Assembly: GCA_021613535.1 (NCBI GenBank)
Contig: CP075495.1
Coordinates: forward strand, 8,060,001 to 8,124,000
From: Adineta vaga
Taxonomy: Eukaryota > Animalia > Rotifera
Direction of reading: 5' to 3'
Length of the DNA stretch: 64,000 bases
The notes under the pieces are model-generated. The model was not told the DNA's origin, did not search any database, and was given only the letters and a program-made list of their open reading frames with translations. A program made the translations under genes and the position numbers. Below, one piece after another: positions 1 through 64,000 of this stretch (position 1 is its first letter; every line of letters begins with the position of its first letter).

Positions 1-493
1 TACACAAACATTCGAATAGTTTTCTTTCATCAAAATCAAGAGAAAAAGTTGTAATCTCTATTTTTCCCAGCTATATTGCTTCAATACATATATAAATGTA
101 TCTATGTCACTAAACATCAACGAGTTAGCCTTCAAACAAAGGTTTATTTTCATACTCGTACATAACTATTATATTATCTTTTGACAGATTCTATTGCTCA
201 AACAATGTGTCATTCAACTTTTTTCATTATCATCAATTCAATCAAAAACTGTCGCTCAAGAAATCATCAATTTCAATATATATATATGTATGTATTTTTA
301 TACAAAAGCACTCATATAAGGCGTAATAATAAATAAATATTAATATTCTTTACTTAAAAAAAAGGAGATATATGTATAGATATATATAATGTGAAGAAAA
401 GCTAGTGCAAAAGAAAGAGAAGAGTGAAGCACTGAAAGGCGATTAAAATAAAGTTGTTATTAGTTATTTTTTGTTTCTTTTCTTATGATTCTA

Positions 494-1449
494 TCAAAGT
501 AATCCAGCATCCATTAATGAATGCATATCTTCGACAATATCTTTAATAATTGCACGATTGCTTGTTGCATTTGGATTGAAAACATAATCGAGAAATTGTA
601 AATTAGATACATAATTATAAATATAATCAATACGTGTATGAGATTTTTGTGTTAAATGTGTTGAAACAATTTTATGAGTTAATTCTTGACATTCTTTACA
701 CATTCGTGTTAGAAACAGACGATCGAATGTAAAATCCACTTCATAAAATGTAACGATAGCTTTTGATAATGAATGAAATCGATTACGAAAATCATCGATT
801 AATTTACTTTCGAAATCTGTAAATAGATTATTTTTATATAAAATACCCAATTTAACAATAGTTTTAATAATTGCTTTTAATAATTTGTCAGCTTCTTTTT
901 TACTACCTGAATAACCACGTATTAATTTATGTAAATTATCTAATACACGACCACTTGTTTCATCAATAAAAACTTTCGCAACTGATTTTGATGAAATTTT
1001 ACTAAAAAAAATGAAGAATTTTAGTCAAGAATGAAAGGCAACTTCGAATCTGATTACCTTAAAAGTTTCTTTTGAGCACGTACACCAAGACTTTGTGCTG
1101 AAGCACTTGTTGGTAAATCATCTTCATCAGCTAGAAAAAAAAATCGATATTGATCTTAGACAGAATTACATTTGTTTGGCTTGTCTATGAAAATAAGAGA
1201 TTAGAGATGAAGATTTTCAATTGTTATCAATTGAATAGTAAAAATAGAAATTGTTTTTCTATATTTAAAATTGTTTTAGAACACAAGATAACAAAAAAAA
1301 GTCAGTTACTCACACTCAATAGCTCCTTCTAATTGTCTGGCAAGTTGCAGCGAAACAGAAACAGTTGTCGATGTGTTTGCTGCTGCTGCTGCTGATGCTG
1401 CTGCTGTTGTTGTCGTTGATACTAACTTATGATTTGATTTAGAGGTCAT
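494..1449 (-). CDS. TNFAIP8: TNF-alpha-induced protein 8 (TIPE) family protein, proximal-start isoform
   Basis: Exons ~1449-1314, 1130-1058 and 1001-494 with GT-AG introns. They translate to ...AQSLGVRAQKKLLSKISSKSVAKVFIDATSGRVLDNL...KEADKLLKAIIKTIVKLGILYKNN...FYEVDFTFDR...HLTQKSHTRIDYIY, the TIPE/DUF758 signature. Confidence 0.9.
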
Positions 1450-2410
1450 AATACGATTTTTCGGGTAATAGTTTTTTTTAATACATTAGAAAATCTAATG
1501 ACAATAATTGAATAGTATATTGAAACAAGTAGTTGATACGATCATAATATCTCGTACGTGTATGACGTATGTTCAGTTTAGACGATGTTACTTGTTTTTC
1601 CACTTTTACTGAGTTTCTATTCTTCCTCTCGGTCGACTCGTAAGATGTAAAAGATAGATAGATAGAGGAAGAGAGAGAGAGGGAGAGCGCGCAAAGAAAA
1701 AGAAGAAGAAGTAGAGGAAACAATTTAAAAACTAAATAATATTTCAAGAGAAAAACACAATTTTTAACGTTTGATCTACAGGTATTTGACATTCATTTTG
1801 CAACCATATATTTGATATTTTCTTTTCTTCGTTATATAGAATCGACGATGTTAAATATGATTACGAAGTATTAACAAAGAGAAAAGGAATCGATATATAG
1901 GTATCAATGAATGTTTTGTTTTGATTTTCAGAATAAAAAATCTCGTAATATTGCACGAGAATGCGAACATGTGTCAATTGATAACATAAGTGTAAATGAT
2001 GACGAAAAAAAAACAAGATTTATATGCATTATTTGTCTTGCTAGGAAAAAAACTCAAGAAGAAATGTCATCTCGTTTTCAAACTATCATAATTCAAGTTG
2101 CATATCTTTTTTTCTCTAATGATTGGTATTCATGGTTCATTAAAAAGTCTTATGATAGATGATGACGGGAAAATGGAAAGCATTCATGTGTTCATGACAT
2201 AAGATATATAATGGAATTATTCATCGAGAAAGCAAAAAAAGAAACAAGTTAATCAGAATAACAATCTTCATAAAAAAACACTTTTCTCAATTTTTATGAC
2301 ATCAAAATAGTTTTGACAAACGTATCCAATGCTTTCTTTTCCGGACGATTACATAAAACAAATCTTTTCTTTCCTAATTCTAGATAAATAACTAAAACCG
2401 TTGTACATAC

Positions 2411-2498
2411 CACTATCTTCTTCATCATCAACTTCTTTAAGATATTTTTCAACTAATTTTGTACTTCCTTCGATTATTGAATCTTTTTTGTCTGTCAT
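2411..2498 (-). CDS. Putative alternative first coding exon of TNFAIP8 (MTDKKDSIIEGSTKLVEKYLKEVDDEEDS)
   Basis: ATG at 2498 is preceded by a TTTAG acceptor (2508-2509). The exon ends at a GTATGT donor (2410) in phase 1, matching TNFAIP8 exon 2 (starts 1130). Confidence 0.55.
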
Positions 2499-5400
2499 AT
2501 TTTAATTCTAAATAAACATAAAATAGAATAAGTATGACGTTTTTTTTTTGACTCTACGAGAATCTTTCATGAAGAATTCCTCCTTCTTATCTTCTCATCT
2601 TCTAATATGTTGACATCGGCGACAGTAAAATATTGTTAAATTTGCTTTTATCTCATGATCAGAACATTTACTTTTGTTGAAATTATTCCAGTTAGTTGAT
2701 GATAGTGCAACAAAATTTAGAGTAATTCTAATTTGCAATTTAATACAAAGATTGTCATTTTGACATATCAGAAAAAAACATATCTCCGAGATTGATTATT
2801 GAGAAAAGGAAATATCAGATCGTATTTTTTTTAGTGAGGAAAAATATTTCCGTAGGATATATATATATATCAATCTATTTAGTTACACGTTATGAATAGC
2901 TCTGCTTTTCTGAACTTTGTTACTTAAGTACAATATTCGTATAAATTTTTCGAATAAATTATACTAATCAGATTGTCAATAGAGTACACAGTTGATTCGA
3001 TTCTCCGCTTGAAATGCTACTTAACAAAGTAGTATATATATTTTGTTCTCATAAAGTAATTCTTTTCGTGATTAAATATTAACCAGAAAATTTCAGATTA
3101 GAAACTTACTCGAAGTGTGTTGATTTGTACTTGATTTGTTGGAAAATAGTAGGCAATAATCTCTCGATCGAATTACTTTATACTCGAGAAAAGAGGAAGA
3201 ATCTTGATTGCTGGTTTATCTCAATCTTCACTTTTCTTAATTGTTGTTGATATATGCGTAATAGTATGTTGTGTTAAACGTGTGCTGATCGAATCGTTTG
3301 ATTCTTTATCTCTCGTTCTAACCCTGCACGATCTATTCGTCGTTGGTTATATTCTATAGACCAAAGAAAAAGAAAGAAGAGCGAAAGAGAAGGTAGAAGA
3401 ATTAGATCATCGAAGCTATATGATTATGATGTTGTCGTCGAATTGAATAGGTCCACAAACGATAGACATGTGTCATAGTTTATCGATTAGTAGTTATTCG
3501 CATTCTGTCGTACATCACATTAGAATAAATATAGATAGTTCTAGTTGGTAGATAAATGTCAGATGTATTTTCAAACAAATGTTTTCTCTTCTTTTCCTCG
3601 ATACGAAATAGACCTTAAAATGCGAGAAATTTAGATAAATACTTTTATGGAGATCCAATCATATGATAGAAGAAAAAAGACAGACTCAAGTGATGGAAAT
3701 AAAAAACAAGTCTCTAAATCAATCAATTAATAATGTCTGTCCATATTGATCGAAGAATAAAGTATATAAATAATACAATTTCTTCTTCTTTTTTCTGATC
3801 TAATTGAATATTGGAAAAAGAATTATAAAATGAAAATAAAGAAGACATTTTTCCAAACATAGATCAACAAATGTCGATATCAAAATGATGTTGTATACAT
3901 TCTTTTATATCTCATTTCAGTAATATTATCGATCAGATTATCTTTAGTATTTATTCATCAAGAGATATAATCATATCTTCTTCATTCAATTTGCAAAACA
4001 CATCGACGCACTTGAATGTAAATATCCATTAATCGTTTATGTATATATATATATATATATGACATGAATTATAGATTATTCTTTAAATCAAACAGATGTT
4101 GTTTAGAGTGACAAAATTCAATCTGACAAGAAGGTTACTGACAAGCGTAATCATTGTTGTCATTTTGATAAACGACAAGCTCATCATTTTCATCTGCACT
4201 ATCGTCATGAAGATTTTGATATATCTTACTGTTATCATTTGCTTCGTCTAGACAAAATCAATCACAAATATCATTGATCCAATAGAGAGAAACTGCACAT
4301 GACGATGATATTTTTGTTAAAGTTTGTTGAGTGTTCATCTCATGATGTATTCTTTTCTTTGATAATACAACGTTCGATGTCAAGATCGTTGGATCAGTCA
4401 TCACAAAACCACTTAAATCCTTCGATATTTGACCTCTTAGAAATATCACTTTGGTATACTAAGAATGCAGCACTATCGTACTTAGTTTCATATTGAATAT
4501 ACCCACTAAAGTACTATTCGAAAGAATGTAAATATAGATCAAAGTTCAGAAAATCATGCCGATTTTCTTTTTTTGGCTAGAATGGAGTATCTGCAATATA
4601 TCATGTATGTGCGTGATAATAATATATGAAAGTATTTTTTCAAAATGAAAAATCATACTCTACATAAAGTATCATATAAGCAGTTTCTTAACAATTCATA
4701 GAAAAAGTACTCACTATATTTCATAAAATTCTGTTAAGATAATTTTTTCTATTTTGTATGCATATATTGGTTTAAGGAATTACTGATGTAAATTTTTAAT
4801 GCATCATTTAATCCCAGAAACTGATGGGTTTAATCAAACGTTTATTAATATCAATTGTTCGATGATTAGTCATAATTTAAAAAGTATATTTCCGTTATTA
4901 TCTAATAGACGTGAAGTATTTTGAATTATCATTGTCTCTAAGTAATTAATTTGATTTAAATCTATCCTAGGTAGTAGGCAATTTATGAGGAAACTATCTT
5001 TGTTTTTTGTTTTACTACGATCCAAGAATCGCTATTCGTTCTTTTATTTTCAGTGTGAGTTTATGCTTGTTTGGGTTTACATGATTTACTACGCACACGC
5101 AGAAAAAAACGAAAAAAAAACAGACAAAAAAAGAAAACGAAAGAAGTAGAGTGACCGATTCGATTGTAAACTTATCGATAATTCATTTCTTTTTCTTTTA
5201 ACAATCGTGTTGTTTCATATTTGTCTAATAGGAATAATTGTTAGAAGAAGACATGGACTGACGGAAGTAAAGTTAATATAAAAAAAGAGTGATCGCTGCT
5301 TTTCGTATGTTCACCATATCCGAAAGATAGACAAAGAGAAAGAAAACAAAATAGTGATATTGATATATATATATATACGTATGGAGAGGGAAAGAGAGAG

Positions 5401-5930
5401 AAAATGAGTACACAACAAGGGATAGATCATGTAGAAATGCTCACACTAAAAATAAATATACATCTATACAAAGAGCGAGAAGACATCAAGTGCGAGTCAT
5501 CTGTTTAATATATATTCTAGAGAAGTAGAAATTAACAGACGTATCAGATCAGAATTTAAAGATAAACAATAACAAACAACAGCAACAACTCACATCAATG
5601 TATTGTTTTTTTCTGTGAAAAACTGAGCGCAGAAAAACACGAAAAGAAAAACGAAAGATATATGTATATAAGAGAGAGAGAGAGATTGGCTTTGATTCAC
5701 ATCCACACATCAAGATTTATCTTCGTTGTCTGAATTGACAAATTCGAAGAAATCAACTTTACTGTTATATAATAGAAACAAACAAAGATTGTGCCGGTGT
5801 GCCAATATGGCTACAAAAAAGAACGACAACACACAAAGAAAACCGAAAGAAAAGAAAACCAAACAAACACATGATAACAACATTGCATCAAACAGCAAAC
5901 ATGCAACAATGAAAATTCGATATGTATATA

Positions 5931-8900
5931 TCATACAAATTTCACGAAAGCATGATATAATCTCAATAATGTTTCCATATGAATTGGTAGACAACTAGCA
6001 CGTTCATTTGTTTTTGCATCAATTAATAACCAAGATAAACGATTATATGATTCCAAAACATGTCTGAAAAAAGCAAGAGAAAAGAAATTTATCAAGAAAA
6101 TCTACTTTATTTTATTTTATTTCATACCTTAGTACAACATATGTATAATTTGAATCTAATGGATGAGTTAATTTTTGATCATTACTCTGAGCAAATAACA
6201 TATCATCTGAATGTTGAGCATTAGGTACACTAACATGTAATGTTGCTTTGAAAACACTACAAGTATTATTTGTTCGCTGATTAAGTTTACCATGTAACAT
6301 CCATAATGGTAATGGATTTAATGTTCCAATTGTTGAAACATAAAAGCCAAGTGCTAATGGTTGTTGATGCAAAGATGGATGGTCATTCATATCGATTTCG
6401 TATTCAAAATGTGGATAGGAATTAGATTTAAGATTTGTACCATTGGAAGAATTGCCATATGGATGATTACCATTATAATCATGTTGAGCATTGGAAGTAT
6501 TACCTAGCCGATTATGGTGACCACTGGATAGACCATTTGTATTACCATTATGATTCATATCGAGACCATAATTGGAAGAAAATTCCATATCAACTGGAGT
6601 AGGAGATGTTATATTATCAAATGCTTCATTGGGTGGCCCTTCAGGATCAAGATCTTCAAATAATTTACTAAATAGATCATCTTCATTATCAGCAGTTGAA
6701 CGATGATCATTTTGTCGAGGCATCGTTTGAACATGCTAAAGAAAAAATTGAAATGAAAACAATCGACAACATGAATATACAGTGATTCAATATAAAGTTT
6801 TTTTCTCTATTTACCTGCACAGAAGCGGACGTTGGTAATGTGAGAATATGTGTCACAGATACATCGTCTAAGACTTGACCACCATTTTGCATTGTTGTTG
6901 CATTATTATTAGGTGCTTGTGTTCCACGCATTTCTCCAAGTTCTAATGATTCAGGTAGAACAGTTAATGATGGATGTGTTTCCATTGATATTAAACATGC
7001 GGATAAAATCACAGGTTGATCATGACAACGTAAGATATGACACATTGAACAGGAATCACGTATTAACGTTGCACAGCGGACAAGATTTTTTTTCGATAAA
7101 ATTATTCCCCAACCTAGATGAAAACAAAAAAATATTTTTATGTCTTTTTTCTTCTTTAAATATTGAATTATACTTTTTAATTCGCCATGTCCAAGTCTTC
7201 CTAATCTTCCAATTACAATTCTCCAAGGCATAGTAGTACTTGTTACGACACGTATAATAAAATCCCATAATTTTCGTAAGCCAATTCGCCGAGCATGTTG
7301 TACTTTTCTTCGATGTCTACAAAGACAAATCAATTTATGATTAGATTTTCGTGTTATTCTAGGAATTTGAATATTACCTATCAGGTACTTCAATATTAAT
7401 TGAGCATGTTTCTAATAATTCTCCTCTATCATCTGAACATGACGCTAATAGATAACGTTGATCATCGGATAGACAATATGAACAGAATAATATGCTTCCA
7501 TTGATATTTGTCTGTTCAGTTATATCAGCAAATGCTTTAAAACGAAAATCAGATTTCGGTGAAAGAATATATGCTGGTGTATAAAGTTGCATAACCTAAA
7601 AGAAGAATAAAATAAGTGTCTATATGGAAGGAATAATCGTATGAATTGTATTTACAATTTTTGCTGGCATTTTTTCTTCGGATGCAGCTGGACCAAAACC
7701 AGTTAATGATTTTGCTCTCGTTGTATAAGATATGGTTCGTTTCAATTGTCCATATACATTAAATGCTATACGTTTCAATTGAGTTAAACGTAATTCAGAA
7801 TCTGATTCAACTTGTTGACTTATAATGGATTCAAATGGAATGATCTAAAGACAGACATGATATGTTGTTTTATTAATCATATAAAATTCTTTTTTTTTCA
7901 AATTTTATTTACCTGTATATTAACTCGAATGGAAGTTTTATCTGGTAAATCTTTAATCAAATCCATATAAGCACGGAAAATAGCCTTTTTAACATAAGCA
8001 TCCATCATATCATCAATATCTGTATTGTTATTAGTATCATTCTCATCTGTAAGTGTTGCTGTTATTTCATATCGAAATGCATCAATAAGATAAATAACAA
8101 TAAAGAACTGATCATCATTTGATGTTCGTCCTTGATGAAATGATTCGAATGCTTGAAGATCAACTGGATCGACTTGATGACCATTTACAAATGTTCCATT
8201 ACTTAGGGATGAAACATTATTTGATGATAAACTTAGAGTATCAGTCGTAGTTGATCCTGTTGTATAGATATTGTTTGTTAGAAGATTATTTCCTGTCGTT
8301 GTTGATGCTGTCGTTGCAGATGATGCTGTTGATGAAGGAGAAAGTGCATAACCACTATTTGCTAGATCATTATTAGATGTGTGAAGATCAAACGACGACG
8401 ATGAAGAATTGGAAAGATCATTTGGAGTACGAAATACATCACGACGTGTTGAACCTTCTTCTAATAAGGTATTGTCAAATGTTTGTGTGGAAAGAAGATT
8501 TACTGAAAAAAACAGAAGGTTAATATTAAATATAGACATATGAAATCAAATTTCAAAACTTGAACTTACAAAGTTGTCCTTTGATTGTTTGAGCATAAAG
8601 TTTTAATCGTTTTCCAAGTGGATGCGTTGTTTCATGATCTGTAAACCATTGATCAACATTTGGTAAGGTTGTTGAATCATTATTTGATTGTGTTACACGT
8701 AAAAGACCTTGATCAGAAAAGAGTTTCAATAATGGTCTATGTAAACCTAATCGACATAATTCATAATGTGTTGATAATTCTCGAAAATATGTTTTAGTCA
8801 TTGAACATATATAATCATTATCTGGTACAACGCATACATAGGCTATATCTTTGCCTTTAGAATATGGTTCAAGACATAGTTTATCCCAGAATTTGAGACT

Positions 8901-11900
8901 ATATGGTGCTAACATCACCCATTCTCGATCAAGACCAGCAAGAACATATGGTATTGGTTGTGGTCCACTGATTTGATCTTCTAGCTGTACATGTTGATTT
9001 TGTACATATAATAGTTGATGAAATGATTTCCATGTTAGTGGACCATCTATCGTACTCCATAGACCGTTAACATTACGTTTCTTTAATGCTTCAACTAATA
9101 GCGGTTGTAATGAACGTAACATAGTTATTAGTTGTTGATCAGAATCAAGTGGAACTACAAAAAAGAGATAAAAAGCAAATGTACATTCTGTTTGTGAACG
9201 AATATGACTTACATGTAGAATACGACCATTGATGTAACCAATGATGTTTTTCTAGATCATCACCAATTAAACCATTGACAATATTTCGAGATTGTTCAAT
9301 TGCTACACGACATGCTAAGTTTTCATCTAAATAAAACAAAAATGAAATTGTTGCATTTATATAATCGAATTTAGAAGTGATCTACGCAAATTGTATTGAA
9401 TTAATTAGTTAAATTACTAAAATCAATGAAGATCTAGAGGATAATTTTGTCATATAGACTTAATAGCGTAGTAATCGATTCTAGTTTTTTTTCCCAACAA
9501 CTCTACTATTTATAAGTTTGATAAGAATATTCTTATGTGCATGCAAATCTGATTAGTGTATTGAACATGACAAGACATGATTTTAAACTTACATTGATAG
9601 ACCGGTTGTTTTAATATCTGAGAAACATCTGACTCAAATTTCTTCTTTGAAGGTAAAGCTTGAATATTTTTATTTATAAAATAATCGAATGGTGATGGTA
9701 AACATTCTTTACGTTCGATTAATTCTAATAGATTAACAGGTAATTGATCAGTAGATGTACGATACTTTAAATCAGCTTTAAGACCAGTGATTTCCATTTC
9801 ATCTTCATAGAATAATCCCGATAAATAACTTAATCGTAGATTAACAACAGCAGAAAAACCACATGAACATAAGTTATTATTGTTATTATTATTATTGTTA
9901 TTCGTTGATGATATGGCTTGGTGGTGCTGTTGTTGTTGTTGCTGTTGCTGTTGAGGATACATGGAAGGATGTGAATGCATATGATAGGAAGATTGTTGAT
10001 GAGGATACATATGTGGATGATAAGGTGAATGTGTTGGTGGATTGGTTCCTCCTGCAGAGGTTGGCGTTGAAGGTGGTTTGATAAAATCACGTAATTTTTC
10101 TAGATACATTGTAGCATCTGTTCCACGAATATTTAATTCATTCGGTGTACATGCACATAGTACACATGAATCAAAATTCATATCACGAAAGAAATTCAAA
10201 ATACTATCATTTAATAGAACATTAAATAATAATGAATCAACTTCAGGTTGATTAGTTATTGTTGATTGAGAATATGGTGTTGGACTATTGATAGCTTGTA
10301 CACTACCAACTGATCGTATTGGAAATGGAGATGATTGTAAATCTGTTGAACGAATCGATGGATTATTATTCATAGGAGAATAAATATTTGGAGTAGGAAC
10401 ATTTGACATTGACATAGATGTATTTCGTATATCTGTTGACCGTGGTGTATGTTGTTGTCGAAGGATTTGTTGACTATTAAATGGACTTGCTGAATAATCA
10501 TTATTTGTCAATGTTCGTTTCCATTGTCGTAAAGGCTTATGATGAGTTGAAATTGATATAGAAAATGATTTTGATGGTTCATAACGTTTTGTACATTTAG
10601 TTAAAAGATTCTTTTTCAATGGATGATACGATGAATGATCTTCAACAGTAATGGATTCGAAAGGAACTATAATGGATTCTTGACTAAATTGATTGAGCAT
10701 ATCAAAGGTTGAAGCAGCACTACTAACACTATCGACCATGATAGCATAAGGAGAATGTAACGCTTGAAGTTTCTCGGAAGAAGATGATCCAGGTGGAGTA
10801 TTGTAAATTTGTTCCATTTCATGGAAAACTAAAAATAAAATATATTTGATCATTTAATCAAAACCAATTCAATAGTTGAGAATTTTGGAGATAATGCTGC
10901 TAGTCGATATTTACGTCTTTTTCTCTAATTGATTACAAACTTATCAAATCGTTGATTAGTCTTATATATTATGTCTGAACAATTATTTCTTTTTTACTCG
11001 ATCACTGATTAAGGATAAATAGTTCTTCAAAATCATATGCATATCAGACTGAGACTGTGAATGTATTGCTGATTTTTGTACTTTTCGACGTTAAAACGGT
11101 CATATCGTTTGTGAAACTAACCTCCGTTAAGTGATTTATTAATAGGAAATGAATTGCCATTAGTGTTCAATAAATTTGAGGGATGTGGTGGTGGTGGAAG
11201 TAGATGTACATGTGAATTGTCTTTACGCATAGGTGATTTAACACCACCATTTGAAAGAATATGTGAAAGAACATTTGAATTCGTATTTTTATTTTCATTA
11301 GTATCATGTGAATCAATAATTGTATCAAGATCTGCCATCGATGGACCATCCGTTGTATAGAATGATGCTTGATTTTGACGATTACTACCGGTTGGTGTCG
11401 ATGGTGCATAACTTGTTCGTGATGTTGAATCTTCATCATCATCATCGAAATCATATGGATCTGTTCGAGGTAATAAATGACCAGGACTAGGTGGAGTTGG
11501 TTGACCATGTCTATAGAGATGATCAGTTGTTATAAATGTTGATGAGTTATTTATTGCCAATGATGATTGTATATTATTAATTGTTGGATTTGTATCAGAA
11601 CGAAAACGTTTTAATGGTAATTGTAAAAAATTATCTGTCCGATGAAAATCATAGGTTTGTCTATGAAGTTCTCTTTCGTCATCTTCTACAATTGATGAAT
11701 CATCAAATGCAATTGTCGCTGAACGTTTCAATCCTCTTGATGATGTTGAAACTGGTGTAGGAGAATTTGTTTGCACCGAGGTTAAATTTGTGATAGGAGC
11801 AAGTACTGAAGGTGGACCACTAGCACTAACACTATTTGGTGTAGAAACAGTCCATTCATTTGTTTTATCATTGATTGTCTGTTGATTAGAAGGAGTTGGA

Positions 11901-13878
11901 TTATTAACAAGAGGTGATGAGGTTGATTGAGATGTTAAAGCATCATTTTGTGTTAATGTATTTGTATTTTCAATTGATTCTGAGAGATTTTCTGTTTTAA
12001 TACTTTCCGATTTTGTACGAATTGAGGACGGATCAGAGAGAACGGGCGGAGTAGTACGAGGACGACGATGAAATGGAATAAATGATGATAAACGAGTATT
12101 AGATGTTAAACATTGATGACATCGACATGTACGACGATTTGTGGGATCATTGATTAATAAACATTTATTATTTTCTTGTCTTAAAAAAAAAAAGACAATA
12201 ATTTATCGTTCATAATCTATGAATAACATACTTTTTATCAAGATCGATACAATTATTTCGTTGAGCACTGACTAATAATTGATTTGCTAGATTTTTTACA
12301 AGTTCATTGTCATGTTTAGCAGCATCAGATACGATATCTAATGATGTATTTGTTGTCGCTGTTCCTGATGATGTTGATGTTGAAATATTAGATGTTGTCG
12401 GAATTTTTGATTTTTTCGTTGATGATACATCAGATTTTTTATTTGAAGGTGTTGTTTCATTACTTGTAGTTGATTCATCATTCAAAGCAATTTTATATAC
12501 ATAACATGTGGGATAAAACATTCGAATATTACCTGAAGAACATTAATAAAATTATTCTAATAGGTATTTATGTCTAAAAACTCAAGTTTAGCAACAATGT
12601 TGAATATCTAATTTAAATCACTGTCTCATAACATCTTTATTTACATATGAACAAACGAGATAATCACCATTCATATGTCAATTCTTTCTCTTCGGATCAG
12701 ATACTACTGAATTGTTTATTGAAATCTGATCAAGGTCTATTCGTTCTTCTGACTTATATTATTTGATACTATCGATCAGTAACTCTACAATTACACGATT
12801 GATAATAACAATCTCGCGAAAGACATATCTCAACTCTTCTCGAAAGGTCTATAATAAATAATCAAATATCAGAATAATATGTATAGAAAACGAAACATAT
12901 TTCTCTCAAAAATCTTTAAGAGTAAAACTCCATACCAGCAGTGACTTCAACAAAGTCAGGTAGACCATCAATATGTCGAACTGGATAATTTCGTTCCCAA
13001 TTTTCTCTCAATGCATTCATATCAATATCTCTACTAACATGACCAATAAGCATTCCATTAATCCCATAAGGTGCCAAAATTACTGAAAAGAAAACGAGTT
13101 TAATTTCATGAAAAAAAATCTTAATTTTACCATTTGTTGGTGATGTTTTCTCAAAATCTTTGTTTGTTAAATTATAAATGTAACGATGTCGTTGAACATC
13201 AACACTTGCACATACTTTATTATCACCATGAAGAAAAAAGTTGAAATTAAATGAAAAATTTGGCACTTTAACATCAGAATGATCATTGAGTGGTAACACG
13301 AACCATTTATTAATACGAGCAAAGCCTTTCGATAATAAATATCTAAATGAAAAACAATTTACTCATTTATATTTTTCTTCATTTCAAAGTCATACTTTTC
13401 AATCATGTTATGTAATGCTTTGAATAACATTGACCGACAATCATATGACAATGCATTCTCATTCCATGAACCATTGGCTTGATGCATCGCTAAAATTAAA
13501 GGATAATCAATGTATAACTAAATTTATATTTTCTTACGTCTTAAATTTGGTAATTCCGATGGTAGATCTTCATTTATTCCAAATAACCAAAGTTCTTTTT
13601 CTGGTTTTTGTCCATCATCAGTTAATACCCGTCTCCATGCACATAATGTATCAGCACGTATTGCATTCCAGTATGCAATTAAAACAGGATCTTTATAATG
13701 ATTAGGTTCTAAACGATAATTCAATGAACGACGAAAACATTTCCATTTCATATCATTTAAACTTTGCTAAAAAAGACAAAAGAAAATTCGAAACAATAAA
13801 AGTAAGAAATCTTTAACAGATATTTACCAAAGCAAAGAGATTTGTGTGACAATGTTCAAGACTACAAGGTGCACTCAT
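5931..13878 (-). CDS. MED13: Mediator of RNA polymerase II transcription subunit 13 (multi-exon)
   Basis: N-terminus [17 protein letters not shown]. Motifs include [92 protein letters not shown] and [13 protein letters not shown]-terminus [15 protein letters not shown]...SCLPIHM, with stop at 5931-5933. Confidence 0.95.
9873..9953 (-). repeat. Coding trinucleotide repeats (poly-Q and poly-N) in MED13
   Basis: CAA/CAG and AAT/AAC runs encode [26 protein letters not shown]. Confidence 0.85.
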
Positions 13879-16800
13879 GATTTGGAATATTTGCTTTTTG
13901 GAGTAAGAACAAAAGAAATGATTAGAAATATTAAATAAATAATAATATTAATAAATGGTCTTGTTGTCGGATCATATTGCTGATTATAAATCCAACATTG
14001 ACCGGAAATAAATATCTTAAAAGAAAGAAAGAAAGAAAGAAAGGAAAAAAAACCATTTTTTTTATTGTGTCAAATAATCACACTATGTAAGCAAACGAAC
14101 GAAAAGCAATGAGAGAAGAAGAAAAGAATAAACAAGATTTTTTTGTTCTTTGTTTTCTTTCGACAGTAACAGCTGGGCAATGCAGAAGAAGAAGAACAAT
14201 GCTTTTTATCAATGACATATGTTTACAAATTGAAATTAAATAAATAAATAAATGCGTATAAGAAACAATAGAATCATTTTTCTATTTGAAGTAAAAATAA
14301 AAGGTCATTAATTATTACAATAAAAGATTAATTTTTTATAGAACATCATGGAAGAGGAAGATAGTTGATAGTTGATTGGATGAAAAAATCAGCCAATCAC
14401 AATTGTTTATCAAGGATCATGTTTTGAGTAACAGTTGTTCTGTTTGTTTGTTATAACCAAAGGAACATATTGAAAGACCAATACATATATATATATACAT
14501 TGATATTCATTTTATTATTTATAATATGAAAGAAACTAATACCAACGATGGATAAATTTGGGATAAACTTGATTTCCTATGTGAGAAACTATTTTTGATT
14601 TAACACAAAAATATGATATAAAATTTTAATAAATCAGATAGATACTGTATATGTAATGTAATCATTCAACAGATATAAATATGATTAAAATCATTTTTTA
14701 TATTGAACGAATACTTTTGTTAGACAAATGACATCAATACTTGATACACATGAATTTCGACATTGAATAACTATTATCTCCCGTCACACTTTTTTAGTAA
14801 TATAATGGCACAATAGGACAAAAATATAGGATTGATTTGTGTGATCAGTGAATTCAAATTTAAATTCTCTCTTTGGCTATGTACTAAAATTGAGCTTTTT
14901 TAGATTTAAATATTTCAGCATAGTCACAAAAGAAATTATTTTGAGAATGCTCTCGAAGGACTCTATATGCTGTTTCATACTTTCCTTTGCGTGAAATCAA
15001 CGTAGTACAATACAACTACGAGATGAAATCGATATGCGTTCTATGCTATTGTTATTTAGTAGACTGTTCAGATTCATCACAGTCATTTTACGTAGGTATC
15101 ACATATGATATAGCATTCGTTTGTTTTCTGTCAGAATATTTGTACGACAAAGTGCATTCATTATATAAAGATTTTATTGTACGAATTAATGAACGAAATT
15201 AACTTTTTTCAAGCTGAAAACTTTCCTACGACATCAGTTGTATTTTAGCTTAAAGAGACATTCACTTTGATCAGTATCAGAAAAGAATCCGATAATTATA
15301 TTAAAGTAGAAAACATCAGTTTTGTACACTCTATTCATTCTAAAATTAACTTTGTCTTGATTTCTTATTGATATTGGATTGACTAGACCTTGTACTAAAC
15401 CACTAGATAATGTATTCTTTCAGACATTGGCTTAGAATGATTGCCATCTGCGATATAACGTCCTTCTTTTTGTAATCAGTAGATATTTTTCATTAATTTT
15501 GAATATTTTCATCTTCATAAACATTCAGTTGAAATTATATGATAACAATCCAAACGTACACGAACATAATATAGATTGTTAATTACTTTAGCTTAATCCC
15601 AAAGTATTACAATCAAACCATTGAACTAGATATCCTAGTTATTCATGTAATCTTTTCGATATCGAACTGTTCATTTGAAAATAATCGAAAATCTACCATC
15701 ATTGACATTGATAATAACATGCATGAGACCTTGATGATCAGTGATTTTTAGATATAAAATTTTTATTTAACAAAGAAAAAAGATTCATAGATCACCTTGA
15801 TAAAATGACGAGTTCAATCGATTTTATGTTTAAGATGATCAATCGTTTTCTTCTATTTCATTGTCGATCGAAAAAGAAGCATATCGTTCAATTCAGTAGA
15901 ATTAAATATTATATCATCGTTTAACTCGATGAAATTTGCTTAAATGAAATCAATGTCAATGACAAATACTATTTCAATAAGAAGACTAAAACACACATTA
16001 ATATACAACTAGAGCGTTTATATGCTCGAATAGATTCTCCTTTCTGATATAATTTCATCGAATCAGTTGAAGTCATCTCACCAATATTTTTTTCGGTAGG
16101 GATATTTTTATAAATCACCGTTCTATGAGACTCTTTTTTTTCCAATTATCTTCAAATATGTATCAAAATAAAAAATCTCAGGTATCCTTGTGACACCATA
16201 TGACGCTTGTCATCTGTATATTATAACCCTTTTTTTTTCTTTTAGAATGATCGATTATATTAATCGAATATTGATTATTATTTTCCAGATATTTATATCA
16301 GAAGTATAATAAATCATACGGACAAATATTTTCCTCCTAAGACATATTTACAGAGTATATGATCAATATTTATATCAAAAGGAATTCTTCGATTTCATTA
16401 CACTTAGAAATATTAAAGAAAAAATAGAATGTTCTCTAAACTTAATTAAATATTCAATTAATTTTCATCAGTTAATATTTAATCAATCCGATGACCTTGA
16501 ATCTATACATTAAAAAATACAATTAAACATAGTTTATTTTTCCACTTCCTACCATTTTTCTATCTTTACTAGATCATCATCTTTGGACACGCACCTGGAT
16601 GTGAAAATTTTTTTTTCTCGTTAGCATCTATTATAATTGATGTTTTTTTGAATAATGATAGTGATCAATCGACAGTATGCAATCACATGAAGATATTACG
16701 CTTTTTTTTGCTTAGGTAAATGATGCATAAAGTAGTATGCGCGTAAGGTGAGCTTTGTGTAAGTTCAAATGAATAATCATAAATCTTCGTATATACATAT

Positions 16801-17445
16801 ATACATACATATATATCGCGTTAGTGGCAATGAGGAAGATTTTTTTTTGCTTTCATTAGTTATGATACACACTGTCATTTATCCATTATATTGAGAACAA
16901 TAATGATCAGGAAAAAAAACAAAAGAAATGATGCATACGATATCTATGTATACGTCTATATAGCGTATTCCTTTTCATTGATAACGATAGACCTTGTTCG
17001 ATATGGTATTCAGTGAAGGATAGAAAGATACATCTTTATAGGTAAATGGTTTCATCAAATATATGTGTGTACAGATAAAATGAGAAGAGACCGCAAATGT
17101 CCTTAGAAAAAACAATGATTTGAAATCGACAGAAGCGAAAAAAAGGTGCGGATAAGAGAGTATGTTTGTTTTCTATCGTCGTCACTCATCCCAAAAAAAT
17201 AAGAGAAAGAAATTAACATTAAAGACGGGAGTAATGATAATTTTTTATTCGTTTTTTTCTCTACTTCGTATTTATTTGCACCTTTTTTTCTCAATAACGT
17301 CCCCGATATAATTGTATGTATGTGGTCAGATTTATACACCGTACTCATATATGTACATGCAAGGAGGAGAAGGGTAAAGGAGGAAAAAAAATGAAAAATG
17401 TATGACGGCAGAGATATGATACTAGATTGAAGCGCGTTCGTTTTA

Positions 17446-17469
17446 CTCTCTCTCTCTCTCTCTCTCTCT
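17446..17469. repeat. (CT)n microsatellite upstream of the tetraspan gene
   Basis: About 12 CT units, directly visible. Confidence 0.8.
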
Positions 17470-17638
17470 TTTTCTATCAGTAGAACGCCGTACAAAGAAA
17501 ACAAGCGACTACGTCGACGACAATCTCATGCTAATAAACCATTGACTGACGTATCCCTACTACTGTAACCACCATCACTCTTTGCCACTTTATAAAAAAA
17601 ACAACAACAACAAACCACTATCGTAATAAACAAGGTCG

Positions 17639-19105
17639 ATGGCAAAGAAAGCCAAAGATACTACAGCTGCTGCTGCTGCTAAGAAAAAACCCGCAACTCC
17701 ACCTGATCCAGTCAAGACTGCAAAACTTCTTCGTTTATTGGGTGCTGTTGCTTTAGCATTAGCTATAGCTGCTTTTGTGCTTCAATTACTTGCTGTTCTT
17801 TCCCATCACTGGAAATGGCAATCAACAACTATTGATCCATTGACTGCACAGAACACTCGTTATCCCCGAACACATATTTATAATGATAGTCGGCTTGATC
17901 AAGAATATGGTTTATATTCACGTGATGTTAAACTTTTTGCTAACAATGATGAACAACTTGATGTTTGGGCTAGTACACGTTTTCCACGACTTGATGCTGA
18001 TGAAGAATCTCTTCATCGTTGCTTATCACAAACATCGACACTTCGTGGTGCTTTTCTCACTTGTTCATCTCGAGTAGTTTCACCTGATTATTGTCATTGT
18101 CGACGACATGCTTACTGGAATTTTGTTATCTTCTTTGAAGTTGCGGGCTTGATTTTGCTTGGTCTTTCCCTTCTGGTGGCTGCTTTAATCTCAACAGAAT
18201 TTCATCCAATGCTCAGACTTGCAGCTGCTGGTTTGGCCATTCTTGCTTTTCTGTTCTTATTCATTGGGTTTCTCTTAATTGTCACTCATCTTAAACGTGA
18301 GACCCGTTCATTTGCTGATGCATATCCACATATTCACCAACGTGTTACCAGCAAACTTGGTCTTACTCATGAATCATACCGTGGCAAACGAACCCAAAAA
18401 AGTTTTCTCCATCAAATTATTCGTCGTCAAACACATGAAACCTATCGACTTTATCCATTAGGTGAAGGACAACATCCACATAATGCAACACATTATCAAG
18501 AATTTTCACACGAATTAAACAACTATGTTTTCAAACCATACTCTGATTTGTATCCGGCTCAACCTGCTCCTTATGCACCATATTCTCAACAAGGTCGACA
18601 AACTGCAACACCAGCTCCACGCCGTCAAGAAGCAGTCAGCAGTTATGGTCCAGTAATAGGTTACGATCAAGTCTTTGAAAACACACGTGCTGGTATTGGT
18701 TGGTCAACTGTTCTATCAATTCTTGCTATGCTTCTTTCGTTACTTTATCCATTACTTCTTGTTTATGTATGGCTTACCAACAAGAAACTCAATCCTACAA
18801 CAAAAGTTACAACCACCAAAACGGAAGTTACTACCACCGGCACTAGAGCCGAATATACACCGTTGACACAAGAAATTCCAGCTGAAGAAGTAACAGTATC
18901 ACGACCAGCATTACCTACTACTTATGATACACGACGTCCCATCGGAGAGGCTCTTGTAAAAACCCAACATGTTCAACCGTCCACTCATGACTCACATGAA
19001 CCACGACAAGAGCTTGTTACTGTTCAAGATGTAGTTATCGACGGTGACCGTCCAGCAACTCATACTACAACACAAGAACATACAACAACAACTACTAATG
19101 CTTGA
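17639..19105 (+). CDS. Claudin/PMP22-superfamily-like four-transmembrane protein, single exon, 488 aa
   Basis: Four hydrophobic segments. ECL1 has a W...GLY...C...C pattern, GWS precedes TM4, the second loop is long and the C-tail is Thr-rich. The ORF is uninterrupted. Confidence 0.7.
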   Translation: MAKKAKDTTAAAAAKKKPATPPDPVKTAKLLRLLGAVALALAIAAFVLQLLAVLSHHWKWQSTTIDPLTAQNTRYPRTHIYNDSRLDQEYGLYSRDVKLFANNDEQLDVWASTRFPRLDADEESLHRCLSQTSTLRGAFLTCSSRVVSPDYCHCRRHAYWNFVIFFEVAGLILLGLSLLVAALISTEFHPMLRLAAAGLAILAFLFLFIGFLLIVTHLKRETRSFADAYPHIHQRVTSKLGLTHESYRGKRTQKSFLHQIIRRQTHETYRLYPLGEGQHPHNATHYQEFSHELNNYVFKPYSDLYPAQPAPYAPYSQQGRQTATPAPRRQEAVSSYGPVIGYDQVFENTRAGIGWSTVLSILAMLLSLLYPLLLVYVWLTNKKLNPTTKVTTTKTEVTTTGTRAEYTPLTQEIPAEEVTVSRPALPTTYDTRRPIGEALVKTQHVQPSTHDSHEPRQELVTVQDVVIDGDRPATHTTTQEHTTTTTNA

Positions 19106-20185
19106 TCTCAAATAAAAGCATTGAAGAAAAATTTAGGAAAAAAATAAACATTTAGAATTTCCTATATTTGATGAACAGTGTCTAGACTAGAACATCTATA
19201 GATTTCCATTCAATCATGTATCTTTTCTTTTTGCTTTTTCACTAGTTCTTTTTCGTGCTTCTTTTCTAATCTAGATTTTAAACTAACCTCTATTATGTTT
19301 TACCTTTTTAGTAAGTATTAACAAATTATTTCTATTTCTTTCTTCTTCTTTTTTCTGTTTTGATCGTATTTACTTGATTATAATCTTTGTCTAAAAATCT
19401 TTCTCAGTGATGCATTCTCTGATCAATGATACAATATGTATGTGACAATGTCTTCATATAATAATATTAGTCGATAGTACATAAGTAGAAACTTTCAAAA
19501 GTAAAATAATTAAATTCACTTTTCAAACGACTTAAATATGAAGATGCATACACATGTCATCCTTTTCTCTCTCGCTCTCTGTCTAACTATCTAGAAAGGT
19601 TGAAAGATATATTGATCGATTGAGTCGTGAATAAGCACGCGTATTCGATTGATGTGTATATGTCTTGATGTAAGGACATGATAAATAAAGTAAAACGAAA
19701 TATAAAATGATCAAACTTGACACTTTTAAATGTATCTTACTTTTTCATCTAGTTGATGTAGAAAAAATCAATATTGTATAAAAAAATCATACTTATGTTT
19801 TGAAACATAAAAAAATCAAGAAGTTCTCTTCTTTATGTTTTCTTGTCTTTACAATTATCATTATCTAATTATTGTGTCATTTCATGAATAGACTCCCTTC
19901 ATGGTAATCATCATGTGTCAAAAAAAAATAGACATGTCACATGAAATCAATGCAATATTCTTGTTATTCAAATCAAGGAAAGAATGGGGGAAAAAACGAT
20001 ATTTGCTAAACCTTTCATTCGTAATGACAACAATAACAGATACCTTGAATGAGAGTAGAGATGAAAAGCGACTTTTTCGTTTTCGTTTAATTTATTCTAG
20101 AAAATAGATTCGTAAAACAACAAGAACAATAAGAAGAAATATCTGACATGAAAACGTTTTTTTTGTCTCCATCCATTGTTATCAA

Positions 20186-21453
20186 TTATAATATTACACA
20201 AGAATTTGTTTTGAATGAACATGGATATTGATAACAACAGATCGTACGTTTAATTGCTTGATGTGTCCGAAATTCGATATCACCTGCATCGTCATCATTA
20301 TCTTCATCATGGTCATTTGCAAGTAATGCATGACTGGTACTATTATTAGCTGAATCTCCATGTTGACGAAATGTTTTTAATTCTTCACGTAATTCATTTC
20401 GTGTTAATCTATGTACTGGTGAAACGAAATCTTCTTCACTAAAAATAGAAATAGAAATAGATTGATGAGATTTCACCCATGCAAGTAAAAACTTGGCACA
20501 TCATTTGTCATCATCTTAGACTTCAGAAAAATCATTGAATTAAACAAAATATCTTTGAGTTTCAGTAATACTCATTCATTTAAATTTCGAATATATTCAA
20601 TTAAACCTTCATAATGTCAACTATTTTTCTTATCGGATTGTAGAAATAACTCAACACTTGTCAAATATGATAAATTAAAACTAATTACAATTGGCAATTA
20701 CCTTGATGATCGAATGTCAGTATTAGTAGAAAAATCTTGAACGACAAGGACTTTTATTAGAAGGATAATATCGATCGGTTTGCTTGAGTACAAAATTCAT
20801 CTTCTGTCTATCCTTAAAAATGAAAGGTATGATGAGCATGAAATGAAACTAAAGAATTGATTTCGACACATCGATTAGCGAAAGAAAAAGTCATGGTAAT
20901 TTTTTAGAGCATTGAGCAAAATAGAACGCAAAACGAGCAATGAATATCATACAATACAAAGATGAATTCTAAAAATAAATAGAAGAAAATATTGTGATCG
21001 AAACTAACTTGGAATTATTATTATTATCATCATCATCACTGATCGTTACTAATGGTTGATAAGATGGATCCGCATTTGGTTGTATTCGTGTATTCAATAT
21101 TCTAAATTGTTTATTACGAATTTCTGTGATTTATGTCAATTGATTATTTACCTAAGGCCTGATGAAACTTGAATAGATGTCGATTGAGTGAGTTGTTGAA
21201 CTAAATTTGGTTTATTGATTGGTTTTGGTCGAATTTTAGCAAGAAGATCTAATGTAAATAAACAAATAAATGATTAGTTTTAGGATTAAACAAAAAATAT
21301 TTCCTACCATTTTGATTTGACGCTTTTCTAGCCGATTGATTTGTCACTACATTTAAAGCCTATGAAAATTCATCTTAGAAATCATTTTTGTTTCATAATA
21401 AAACAAAAGAAAAACTTTATTCATACACTTCGATTACTCGTTGATTTATCCAT
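20186..21453 (-). CDS. Small 5-exon protein (~170 aa) ending in a CaaX box (CVIL); weak resemblance to FAM219 family
   Basis: Phase-compatible GT-AG exons: MDKSTSNRS / ALNVVTNQSARKASNQN / DLLAKIRPKP...SSGLR / ILNTRIQPNADPSYQPLVTISDDDD...S / NEEDFVSPVH...TICCYQYPCSFKTNSCVIL*. Confidence 0.7.
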
Positions 21454-21691
21454 GAGAAAAACAAATTATTTATGAATATAAAATAAAACAGCTGGAGCTG
21501 GTATATTGATCGTGATTATGATTGGTTTAAGAATTATTCAATGAATTTCTTTGCATGATTAGAGGCTTTCACTATGGTAATAATACATTGAAATGGTTCT
21601 GTGACGTAGACAATTATATTAAATAGAATTCTTTTTTTTTCGATTAAAAGAAATCGATCTTATTAATTATCAACGATCAATTAATATTATC

Positions 21692-23752
21692 ATGTTAATT
21701 GCTTCACCGGTGCTGTCTTCAACTAATCCAAGTGAAAAAAAGAAGAATGAATTATTTCCACAATGCTCACGAACAAAACAAGTGGCCTATCCATGTAAAA
21801 ATCTATGATTAAAAAATAAGATGATAGCTAATTATCGTATGTATTTTTAGTTTCGAATTTGAAATCATCTCAATCAGTGATTGATTATGATGAATTAAAA
21901 CGCTTACGAGAATTATCCAATGAACCTGAGGATAGGTATAATAATTAATAAAAAATATATGTATAAAAAGTTCTTTATAAAGAAAGAAATTTATTCTAGA
22001 GAAGAAACACATTATCTGTTTATGAAACAATATGTATCAGTTTTAAAACCCGAACGAAAAAAAGTGTGGACATCACGGTAAAAAGAAAGCAGCTCAAAAA
22101 TATATAATAAAATGATGAAAATATGATTTTTAGAAGTAAAAGTAGTGGTACAAAAACGAATGAAATATTAGCTTTACCATCAATAGAAAATTCACCACCT
22201 TTGATATCTTTATTACATCGATCAGCAGGAAGATCTCAAAAAGAAATCACACCATTTCAACGTGATATTAAAACACTTCGACAATTGTTAAGAAAATTGT
22301 AATTCAACATTAAATATTTTCTATGTTGATAAAAATCGATTTCTTCTAGACATGTTCATCGAACAAATGCAGAGAATGATCAAATTTTTGAAATAATGAC
22401 ACAATTTGCCGAATTTAGAGCACTTGATCAACGGGCTGAAATTTTACGAGAAGCAATTGAATTAGCTCATTTAGAAATATGCGAAGAAGATAAACAACCC
22501 AGTAATTCTATTTAGAATTTTTTTTTATCTTTATACAATTTTCCATTCACATCATTAGTATTACCGACAAATGGATACTTTTTCATCTTAAAAGGTGGTG
22601 TTACATCACCATCGTCTACTTCTGAACTTCCACCATTGTCATCGCCTATACCAATACAAACAGTACGTATATAATAAATTTCAATTATACTAATTGCATC
22701 TTTTTATCATTTAGCTGACAGTCGGACAAAGTTTTGGCTCGTTAACACCAACACCAGAAGGAAAATCGAAGTAATAATTAGATTTTTAATATTTAATATA
22801 TGGTTTGTCTGTAGAGCTTATTGGTTAATAACTACCGATGAACATAGTGAATTTCTTAAAATAAATAAAGATGAATTTGCAACAATGAAAAAAGTAATAA
22901 CATTGATGACTTGATTCAGATATGATTTTCTTTTCGGCTTCAATTAGAAATTCGAACAAACAGAATATCAAGATAAATATTCATTAGTTTGTTCTTCTGG
23001 TGAATATAAAACGTGGTCAAAACAGTCTATCGATGAACTTCTTCATTTAATTGAATGGATTGATTATCCTCAAAATACAAGTACCCATATATATATATAT
23101 ATCTTTCTTTTTCAAATATTTTATTCTCGTGAAATTGCTCATTTAGTCATTGCAAGTGAAGGTTTTCGTTGTCCATTTATTGCATTTTTAAAAGTTGGTG
23201 AATGTCATGTACTACGAAAAGTTGATGTAGTTAAACTAGAACAGAATGGTACTAAAGTATGTTTGTATTTCATATAAACTGATTAGATTTGTATCAATAT
23301 TGGTTTCTTTTCAGGGTCGACAATTACGTCAAGTAGTGATGGGAAAAATTACGGCACCAGACTCTTTCGGTGAAGTTAGTGTAATCTTACAAGAAGCTAT
23401 GGTAGTAAATATTACGAAAATCACATCGATCAAATATTAGTATTTTCTAGACTTGTACGATTGTAACTGGCACTCATTGTTGGTTAGGAATTATTCGACC
23501 AGAGAAAGCTATTGGTATGAATAAATCATAGATTGATGAGTATTTTACTTTATATTTCAAATAGATCTACCCGATGTAATGCGGAAATTGACATTACAAA
23601 CTGCTCAACGAACTTTTGGTCATTTATCTCAAGACGATATCCGACGAGAATATGTTAGTCAAGAAACACGCAAGGAATGGACGGATTTCAAAAACGATAT
23701 GGTTGAACATATAATCTCGAAGAAAAAACCTTTTTTTGGTCAAGGAAAGTAA
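21692..23752 (+). CDS. CNBD1: Cyclic nucleotide-binding domain-containing protein (CNBD1-like), many short exons, mostly missed by the ORF track
   Basis: Spliced translation includes IDYDELKRL, GYFFILKG, GQSFGSL, SEFLKINKDEF, LIEWIDYPQNTVIASEGFRCPFIAFLKVGECHVLRK and VVMGKITAPDSFGEVSVILQEAMTCTIVT, giving two cNMP-binding-like domains. Stop TAA at 23750-23752. Confidence 0.75.
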
Positions 23753-23935
23753 TTGTATTTGACACATGCATTCATTTCGTATGTTCCGTCTCATAATCTC
23801 ATTATTTTATTAACTTTTAAACATCATATATTTTTTCTTGTAAATATGATGTTTCTTTTTGAAGGAAGATGTATTTTTGATATAATATTTAATAAATTGC
23901 ATGCGAAGAAATATAATAAAATGTGACTATATCGA

Positions 23936-25064
23936 TCATTTGAACACCGACATATTATGTTGCTCTTGTATTTGACGTGGCATTAAATAATGTCCTGAAT
24001 CATTTTCACTGAAGTTTACATCTCTAGTTTCTCGATGGAATAATGTCATGAATTGTTTTCGAAATCTAGCAGATGCAAAAGCATATACTAAAACATAAAA
24101 ATATCTCTCACAACTAATGATACACACAGATAACAATCATCTTCTTACCATAGAATTGGACACAGCAATACATGAAATTCAACAATGGAGTTATGATATA
24201 TCCTATCAGCGATTCAATTGCTAGGCGGAGAGCACTTTTCGATGATGCAATGGAACTAGTTGACACACTATAGATCAGATTGATCGGATAAGGAATCGTT
24301 GTCAAAAAATACACGAACACTTCACCACTTAACATTTTCATTAAATCTCGATCACGTTTATGAATCTGTATATGCTTTCTTGTTGGTGCTACACGAGATC
24401 GAATGGTTTGTAAGTTGTGCCATGCAAGAAAACTAAACAATATCATCAGAAACAATGGCAATATACCAATGACAATCAGTGAATAGATTGCATAAAAGAA
24501 TGCATAATTGCCTGCCAATGCCACACATCGACCTGTATCGTTACTGAAATAGATTGCTAGATGAATAGGTATAAGCGTCCAAACAATGATGAGAATAACA
24601 ATAACATAACATGCGATTCGCGGTCGACTGAATGATCGAATAATTGCGTTTTGTGAACATAGTGCCCATCGATCGATACATCCTGCAATCACTAGAACAT
24701 AAGATTGAGGAAAAAGAACATATACATGTGAAGTGTTTGAAGGTGACTTACTAAAACTTCTTGACAGCATGAGAAGAGCATGAGTACCAGCCCATCTAAG
24801 TTTGCAGATAATGTTTGATGTATGTTGTGGATCGACATGATCGACACCAACAATGTTTGAGATGAGTGCTGTATTGATGACAATCCAGTTTGAGATGCAT
24901 GCAGAGAGTAGATAGAGTGAACATGAGTTTGGTTTTTGTTTGGTAGTTTTTGTAAGAATGATGATAGTGAGGATGTTGCCAATATTACCAAAAACAAGTA
25001 GAATCGATAGACCATAACGTGCAAGATTCTGCTGAATTGCGTACAGTACTGATGGATCGCGCAT
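23936..25064 (-). CDS. Rhodopsin-family (class A) GPCR, copy 1
   Basis: 7TM pattern with GNIGN in TM1, CKLR, CIDRW (DRY-like), GILP in TM5, TIPY in TM6 and FYVYAFASARFRK helix 8. Introns at 24692-24751 and ~24088-24148. Confidence 0.9.
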
Positions 25065-26581
25065 CTTGAATGCAATGCAAGTGCTTAGTATAATGTAATT
25101 GATTATTTTGAGAATTTACTGAAGTGTTAATTTGTTAAGACACGTACGTGAGACGTGTCACAAGATAGAAGTTGTTATATTTATCTTTCGTAAGAGGCAT
25201 ATTTTTTTTATCATTGCCGTTCATCTAATTTTTCTTTTACTTATCTTCTTGAATATCAAGAATGAGAGCGTAGATATAACAATCTATTCTGAATCGATGT
25301 CATCATGTCTTTATTTAAACAGTATCAAAATACAATGTTATTTTTGATTATTGAAAAACATGCATATTGCCGGTAATATTAAGTAATTACTTCATAACAG
25401 GAAAGTATTGCGACGATGTTAGAGATGAGCCTGAGGATGAAAAATGAAGTCTGTAATATGATGTATAAGTCATGTAAATTTGTTAAAGAATGTGAACTAC
25501 TAATTGAACTATGTATAATGAAGTTAAACAATAGTTTATCTTTATAAAATTGACCATATTTGAAATATTATAACATTCTGTATGTAGATAGTAATTGAAA
25601 AAACGAATATTTGTATACCGGTGAATAGAACAGTAGTATGAGATAGTTCAACATAAAATCGAAAGTATCAAAATATAAAATATAGAATGTGACAAAAATT
25701 TTGGAACGACTGTTAATGAATGACATATGATTAGAATATATCAAATTGAAATCAGCTTGTATATTCCTACTGGAAACGAATATTTTTCAATATTTTTTTC
25801 TTATACTATACATAACAAGAGAATCATTTTGATTTAGTATCGAGTTATCTATTTCGGGTATCAAATATAGGATTAATAACAAGCAGCAATCAATTTATGA
25901 ATACATCCCTCCAGAGCCTTTGTGTGTATAAAACGTCTATGCTACACAGCTAAGTAAGAGTATTGAGAATATAATTTGTATTTTATTTTCAAAAAGTGGT
26001 TATTATTGAATAGGAACATGATTATGCCATTCAAAATAACTTTCAGTGTGTCACATGATGCGAATTGTATCAGTAAAATGAAACTTCTGTAACTCTTGGT
26101 ATTTAATAAAACCATCTTACTGGAAAACAATTCATCTCTGAAGTTAATCGACATTCTTACTTTGAAAAGCCCTCATTTCATCATATGTACATCCACTATA
26201 ATAAAGATAATCCTGAAAATTGCATTGTGCCTAATTTTTTATATTTATTCAAGTAGACTTTTGATCAAAATTATCATAATATTTCAAACACTAACTTCTT
26301 CTAGAATCCAATCTATTTGCTGAACCATTTTATAAGACTGCCATATTTCCAAAGATGCTCAATGTAAGACAATAGAAGGATATTATAGGATGTGCACGAT
26401 TTCTTCTACAACATTCTTTATATGAAAATTTCTCAATAAACAACACTCACAAATACAAACGTTTGATACAATATATAAAGACGCCATTCAAAGCCATGGA
26501 TATACTAAACAGCATTACAATTACAAACGATACAGAAACATTGCGTAGAATGAGTATCTAATAATCTCGAATGTATGTATT

Positions 26582-27704
26582 CTAGTGCCGTCTAGTAACT
26601 CTAGTGTTAGACCGTGCCGTATCACCAGTCATTCCATCATTTTCGACTGGCCGTCCAGAGAGCAGCTGGAGGATTTCTTTTCGAAATCTAGCAGATGCAA
26701 AAGCATATACTAAAACATAAAAATATTTCTCACAACTAATGATACACACAGATAACAATCATCTTCTTACCATAGAATTGGACACAGCAATACATGAAAT
26801 TCAACAATGGAGTTATGATATATCCTATCAGTGATTCAATTGCTAGGCGGAGAGCACTTTTCGATGATGCAATGGAACTAGTTGACACACTATAGATCAG
26901 ATTGATCGGATAAGGAATCGTTGTCAAACAATACACGAGCACTTCACCACTTAACATTTTCATTAAATCTCGATCACGTTTATGAATCTGAATACTTTGT
27001 CTTGTTTGGATCACTCCTCCATTTGTTGGTGCTACACGAGATCGAATGGTTTGTAAGTTGTGCCATGCAAGAAAACTAAACAATATCATCAGAAACAATG
27101 GCAATATACCAATGACAATCAATGAATAAATTGCATAAAAGAATGCATAGTTGCCTGCCAATGCTACACATCGACCTGTATCGTTACTGAAATAGATTGC
27201 TAGATGAATAGGTATAAGCGTCCAAACAATGATGAGAATAACAATAACATAACATGCGATTCGTGGTCGACTGAATGATCGAATAATTGCGTTTTGTGAA
27301 CACAGTGCCCATCGATCGATACATCCTGCAATCACTAGAACATAAGATTGAGGAAAAAGAACATATATATGTGAAGTGTTTGAAGGTGACTTACTAAAAC
27401 TTCTTGACAGCATGAGAAGAGCATGAGTACCAGCCCATCTAAGTTTGCAGATAATGTTTGATGTATGTTGTGGATCGACATGATCGACACCAACAATGTT
27501 TGAGATGAGTGCTGTATTGATGACAATCCAGTTTGAGATGCATGCAGAGAGTAGATAGAGTGAACATGAGTTTGGTTTTTGTTTGGTAGTTTTTGTAAGA
27601 ATGATGATGGTGAGGATGTTGCCAATATTACCAAAAACAAGTAGAACCGATAGACCATAACGAGCAACATTCTTTTGTGCATCAGCGATTGCTGCTGTAG
27701 ACAT
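26582..27704 (-). CDS. Rhodopsin-family GPCR, copy 2 (core nearly identical to copy 1)
   Basis: ATG at 27704 (MSTAAIADAQK), same two introns as copy 1, last exon YAFASARFRKEILQLLSG...TRRH*. Confidence 0.9.
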
Positions 27705-30291
27705 AGTGTTATATCTATGTTTAGAAAATAAAAAGTGAAAGAAGGTTAAAACTATGGAACAAGATTGAAATAACTCTATCATATGTTGAGTTTAAAAAGT
27801 GTTATAATATTTTCTTCCGTTCCGTCCATCAAATAATGATATCATTCATTTTGATTAACATATTGTACCAGCGCATACGTGGGTAGCTCGGCTACTGATT
27901 ATCTTTTCAATGTATTTTGTTCTTCTGGATATAATAGAGTTGTGACAGTATATAATATTAGCGATAAAGAATTGCTCGAGACGCTTTGGAGGATTACGGG
28001 GAGCCATTATAATTCTTCAGCATAAGCCTATTCTCGAGTTTTCTCTTAGCAGAGTCATCAGTGAACATGAAGGGAGGAAAGTTTACTTTCTATTTTTCAG
28101 TAAGATCGTTCCAGGTTATCTCTCTGATATAACTCTAGTTTTTCTCTTTATAAGCGGTAAGGTTCAGAGAATGTAATATAAAAAAATTTATGAAACATCA
28201 ATGAAAGATTTGACCTGGATGGAAAAAAGTTTAATATTACACGTCAAAGAGTCCAGTACAAAAATGGTTGATTTCAAGATATTTCTGTGATTTGATAGAA
28301 GTTGTATTTGAGATTAAAAAGTTCTAGTTTTTTTCGGATGCCTTCTGAAAAAAAACTATTTTAAATAATCAGACAAATCTAACGTGATCCTCTATTTAGA
28401 AGTTCTAGTCTCATTTTCATATCGATTTCTGAAGCACTCCTATCAAGAACAATGCTACTTCTGACATTTCTCCGTTTATTTCAGTTTTTTTTGACGGTCG
28501 CAACTATTTTCGTACATCATTATCTTACTTTTGTTCTGTTTTTCTTTCATACTTTTCCAGATCAATAAATACGCCTCCGTATGCGATGTTAATAAAAAGC
28601 TCTTTGTCATAAAATATCGCTCTTCGACTATTTTCAATATTTTTAGAATCTTCTTGCTTTCTCCTTCATTATGTAACATAAAGATATTCAAAATACTTGA
28701 ACACATATAAAATAGATAGAACATTCACTGTTTGTTAATCTAGTCGAAACGTTGAAATTCTCGAAGCGAAGACTAGTTGCACTTGGATATTTTTTTCTCT
28801 TACTGTATCAACGTATCTTTTACTTAACTATTCTTGAATACATGTTGTTCTACATAGTTTGGATGTGTATAGTAAATCTTTTGTCTGAAAAATATCTAGT
28901 ACTTTTCTACTATAATCATGTTATTGATACGATTGAGGTTCTATACAAAAAAAAATGCTTCATGAAGTAGATGAAAATTGTAAGATATATGGGCGAAAGA
29001 ATGGCACCACGAATGGAAATATACAAATGATGTTTTCAAAAAACTCGAATAAAAGTTCACAGATAATGTAAAGATCTATACCGAGAATATATTATTTAAA
29101 TCCTTAAGCTTTTCAACCAAACTCATATCTTTAGCTTCAAGCGACGTAAATTTATCTAGGAATTTAATTTAACTGAAGGTCTTACTAAAGTACTCATGAA
29201 ATATTTGAATGCGCCATTAAAAGCTTTTTTGTCAAGTTTTTGCTTCGATAACTAGGAGGTCATTCTCTGGGAAGATTTCTAATCCGTGTATATAAATACT
29301 AGAAGTTTATGAACAAGTTTTTTCAGATGAAAAATGATTTCATAAGTGATAGAGCAATTTTTTTACGATTTAACGATTTGGTTCCTCTAAGATTGATAGT
29401 CGAACATGATTGATCTGTTCTAGACGAAGATCTTTCGAAATACACGAACACTAGTAGAACAGCAACATGCTGATCTTTTCTTCAAATAGCATTCACGAAA
29501 TCTGAGTTTTAGTACATTTGATTGAACCAACGGTAAGCATTTAGGGTTCTTTTAAATTTTCTATTTTATTTAACTATTTTGATCATGGTTATGGTACTCA
29601 ACGTAAGCAGAAGTAAAATAATTCTTAAGAAGTATTCATCAAATTCGACCTTCTTCTATTCTTATTAAATTCTGCATCACTGATCAATGAGTTTGAGAAT
29701 CAAAACAAATCTCATAACAGTACATCGACGGAAGGCAAAATACTTTACAAAATATTTACACTTCAAAAAGTACAAAAATGAATGATTTATGCATCGATTT
29801 TTGGCGTTTTGTGGCTACAGGTGATATCTGTCTGCATTAGGAAACAGTTCAATTACTAGATAATGCTATTCTCTAAGAGAGGAAATGTCAAAATATCATG
29901 TAGGATTTGTTCAGTGTTACGTCTTGCTTGACAAGCCCGTAGTAGTTTTTATCACAAGGATGTTTATTAAGACGAACCAGTTAAGCATAGTTCTGAATAA
30001 AAATTATGCAATCAAAGTATATAATAATATTTCGGTATTCACCAGTTCTTTGATTTGAATCGTTTCATATGAAATCAAACGATTTGTGTGTCACACAAGT
30101 GAGTTGAATACGGAAAACTTCGTATCATATACGTTCACAAGATAATGACTTTTGAAGAATTAAAAAGTCTTGAAAATAAATACTTTATCATTCATCTGTT
30201 GATTTGAAAATGTTTACACTTTTATTTATAGCAAATAATTAATTACTAACAAAGAAAACAACTAAGATAAATATGATCGACGGATCTTTTT

Positions 30292-31409
30292 TTATTTTGC
30301 AGTATTTCTTTCTATTTGACCAGCTGTACGTTCAGTTGTCATCGTCGTTGGTCCTATCTGAAATCTTCGACGAAATAATTTTAAAAAGTCATCCCGAAAC
30401 TTCTTTGAGAAAAACATATATACTAAAAAAAGTAAAAAACAAATTTTTTTATTAGAAAACGTCGAACTTTGATCAATATCAAACCATAGAATTGTGTGCA
30501 GCAATAAGTAAAAGAAAGTAAAGGATGAACGATGTATCCGATTAACGCTTCGATAGCTACTCTCAGTGGACTTTTAAATGGTTTAACGGGTATTGTTAAG
30601 AAATTATACATTGTATTGATTGGATAGAGTGAAGTCGTAATACAAAAGAGAATCACTTCACCAACTAGCATTTTCATTAGATCATAATCACGTTTATGTA
30701 TGTGATTATCTGCAGTTGATTCATTACCAGAAAGTTGTACACGTGATCGAATTCGTCTCAGATTATAATGTGCAAGATACGTAAATAATATCATTAAAAA
30801 TGGAGGAAGAATACCAATGGCAATCATTGCAAAGATAGTATAAGCTAAATTATAAGCTAAATTTATACTACATTGACCTGAAGTATTGTTGTCAAAAAAG
30901 ATCAATAGATGAACAGGCATTAGTAGTGTGCTAATTATAAGTATAGTTGTGAGACGATATGCTATTTTTGGTCGACACAACATTCGAATTTTTACATTTT
31001 GTGAACAAACTGCCCATCGATCGATACACGCGACAATCACTAGGATGATAGACGAAACATTCCAAGAAATGTAAAAATAAAGAAGAAAATCCATCTTACT
31101 GAAATTTCTTGAACCCATAAACAAAACATGTCCTGCATACCAACGTAATTTACATAGAACGTTTGATGTATGTATTGGCTCAATATGATCGATACCGTAG
31201 TAAGTAGATATGAGTACAGTATCAATTACAAGCCAATTAGCAATTGATGCACAGAATAGATAGAGTGCACATGAATTAATTCGCTGTTTCAATGTTTGCC
31301 TGAGTACTAATACTGTAAATAGATTACCAATGTTTCCGAAAACAAGTTGAACTGGTATTCCGTAATATCCTAATTGTTTTCGAATATCATATAATTGTAG
31401 AACAGACAT
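30292..31409 (-). CDS. Rhodopsin-family GPCR, copy 3 (diverged paralog)
   Basis: Same motifs (GNIGN, CKLRW, CIDRW, GILPP, HKRDYDLMKML) and intron positions; last exon VYMFFSKKFRDDF...NTAK*. Confidence 0.9.
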
Positions 31410-32233
31410 GATGAATTATGTTAAGACTAATGTTTGCTGGGAAGAATCTGCTATATTTATTTATTTCGAACTTTTTTCTTTTTATAAGCTGACAGATGTA
31501 CAACTGCAATACTTTCTTTTAATTAACTGATGATCTAGAACTGTTTTATTTACGATCTTTTATGGTAAAAATAGTATGATGAGTGCATTTGATTTGTCTC
31601 TGGTAACATATATTATATTCTGAAAATTTTTATTAGTAGTGATAATTCTTTTTAAATAGAAAGACATTATTTCGACAGTCATTCCTATGACAATGATCTG
31701 TACTTTGACAAAAGAAACTGATGAAGAAAGCCAGTATTGTGTAAACAGAAAAGTTTGATAATAATTATTAGATTCTATTTTATGATAAAATAGAATATCT
31801 GAGAAAAAAAACTAATCTATACATATATTAGGTATCTTTAAAATGTTTCTTTTCCAAAATAATAAGCAATATAACCTAGATTAACATCTTATGAAAATTT
31901 GACAATACTCAAGAAAGTCTTCGATTACAATCTTCTGCACACGAAAGTATGCATGTATATATATGGTTTTAAGATTCGACAAATATAATAATAATTGCTG
32001 TTGAAATTACTTCCATTTAATGTGAATAAATAATTGATGATAGTATTGATAATTCACCTCGCATTAGAAATAATTATTGAAAATATATTATTTGTATTCA
32101 TTTTATTCATAGTGTTCAAGATGTTTTTAATAGACGCATGTTTAAATATATATTTGATCAAATCTATAGAAGTTTTACAAGTCACAAAAATATAGAATCG
32201 TTTTTCGAAAGATATATTCAATATGGGTTGTTT

Positions 32234-35137
32234 TTAACGATATGGTAATTCAAATTCCAAATTATGTACATTTACGTTAGATATAATTCTTTGTCCATGA
32301 ACGTGTTCAAGCAATTCTTTCCAACTGTCATGTTGATTTGATAGATGAGTTAAATTACCAAAAATATATAATGCATATTTCGATCGTGTTAACATAACAT
32401 TAAGACGATTCATATCTTCTAGAAATCCTATGTATTTCCACTACGTACGCACGAAAGTATTACAATGTCTTTTTCTTTTCCTTGAGAACTATCTACTGTC
32501 ATAACTTCGATATAAGGTGGAATATACGATGATAGAAGTCGAACTTGTGCTTTATATGGTGTAATAATAGCTATTCTTTGTTGAATTTTAATTGATCGAG
32601 GATCATTTAATAACAACGGTTGTAATTGCCGTCTTCGAATATCTCTGTCTCGTATACTGACATTATCATCGTCATCATCATCATTGCTATGTATGGAATC
32701 AGACGATGAATCTGTACTAGATTCATCTTCATCTTCATTATCACTTGAGACAGGTGTAGATTGTGTTGCAAGATAAGCAATTAAACGTTGACAAAATTTT
32801 TGAATACATTTAGCTTCATCTTCGTTGAATGACGATCTGGCACCATCATACTGGTGTTGAGAATTAGTTATGTCATAGACATACAATGATTTGAGAGTAA
32901 AATGACGCATTCTTTCTTCAACAGACTGATCTGTTAATAACTGATTGTCATAAAAATATTCACTTGGAAATCGACATATATCTGGATGCATTCGATATTG
33001 AGTATCGAGCATAGTTATTGGACTATTTGGATATTTGTTAAAAAAAGAATACAAACGACCGTAGAGAGATTGAGATAAACCATACGTTTTTCCTGCATCA
33101 CTAAGAACGCATGGTGGAAGTTGTTGCGGATCACCAACAAGCATTATTTTTCTACAGCCAAATTGAAGCGATAACAATAAATCAGCTTCTAAACTTTGAC
33201 ATGCTAAAGAAAATAAATCATATACAATTGTTTAGAATATAATTTACATATTACTGAATAATTTTACGAAACAATATTATCTAATTAACATACCTTCGTC
33301 GATAATTATGAATTCGGTACATGATTTCAACAGATGCATTCTAGCACTACCACAATAATTTAGAGTTGAAACAACTATTTTTGCATGTCGCATAAGCTTC
33401 TTTTCGATCTCTTGAGCAATTTTGGATCTGTTCTTTCGCCTCTTTTCAAAACATTTACAATATCTTGTAACGTCATAAAGTCTAGAAAATGATCACATAA
33501 ATTATGATCATCCGGTGGCTGACAACCAATACGAACTAATGTACCTAGTTAAATAATATTTATCTACTATAAGTAAATATATTTCTTTAGAATATGCATT
33601 ACTTACCACGACTGTAAGAAACATTCTGGTTGCCAAATTCATCGAGAATACGTCGTGATAATTCGTCACATGCATTATTCGATGGTGCACATAGGAGAAT
33701 TTTTTGTTTACGTCCCAACTTCGATAATTTTGGTAGTAATTTCAAGACGATACCTGCAATCGTTCGACTTTTGCCTGTACCTATATATAAATATAAGACG
33801 ATCATGAAATTCTTAGTTTCAGCGTATATGAAAAAGACAGTCGTAACATACCAGGAGGACCATGTATCAAATGCATACGCTCATGAAGTTCATCAAACAT
33901 ACATTCCGCAATGTTGATCACCTTTGACTGAGATAAATTAAATCCATTTTCATTACTTTCACGCCGAGAATTATATTCTTCCGGAAATTGAAAATACACA
34001 TCGTTAATCATAGGTTTAAGTAAACTATGATGTTGAGACCATTCATGTAGATTATGTATAGCACTAATCATCCGTCTTGATGATGTTATATTACTTAATT
34101 TTGTTATTGTCAATTTCTTATCATTAGACTGTTCGCGATAGTGTTGAAATGAATCTGAACATGTACGTGAAACGTAAACACCGATCGTTGTCAATAAATC
34201 AAATTTGAGATGATGATCATTTGTATTATCCACTGATTTCAACTGATGATCATCATCTTCACTTGCTATTTTAACTTTTACTTGTTCGGCATGAACAATT
34301 ACTCCAAAATAGTTTGCACTATTGACTTTAATAAGTACTAGGTCAAAAAGACCAAGTTTCTTTGATAACGGCTTATATTCATCAGCTATAAGATAAAATT
34401 ATCAAATATATCAGATGAACATGATAAAACGTACCGAAAGTAACACGATTAGTTCCAAATATGAGTGCGCTCTCGTCTTCTTGATCGAATGTCGTTATAT
34501 CATAAAATAGCTCAGTATCAATTACCGTTTCACGTTCGCTAAGCGTTGTCACAACATTCTTAAAATCGCTCACTATTTCACTCCATAATTCATGATAGTG
34601 CAATGGTACTAAACATGCCTGATATAAAGCTAAAGCATTCTTGACATCATATGGCAGAACACTATTATTTGTTCTATCTAATATAAAGAGAAACAAAAAT
34701 ATGTTTATTTTATTTCGTATAACCTTACCGTATGTTTCTCGTACGGATTGTAAAGAGACCGGTGTTAAACTATGATGAAGTTTTTCAGTGTTAATCCTAT
34801 GTTGATACATATAATTTGGCTTCCATCGAGTTACAATTCGATCAAGTAAAATACGGATAGAATTTTTTGCATCATCTGTCCATGAGTGACCTGGTCTATG
34901 TTCTCTTGGTTCATTAGGATCAAGATCTGTGTTTTTAGAACCAATAATGGTTACACCTTTTGATGAAGAAAGCGTTTTTATAGCATTATGATCAAATCGA
35001 AATATGTTTAATGCTGATGATAGATCCATATTGAATAGAAATAATTTACGAGCTCGTTTCCAAAGATGACCATCTTCACCATTCAAACGTTCTTTGAACC
35101 ATGCATGACCTGAATACAGATACTCTCTTTGCTCCAT
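32234..35137 (-). pseudogene. SEN1/senataxin/Upf1-like superfamily 1B helicase gene carrying two 1-nt frameshifts; 5' end uncertain
   Basis: Motifs: IHGPPGTGKS, ILLCAPSNNACDEL, LVRIG, IVVSTLNYCGS, IIIDEA, LVGDPQQLPP, LDTQYRMHPDI, IITPYKAQV, TVDSSQGKEKDIVILSCVRS, RLNVMLTRSK. The frame is broken near 33420 and 32430. Confidence 0.75.
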
Positions 35138-36393
35138 ATGAAAATCTGTTAATGAAACATATCTGTAATAAGAAATATTTTATACAACATTTTTTCCCAG
35201 TATCAAAAGAATGACGTTGAAATCAGAGAACACATGACATACGATTATAGACAGGTAATTGAGTCACGTTGTCTTTACGTGAAAACATTTCTTTTAAAGA
35301 AATACCCAGACGATAACTTTAGAAGAGCTGTTGTCATGATAAATTTATTAGCGACATATATCTAAGAAAATAAAAGAACTACGCACAGAACGACAAAAGA
35401 CCTTTGTATTTACGGGTTTTGCGGTGTTTAGAAAGGTAAGTAACAAAATACGTGGGTTAAACTAAAATAAAATTGATAAGAAGAAAGAAGCAAAACAACA
35501 ATGTATCGATCAAATTCAATACCTTTTTTTGCAATATTTTATTCTAAAGCTTCGTGTACTATCGATTTATATACAGGAATTCTCTATCACAAGTATGTTT
35601 ATAACAATATCAGTACATAAATATAACGATGCTTCTTCTATACGTAATCCTCAGATTTGTTCTTAATTCAATTTACTATCTGCAATAATTGCTAAAATCT
35701 ACTTAATAATTTTTAACACACACTTATCTTTCATAAAAAAAAGAAAATTCATTAGTCGTCATCTCTTCCTACATCACACTCTATAACGTTTTTTTTAAAT
35801 ATTTTTTCAGTTTTGTCACGATTACTTTGTCCAATCATATTACTATATTGAGTATTAACATGAATGAAAATGAAATATGACCTTTGACATAAATGATAAG
35901 TGGTGGTACTACCATTGTCATTAGTTATAAATAAGTGTTCCATCGTGCTCAAGTTTTTTGCTAGATTATTTGAAATGATATAAATTTAATAAATCAAATT
36001 CTTATCTTAAACTCAGATGAAAAAATCGAATGTTAGGTGAGATTTCCAAAACAATTTCGTTTCGAAAAATATTACCAAATTGAATTATTTTATTTACTAC
36101 ACAAAATGAAAAGACTTATGATGCATCACTGAATATTCAATTGGACAGAGGTAGATCATTCTATGACAAGTTATTTACATGATTTTTCCACCGTTCAGTA
36201 CGATATAAACTTCTAAAAACAGAGTTAGTAATAGAGACAATTTTACTTCATCGTAAGAACTCTTTCAATAACAATATTTACTAATCAACAAGGTTTCATA
36301 CAAACTTTGTTCAAAATATAAACACTATAATCGACTTGGGTATTGTTTTATATTTTACAACGAGTTCTTATTGTTAAGGAATTCAAGAAAATC

Positions 36394-37846
36394 TTAATCA
36401 TTAGGTAATGTTTTTCGTAGTATAGATCGTGATGTTGTCGGTCGAGATGAGAGTGTTGTTGAACTTTTAGCACTATTTTCACGACGTTCTCGTCGCGATA
36501 GAATTGTTCGTTGTTTTGAGACGGATATTGTTTCACCCATTGCTGGTTCATGTATACGTTTTGTACGTGATCGTTCTTTTGGACGAACACATTGATCAGC
36601 AAGTAATTCATAAACAGCACCGCCAACTAACAGACCACGATCTCCTGGTAAAAATCTCACGAAACACGTCAAGTCATTAACAAGCTAGAGAAAATATGCT
36701 TATAAAAATACTATTCAAACAGAGAAAAATCTTACTGAAAGTCGATGTATACATTCACCACTTAATATATTCCAAACACGAACACTATCATCATCTACAC
36801 TAGCTAATATTGAACCATTATCTTCATCACCATTACGAAACACTATCGCTTGAATCCATCCTGTATGACCAAAGAGACGAGCATGTATTCGAGCTCGTTC
36901 ACTGTGCCATATAATAATAATCTTATCCCAACCACCGGATGCCTTTCAATACATAAAATCAAAGATACGAATTTCCAAAGAAAAGAAAAATACATACAAG
37001 ATAAGGTAGTTTTGAAAAAGCTAATGCACGAACATTACCAAAATGTCCTTGAAGCATAGAAGGTACTATTGGTGATGGTTTATCAAAGTTGTATAGGTAA
37101 ACTAAATTATCATGAGAACCAGTTGCCTGAAAAGTCGAAAATTAACGATTTCATTGGTTATTACAAAATAACTTCATTTCTACCATGAAATTCAAATTTG
37201 AATGAAAGGAAATTGATTGTACTGCACTTGTATGATGGTGAAAATCGTAAATTTGTTTACCTGTCTACCGATTAAATAGAATTTCTTATCAAAACATGCT
37301 AGTATTCTTTCTATATGATTATCTTACGATCACATTCCATACTAATGTTCGACAATCCCATCCACCACTTGCGAGAAATTGATTATCATTCGAAAATTGT
37401 AGACAATCTGAAGGATGTGTATGACCTAATTGTCATGCAAACAATTTTCAAAAGTACGTAATCTCGAAATCTTTCTTACCAGTAAATGTATGTAATAAAC
37501 AAGCTGTTCTTGTTTCATACAAACGTACATTCATATCATTAGCCGTTGAAGCAAAATATCGATCATCATTTGAGATCGCTAATGCTCGAATAAGACCTTC
37601 AATCGAAAAAGAAAGGATTTTTCGTATGAAAAGAAAGTGTTTCTATTGCTTTAACATGCCTGCATTTTCATGAATTTTAAATGTTAAATGATCGAATACG
37701 GTATTCCATAAACGAATGTATCCATTGATTGATGCAGTTAAAAGTATTTCAAGATCATTTGAAAAAATGAGACAATTTATTTCATCATCATGACCTCCAT
37801 ATAACGCAAGACTACGACGTGAAAAGAATTTTCCCTTCGATTCCAT
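36394..37846 (-). CDS. WD40-repeat protein (WDR38-like), multi-exon
   Basis: Repeated GH...WN/WD units: GHDDEINCLIFS...IRLWN, GHTHPSDCLQFS...ASGGWDCRTLVWN, ATGSHDN, GHFGNVRALAFS...ASGGWDKIIIIW, GHTGWIQAIVF...VRVWN. Basic C-tail. Confidence 0.85.
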
Positions 37847-38142
37847 GTCTCTAAAATAAGATTTGAATTTCGATGTTGATTATTATTGTTGTTCGTCAAC
37901 GACAATGTCGCTTAAAATGTTTTTATTCTTTCGTAAATTGACGAAAGAGAAAATGTGTAGTAAGTAAAAAAGACAAGAGAAGTATCGATAATTTTTCTTT
38001 TTTTTTTTGCTTGTTCTTATTCATTGAATGATTTCAAAACAACTTTTTTTTTCTCTTTTATAAAATTCCAAGGCAAACATCATGATCTGTATTTATTTTA
38101 GCTTGATTATCTTTTTACAAAACATTTTCTTTTTGTTTTCTC

Positions 38143-38968
38143 CTAAATAATTCCATGTTTTACTTCAAGTTCAATCAATTTTTCGTTGATATTATTAAAA
38201 TATTGTAATCGTGCAAGAATTTCTTTTGCTTTCAATAAATCCATTTTATTCAATGCATCAGATAATTGTTTCATATGATCATCAATTTCTTGTCGCATTT
38301 CAATTGTTAATTCCAATGGAAATGGTGCTTTCTTTTCAATATTGTCAGCTAATTCTTCATTAATTTCCATAATTCGCATGAGAAAATCGGGTTCGAGTTG
38401 TACAGGTGATTCTTCTAAAGTTATATTTTCTAACTTAAGTAGATAATGAGCACGTGCCAATGGTGACAATAAAGTTCTATAAGCTTCATTTAATTGTGTC
38501 GATTGCTCTTGTGAATATTGTTTTTCTATCTAAAGTATCAAACGAAAAGGTTTAGTTTTTCTTTTAGAATTTTTTTTTTATTAATTTTTACTTACTCACA
38601 TCAGATTTATTCGTGGAGAGATCAGGATGTAAAAATTTCATTTTATTTCGAAAGATTCGTGTCAATTGTTTTGTATCAATTTCGAATGAACGTGAAAAAT
38701 CAAATAAATGAAAATAATCCAGTTCAGAACGAATCGGTAGTGAAACATGTTTTTCACATGGACAATATGATTGACATTCGTTACGATCGATTTGGCGATG
38801 ACATTGCCAACATTGCTCAATCAATGGAGCTGTAGTACTGATTGACAAACGTGGAATAAGAATGAATGATTGTAAACAACTTTGTGAAGAAAAAAAACGA
38901 TTAGAAGTTGAAAAATGAATTCATCTATTTGTAAATTCTTACCGATTTTGAAGTAATCTAAGAAACAT
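38143..38968 (-). CDS. HSCB: Iron-sulfur cluster co-chaperone HscB/Hsc20, mitochondrial
   Basis: Transit-like N-terminus, CWQC...CPC metal module, J-domain DYFHLF...LHPD, LNEAYRTLLSPLARAHYLL, FLMRIMEINEEL and RLQYF. Three exons. Confidence 0.92.
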
Positions 38969-39089
38969 CTAGAAGAAACATTTCTCAGTACGTTTAATCA
39001 TATCGAAAAAGAGAGGAAAAGAAATTTTATTAGAAATAATCAAATCAATAATTTAAAAAAGGAGACGAAAAGAGAAACAAATTTAAAAG

Positions 39090-42000
39090 CTATTGTTCAT
39101 TTTTTAATGATGGTATAACAAAGATATGTGTTGGCAATGTTCTTTCTAGTGATTCATCGATTTCTTGTGTTTGTGGTCGAATCATTGATAGTTTAAATTT
39201 TGGTAATTGAACAAAACCACAGAGTGTAGCAATCAGTGTATAATTCACATCTGATGAACTATGTGGTGGAACAAGTAATGACGTCTAAAAATAGAAAATA
39301 TGTAGAGTAGAAGAAAAGCTTTCAATTCATTGAATTTCAAGAAAAATTACCAATGTACTACCCGAAACAGCAACGATAAGATTGATTTGTTCAAGATTAA
39401 TTTTGTATTCATGAACAATATTCGATCGATTATGTATACGATATTTGATTTGAAATGGTTCTTGCAAAGGTACTTGATTTGGTATTGAAACTTCAATAAA
39501 GACTTGTTGTTGTTCGACATTAAAATCCGATAAAGAAAATGTTGTGCATAAATCTGGAATATGTGGATGACTAGATCTTTAGAAATGAAGGAAAAAGTAA
39601 GAATAAAAAAGCGAAGAAATAAATATGAAACAAACCGTTTCCAATATAAACTATATTCACCAACAAGAAGATTTTGCACAGTAGGTGTAGCGATTGGTTG
39701 AGTACGTAGACAAAAACCTTCTGTTACTACTTCATCTAATTTTAATTGAGCTAATAAACAGACGAATAGAATACTATTGAATTATTTTTAATGGTTTTAT
39801 TATTCGCGAAAACAGCTCTACAATTCTAGTTATAAATATATGTTCGATATTGATTAGTATCGGAAGAAGAAAACAGTTAAATAGCAACTGATACGTGATA
39901 ATATACTACTTTTACTTTCATCTAAATAATACTAATAGTTAATAAGAAATACTTACTGTTATTAATCTGTGATTCAATTGCACATTCATTAATGATAAAT
40001 TGACTCTGCAAAAAAACAACAAGAATAAATTTATTTCTTCTCGAAGAGAATTCATATATTTACCGGTTTAAAATTACTATTAACAATAGTAATCGGAATG
40101 GTCGATGTACATTTTGTATCAATCATTAAAATAAATGGTTCTTGAGCTCGTAAAGAAGAAAGAGGTTCCATCTGAAATTTACATAACATAAAATTATAAC
40201 AATATCCGTATTTTTCAAGAACAAAAACAAGATCTTTACCATCATTCCCATTGTTTGAAATTGTATTGAAAACGGATTAACAACACTTAACGGTACAGTT
40301 ATTTCTTTCATACAATGTAAATTTAATCGTTCATATGAGAGCTAAAATCAATATTTTCTCTGAAATTTCTCTCCTTTCAATAATGAAATCAAACAAACCC
40401 GAATGATAATCTCTCGCGAACGATTATTGTTACATCGAATATATAAATCTTGTTCAATCTTTAATAGAAGAAAAAAACACATGTACTCAATAAAAAACAT
40501 CTTCTCTTGTTTTTTACTTCAGCATCTTTATTGATCGTTTCAAAGGTCATCGAGCAAATACTTGTTGTCTCTTCACTGTTACTGTCCGATGTGGAATAGA
40601 AAAGAAAAGCTAAAAAGACAAAAGAAATCTATGAGAAAGAAAATTTTGAAGATTTTTATTTACTATCATCCAATGTTTGAACATTGTCGTCTGTATTTGG
40701 ACAAGTGCAAGTCAGTCTGCAAATGGAGATTCAGATACAAACATAATCGGTATAAATAAATTTTCTTCAGTTCATAAAAAAAAACACTGCGAATACTAGC
40801 GTAATCACATTCCAAAAAGTTAGTTAGTCAATCAATTTTCAAGTTGAAAACACTTCAAAATTCTTACGTTGCTGTATGTATATCGACATTCTCGCAATTT
40901 TTAATATGAATTTTAATTGGATATGATTCATAGAGTAAAACGGGTAGTTGATGTTCAACAGTTAATTGTACTTCTGCTGCTCTCATCAGCACACTATAAA
41001 AACATCAATCATTCAATAGGAAAATATTCGTGTTTGTTTTTTCATTTTGTCTACTTTGTTTTTCGTCGCATTGGTAGATTTTCCCATAAAATGTGACCGG
41101 CTTTTGTTCGCCATTTGGGTGTTAAAGCTGGCTGTTGAAAAGATGGATGTATCTGTAAACTATTTCGCCATTGAAAATCAATATGTGTCTGATTCATATC
41201 CCCATAAATCAATGAAACAGATGTAATCTAAATGAAAGATTGTCTTAGTATTCAATTAAAAAAGTCCGTTTTTTTTTGTACTTCAAGTATTCGTTGAATG
41301 TGATCATTCTTTGGTGTGAAATTAAATGATAAAATTCGTTGTTCATTAGGAGCAAATGATAATTGTTTTGGATCGGTTATATTTGCTAATCCATCGTATT
41401 CTTTCAAACTAAAAGAAACCAATAATTGATTGAATTGTATTGGCAATAGAAAACCATTTCTAAAAAAACAAAACATGAGATTTAAAGAAGTTTTAATTTC
41501 ATCTTACTTAAGTGCAACTTGTAATGTTATTTCACAATCAACTGATACAGCTTCATGAGTAAAATAAACTTTACACTCGACTAGAATCAATAGTTATATT
41601 CAAGAAAACAAAAACTTTAAAAGATATTTTTCTCATACAGAGGCCATTGAATGTATCAGCATCGATAGTTATTGCTTGTTTTGTTAATAATGCTATCCAT
41701 TTGTCATTTTCTGCTGTTATGGCAGAATCATCTTGTGGTGGAATATTCTTTATATAAAACTCATACATAAAACAAAATGGTGGTGTTTGTTTTTTACTTT
41801 AAGAATTAAATTTTCCAAATCGGTCTGAGTTTGTGTTTTCACTTGAGCTGGCAAATTGATATCTACACGAGAAATTTGATTACCATTCAATACAGAGAAA
41901 AGATTTTCATACTTGGATTTAAAATTTCAAGACTAAATCGTATCCAGTCTTGTAAACTAGCACCCAAGTATGCACATCTTTATTAAAAATAAAAGAAATA

Positions 42001-44777
42001 CAGATATTTCAAATATTATATGTTGATTATAGTTTACTTTAATGCCGAAGGTAGTATTGCTTCTAATATTGGCCACCATTGTTCAGTACGATATGCTTGA
42101 ACAATATGATTGTAATAACTAAAAATGAAACCTTATGACGAACTTAAATATTCTACAATCTTTACTTTAATGCCTTTTCATAATCTTTACTTGACGCATA
42201 TTCTTCAGCTAAATTATACACTAAAACAAATATAATCGAGTATTAATATATAATTCCATAAAAAAAATAGTATTGCATACTTAAATAAAGTTTCATACGA
42301 TTGGATGAATGTTTTTTAAAATTAGTAATTGCTTGAACAAGTAATGAAATGATCAATTCCTAGAAAAACGAAAATATAATATCTGTAATTCTTTATTCTA
42401 TGAAATCAAACATACGGAATGATTAACACGAGATTCAGCATCTCGTAATGCTGCTATTGCTTCTCGTTCTTTTTGTGCATCACTAATTTCCATACCTTAA
42501 ATAAATCAATGAAATTCAATCTAAATCTTGTTCTTATTAATGAAGAAAATCAAAACTTTTTTGTTCAACAATCTTAGCCATAACAATATAAATAGATATA
42601 GTTTCTCATGAACTCCATTTTCATTATTTTGTCAAGCAAACCGATAGATACATATGAATAGAATAGTTAACGCAAAAGCAAAAAATGTATTTCGATATCT
42701 ATTCAAAGAAGAGTTTAATTTAAACAAAGAAGCAAATATATATAAAAACATCATCATGTATTGTCTTTCATTAGACTGTTATATTTATACCAACATATTC
42801 GTTAAGCAGAAATAATCTTTTATTATAGCATTCAAACGTTTATATCGAAAGTAAATTTATAGAAATTTTTCTCTACGAATAAACTGTAAAATTGATGTTT
42901 TAGATGAGAAATAAGTCATTATCATATGACTGTTATATATTTTATCGAACTAAATATCTACAAATTTACTTTAGATTATAACATTCATGCATTAGCTCAG
43001 TCTTTCCATCACCATTATTCGATACATAGTTTAGTTCTTAGCTTGTTTTTTCGATTAGTATATCCTTTGACCATATCTTACATAAATAGATAACCCATGA
43101 AAAAAAGAAAACAAACCTTTTTGTATTTTAGTTAAAGTTCTACCTATAATAGGTTGACTATTATTGTAGCGAAAACTCGAAGGATATTTTCTTTTCTTTA
43201 TTCGTTTTTATTCTCTTAGATTTACTTTGATGGTGTTGTCTCCATGGTCGTTGTCCATAGAATTCTGTTGGCTTTAAAAATTCACTCGAATCAAAATCTG
43301 CTTGTTCAATACGACGACATGTTGTGTGAGCAATTTGTTTGCGTGCCATAGATTGATATGCTGATTCTTGATAATAGAAACCAGGATGTTGAGTTTGAAT
43401 GGCTTGTGGACATCGTGTGAATAAATCGCCAAATGTTTGAAATCTAAATGAATCAAAAATGATGTTTTTGTTTTATTAGCAATATTTGAAATTCATGATT
43501 ACTGTTTCGAAAGCCATGCTTTGTGTTCAAATGCTAAATCGACTGGACCACCTTTACTTTTGAATATATCAGCATGACGACGAAAATGATTGATAGCTTC
43601 AACTGGTTGTGATAATTCAAATGAAATTCGACAGATCTAAAGTATAATTTTGTTAAATTAGTTACTCTTCTCGTTCTATTCTATATACTTTATATGTTAA
43701 AAATCCAGCGATCATTTTCATTTCTAATATATTTGTATCATGAATTCGAGCATTTTCAGTTAGATAACTATATGCATTTTTGTATGCTTTCACAGCACTT
43801 GGTATGTCTTGTTTTAATTCCGAAAAGAAACCAACTTTAAATTGATGACGAATATGTAATAATTGATGTGTTATATTGTTTAATGTTTCTTTATGTTTTT
43901 TAACACGACGAATTTCATTCATATAATAATTTTGACTACTTTCAATAAACGTTTGTTCTAATCTAGAGAAAAAACAAAGTATTCGCTATTTTTTTCGAAA
44001 AAACAAAATCCATTGTATTGATAGCAAACCTATCGATCCACGCAGAAAGATTATCAGGTTGTGGAAGAACAGGTAATACACAGAGTGAACGTTTTGGTAT
44101 ATCAAAATAAGTACAAAGTGTATTAGCCATTTGATCACGTTCAGAACTGTAGACATCATCAACTAAATAAACAATCAAATAATACCATCAGAATCGTTCT
44201 ATTTCATTAGATCGAAACGATATACATACCAGTTGGAAAACTATTTTTGTTTTGAAGTAATACTACTGAAATTGTAGCATCACGACCATCAAGATTTGTT
44301 CTATGATTATCAATCGAATTTAATGAATTGTTAATTCTATACTTAATCGATGACTTACCTAACCATATCAATTTTATCTTTCAATTCATTTTGTTTCTCT
44401 TTAAAGGATGGATCATTCCAATCCAGTTCGAAAAAAATGACTACTAAACTTGGTATTAAATGCAAATGTTTGTGCATCCAATTCGTTTTTAATATTCCTT
44501 TCGGAACATACCATTCATATGTTGCACGCTATGAAATTCGAATCAAATAAGAAATCATCACAGGTAAAAGTTGTCAACAAACTTTAGCTTTGCTATGTGG
44601 ATATTGTTCATCAATATCGACAAGTCGATAACGTAAAGGACCAGTTGGACGTTCCTTATCGAGTAATTCCCATATCGAACGATGAACAGATTGATGACGT
44701 GTATCGAGATTTGCTAAACAAACAAGACCTCGTGGTACGACTGAGAGTTCTTCAGGCATAATACAAGCCCAAGCCAT
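39090..44777 (-). CDS. TRAPPC11: Trafficking protein particle complex subunit 11 (foie gras domain), multi-exon
   Basis: [121 protein letters not shown]. Stop TAG at 39090-39092. Confidence 0.93.
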
Positions 44778-45057
44778 GTCAGCAAATGTTTTATATTAAC
44801 AGACAAAAATGGTTTTTTTATGTGTTCGTCTGTTACTTCTTTCTAAAAAAGATAATTTTTTCGATGACTCATCACAAAACTAGTAGTCATCTTTTTCACC
44901 AATACAAATCTTTTCCTAAGGCGCCATCTCGCACGTTTTAAAAATGACTATCTATACTATCTATAGTATTTTCATCGTATAATTCTGAAATATTTAAGAT
45001 AAATACAAAAAAAAGAGAAAAATTACAAAGAAAATATGAAACGCAAAACGAAAAAGA

Positions 45058-46683
45058 TCAGTATGATTTTTGTAAACGTTCGTCAATGACCATTTTCAAT
45101 GGATTTTCAATCGGTTCTTCCATATCGAGTATAGTCATACGTCGATTTCGTCGTACTCGATATACTACACGAGCAATACCTGCTAGTAAAAAGACACCTA
45201 GTACAACCGTAATAATACTTATAAATGCATAATAGCCAATATTTCGATCATTATTCTCTGATCCACCTGAATCGGGTTTATTTATTAAGCATTTCGAAGT
45301 TATTAATTGTTCTTGTATATCACAACGTATTCGTCTCATATCATGTAAACATTTTGGCCGTTTTAATGAATCATTTTTAACTATTTGAATAAATTCATCT
45401 TGATAGAATAGATCAACAACACAATTACATTGATGTGTTTCATCTAATTCTAAATGTAATAAATTGGGTGACTTATTAAATATACTAAAATAGGAACAAA
45501 AATAACTATCATTAAGTGTTTGACCAAGAAGACTTATTTGAATTGTTTGATTTGCTGATGTACTTAAACGATTTAAGAAATCAATAATCATCTTTTCTGT
45601 TAAATTGATATAAGAAATATTTATTGAAAGAAGATTATGAAGATTTGGTACATAATTTTGTATAATATTTTCATCGGTATTATAACTAATAAAACTTTCG
45701 GAAAAGTCAATAATTTTTAAACTTTGTAATGCTTTCAAAAGATTTGTTTCAAGAAATAAATCTAATTGTTGTTGTTTTAAAATTAAATGTTTTGTGTAAC
45801 TGTATGCCAACCAAGTATAGTTTTTATCAATGAAATTAATTGAATTGTTACTTAAATCAAGTTTATTCAGTTCCATTAAGACACCATCAACCATATTTGA
45901 TGAAAATGTTTTAAAATTTGGATTATTTCGTATAATTAATTCTTTAAGATCCAATGACCATGCTTGAAATGTATGAGGATTTATCAATTGAAGACCTGTT
46001 GAAGATATTTCTAAAGATTCACTTGTAGTTAAAAATATTGCAAGACTTTTATCTGTTAATTGAGTAAATGATGGACATTCACGAATTAATAAACGTTTTA
46101 TATTAGTAGGTTTTCGTACAGTATTCAAAAATCCAGTTAGACCTGATTGTTGAAAAATTAATTCATCAATTTCGAGACATTCACCAAAAAAAATCGTATC
46201 AAATATTGGACGACCATTGAAAGTATTAATATTAAGAAAACGTAAACGTTTTAATTTAATATGATGAAACGCATCAGATCTTAATGTAATACTTGAAGGA
46301 TTGGTTGATTGCTCAATATCGATAGATAAAGTTGAATTTGCAGGAATAATCAGACTATTCGAAAATGCATCAGAATGAATTAGTGTGATATTAATTAAAC
46401 GAATTGTAATCGAATGATTCGATGGAAATGTCAGATTTTCAAATGCATTTGCTTGAATTTGTTTGAAATTTAAAAAGAAATATTCTTCAACCGATGGTAA
46501 GAATGAAAGTGAAGGAAAGTATGTGTTATCTGTTTGATTTCCATAATTTCCATCACATATAACAGTATTTGGTTTACTATCACAATCACAAAATTCAATG
46601 AGTGAACAATCTGAATAGATCGTATTGAATCGTACGATGAAAAGATAGAAGAAAAGGAAAAACGATGTCATCATCAATGACAT
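45058..46683 (-). CDS. Single-pass leucine-rich-repeat cell-surface protein, intronless
   Basis: Signal peptide, Cys N-cap (CSLIEFCDC...VIC), LRR units (LKELIIRNNP, LNKLDLSNNSI), Cys C-cap (HQCNC...PKC...C), TM helix followed by RVRRNRR and a short tail. Confidence 0.85.
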   Translation of the reverse strand: MSLMMTSFFLFFYLFIVRFNTIYSDCSLIEFCDCDSKPNTVICDGNYGNQTDNTYFPSLSFLPSVEEYFFLNFKQIQANAFENLTFPSNHSITIRLINITLIHSDAFSNSLIIPANSTLSIDIEQSTNPSSITLRSDAFHHIKLKRLRFLNINTFNGRPIFDTIFFGECLEIDELIFQQSGLTGFLNTVRKPTNIKRLLIRECPSFTQLTDKSLAIFLTTSESLEISSTGLQLINPHTFQAWSLDLKELIIRNNPNFKTFSSNMVDGVLMELNKLDLSNNSINFIDKNYTWLAYSYTKHLILKQQQLDLFLETNLLKALQSLKIIDFSESFISYNTDENIIQNYVPNLHNLLSINISYINLTEKMIIDFLNRLSTSANQTIQISLLGQTLNDSYFCSYFSIFNKSPNLLHLELDETHQCNCVVDLFYQDEFIQIVKNDSLKRPKCLHDMRRIRCDIQEQLITSKCLINKPDSGGSENNDRNIGYYAFISIITVVLGVFLLAGIARVVYRVRRNRRMTILDMEEPIENPLKMVIDERLQKSY

Positions 46684-47557
46684 TAAGAATGAATGTAAAT
46701 ATCTTTTTGTTTGTCATTATCTTATCTTTATTTCTTACATTGTCACTTGATAAAATTTTAACTTGAAACAAAAAAAAGAAAAAGAAATTACAATATCTTG
46801 CATTTATATGATATTTTTGAAAAAGTGCTTTGCAACAGTTTTAGAAAAAAGAAAACTGTCGATAATCTCAAAGACATATTCCAGAAATGAAGATTATTTA
46901 TTATGTTTTGAACAGATGTTTAGTGTTTTGTTTTTCTTTGTAATTGATTGAAACTTTTAATAGAAATAAACGTCTCGGATCAATAAATATCATTGTTAAT
47001 GTAAGTGGTAAAGAAGTCATTTTAGTTTGTTTTCATAGATGTCATTCGGAATATTTATTAACTCACATTTGCCTTAAGTGTAGCAAAGTTTTCAATAAAT
47101 GTACATTGGTTTCATATTCAATTATTTTAGAATCTTATTCTTTCAACATCTTAATAGATACTTAGATCGAATCGTTTGCAAAATAAGAATAGGAAAAGTA
47201 ACGGAAAATGTTATTTCCTATTATTGCGTTCCTTTAGAATTGATAATAGTTCTGTCCCATGGTACTAAATAAAGATACAATTCTATAGAAATATTTCCTC
47301 CTACCTCTTTTTCTCTCTAAAAATAATTTCCAATGAGTAATAGCTGGATTCAAAAGCTCTTGATACATATAAGATCTTCAGCGACATGTGATCTTTAGCG
47401 TATTTTGATTCACACCAACCTACGATACTAAATAAAGATTGGTATTCATTTTTCTGAAATCTCATCTTTTTGTTTTTCCTATTAGATTTATATTTATATA
47501 TATAAAGGCTGATATAAGAGCCGTTCCGTTTCCCATAACATCGAATATTTACTTTCA

Positions 47558-48011
47558 ATGAATCAGGTAAAGTACATTACGGTCTAGTTGTTGAAAGACG
47601 AACTTATCCCTTAGATTCTATTTTTAGCATAGCATTTCTATATTTTCAACTTCATATCTACGAATGTACATTGTCGTTTTTGTACTCATTATATGTATGA
47701 ATCATCATTATGTATTCGCGAATGATAATTCGAATGAAATGTCTTCGGAAAATGATAATCAAGAGGAAGCATTTGTTTTGAAAAATGCTATACCAGATGA
47801 TATTCAATTCACTCGACGTGGTGTTTGGTCTCGTTTATTTCGACAGGAACATAATCCAACACGAACAAATAATCGTATACATTATTCGCCTACAGCAGCT
47901 GCTCACACTCTTCATACTGGTAAAATTCATATTATACCATTTGATAAACGTACAATTCCGGTTGAGCTTCAAAAAGCTCTTTATGCTCATGGAATCGTAG
48001 GTCGACGATGA
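47558..48011 (+). CDS. Neuropeptide/prohormone precursor A; predicted mature peptide TIPVELQKALYAHGIV-amide
   Basis: Micro-exon MNQ (47558-47566), intron 47567-47627, exon 2 in frame. Hydrophobic signal peptide, acidic spacer, RR and KR sites, terminal G-RR-stop amidation signal. Confidence 0.85.
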
Positions 48012-48343
48012 GATTAACAACATTCTGATAACATATGTCATGTCAATTAATTCATTTTCTTCTCTTATATTCATTAAACAGCAATTTCATGCAGAAAAAA
48101 ATCTTATAATTGTTGTATTCATCGATTAATAAATATATACGGAAGAGTGAATTCATAGCATATTTTCTATTGCAATCTTCGATACATGCTCTTCACACCT
48201 AATGCTGCCCTCTATCTGAGTATGGTATTCATGACAACTCATAAGTTAAAGTTGTAAGAATGGTTGTTGACAGTTCTTCACATATCTACAGTTAGTTTCT
48301 TGCATTTTTTTTGCTACCAAATAGATAAAAATCATTCGCTATA

Positions 48344-50247
48344 ATGCCAGAAAAGTAAATCTTATTTGGTGACATTTTTATTTAATTCTTGTTGAATTTC
48401 ATAGACCAAGATCTCGACCATTAAGTGCGAGTCGTCAACGACGACATAGTAGTCGTCGTGCAAGTTTTAGTGGTAACTTGACTCCGCCAGAAATGATTAC
48501 TAATTCCGAAGAATTAGTACCTGAAAGTACCGTCTATTATGGTGGCTTGGATCTCCGTTCAACCGAAGAAAAACTTCGAAGTTTAGAAAAAGAAATGGAA
48601 CTACGAAAAGATGATTCTACTGTATTTATTTCAAATTATTCCATGGAAAGCATCTTTTATATTATCTATTTTTTTAGCCTGAAGAACATCTACAAGCTCT
48701 TGTGTTAATACAACTGTATACAAGTCTTGAATATGGTGAAGCATCTTTAGAAAATGCTCGTGCTTATTTAAATTTAGGCAAATTTTATTTCGAACAAAGA
48801 AGTAATTTGTTCTTGTCAATTTTTCAAAGAAGAATTTTCTCTTTCTCATTCCATAGATTTATTACCACAAGCTAAAGTTCATATACTGAATGCTCGACAA
48901 ATTCTCGAACAAATGAAAATCTTACCAAAGAATGATCATCTTGTACAAAATTTACTTGCCTATGAAATTTATTTTTTATTAATTAAATATTCTTTACAAG
49001 CTAGACAATACTCCTCTCAACGTGATATTAAAACAAAGAATAAACATATTCTATCAATTGATACAACTCATATCGATCATGATCTTAATCGAATTGAAGA
49101 ATATCTTGAAAAATTACAACCATTAATGAGTTCATCGGATTATGATGAAAAATATCGAGAATTCCTTTTGATTAAATTCGATGTAATTATTAGTAATACA
49201 AAAGAATTTAATGCAGATATATCTGAAATTATCAAAAGTATTCTAGCAATTCTAGACAAATATCCATCAGAAGAACAAATAAGACAAAAAATTGATATCT
49301 ATTTACGTAGTGGATTTTATTTCATTAGTTTTGAACGTAATATTACTGAAGGTTTAAAATATTATAAAGAAGCAGTTGAATTAGCCGAAGAACAAGAACA
49401 ACATGCACCATGCGATGTAAATAAATATCAATTAGGAAATGCTTTATTTCAATGGGGAAGAGCACGTATAAGAGCAGATAAATTAACAGGTAATAGTCTA
49501 ATAGTTACTTGTTGTAAATTGTTAATTATTGATATCATATCTAGATAATACAGAAAGGAAATTGACACGTGCAATTGATATATATAGACAAGTAAATGGA
49601 GAAAATGATAAAAATGTTCTTCGTGTAATCGATGAATTAGCAACTTTCTATACAAAAATGGAAAAATTTCAAGTTTGTCAAGAATATTCTTCGAAAAAAG
49701 AAAGTTTTCTTGTTGTTAATTGTAGGAAGCTTTAAATATTCTTTGTGAAAGTTTACCTGATAGACGAAAGCTATATAGTGAATTTTCTGACGAATTTATT
49801 CAAACCGAATCACGTATTGGTGCTATTTATTTACGTGAATGTGAATATCTTAATGCAGCTGAACATTTCAAAGAAGTATAGCATAAGATTTTATTTTATT
49901 TCACAAATACAATTGTTTTGTTTTAGTGCCTTGAACTTCAAGAATTTGTCTATGGTTCAAAAGATCCACGTACATGTCAAACACGTGATGCACTTGAAAT
50001 TTTGAAGAAGTACGATATTTTTTTTGTTTTCATATAAAATTGAGTATTAATCTTCATCATCTTTGATAGAGATCCAACGGTTTCTCGAACATTTTTCTCT
50101 CGTACACAAGATGGAATTCGTCAAGATCGACCAGCTTTTCGCTATTCAAATAAAGTTTCTCATGATAAGGAAGATCATGATTTATTATTTACTGTAACAA
50201 AAAAACCACCGATCGGTTCCAAAAATTCAAGTTTTATTGATAAATAA
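48344..50247 (+). CDS. Tetratricopeptide-repeat protein (TTC23-like), multi-exon
   Basis: Helical repeats: LEYGEASLENARAYLNLGKFY, LLPQAKVHILNARQIL, GLKYYKEAVELAE, RAIDIYRQVNGEND...DELATFY, CLELQEFVYGSKDPRT. GT-AG exons; stop at 50245-50247. Confidence 0.75.
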
Positions 50248-50335
50248 AAGATGTATTGTTTAACATACATAAATCTTGGTTAGATATATGAAGCATTAAT
50301 GAATATAAATGATAGAAGTATATCTACAATAAAAC

Positions 50336-52782
50336 TCAAATACTATAACGTTCTGGTGCCATTTGAATAAAATCATCAAATATTTGTGGAATTGGATATT
50401 TTGTCAATTCATCAACTGTAGATTGCGATATTGGAAAACCCCAAAATTTAAATAATGGAACTAGATTTTGACCAACTTGATTAGAATACATTTTTATCCA
50501 ATAATCCATTTTGTCTTGATTAGAATCAAGATCTGGCTTTGTATTTTCATATTTGCGAAAAATATCTTTATAACTTTCCCAACCATATTCTCGAACTAAT
50601 TGAGCATAGATAAACAATGCAACACCGGGATTTTCTTTCCATTCATCAAAATTCGAGCCATCTGTTATATATTCTTTTGTTCGAGACAGTTGATCTTTTA
50701 ACCATGAATGTATCCAGGGTTGAAGATGACAAATTTTATCCATAGCATGTAAAGTAAATATATTTACTGTTACTTCACCAGTACCATCAAATGCTAAATA
50801 GACAGAATCAATTTTGCTTAGAAAATAAATGATCGAAAACATACTCCACCAATCTTGTTGCATATTGTGACCAATTTCATGAAATAAACCCCAGGCTCCT
50901 TGTTTCTCTAGTTTCTCACTATTGAATAGAAAATCGTCTGATTTGGGATCACTTACATCCATTTGTGTCACAATTGGATATCCACTATCTACAAAACAAT
51001 TGATTTCTTCTCGTTTTTTATTTTAACAACAAGTCGAACAAGATGAATATCTCTATTAAACTTACGCATATAGCCAACAGATGGTTGTTCATCGCAAACG
51101 ATTCGTTCTCGATGAGTAGGTTTTGTTCCACGTAAATCATGATGTGCTAGAATAACTGTATCCCAAAATTGTAAAGCTCGATCTAATTGAGCAGATGTTA
51201 GATGTACAACACTTTTCGATGGAAGATTAAATACAATATATTTTCCTGCAATATCAGCCCATAGACCTTGTGACTCTGAACGTTTATGATCCCAGGCTTC
51301 AAAACGATTTGAATCCGTTAGATCATATGTTGGTGTTGAAACAACATGATGAAGATTAACTGTAATGGAATTAGATTCACCTTGAGGACTTTGAAGAAAG
51401 AGTAAACCACCAAATGCTGAATTCATTCGTATTTTTTCGGAAGATAATGGTTTACATATGGAAATACAAGGCCAACGGCGAAGTTCATCACAATTCTATT
51501 TATAAAAGTAGATTTCTTTTTTTTTATTGAAAGAGATATAAAGCATACTCCAAGATCATCACTATGACATCCAATTCTAGCTGACCATCCATTAGATCCT
51601 TTCTGTTCTACAACATCAATTTGAATTGGAATACCAGCAACCACATAATATCCTAATAAATGAAGAAAAAAAACTTTTGTTCGATCCAATCTAAATCCTT
51701 CACGACTGATCTTACCAGTACAATACCATTCGCTCGCTTTCGATTCAATATGACATTGTACATTTGTTAAAATAAGTGGTGGTCGATCAAAATCACCAGG
51801 AAAATGTCGGACTCCTAGAATTTAATATCGAACCATTCATTTTCAATTCAATGGAGATATGAAAACCTGGTGCTTTAATTCCTGGTAAACCACACATAAT
51901 GCCACAAATACCAGTTGATTGTTCTCGACAATTTTTATCTCTAATTGGACATGTATTCATTGGAATGATATCTTCATTTGCGCTCATAACAATACTCTGT
52001 AAAGTTTCCATTGGAACTCCTGGTAATGTATCACCTAATTCTTTTACAGCTGATCCAATAATAGCTAAATCTTGTCGATTATTTGGATCACGTGCTAAAT
52101 CTTTGACAACATGATAGACATTTTTAAATTTAACTAAATCTTCTCGAAATTCAATTGGATTAGAACAATTTGCATAATTATCGGTCACTTTTACGCCGAT
52201 ATAATCACAAAAACGAGCAAATGGAAAATCTGACAATAGTTTCCCACTATTTCCTTGTAGCCAACCCCATGCAGTTGTTCCACAGATCAATGCTCCGCCA
52301 CGTTGCAGAAAATCACACTAAAATAAAAAGGAAAAAAATATCAGTCTAATTATCATCGTCGACATGATTCTCGATGTTCTTACTAAACCATTCATAAAAG
52401 TATCAGATTTCTTGTAATGTCCATCCCAAACTAGAATTTTTCCATGTGTAGCTATATCATGCATAGATTTTGCTTCATTAATTGATAAAAATTCTGCTTT
52501 ATGTCCGTGTGCAAGCCATTGTCGACAATTTTCAATAAAACGTCGATTTTTTTCTTCGATATTTAAGAATATTCCTGGATAACCATTATGTGCAAATACT
52601 AAACAACGTCCATGACCAAATCGAGTAGCGACAATAATAACATTATTTGAATCTTCTCCACATAGAACTGCACGAGTATCATTAGTTAATGGAATTAATG
52701 TTCCAGGACAACCAATTTTTTCGAGTGAAGATATTCCATTGAATATGACTTTTGAAACTTGATCAAATTCTTCATCACGCAT
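50336..52782 (-). CDS. TCAF/FAM115-type M60-like (enhancin family) metallopeptidase
   Basis: GHGRCLVFAH, GGALICGTTAWGW, WYCTGYYV, SAFGGLLF, ERIVCDEQPSVGYMHSGYPIV, WGLFHEIGHNMQ...GEVTVNIF and NLVPLFKFWGFPI. Multiple short introns. Confidence 0.9.
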
Positions 52783-53872
52783 GTTTTTATCTTGTAATCA
52801 AAACAAAATCTATCAACGATGTATATAAGTAAGTTGATGTTTCGATATTATGAATCATTCAATGACATTAAACAAATGCACGAGTCGTAGTATCGAGAAA
52901 GAAAAAGAACCATGCAAATATTCAAACAGCATCTGACACATACACGTTGTTTTTTCTTTTCTTCTTTCTTCGAAATCTATTCAATGGGTAACAGCCGACA
53001 TGTAATTCGAGCATTCGTATAAAACAATTATAAATCGAAATTATTCTATCAAATTCTGGTGCTCGAATTCCAGTCTTTTCTTCCCATTACTTATTCATTC
53101 GAGTTGAATAAGTCAATCTAGAATTGAATGAATCAGTATTTCGTATGTGATATATTCATGAAAATATCATTTATCATCCATTAAATGACGACTATTTTTT
53201 CTCGCTTATTAATTGATAAGTTATGGATTATATTGAATAGAATCAATCCTTCATCATCTACTAAGCACCTTGATGGAATGATTATTTGCTAAATCATATT
53301 CAGTGTTGGATAGTAAAAACTATAGTCTGCGATCCAAAGCATCGATTTATCCTTAGTTTCATTATCTTTTCTCACGTAATTCAATGCCGTTTCGTGTATA
53401 GAAGAAAAAGGTGGTGTAGCTTTGTACAAACCTTGTGTTTCGACAAAATATAGTTATACTTGATCAACTCCGGTTGTCATCATTTCCTTAGCAATGTTGA
53501 TAACTCTCATATAGATCAAATTTTGCATGTTTTCTCTTTAATGATTTGTTTCCATGACATCTCCTTTTGAAAACCATTTATTTTTGTTTTTTACGATCAA
53601 AACATAGACTGCAAGTTATGTAATACATACATTTTTTGCCCACGTCTTTCTCAACCTTATTGGAAATAGATTAAACCGTCAACATTCGAGTAAGGTTGAC
53701 TAATGCTAAAGAGTAAATATGGTTTCTTAATGAGCGTATAAAACGTTACGACGTCAAAGTACACAAAACGATGTAAACTACAATGGCGTTTTACTGAATT
53801 TTTGACGTATAAAAGAGCGAGTAAACCGACTATATATTCAAAATGACAAATGAATTTTAATATTATACTCAG

Positions 53873-54186
53873 ATGGCAAACGGTACCTTAGAAGTTACTA
53901 TCGTCGAAGGACGCAATCTTAAAGATTGTAATATAATCACTGAAAATGATGCATATGTGGAAATTTATTTCAATAAAAAATATCAATAACGCACTAGAGT
54001 GATAAAAAATTGCAAGAATCCAGTATGAAATGAATGATTTCAATTTAATGTTTATAAGGGTGATGATACTATTCATTTTGATGTATTTGATGATGATTTA
54101 ATTGGTCGAGATTTCATTGGTAATGGCAAGGTGAAGTTGAAAAATTTTTCCGATGAGAATAAATTTGATGATTGGATCAAATTATT
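53873..54186 (+). pseudogene. Single C2-domain pseudogene, intronless, with three in-frame stops
   Basis: MANGTLEVTIVEGRNLKDCNIITENDAYVEIYFNKKYQ*RTRVIKNCKNPV*NE*FQFNVYKGDDTIHFDVFDDDLIGRDFIGNGKVKL...DDWIKL. Stops at 53987, 54026 and 54035. Confidence 0.85.
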
Positions 54187-54742
54187 TTTAATATTTGTGT
54201 TGTCTAGTTTTATCATTTAATAAAACAAATTTGTACAGCCCAAGTTGAACAATCGTCTGTGTTGTTAGATATAGTTTCTCAATATTTTTTATTGATACAC
54301 TCTAAAAGATTTCTTTCCACATACTGCAGCTGTTGTACTCTCGAATGTCTCAAATATATGACTTCCCTGTCATTTGTTATTACTTTGTAGAAAAATTCGA
54401 TGACACAACAATAGATCATCACATGACATCACAGGATGTTAAGAATAATATGAGTACCTATCACGTCGTAGGAAGATATGATTATATGTGCATGAAAATA
54501 ATAACATTATCGAAATTAAATATTAATTATATGTCTTTAAGAACAAACAGGATGAGAAGGTCGATATGCCTGCGCCTACTCAAATCAAGATGATACTATA
54601 TGATCTGTTTGTAAATAATAAACGGAAGATTTCTATCAAGTTAATTTATCATATTATAGATTTGATTTCGTCTTGAAAGAAAAGGTCATGATTTTGATTA
54701 AACGGCAGATGTTAATTGTCTCTATCACGTTTTTGTCTTATC

Positions 54743-54778
54743 ATCATAGTCATGCAGGCACTACTGCATGACTATGAT
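54743..54778. repeat. Perfect 15-bp inverted repeat with 6-nt spacer
   Basis: ATCATAGTCATGCAG-gcacta-CTGCATGACTATGAT. Confidence 0.9.
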
Positions 54779-56024
54779 AATTACTTAAAATGATTGCATG
54801 AGTGTACATTTAAGATTCATATATAAACACATAAAGAAATTCACTTTTTAACTACCTCTCTATCGTTCAAGATACATTAAACATCATCTTCGTGAAATAT
54901 TCGATAAGAAATCAAAAGTAAGTCCATTATAATTAAGAAGGTGTATAAAAACATGAATATATGCCTGATTAGCTGAGCGACCAACTAGAATTGTAAGTAT
55001 AGGTTATATTATCATGCTAGTTGATGCCTTGTTTGTAAATCCGTATGCCTGATTGCATCCAACCTAAGATGATGCAAAAGAAATTTATTTTTAACCTGTC
55101 TATTAGTAGATATATATATATATAACAAGAAAGACAAATTTGAGAAAATCTAGTGTGTTAAATCATTTTATCAAGAACACAAGTATATAGAAGCAATGAT
55201 CTGATGTCATTTATAGTTTTCGATAAAAAAAGATTGATTGGAAAATAATGTATTTGAACGTCATTACCAGAATTTCTGTTTCTAGTTATCCCTGGAGATG
55301 ACTCTCACATTGTTGAATACCACCCTATTGTTATCGTTAATTTTCTTTAAAAAAAGAAGCAGCTTGTTGAAGGAAATGAGAAATAGAAAAAAACGTCCGT
55401 CTAGAATGTAAACTATATCATTATTCATATGAAATTCTCCAGATAGATTAAATATTGAACTAATGATGATCATTTGTGCATCATCATTCTTTTTGTTTGT
55501 TTGTTTTTTCTCTGTGTTAAATAGAATTGTTATACGAACAAAGAAATTTCATATAAATATATATGCCTTTGTTCACATCTTTTAAGTAAATGGATATATT
55601 CATGAGATGTCGCAAAAAAATTCCATTAATTTTCATGAAATGATCTTCTTTCTTTTAAAAAATTCATAAGATCAAAATCTTTTAGCTATTTGAATCTATG
55701 TGTAGGAGGTTTATGGTAAGTTTTGTAATACTTATATGCGAACATATAAATATATATTCGAATATGTTCATTTTATTCTTGATTAACTTGTCAAAGACGG
55801 TAACATAGTAGTAAACTTTTCTCAATGTCAAAATGCTTGACAGAAACAGAAAAAAGTCAAACACAATTGTGTGCACTGAGAAAGTCGTTTTTTTCCTTTC
55901 AAGAAAAATTTTCACTAACAGTTGAACTCATTTGATATCTAGTTTTCTCTTGATTTAAATTGTCTTTAAATATCATTTTTAGAACTATTTATCACATCTG
56001 TTAAAATCTCTTAATCTTTTATCA

Positions 56025-56515
56025 ATGACTCAGGTAATTTTATAAAGATTTTCCTTTCAATAATCCTATTTATTACATTCTAGTTGAATCATTTCTCTCA
56101 TGTCAATTGTCATTTATTCACTTTATTTGTGGTCATTCTTATTTGTCTCAATCAACATCAAATATCAGCCAATCGATTGAGTAGTAAATCAGATTATGAA
56201 CAACGTTCATTGGTCTATGATGATACATCTGATGAAGACTTAGGCAATAACGATTATCCAATAATGAATACTCGAAATAATGCCTATTTAACTGATTATG
56301 AGGAACCATCTTCTTCGAAACCATGGTCAAACTTATTTCGTCAATATCAGCAAAAATCGATCTATACACCAGCTTATTATTCAAGTCCAAAGTCTGGTTT
56401 TGCTCTACGACGTAGTGATCTTCGTTATATTCCATATCTATCTGCAAAACGTTCAATTCCTATTGAACTACAAAAGGCACTTTTTGCTCATGGAATTGTT
56501 GGTCGTCGACGTTAA
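56025..56515 (+). CDS. Neuropeptide/prohormone precursor B; predicted mature peptide SIPIELQKALFAHGIV-amide
   Basis: Micro-exon MTQ (56025-56033), intron 56034-56083, exon 2 in frame. Signal peptide, acidic spacer, KR site, terminal G-RRR-stop. Confidence 0.85.
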
Positions 56516-57288
56516 AAAAAATCACTTTTTCAATTGACACTATAATAACAAACTAACATGCTTGAATCTTAACATTTTCCTTTTCATTTCTAATGAATTC
56601 AATAAAGAAAATATGCATATGCATAAAAAACACTTCTTCATCTTCTACTTATTGTTCATTTCAAATATCTTCCAAGATATTTCCGATTGCTTCGTTTCAA
56701 CAATTGACAAATAATTGTAAAACATATATATAAAGGTTCTTTTGGACTCGACGAAAATCACATGTTGCATAAATAACTTAGTTTGAAAATATTTTTGAGA
56801 AACCTGTATCATTATAATTTCACGAGGAATTGAACGTGTATGATATGATAAAGGAAAACTATTTTTATTACAGGTTAAAGAATTAGCAGGTATAACTATG
56901 ACATTAGCGATGCAAAATGTTGATGTTGATATATTTTTCAGTTAATTTTCATGTCATTATAACCAGAATTCAAAAAAAGATGTATCAAGATAGAGTAAGA
57001 TAATATCAATTTGATTTAAAGTACTAGCATGATTCTGTATCTATATAATATAGCAACTATCTTTGAATATCTCTGAAATCTTGACCATTAAATTGATTAT
57101 TCGACTCAAATGTCTTTAATCGTATTAACTTGTAATTCAAGTATTTATATCGACGATTAGGTATAAAAATAGAGATTTAAATGGATTCTTTTGTTATCTT
57201 ATATCAATAACTTGTATCTTTATATACAAAACCAATAAAAAAAGCGATACAAATTCACTCGAAAAAAAGTGATAGAAATAGCCTACGC

Positions 57289-58485
57289 ATGAAGCTTCGA
57301 AATTTTCTATTTCGTCGACTTATTTTAAGTCTAATTATTTCGATAAGTTATGCTGATACAAGAAATGATCATGAAATATTTGTTGATAATCTTATGGAAA
57401 GTTATTATGATGATGGAAAAAACGTTCCCGGTGCTTGTGTTCTTGTTATTCATGAAGACAAACCGATCATTCGTCGTTCCTACGGCTTTGCTAATATTGA
57501 ACAAAAGACACGTGTTACATCAATGACAAATTTTCGATTAGCATCATTAACCAAACAATTTACTGCTGCAGTTATATTATTACTCGCAGAAGACAAGAAT
57601 AAAACATTACAATTGGATGATCGAATACGTGAAAAATGGTTGCCATCATTACCTGAAAACACAAAGACAATAACAATTCGTCATTTACTTACCCATACAT
57701 CCGGTTTGATCGATTATGAAGATTACATTCCACCGAATACCAATCCTGATTATCAATTGTCCGATGCTGATGTTCTTGAAATTCTTTCTTCACAAGATCG
57801 AGTATATTTTTCACCACCCGGTTCACGTTACATGTATAGCAATAGTGGTTATGCTTTATTAGCCATTATTATTGAACGAGTATCTGGAAAGCGTTTTGCA
57901 GACTTCTTGCGAGAACGTATCTTTTTGCCGTTACAAATGAAAGAAACATTGGCCTATGAAAAAGGAATATCTACCGTAGCCTATCGTGCTTTGGGATACA
58001 GTAATAACGATCAGTTGTGGATTGAAACCGACCAAAGTCAAACTAGTGCCGTTCTTGGTGATGGTGGTATTTATTCATCAATTGATGATTTAGCTAAATG
58101 GGATACTGCACTATATGATAATCGCTTGTTGAATAATGAATCTTTAAAGTTAGCATTTACGGCAGCAATACGAACTGATGATCCAGCAATTCAATATGGT
58201 ATGGGATGGCGTATAAGTGGAGATATGATCTGGCATTCAGGAGAAACCACTGGATTTCGTAATGTTATTCTGCGCTTTCCTAGACAACGCCTTACTGTTA
58301 TTGTCTTGACTAATCGAAATTCTCCTGCACCCTATCAAACAGCATCAGCGATTGCTTACCGTATAATTTCTACTATAGAATGTGAAAGTACAAATTCGAA
58401 ATCAATCTTAACAAGTTATTCAATAGAATTCATGGTTTATTGGTTTACAGTGTCTTCGTTATATAATTACAAGTTTCATGATTAG
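57289..58485 (+). CDS. Serine hydrolase of the beta-lactamase class C/PBP family, secreted, probably horizontally acquired
   Basis: FRLASLTKQF (SxxK), ITIRHLLTHTSGL, YMYSNSGY (YxN), GDGGIYSSIDDLAKW, YGMGW and WHSGETTGFR (HxG triad). Signal peptide; no introns. Confidence 0.92.
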   Translation: MKLRNFLFRRLILSLIISISYADTRNDHEIFVDNLMESYYDDGKNVPGACVLVIHEDKPIIRRSYGFANIEQKTRVTSMTNFRLASLTKQFTAAVILLLAEDKNKTLQLDDRIREKWLPSLPENTKTITIRHLLTHTSGLIDYEDYIPPNTNPDYQLSDADVLEILSSQDRVYFSPPGSRYMYSNSGYALLAIIIERVSGKRFADFLRERIFLPLQMKETLAYEKGISTVAYRALGYSNNDQLWIETDQSQTSAVLGDGGIYSSIDDLAKWDTALYDNRLLNNESLKLAFTAAIRTDDPAIQYGMGWRISGDMIWHSGETTGFRNVILRFPRQRLTVIVLTNRNSPAPYQTASAIAYRIISTIECESTNSKSILTSYSIEFMVYWFTVSSLYNYKFHD

Positions 58486-59085
58486 AATTTTTGTAAACTT
58501 TTATTTAAGTTATAATTAGAACATCAAACGAGCATCTAAAGTCATTAGATAGCGATTGAAGCAGCAGATTCGTTTGAATCTATTTTATTGGTGCATAATG
58601 AATAATAAAATTTGTGAAAGTTCATCACTATAACGAACATTGTACACAAAACAAATGATGAGTTTCATAGTTGAAAAGGTCAATCAATACGATCGTTTTT
58701 TTCTTTCATATAGTCTGAATTGAATAGTTAATTTACTGTCATTATTGGTGTGTACATCATTTTTACATCTCTTGATCCGATAAGCAGTCAAACTATCAGC
58801 TTATAAAATTTATCGAAATCTTTTAAAGTTAGTCATTCCTATCCATCTTTCATCCAGATGTCGTCTTCTTCCAAAGAACGTTTCACATAAATAACTGACT
58901 CGTCAAAAATCTACATATGATTTGTTCTCTTGTCATTCGTTTTCTAACCTATCCTGTCGTGTTCTACTGATTGCAGAAGCAATTGCAGCATTTTAAATTT
59001 AAAAGACGCTGACTCACACAAGACGAATTTATGTGGCAATAACACCAACTGATTCGTTTCATATAGTTGTTTTGAAATTTTCAAA

Positions 59086-60920
59086 ATGCGTCGATATGTT
59101 TCACCGGCTAATATTCTAGCTAATGAGGCAATGATCTATCATTTATTGTCTGAAGAAGATGCATTAAAAGAAATGAAGAAAACAATTCGAGAAATCAACG
59201 AAATTCTAGGATTATCATCAACAACAATAGTACGTTTATTATTAAATCATTTTCGTTGGGATCAAGATACATTAACTGGTAAGATAAATAATTAAAACAC
59301 TAAATAAATAGTTTCGTTTTTTCCTGTGTCTTAGATCGTTATTGGGAAGATTCAGATCGATTATTTCGTATATTAAAACTTCCCAATCCTAATTCATCAT
59401 CTATTGATTATAGTCCACTCTCACCAATAGCAAGCAATGAATTAGATTCGCCAACTTCATCAAAAAATCCTGGTATTATTACATGTAAAACGTATGAATA
59501 AATTTTGATTCAATAGAATTAATGTGTTTGATTTTCCCTTATTTAGTTGTTATTTAGATAAACCTTTGAAAGAATTTTATTCTTTAAAATGTAACCATCG
59601 ACATTGTCTAACATGTTGGCATGTTTATCTGCAAACATGTTTAACGAATAATACAAGCATTCAGAAAATAACATGTCCATCTCGTTGTCAGGAAGTTCTT
59701 GATGATGAACAAGTTTTCAAATTATTAGACAATGATGAACGATTAAAAAAACGTTATGAACAAGTATTAATCAATACATATGTCGATATAAATCGATTAA
59801 CTCATTGGTGTCCCGGAAATTCGTGTTCGACAATCGTTAAACTTAAGTCATATACAACTAATTGTACACAAATGATATCCTGTGATATGTGTAAAACAAC
59901 GTTTTGTTTTCATTGTTTACAACAATGGCATGATCCAGTCCAATGTGAATTATTAGTTAAATGGGAAAAGAAAAATCGAGATGAATCAATGACCGGTGAA
60001 TGGTTAATTGCCAGTAAGTCTCTGGCAGAGGATAAATACGATTATTTTATGAAAAATGGAGAATAAAATTCGTTTTCTATTTAGATACTAAAGAATGCCC
60101 GAATTGTCATGCAAGTATTGAAAAGAATGGTGGATGTAATCATATGAGTAAGTAACTAATTAATGAAAATTAATACGACAGATGTTTCTTTTTGTCTTTA
60201 GCTTGTCGAAAACCAGGATGTGCTCATGAATTTTGTTGGATATGTTTTGGTAAGTATACACACTTTTTATCAATAGATTTCGCGTACGATTAGAATAACT
60301 ATTGTAAGAAAAAGAATCTTTTGATATAAATCAAATTATATTATCATGAAGTGATTTTTATGGATAACTTTATTTTGTTTACATTGATTTTAGGTCCTTG
60401 GAAAGATCATGCAACACGTCAATGTAATGTCTTTCAGGAAGATAAAACTGATAAAAATCAACTATCAGCTCGAGAAAATCTTGCTCGATATATGCATTAT
60501 TTTACTCGTTATCAAGCCCATAGTCAATCTCTTGAATTAGAAAGTAAACAATATAGTCAAGTTGAGCAACGTATACAAGACATGCAAGCCGAATCGAAAA
60601 CATTTACTGAACAACGTGCAATTTATACAGCATTTGATGTTCTTCAACAATGTCGTCGAACATTGAAATATACCTTTGCATTTGCTTATTATTTATATCG
60701 AAATAATCAGGCCGAAGTATTTGAACAAAATCAAGCTGATTTAGAACGAGCAACTGAAGCATTATCTGGTTATTTAGAAAGTGAAGTGGATGCTGATAAG
60801 AATATTTCTATTCAATTAATGGATAAAACACGTTATTGTGATCAACGAAGAAAAATCTTACTCGATCATTGTAAAGAAGGATATAACGAACATTATTGGG
60901 CTGGTTTAGAACCATATTAA
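59086..60920 (+). CDS. ARIH1: Ariadne-type RBR E3 ubiquitin ligase (ARIH1-like)
   Basis: [11 protein letters not shown]; RING1 (CKTC...CNHRHCLTC...CPSRC); IBR (WCPGNSC...CDMC...[15 protein letters not shown]); RING2 ([22 protein letters not shown]); Ariadne domain ([12 protein letters not shown]...[17 protein letters not shown]). Confidence 0.88.
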
Positions 60921-61104
60921 ACAATCAAAATACTACTTAAGCATCAAAAGTTTATTTTCATGTCATTTAATGTGTTCATCCGGCGTTTGTTTTTTTAAAT
61001 TATAGTACAAAACAAAAAAAGACGAGTTTATTTTTTTCTAAAATACAAAAAATAAATAATGTTTCTATATGCATACGTGTACATTCGTTTTCTTATCATT
61101 TAAG

Positions 61105-61489
61105 ATGACTAGTTATACGTTAGGTCAAAAATATATTACACCAACTAAACCTGAACGAGGTGTTTTTCCTCTCGATCATGAAGGTAGTTGAGTCATATTG
61201 ATTTTTGTTAACAAGTTGAATCAATATTTTCTCAAAGTTATTTAGGCGAATGTAAAGAAACAATGTTAAAATATATGTTGTGTCTGTCACGTCATGATAA
61301 TAAACCAAGTCAATGTCAAGCAGAATCAAAAGATTATTTTCAATGTCGAATGGATCGGTGAGAAGAAAAAAGTTTTACTAATATTTATCAGACAATTTTG
61401 TGTTTTTGATTATATTTAGAAAATTAATGAAAAAACATGAATGGGAAGACTTGGGATATTTTCAAGAACAACAAGGAAAGACTTCATAG
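61105..61489 (+). CDS. COX19: Cytochrome c oxidase assembly protein COX19 (3 exons, absent from the ORF track)
   Basis: MTSYTLGQKYITPTKPERGVFPLDHEG/ECKETMLKYMLCLSRHDNKPSQCQAESKDYFQCRMDR/KLMKKHEWEDLGY...*. Twin CX9C motif and the PERGxFPLDH signature. Confidence 0.93.
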
Positions 61490-61821
61490 ATAATTTTTGT
61501 ATTTTTTTTTCAAACCTAAAAACACCTGAAATTGATGAATGTCATTTTCACTAAATATTCACTTATGATATCCTATGTATATATTTATTTATCATGAACT
61601 AGAGTACATCAAATCAAGTAAATTTTGCTTGTTTGACAAAAAAAGGGAGATACAATAAGAAACAATGAGAATAATCCACATATATATATAGAATAAATTA
61701 AAATGTAAACATCACCAGCAGGATAAACATGAGAATTCATTGTAGATTTTTAATTTATACAAAAAAATAGAGAGAGAGAGAGAGAGAAAGAGATTGTTTA
61801 TCGTCATTTTGAGACCAATAT

Positions 61822-64000
<2,179 letters not shown>

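Follow-up and report, generated by a model that had tools for sequence, protein, structure and literature searches.

Do two genes that lie about 8.5 kb apart on the same strand of the genome of the bdelloid rotifer Adineta vaga encode precursors of amidated neuropeptides and, if so, do these peptides belong to a family that already has a name? Both genes lie in the window analysed here, a stretch of 64,000 nucleotides (contig CP075495.1, positions 8,060,001 to 8,124,000, forward strand). A dibasic site, a peptide, a glycine and a further dibasic site in this order constitute the signature of prohormone convertase, carboxypeptidase and PAM, which leads to an amidated peptide.

Gene structure and conservation of the encoded peptide

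Gene A (window positions 47558-48011, forward strand) starts with a coding mini-exon of 9 nt, ATGAATCAG (47558-47566), which specifies Met-Asn-Gln and is followed by the donor gtaaag. A phase-0 intron of 61 nt with gt...ag borders (47567-47627) leads to exon 2 (47628-48011), which carries the remaining signal peptide, the spacer, KR (47946-47951), the peptide, the glycine (48000-48002), RR (48003-48008) and the stop codon (48009-48011). The predicted mature peptide TIPVELQKALYAHGIV-NH2 (47952-47999) has a calculated monoisotopic mass of 1750.014. The signal peptide is predicted to end near 47720, between ...VFA and ND, and for its hydrophobic core MYIVVFVLIICM a mean Kyte-Doolittle value of 3.14 was computed. 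Exon 2 contains an additional in-frame ATG at 47664. A putative TATA box (TATAAA, 47501-47506) is located 52 nt 5' of the ATG and a putative poly(A) signal (AATAAA) at 48128-48133.

In gene B (56025-56515, forward strand) the 9-nt coding mini-exon ATGACTCAG (Met-Thr-Gln, 56025-56033), followed by the donor gtaatt, and a phase-0 intron of 50 nt (56034-56083) precede exon 2 (56084-56515). Here the remaining signal peptide, predicted to end near 56170 between ...ISA and NR, and an acidic spacer with a PWSNLFRQ motif are followed by KR (56447-56452), the predicted mature peptide SIPIELQKALFAHGIV-NH2 (56453-56500, calculated monoisotopic mass 1734.019) and Gly-RRR-stop (56501-56515). The mini-exon is required in gene B, as no ATG precedes the hydrophobic core within exon 2. 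A putative TATA-like box, TTTAAATA (55965-55972), lies 53 nt 5' of the ATG and a putative poly(A) signal (AATAAA) at 56601-56606. Both mini-exon models are included in the A. vaga annotation, gene A as the 130-aa protein I4U23_008266 / UJR26959.1 (P0033; MNQ plus exon 2) and gene B as the 146-aa protein I4U23_008269 (P0001; MTQ plus exon 2).

The layout that a first, sequence-only reading had ascribed to the two genes, i.e. a 9-nt first exon, a phase-0 intron and a C-terminal KR-16-mer-G-RR(R)-stop, is present in both. The same reading had described peptides with 13 of 16 identical residues and conservative changes, many silent codon differences and a hardly alignable precursor remainder. All of this was borne out: the exchanges are S/T, I/V and F/Y, the 21 codons from KR to GRR differ at 8 silent and 3 non-silent positions, and the two proteins share 23% identity in the part upstream of KR. 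The genes form a quartet in A. vaga rather than a pair. A degenerate DNA pattern for QKAL[FY]AHGI had exactly four matches in the 100.8 Mb genome (6 contigs), while the reversed control pattern had none in the same 100.8 Mb. These counts together with the recurrence of the cassette (see below) place the four matches beyond chance. The remaining two genes sit on contig 5 in a block that is a collinear duplicate (the window belongs to contig 2), and the tandem pair thus predates the bdelloid genome duplication.

All four A. vaga genes have both the cassette and the mini-exon. Eleven loci of the family were examined for the intron, and 10 of them carry a homologous one with a length of 36-65 nt. 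Among the four paralogues the peptide is 81-94% identical compared to 10-25% for the remaining precursor, and the 21 codons show 6-10 silent versus 1-3 non-silent differences. Signal peptides were predicted from a simple hydropathy computation and from small residues at -3 and -1; each of the four genes encodes a 12-residue apolar core (mean Kyte-Doolittle value 2.8-3.7), a polar stretch and then [IV]-[SF]-A. In an alignment of 32 sequences the mean pairwise identity was 89% in the 16-mer versus 36% upstream. Invariant columns comprised P, E, K, A, L, A, H, G and I of the peptide as well as the Gly donor G140, while K122 and R123 ahead of the peptide and R141 and R142 behind it were at least 90% conserved. 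The peptide consensus is x-I-P-[ILV]-E-L-Q-K-A-L-[YF]-A-H-G-I-V-NH2, with the amide being predicted. In a few family members the site that precedes the peptide is not dibasic (KL, KS, KN, TR, QR). Precursor lengths range from 104 to 146 aa. Two further conserved elements lie outside the peptide, W-S-x-L-F-[RH] in the spacer and I-P-[FY] just 5' of KR; a model in which only the peptide is conserved leaves both unexplained.

Distribution, transcription and processing machinery

The C-terminal cassette was also detected in about 80 proteins from databases and at 28 loci in metagenomes. Exon 2 or database proteins served as queries in these database searches, rather than exons 1 and 2 joined. All named organisms among the ~80 relatives are bdelloids (Adineta, Rotaria, Didymodactylos), and every one of these proteins is annotated as hypothetical only. 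When 1.84 billion representatives were searched exhaustively with a profile, 43 matches were obtained at E <= 0.001, again with bdelloids as the only named sources. All matches that were read contain the peptide motif; a 1395-aa protein (P0063) aligned to the spacer part of the profile only. Scanning the JGI metagenomes provided the 28 loci, all of bdelloid type, and two further matches that arose by chance within one large unrelated protein. All 28 loci end in ...HGI[VI]G, one to six R and a stop where the contig is complete. Two contigs of 49% GC (L020 and L021) were considered as possibly non-bdelloid, which was rejected on the basis of their shared microsynteny and of an M60 neighbour that is nearest to Rotaria (63%). 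In the family tree four clades were obtained, each with more than one genus and with support of 88 (A), 96 (B), 98 (C) and 99 (D). From the sequences covered, the peptide family so far looks restricted to bdelloid rotifers.

The environmental JGI contig L027 matches the genomic contig L029 at about 93% identity, except that the 52-nt intron orthologous to that of gene B is precisely missing. A second gene on L027 is likewise without 3-4 introns that are present in both A. vaga copies. The lack of introns in two genes identifies L027 as cDNA-derived, and its comparison with L029 demonstrates both transcription and the predicted splicing for a B-type orthologue. The similarity between both contigs stops about 25 nt past the AATAAA that corresponds to the one of gene B.

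The genome contains convertase P-domain (P_proprotein) loci, two loci for 7B2 (Secretogranin_V) and two genes for PAM, with exons of both PHM and PAL (C2:~14.64 Mb and C3:~13.20 Mb). The PAM genes were recovered among the weaker PF01082 matches; four other loci, among them the two with the best PF01082 matches, were rejected as PHM, being DOMON-containing DBH-like genes.

Nature of the precursors and alternative explanations

The signal-like N-terminus, the K/R-R and Gly-basic flanks and the confinement of the conservation to the 16-mer despite silent-site divergence support the reading as prohormones, as do the conserved gene structure, the spliced orthologue transcript and the genes for processing and amidating enzymes. 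We consider it likely that genes A and B and their contig 5 duplicates are the prepropeptide genes of one bdelloid family of neuropeptides with predicted amidation. According to the proposed mechanism, the 9-nt exon 1 and the start of exon 2 would provide a signal peptide for entry into the secretory pathway, as suggested by the hydrophobic core and the small residues at -3 and -1. A prohormone convertase would cleave the precursor at two sites, behind the near-invariant K/R-R and at the C-terminal RR(R), a carboxypeptidase would remove the basic residues, and PAM would turn the invariant ...Ile-Val-Gly end into ...Ile-Val-NH2. The acidic, fast-evolving spacer would be discarded or used in sorting. 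The product would be a single amidated peptide of 16 residues, most likely a neuropeptide or hormone, with a receptor that is probably a GPCR.

The protein language-model neighbours of the gene B protein are neuropeptide precursors (DH31 at 0.91, CAPA, NPFF, 26RFa, CCK, PDH); with 155 of 256 features in common, fewer than true members of a family typically share, this likeness supports the class only. The Atlas model of the protein is unstructured (pLDDT 0.52). Residues 112-146 on their own found no Atlas entry at >=0.9, and the last 30 residues, used for a profile search of the PDB, yielded chance matches only (staphylococcal complement inhibitor, ferritin).

The same mechanism would apply if the peptides were strongly derived members of a known bilaterian family, either PDF/cerebrin-like, a DH31/calcitonin-like ligand of a secretin-type GPCR, or of allatotropin/orexin type, which we regard as unlikely. 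The Pfam models Pigment_DH, Orexin, Calc_CGRP_IAPP and CRF match none of the four loci at E <= 10, and hmmscan of whole precursors and peptide segments found no neuropeptide family. At this threshold the genome matches of PDF/PDH (PF06324) are four unrelated chance open frames; orexin (PF02072) has no match anywhere in the genome and none in hmmscan; three sub-threshold CRF/DH44 (PF00473) matches all lie elsewhere; and the calcitonin type (PF00214) leaves the family loci unmatched, with a 16-mer ending in I-V standing against ~31 aa ending in G-P-NH2. The allatotropin/orexin echoes noted in the sequence-only reading were A-H-G near the C-terminus, as at the ends of molluscan allatotropins, and the L-Q..L pattern of orexins, seen in orexin-B; an amidated end (predicted here) is a further common trait. 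These echoes did not hold up: allatotropins have 13-14 aa, a G-F-[KR] start and a [RH]-G-[FY]-NH2 end, and these defining termini are absent from peptides that start with x-I-P and end in A-H-G-I-V-NH2. In arthropod allatotropin precursors (Tribolium, Daphnia; NP-HMMer supplement) the peptide moreover sits in the N-terminal half with a long tail after it.

As in PDF/cerebrin, a small precursor comprises a signal peptide, a non-conserved associated peptide, KR and a C-terminal amidated peptide of 16-18 aa followed by Gly and basic residues. Arthropod PDF precursors likewise have one C-terminal peptide with KR before and G plus polybasic residues after it. This layout is shared with other families and is thus not diagnostic for PDF. 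Precursors of DH31 in the NP-HMMer supplement have an equal one, KR-peptide-G-RRR(R) near the C-terminus, and form the nearest language-model clusters. By eye, E-L-x-x-x-L-[LY] follows PDF spacing, with E-L-x-x-x-L-Y comparable to S-E-L-L-S-S-L-Y of the A. ricciae 'PDF', and T-[IV]-x-[IF]-x-L-x-[KR] is similar to the N-terminus of DH31; these matches, however, span 4-5 residues and come without statistics. PDF itself, N-S-E-L-I-N-S...A-NH2, has 18 aa rather than 16 and differs from the family peptides, with their I-P start and A-H-G-I-V-NH2 end, at both termini, and Adineta has a separate PDF candidate (preprint 10.1101/2024.07.20.604414). DH31, at 31 aa, is twice as long as the family peptide, in which the G-L-A-A-A-N-F-x-G-G-P-NH2 end is absent.

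A secreted, processed peptide outside neuropeptide signalling, such as one with an antimicrobial or defence function or a factor associated with glands or eggs, appears improbable. Signal peptides and dibasic processing are common to many non-neuronal secreted peptides, but host-defence peptides usually evolve fast, while the 16-mer is near-invariant across bdelloid families. Its helical hydrophobic moment of 0.07-0.13 is no higher than that of 71-92% of shuffles, such that the idea of an amphipathic helix was rejected, and at a net charge of about +1 it is therefore not a cationic amphipathic peptide. A single C-terminal, predicted amidated copy in combination with 7B2, convertases and PAM is a neuroendocrine pattern. 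Still less probable is a small secreted protein that remains uncleaved and whose conserved C-terminus serves as a binding or retention motif. Conservation does reach a few residues 5' of KR ([IV]-x-[IVY]-[IV]-P-[FY]) and includes the spacer W-S-x-L-F motif. Against this stand the low identity among the paralogues outside the peptide, the variable length, the unstructured Atlas model and the invariant Gly, two to three Arg and stop, which have no obvious role except in amidation and trimming.

The claim that no named family fits was upheld: the peptides are matched by no Pfam neuropeptide model and are not known to be listed in any paper, including PMC6425005 and the preprint 10.1101/2024.07.20.604414, or in any published rotifer neuropeptidome. 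The best reading of the sequence data is a family of predicted amidated neuropeptides that is undescribed yet mechanistically ordinary. The genes resemble other lineage-restricted ('orphan') spiralian proneuropeptides in being short, poorly conserved outside the peptide, missed by homology surveys and annotated as hypothetical. They differ from these in having a single copy instead of repeats, four ancient paralogues with nearly the same peptide and a conserved 9-nt first coding exon.

Implications for peptidergic signalling in rotifers

As a kind of gene, the members of this family are ordinary lineage-restricted proneuropeptides. Bdelloids are known for desiccation tolerance and asexuality. 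For peptidergic signalling, rotifers and other Gnathifera are the least-sampled spiralians, 'the next frontier' (Thiel et al. 2021, PMC8557429), and homology-based surveys have found only few families in them (PMC6425005; preprint 10.1101/2024.07.20.604414). The peptide is easily synthesised and can be used directly in receptor deorphanisation and behavioural assays.

There is also a small chance that the AHGIV-amides represent, in gnathiferan form, an ancient signalling system of bilaterians, most plausibly a short PDF-/DH31-like ligand of a secretin-type GPCR that would have been maintained as four copies from a time before the bdelloid genome duplicated. If true, one apparent gap in the rotifer neuropeptide complement would be filled and a ligand for an orphan spiralian receptor group would be at hand. 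That the peptide stays nearly unchanged in four paralogues from Adinetidae, Philodinidae and Didymodactylos implies an important role.

Structure and duplication of the precursor genes

Direct reading of the sequence bore out the architecture that a sequence-only reading had described for two genes of the window. On the forward strand, gene A starts with a 9-nt first coding exon (mini-exon), ATGAATCAG, at 47558-47566 with a gtaaag donor, followed directly by a phase-0 intron of 61 nt and by exon 2 at 47628-48011. Gene B, on the same strand, has its mini-exon, ATGACTCAG, at 56025-56033 with a gtaatt donor, an intron of 50 nt directly thereafter and exon 2 at 56084-56515. In both genes exon 2 encodes in this order a 12-residue apolar core, a ...VFA or ...ISA stretch, a spacer whose first 30 residues are acidic (8 D/E vs 1-3 K/R), and a C-terminal cassette. 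This cassette contains the predicted amidated 16-mer and reads KR-TIPVELQKALYAHGIV-G-RR-stop in gene A and KR-SIPIELQKALFAHGIV-G-RRR-stop in gene B. Since exon 2 of gene B has no ATG ahead of the hydrophobic core, this gene needs its mini-exon. The top database matches of the genes are the A. vaga proteins I4U23_008266 (UJR26959.1, 130 aa, MNQ start) and I4U23_008269 (146 aa, MTQ start), both annotated as 'hypothetical protein'. Searches used exon 2 alone, and full-length forms entered only as database proteins.

The genome assembly comprises 100.8 Mb in six contigs, with the window on contig 2 (8,060,001-8,124,000). Contig 5 holds two more precursor genes, C and D, 7.5 kb apart and sharing one strand, with the mini-exons MAQ and MSK. 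Their peptides, TIPLELQKALYAHGIV and TIPIELQKALYAHGIV, both precede GRRR-stop. Calculated monoisotopic masses are 1750.014 for amidated peptide A, 1734.019 for B and 1764.030 for both C and D, an isobaric pair. Searched with a degenerate DNA pattern encoding QKAL[FY]AHGI, the genome gave four matches, at these four genes and nowhere else; the reversed pattern, serving as control, gave 0 matches. When translated open frames of the window were compared with contig 5, the two blocks were collinear: an LRR-like gene, precursor A/D, an unnamed gene, a short conserved stretch, precursor B/C and the next gene, with 47-55% protein identity between neighbouring genes. Judged from this collinearity, the A/B-type tandem pair is older than the duplication behind the two blocks, the ancient bdelloid tetraploidy.

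Two genes are confined to the contig 2 block. One, a multi-exon gene for an M60-like (enhancin/TCAF-like) peptidase, occupies 50336-52782 on the reverse strand, between genes A and B; the other, an intronless beta-lactamase/serine-hydrolase ORF of 398 aa (57289-58485, forward strand; PF00144, 2e-66), lies directly 3' of gene B. The latter could be a horizontally acquired gene. A beta-lactamase-family gene adjoins the B-type precursor at three independent loci (the window and the bdelloid contigs L023 and L029). Microsynteny of a 538-aa gene, an A-type precursor and an M60 gene is kept in the contigs L020 and L021 (ENA ERZ26165376), whose M60 protein is nearest to that of Rotaria (63%). These contigs have a GC content of about 49% vs about 26-34% at the other loci, and their genome is bdelloid-like. 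The M60-like gene adjoins the A-type precursor in L020 as well, and L021 carries a tandem precursor pair 5.2 kb apart.

Conservation and distribution among bdelloids

The four A. vaga paralogues share 81-94% identity in the 16-mer and 10-25% upstream of KR. Over the 21 codons from KR to GRR each pair of paralogues differs by 6-10 silent and 1-3 non-silent changes. Because silent differences exceed non-silent ones, conservation acts on the protein and not on the DNA, which supports the earlier proposal of selection on the peptide. In a 32-sequence alignment the peptide columns P, E, K, A, L, A, H, G and I as well as the Gly donor were invariant, and the preceding KR and following RR were at least 90% conserved. 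Two elements outside the peptide (window positions 47820-47850 and 56322-56350; alignment columns about 90-100 and 125-135) were also conserved: the spacer motif W-S-x-L-F-[RH], which in type A has RR just before it, and [IV]-x-[IVY]-[IV]-P-[FY] immediately upstream of KR. They could mark another peptide, or act as a signal for sorting or for recognition by the convertase.

A word-indexed protein search returned 30 relatives. A family profile HMM, run exhaustively against 1.84 billion representative proteins, gave 43 matches at E <= 0.001. All named matches were bdelloid: A. vaga, A. ricciae, A. steineri, Rotaria sordida, R. socialis, R. magnacalcarata, Rotaria spp. Silwood1/2 and Didymodactylos carnosus, with the peptide TIPIEFQKQLYAHG[VI]V in Didymodactylos. 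Every inspected match contained the peptide motif; P0063 (1395 aa), outside the inspected set, aligned with the profile's spacer region and not with its peptide. Scanning JGI metagenomes revealed 28 bdelloid-type loci, with a G-R(n)-stop end in all complete ones. Two further metagenome matches were dismissed as chance, lying inside a large unrelated protein. In the wetland-type JGI contigs L064 and L065 (48-49% GC) an exact ELQKALYAHGI lies internally, without a cleavage cassette, in a protein outside the family that measures at least 300-430 aa; this chance match cautions against motif-only searches. No relatives outside bdelloids were found among the protein representatives and JGI metagenomes, a scope that does not extend to monogonont or other gnathiferan genomes at the DNA level.

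Of the 11 loci examined, 10 had both the mini-exon and a short phase-0 intron, the 49%-GC contigs included. A quick maximum-likelihood tree of 82 members, resting on only 146 columns and weak at its deeper forks, resolved four clades (support B 96, C 98, D 99, A 88) and paired A with D (81), consistent with their places in the duplicated blocks.

Transcription of an orthologue and capacity for processing

Evidence of expression is indirect. Over a stretch that begins in the 5' UTR and ends some 25 nt beyond AATAAA, the JGI 3300030743 contig L027 matches the genomic locus L029 at about 93% identity, and it lacks exactly the 52 nt between CAG/GTAATC and TTTTAG/TTG. Its ARM-repeat open frame is continuous where both A. 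vaga copies have 3-4 short introns. As introns are missing at both the precursor and the ARM-repeat gene, L027 is cDNA-derived. By this comparison of sequences, a B-type orthologue is transcribed, and its intron is removed precisely as the gene model predicts. Positions 1-1586 of L027 join the spliced precursor transcript tail-to-tail to an ARM-repeat transcript free of introns; in A. vaga the orthologous ARM-repeat genes map to C2:2.49 Mb and C5:14.79 Mb, a long way from the precursors. L027 is probably a chimeric metatranscriptome assembly.

The genome contains proprotein-convertase P-domain loci, two 7B2 loci and two PAM genes, at C2:~14,644,000-14,646,400 (L033) and C3:~13,203,600-13,205,600 (L032), whose exons match the rat PHM (2.8e-11) and PAL (2.3e-29) structures. 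Copper-monooxygenase loci besides PAM include C6:4738937, C2:12936002, C5:4056396, C3:9389083 and others. The stronger copper-monooxygenase matches are not PAM genes: the four loci examined are DBH-like, with a DOMON-type N-terminal exon visible in two. The two-exon pattern recurs at about eight further PF01082 loci. Such a DBH-like set would be unusually large.

Family assignment

Searching Pfam with hmmscan, using whole precursors and peptide segments, assigned no neuropeptide family; the Pigment_DH, Orexin, Calc_CGRP_IAPP and CRF models matched none of the four loci, and the peptide string was not found in a literature full-text search. These results agree with the earlier statement that the peptide fits no named family. 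A PDB profile search gave chance matches only. The likeness of the peptide to PDF, to DH31 and to allatotropin/orexin amounts to 4-5 residues by eye, without the termini that define these families. The allatotropin and orexin echoes suggested earlier were thus not supported, the Orexin model being without a match as well. The precursor was also absent from the rotifer neuropeptidomes of the NP-HMMer preprint (Adineta, Rotaria, Brachionus; word search of all thirteen supplement files, including Didymodactylos), in which the Adineta PDF candidate is a different sequence. Earlier spiralian surveys contain few rotifer precursors.

The language-model neighbours of the gene B protein (P0001) are neuropeptide precursors drawn from various unrelated families, namely DH31 (0.91), CAPA, NPFF, 26RFa, CCK and PDH, and its predicted structure is disordered. 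Both predictions support the class of neuropeptide precursors and point to no single family. On the sequence evidence, the genes constitute a real, conserved and undescribed bdelloid family of predicted single-copy amidated-peptide precursors, new in its sequence and ordinary in its mechanism.
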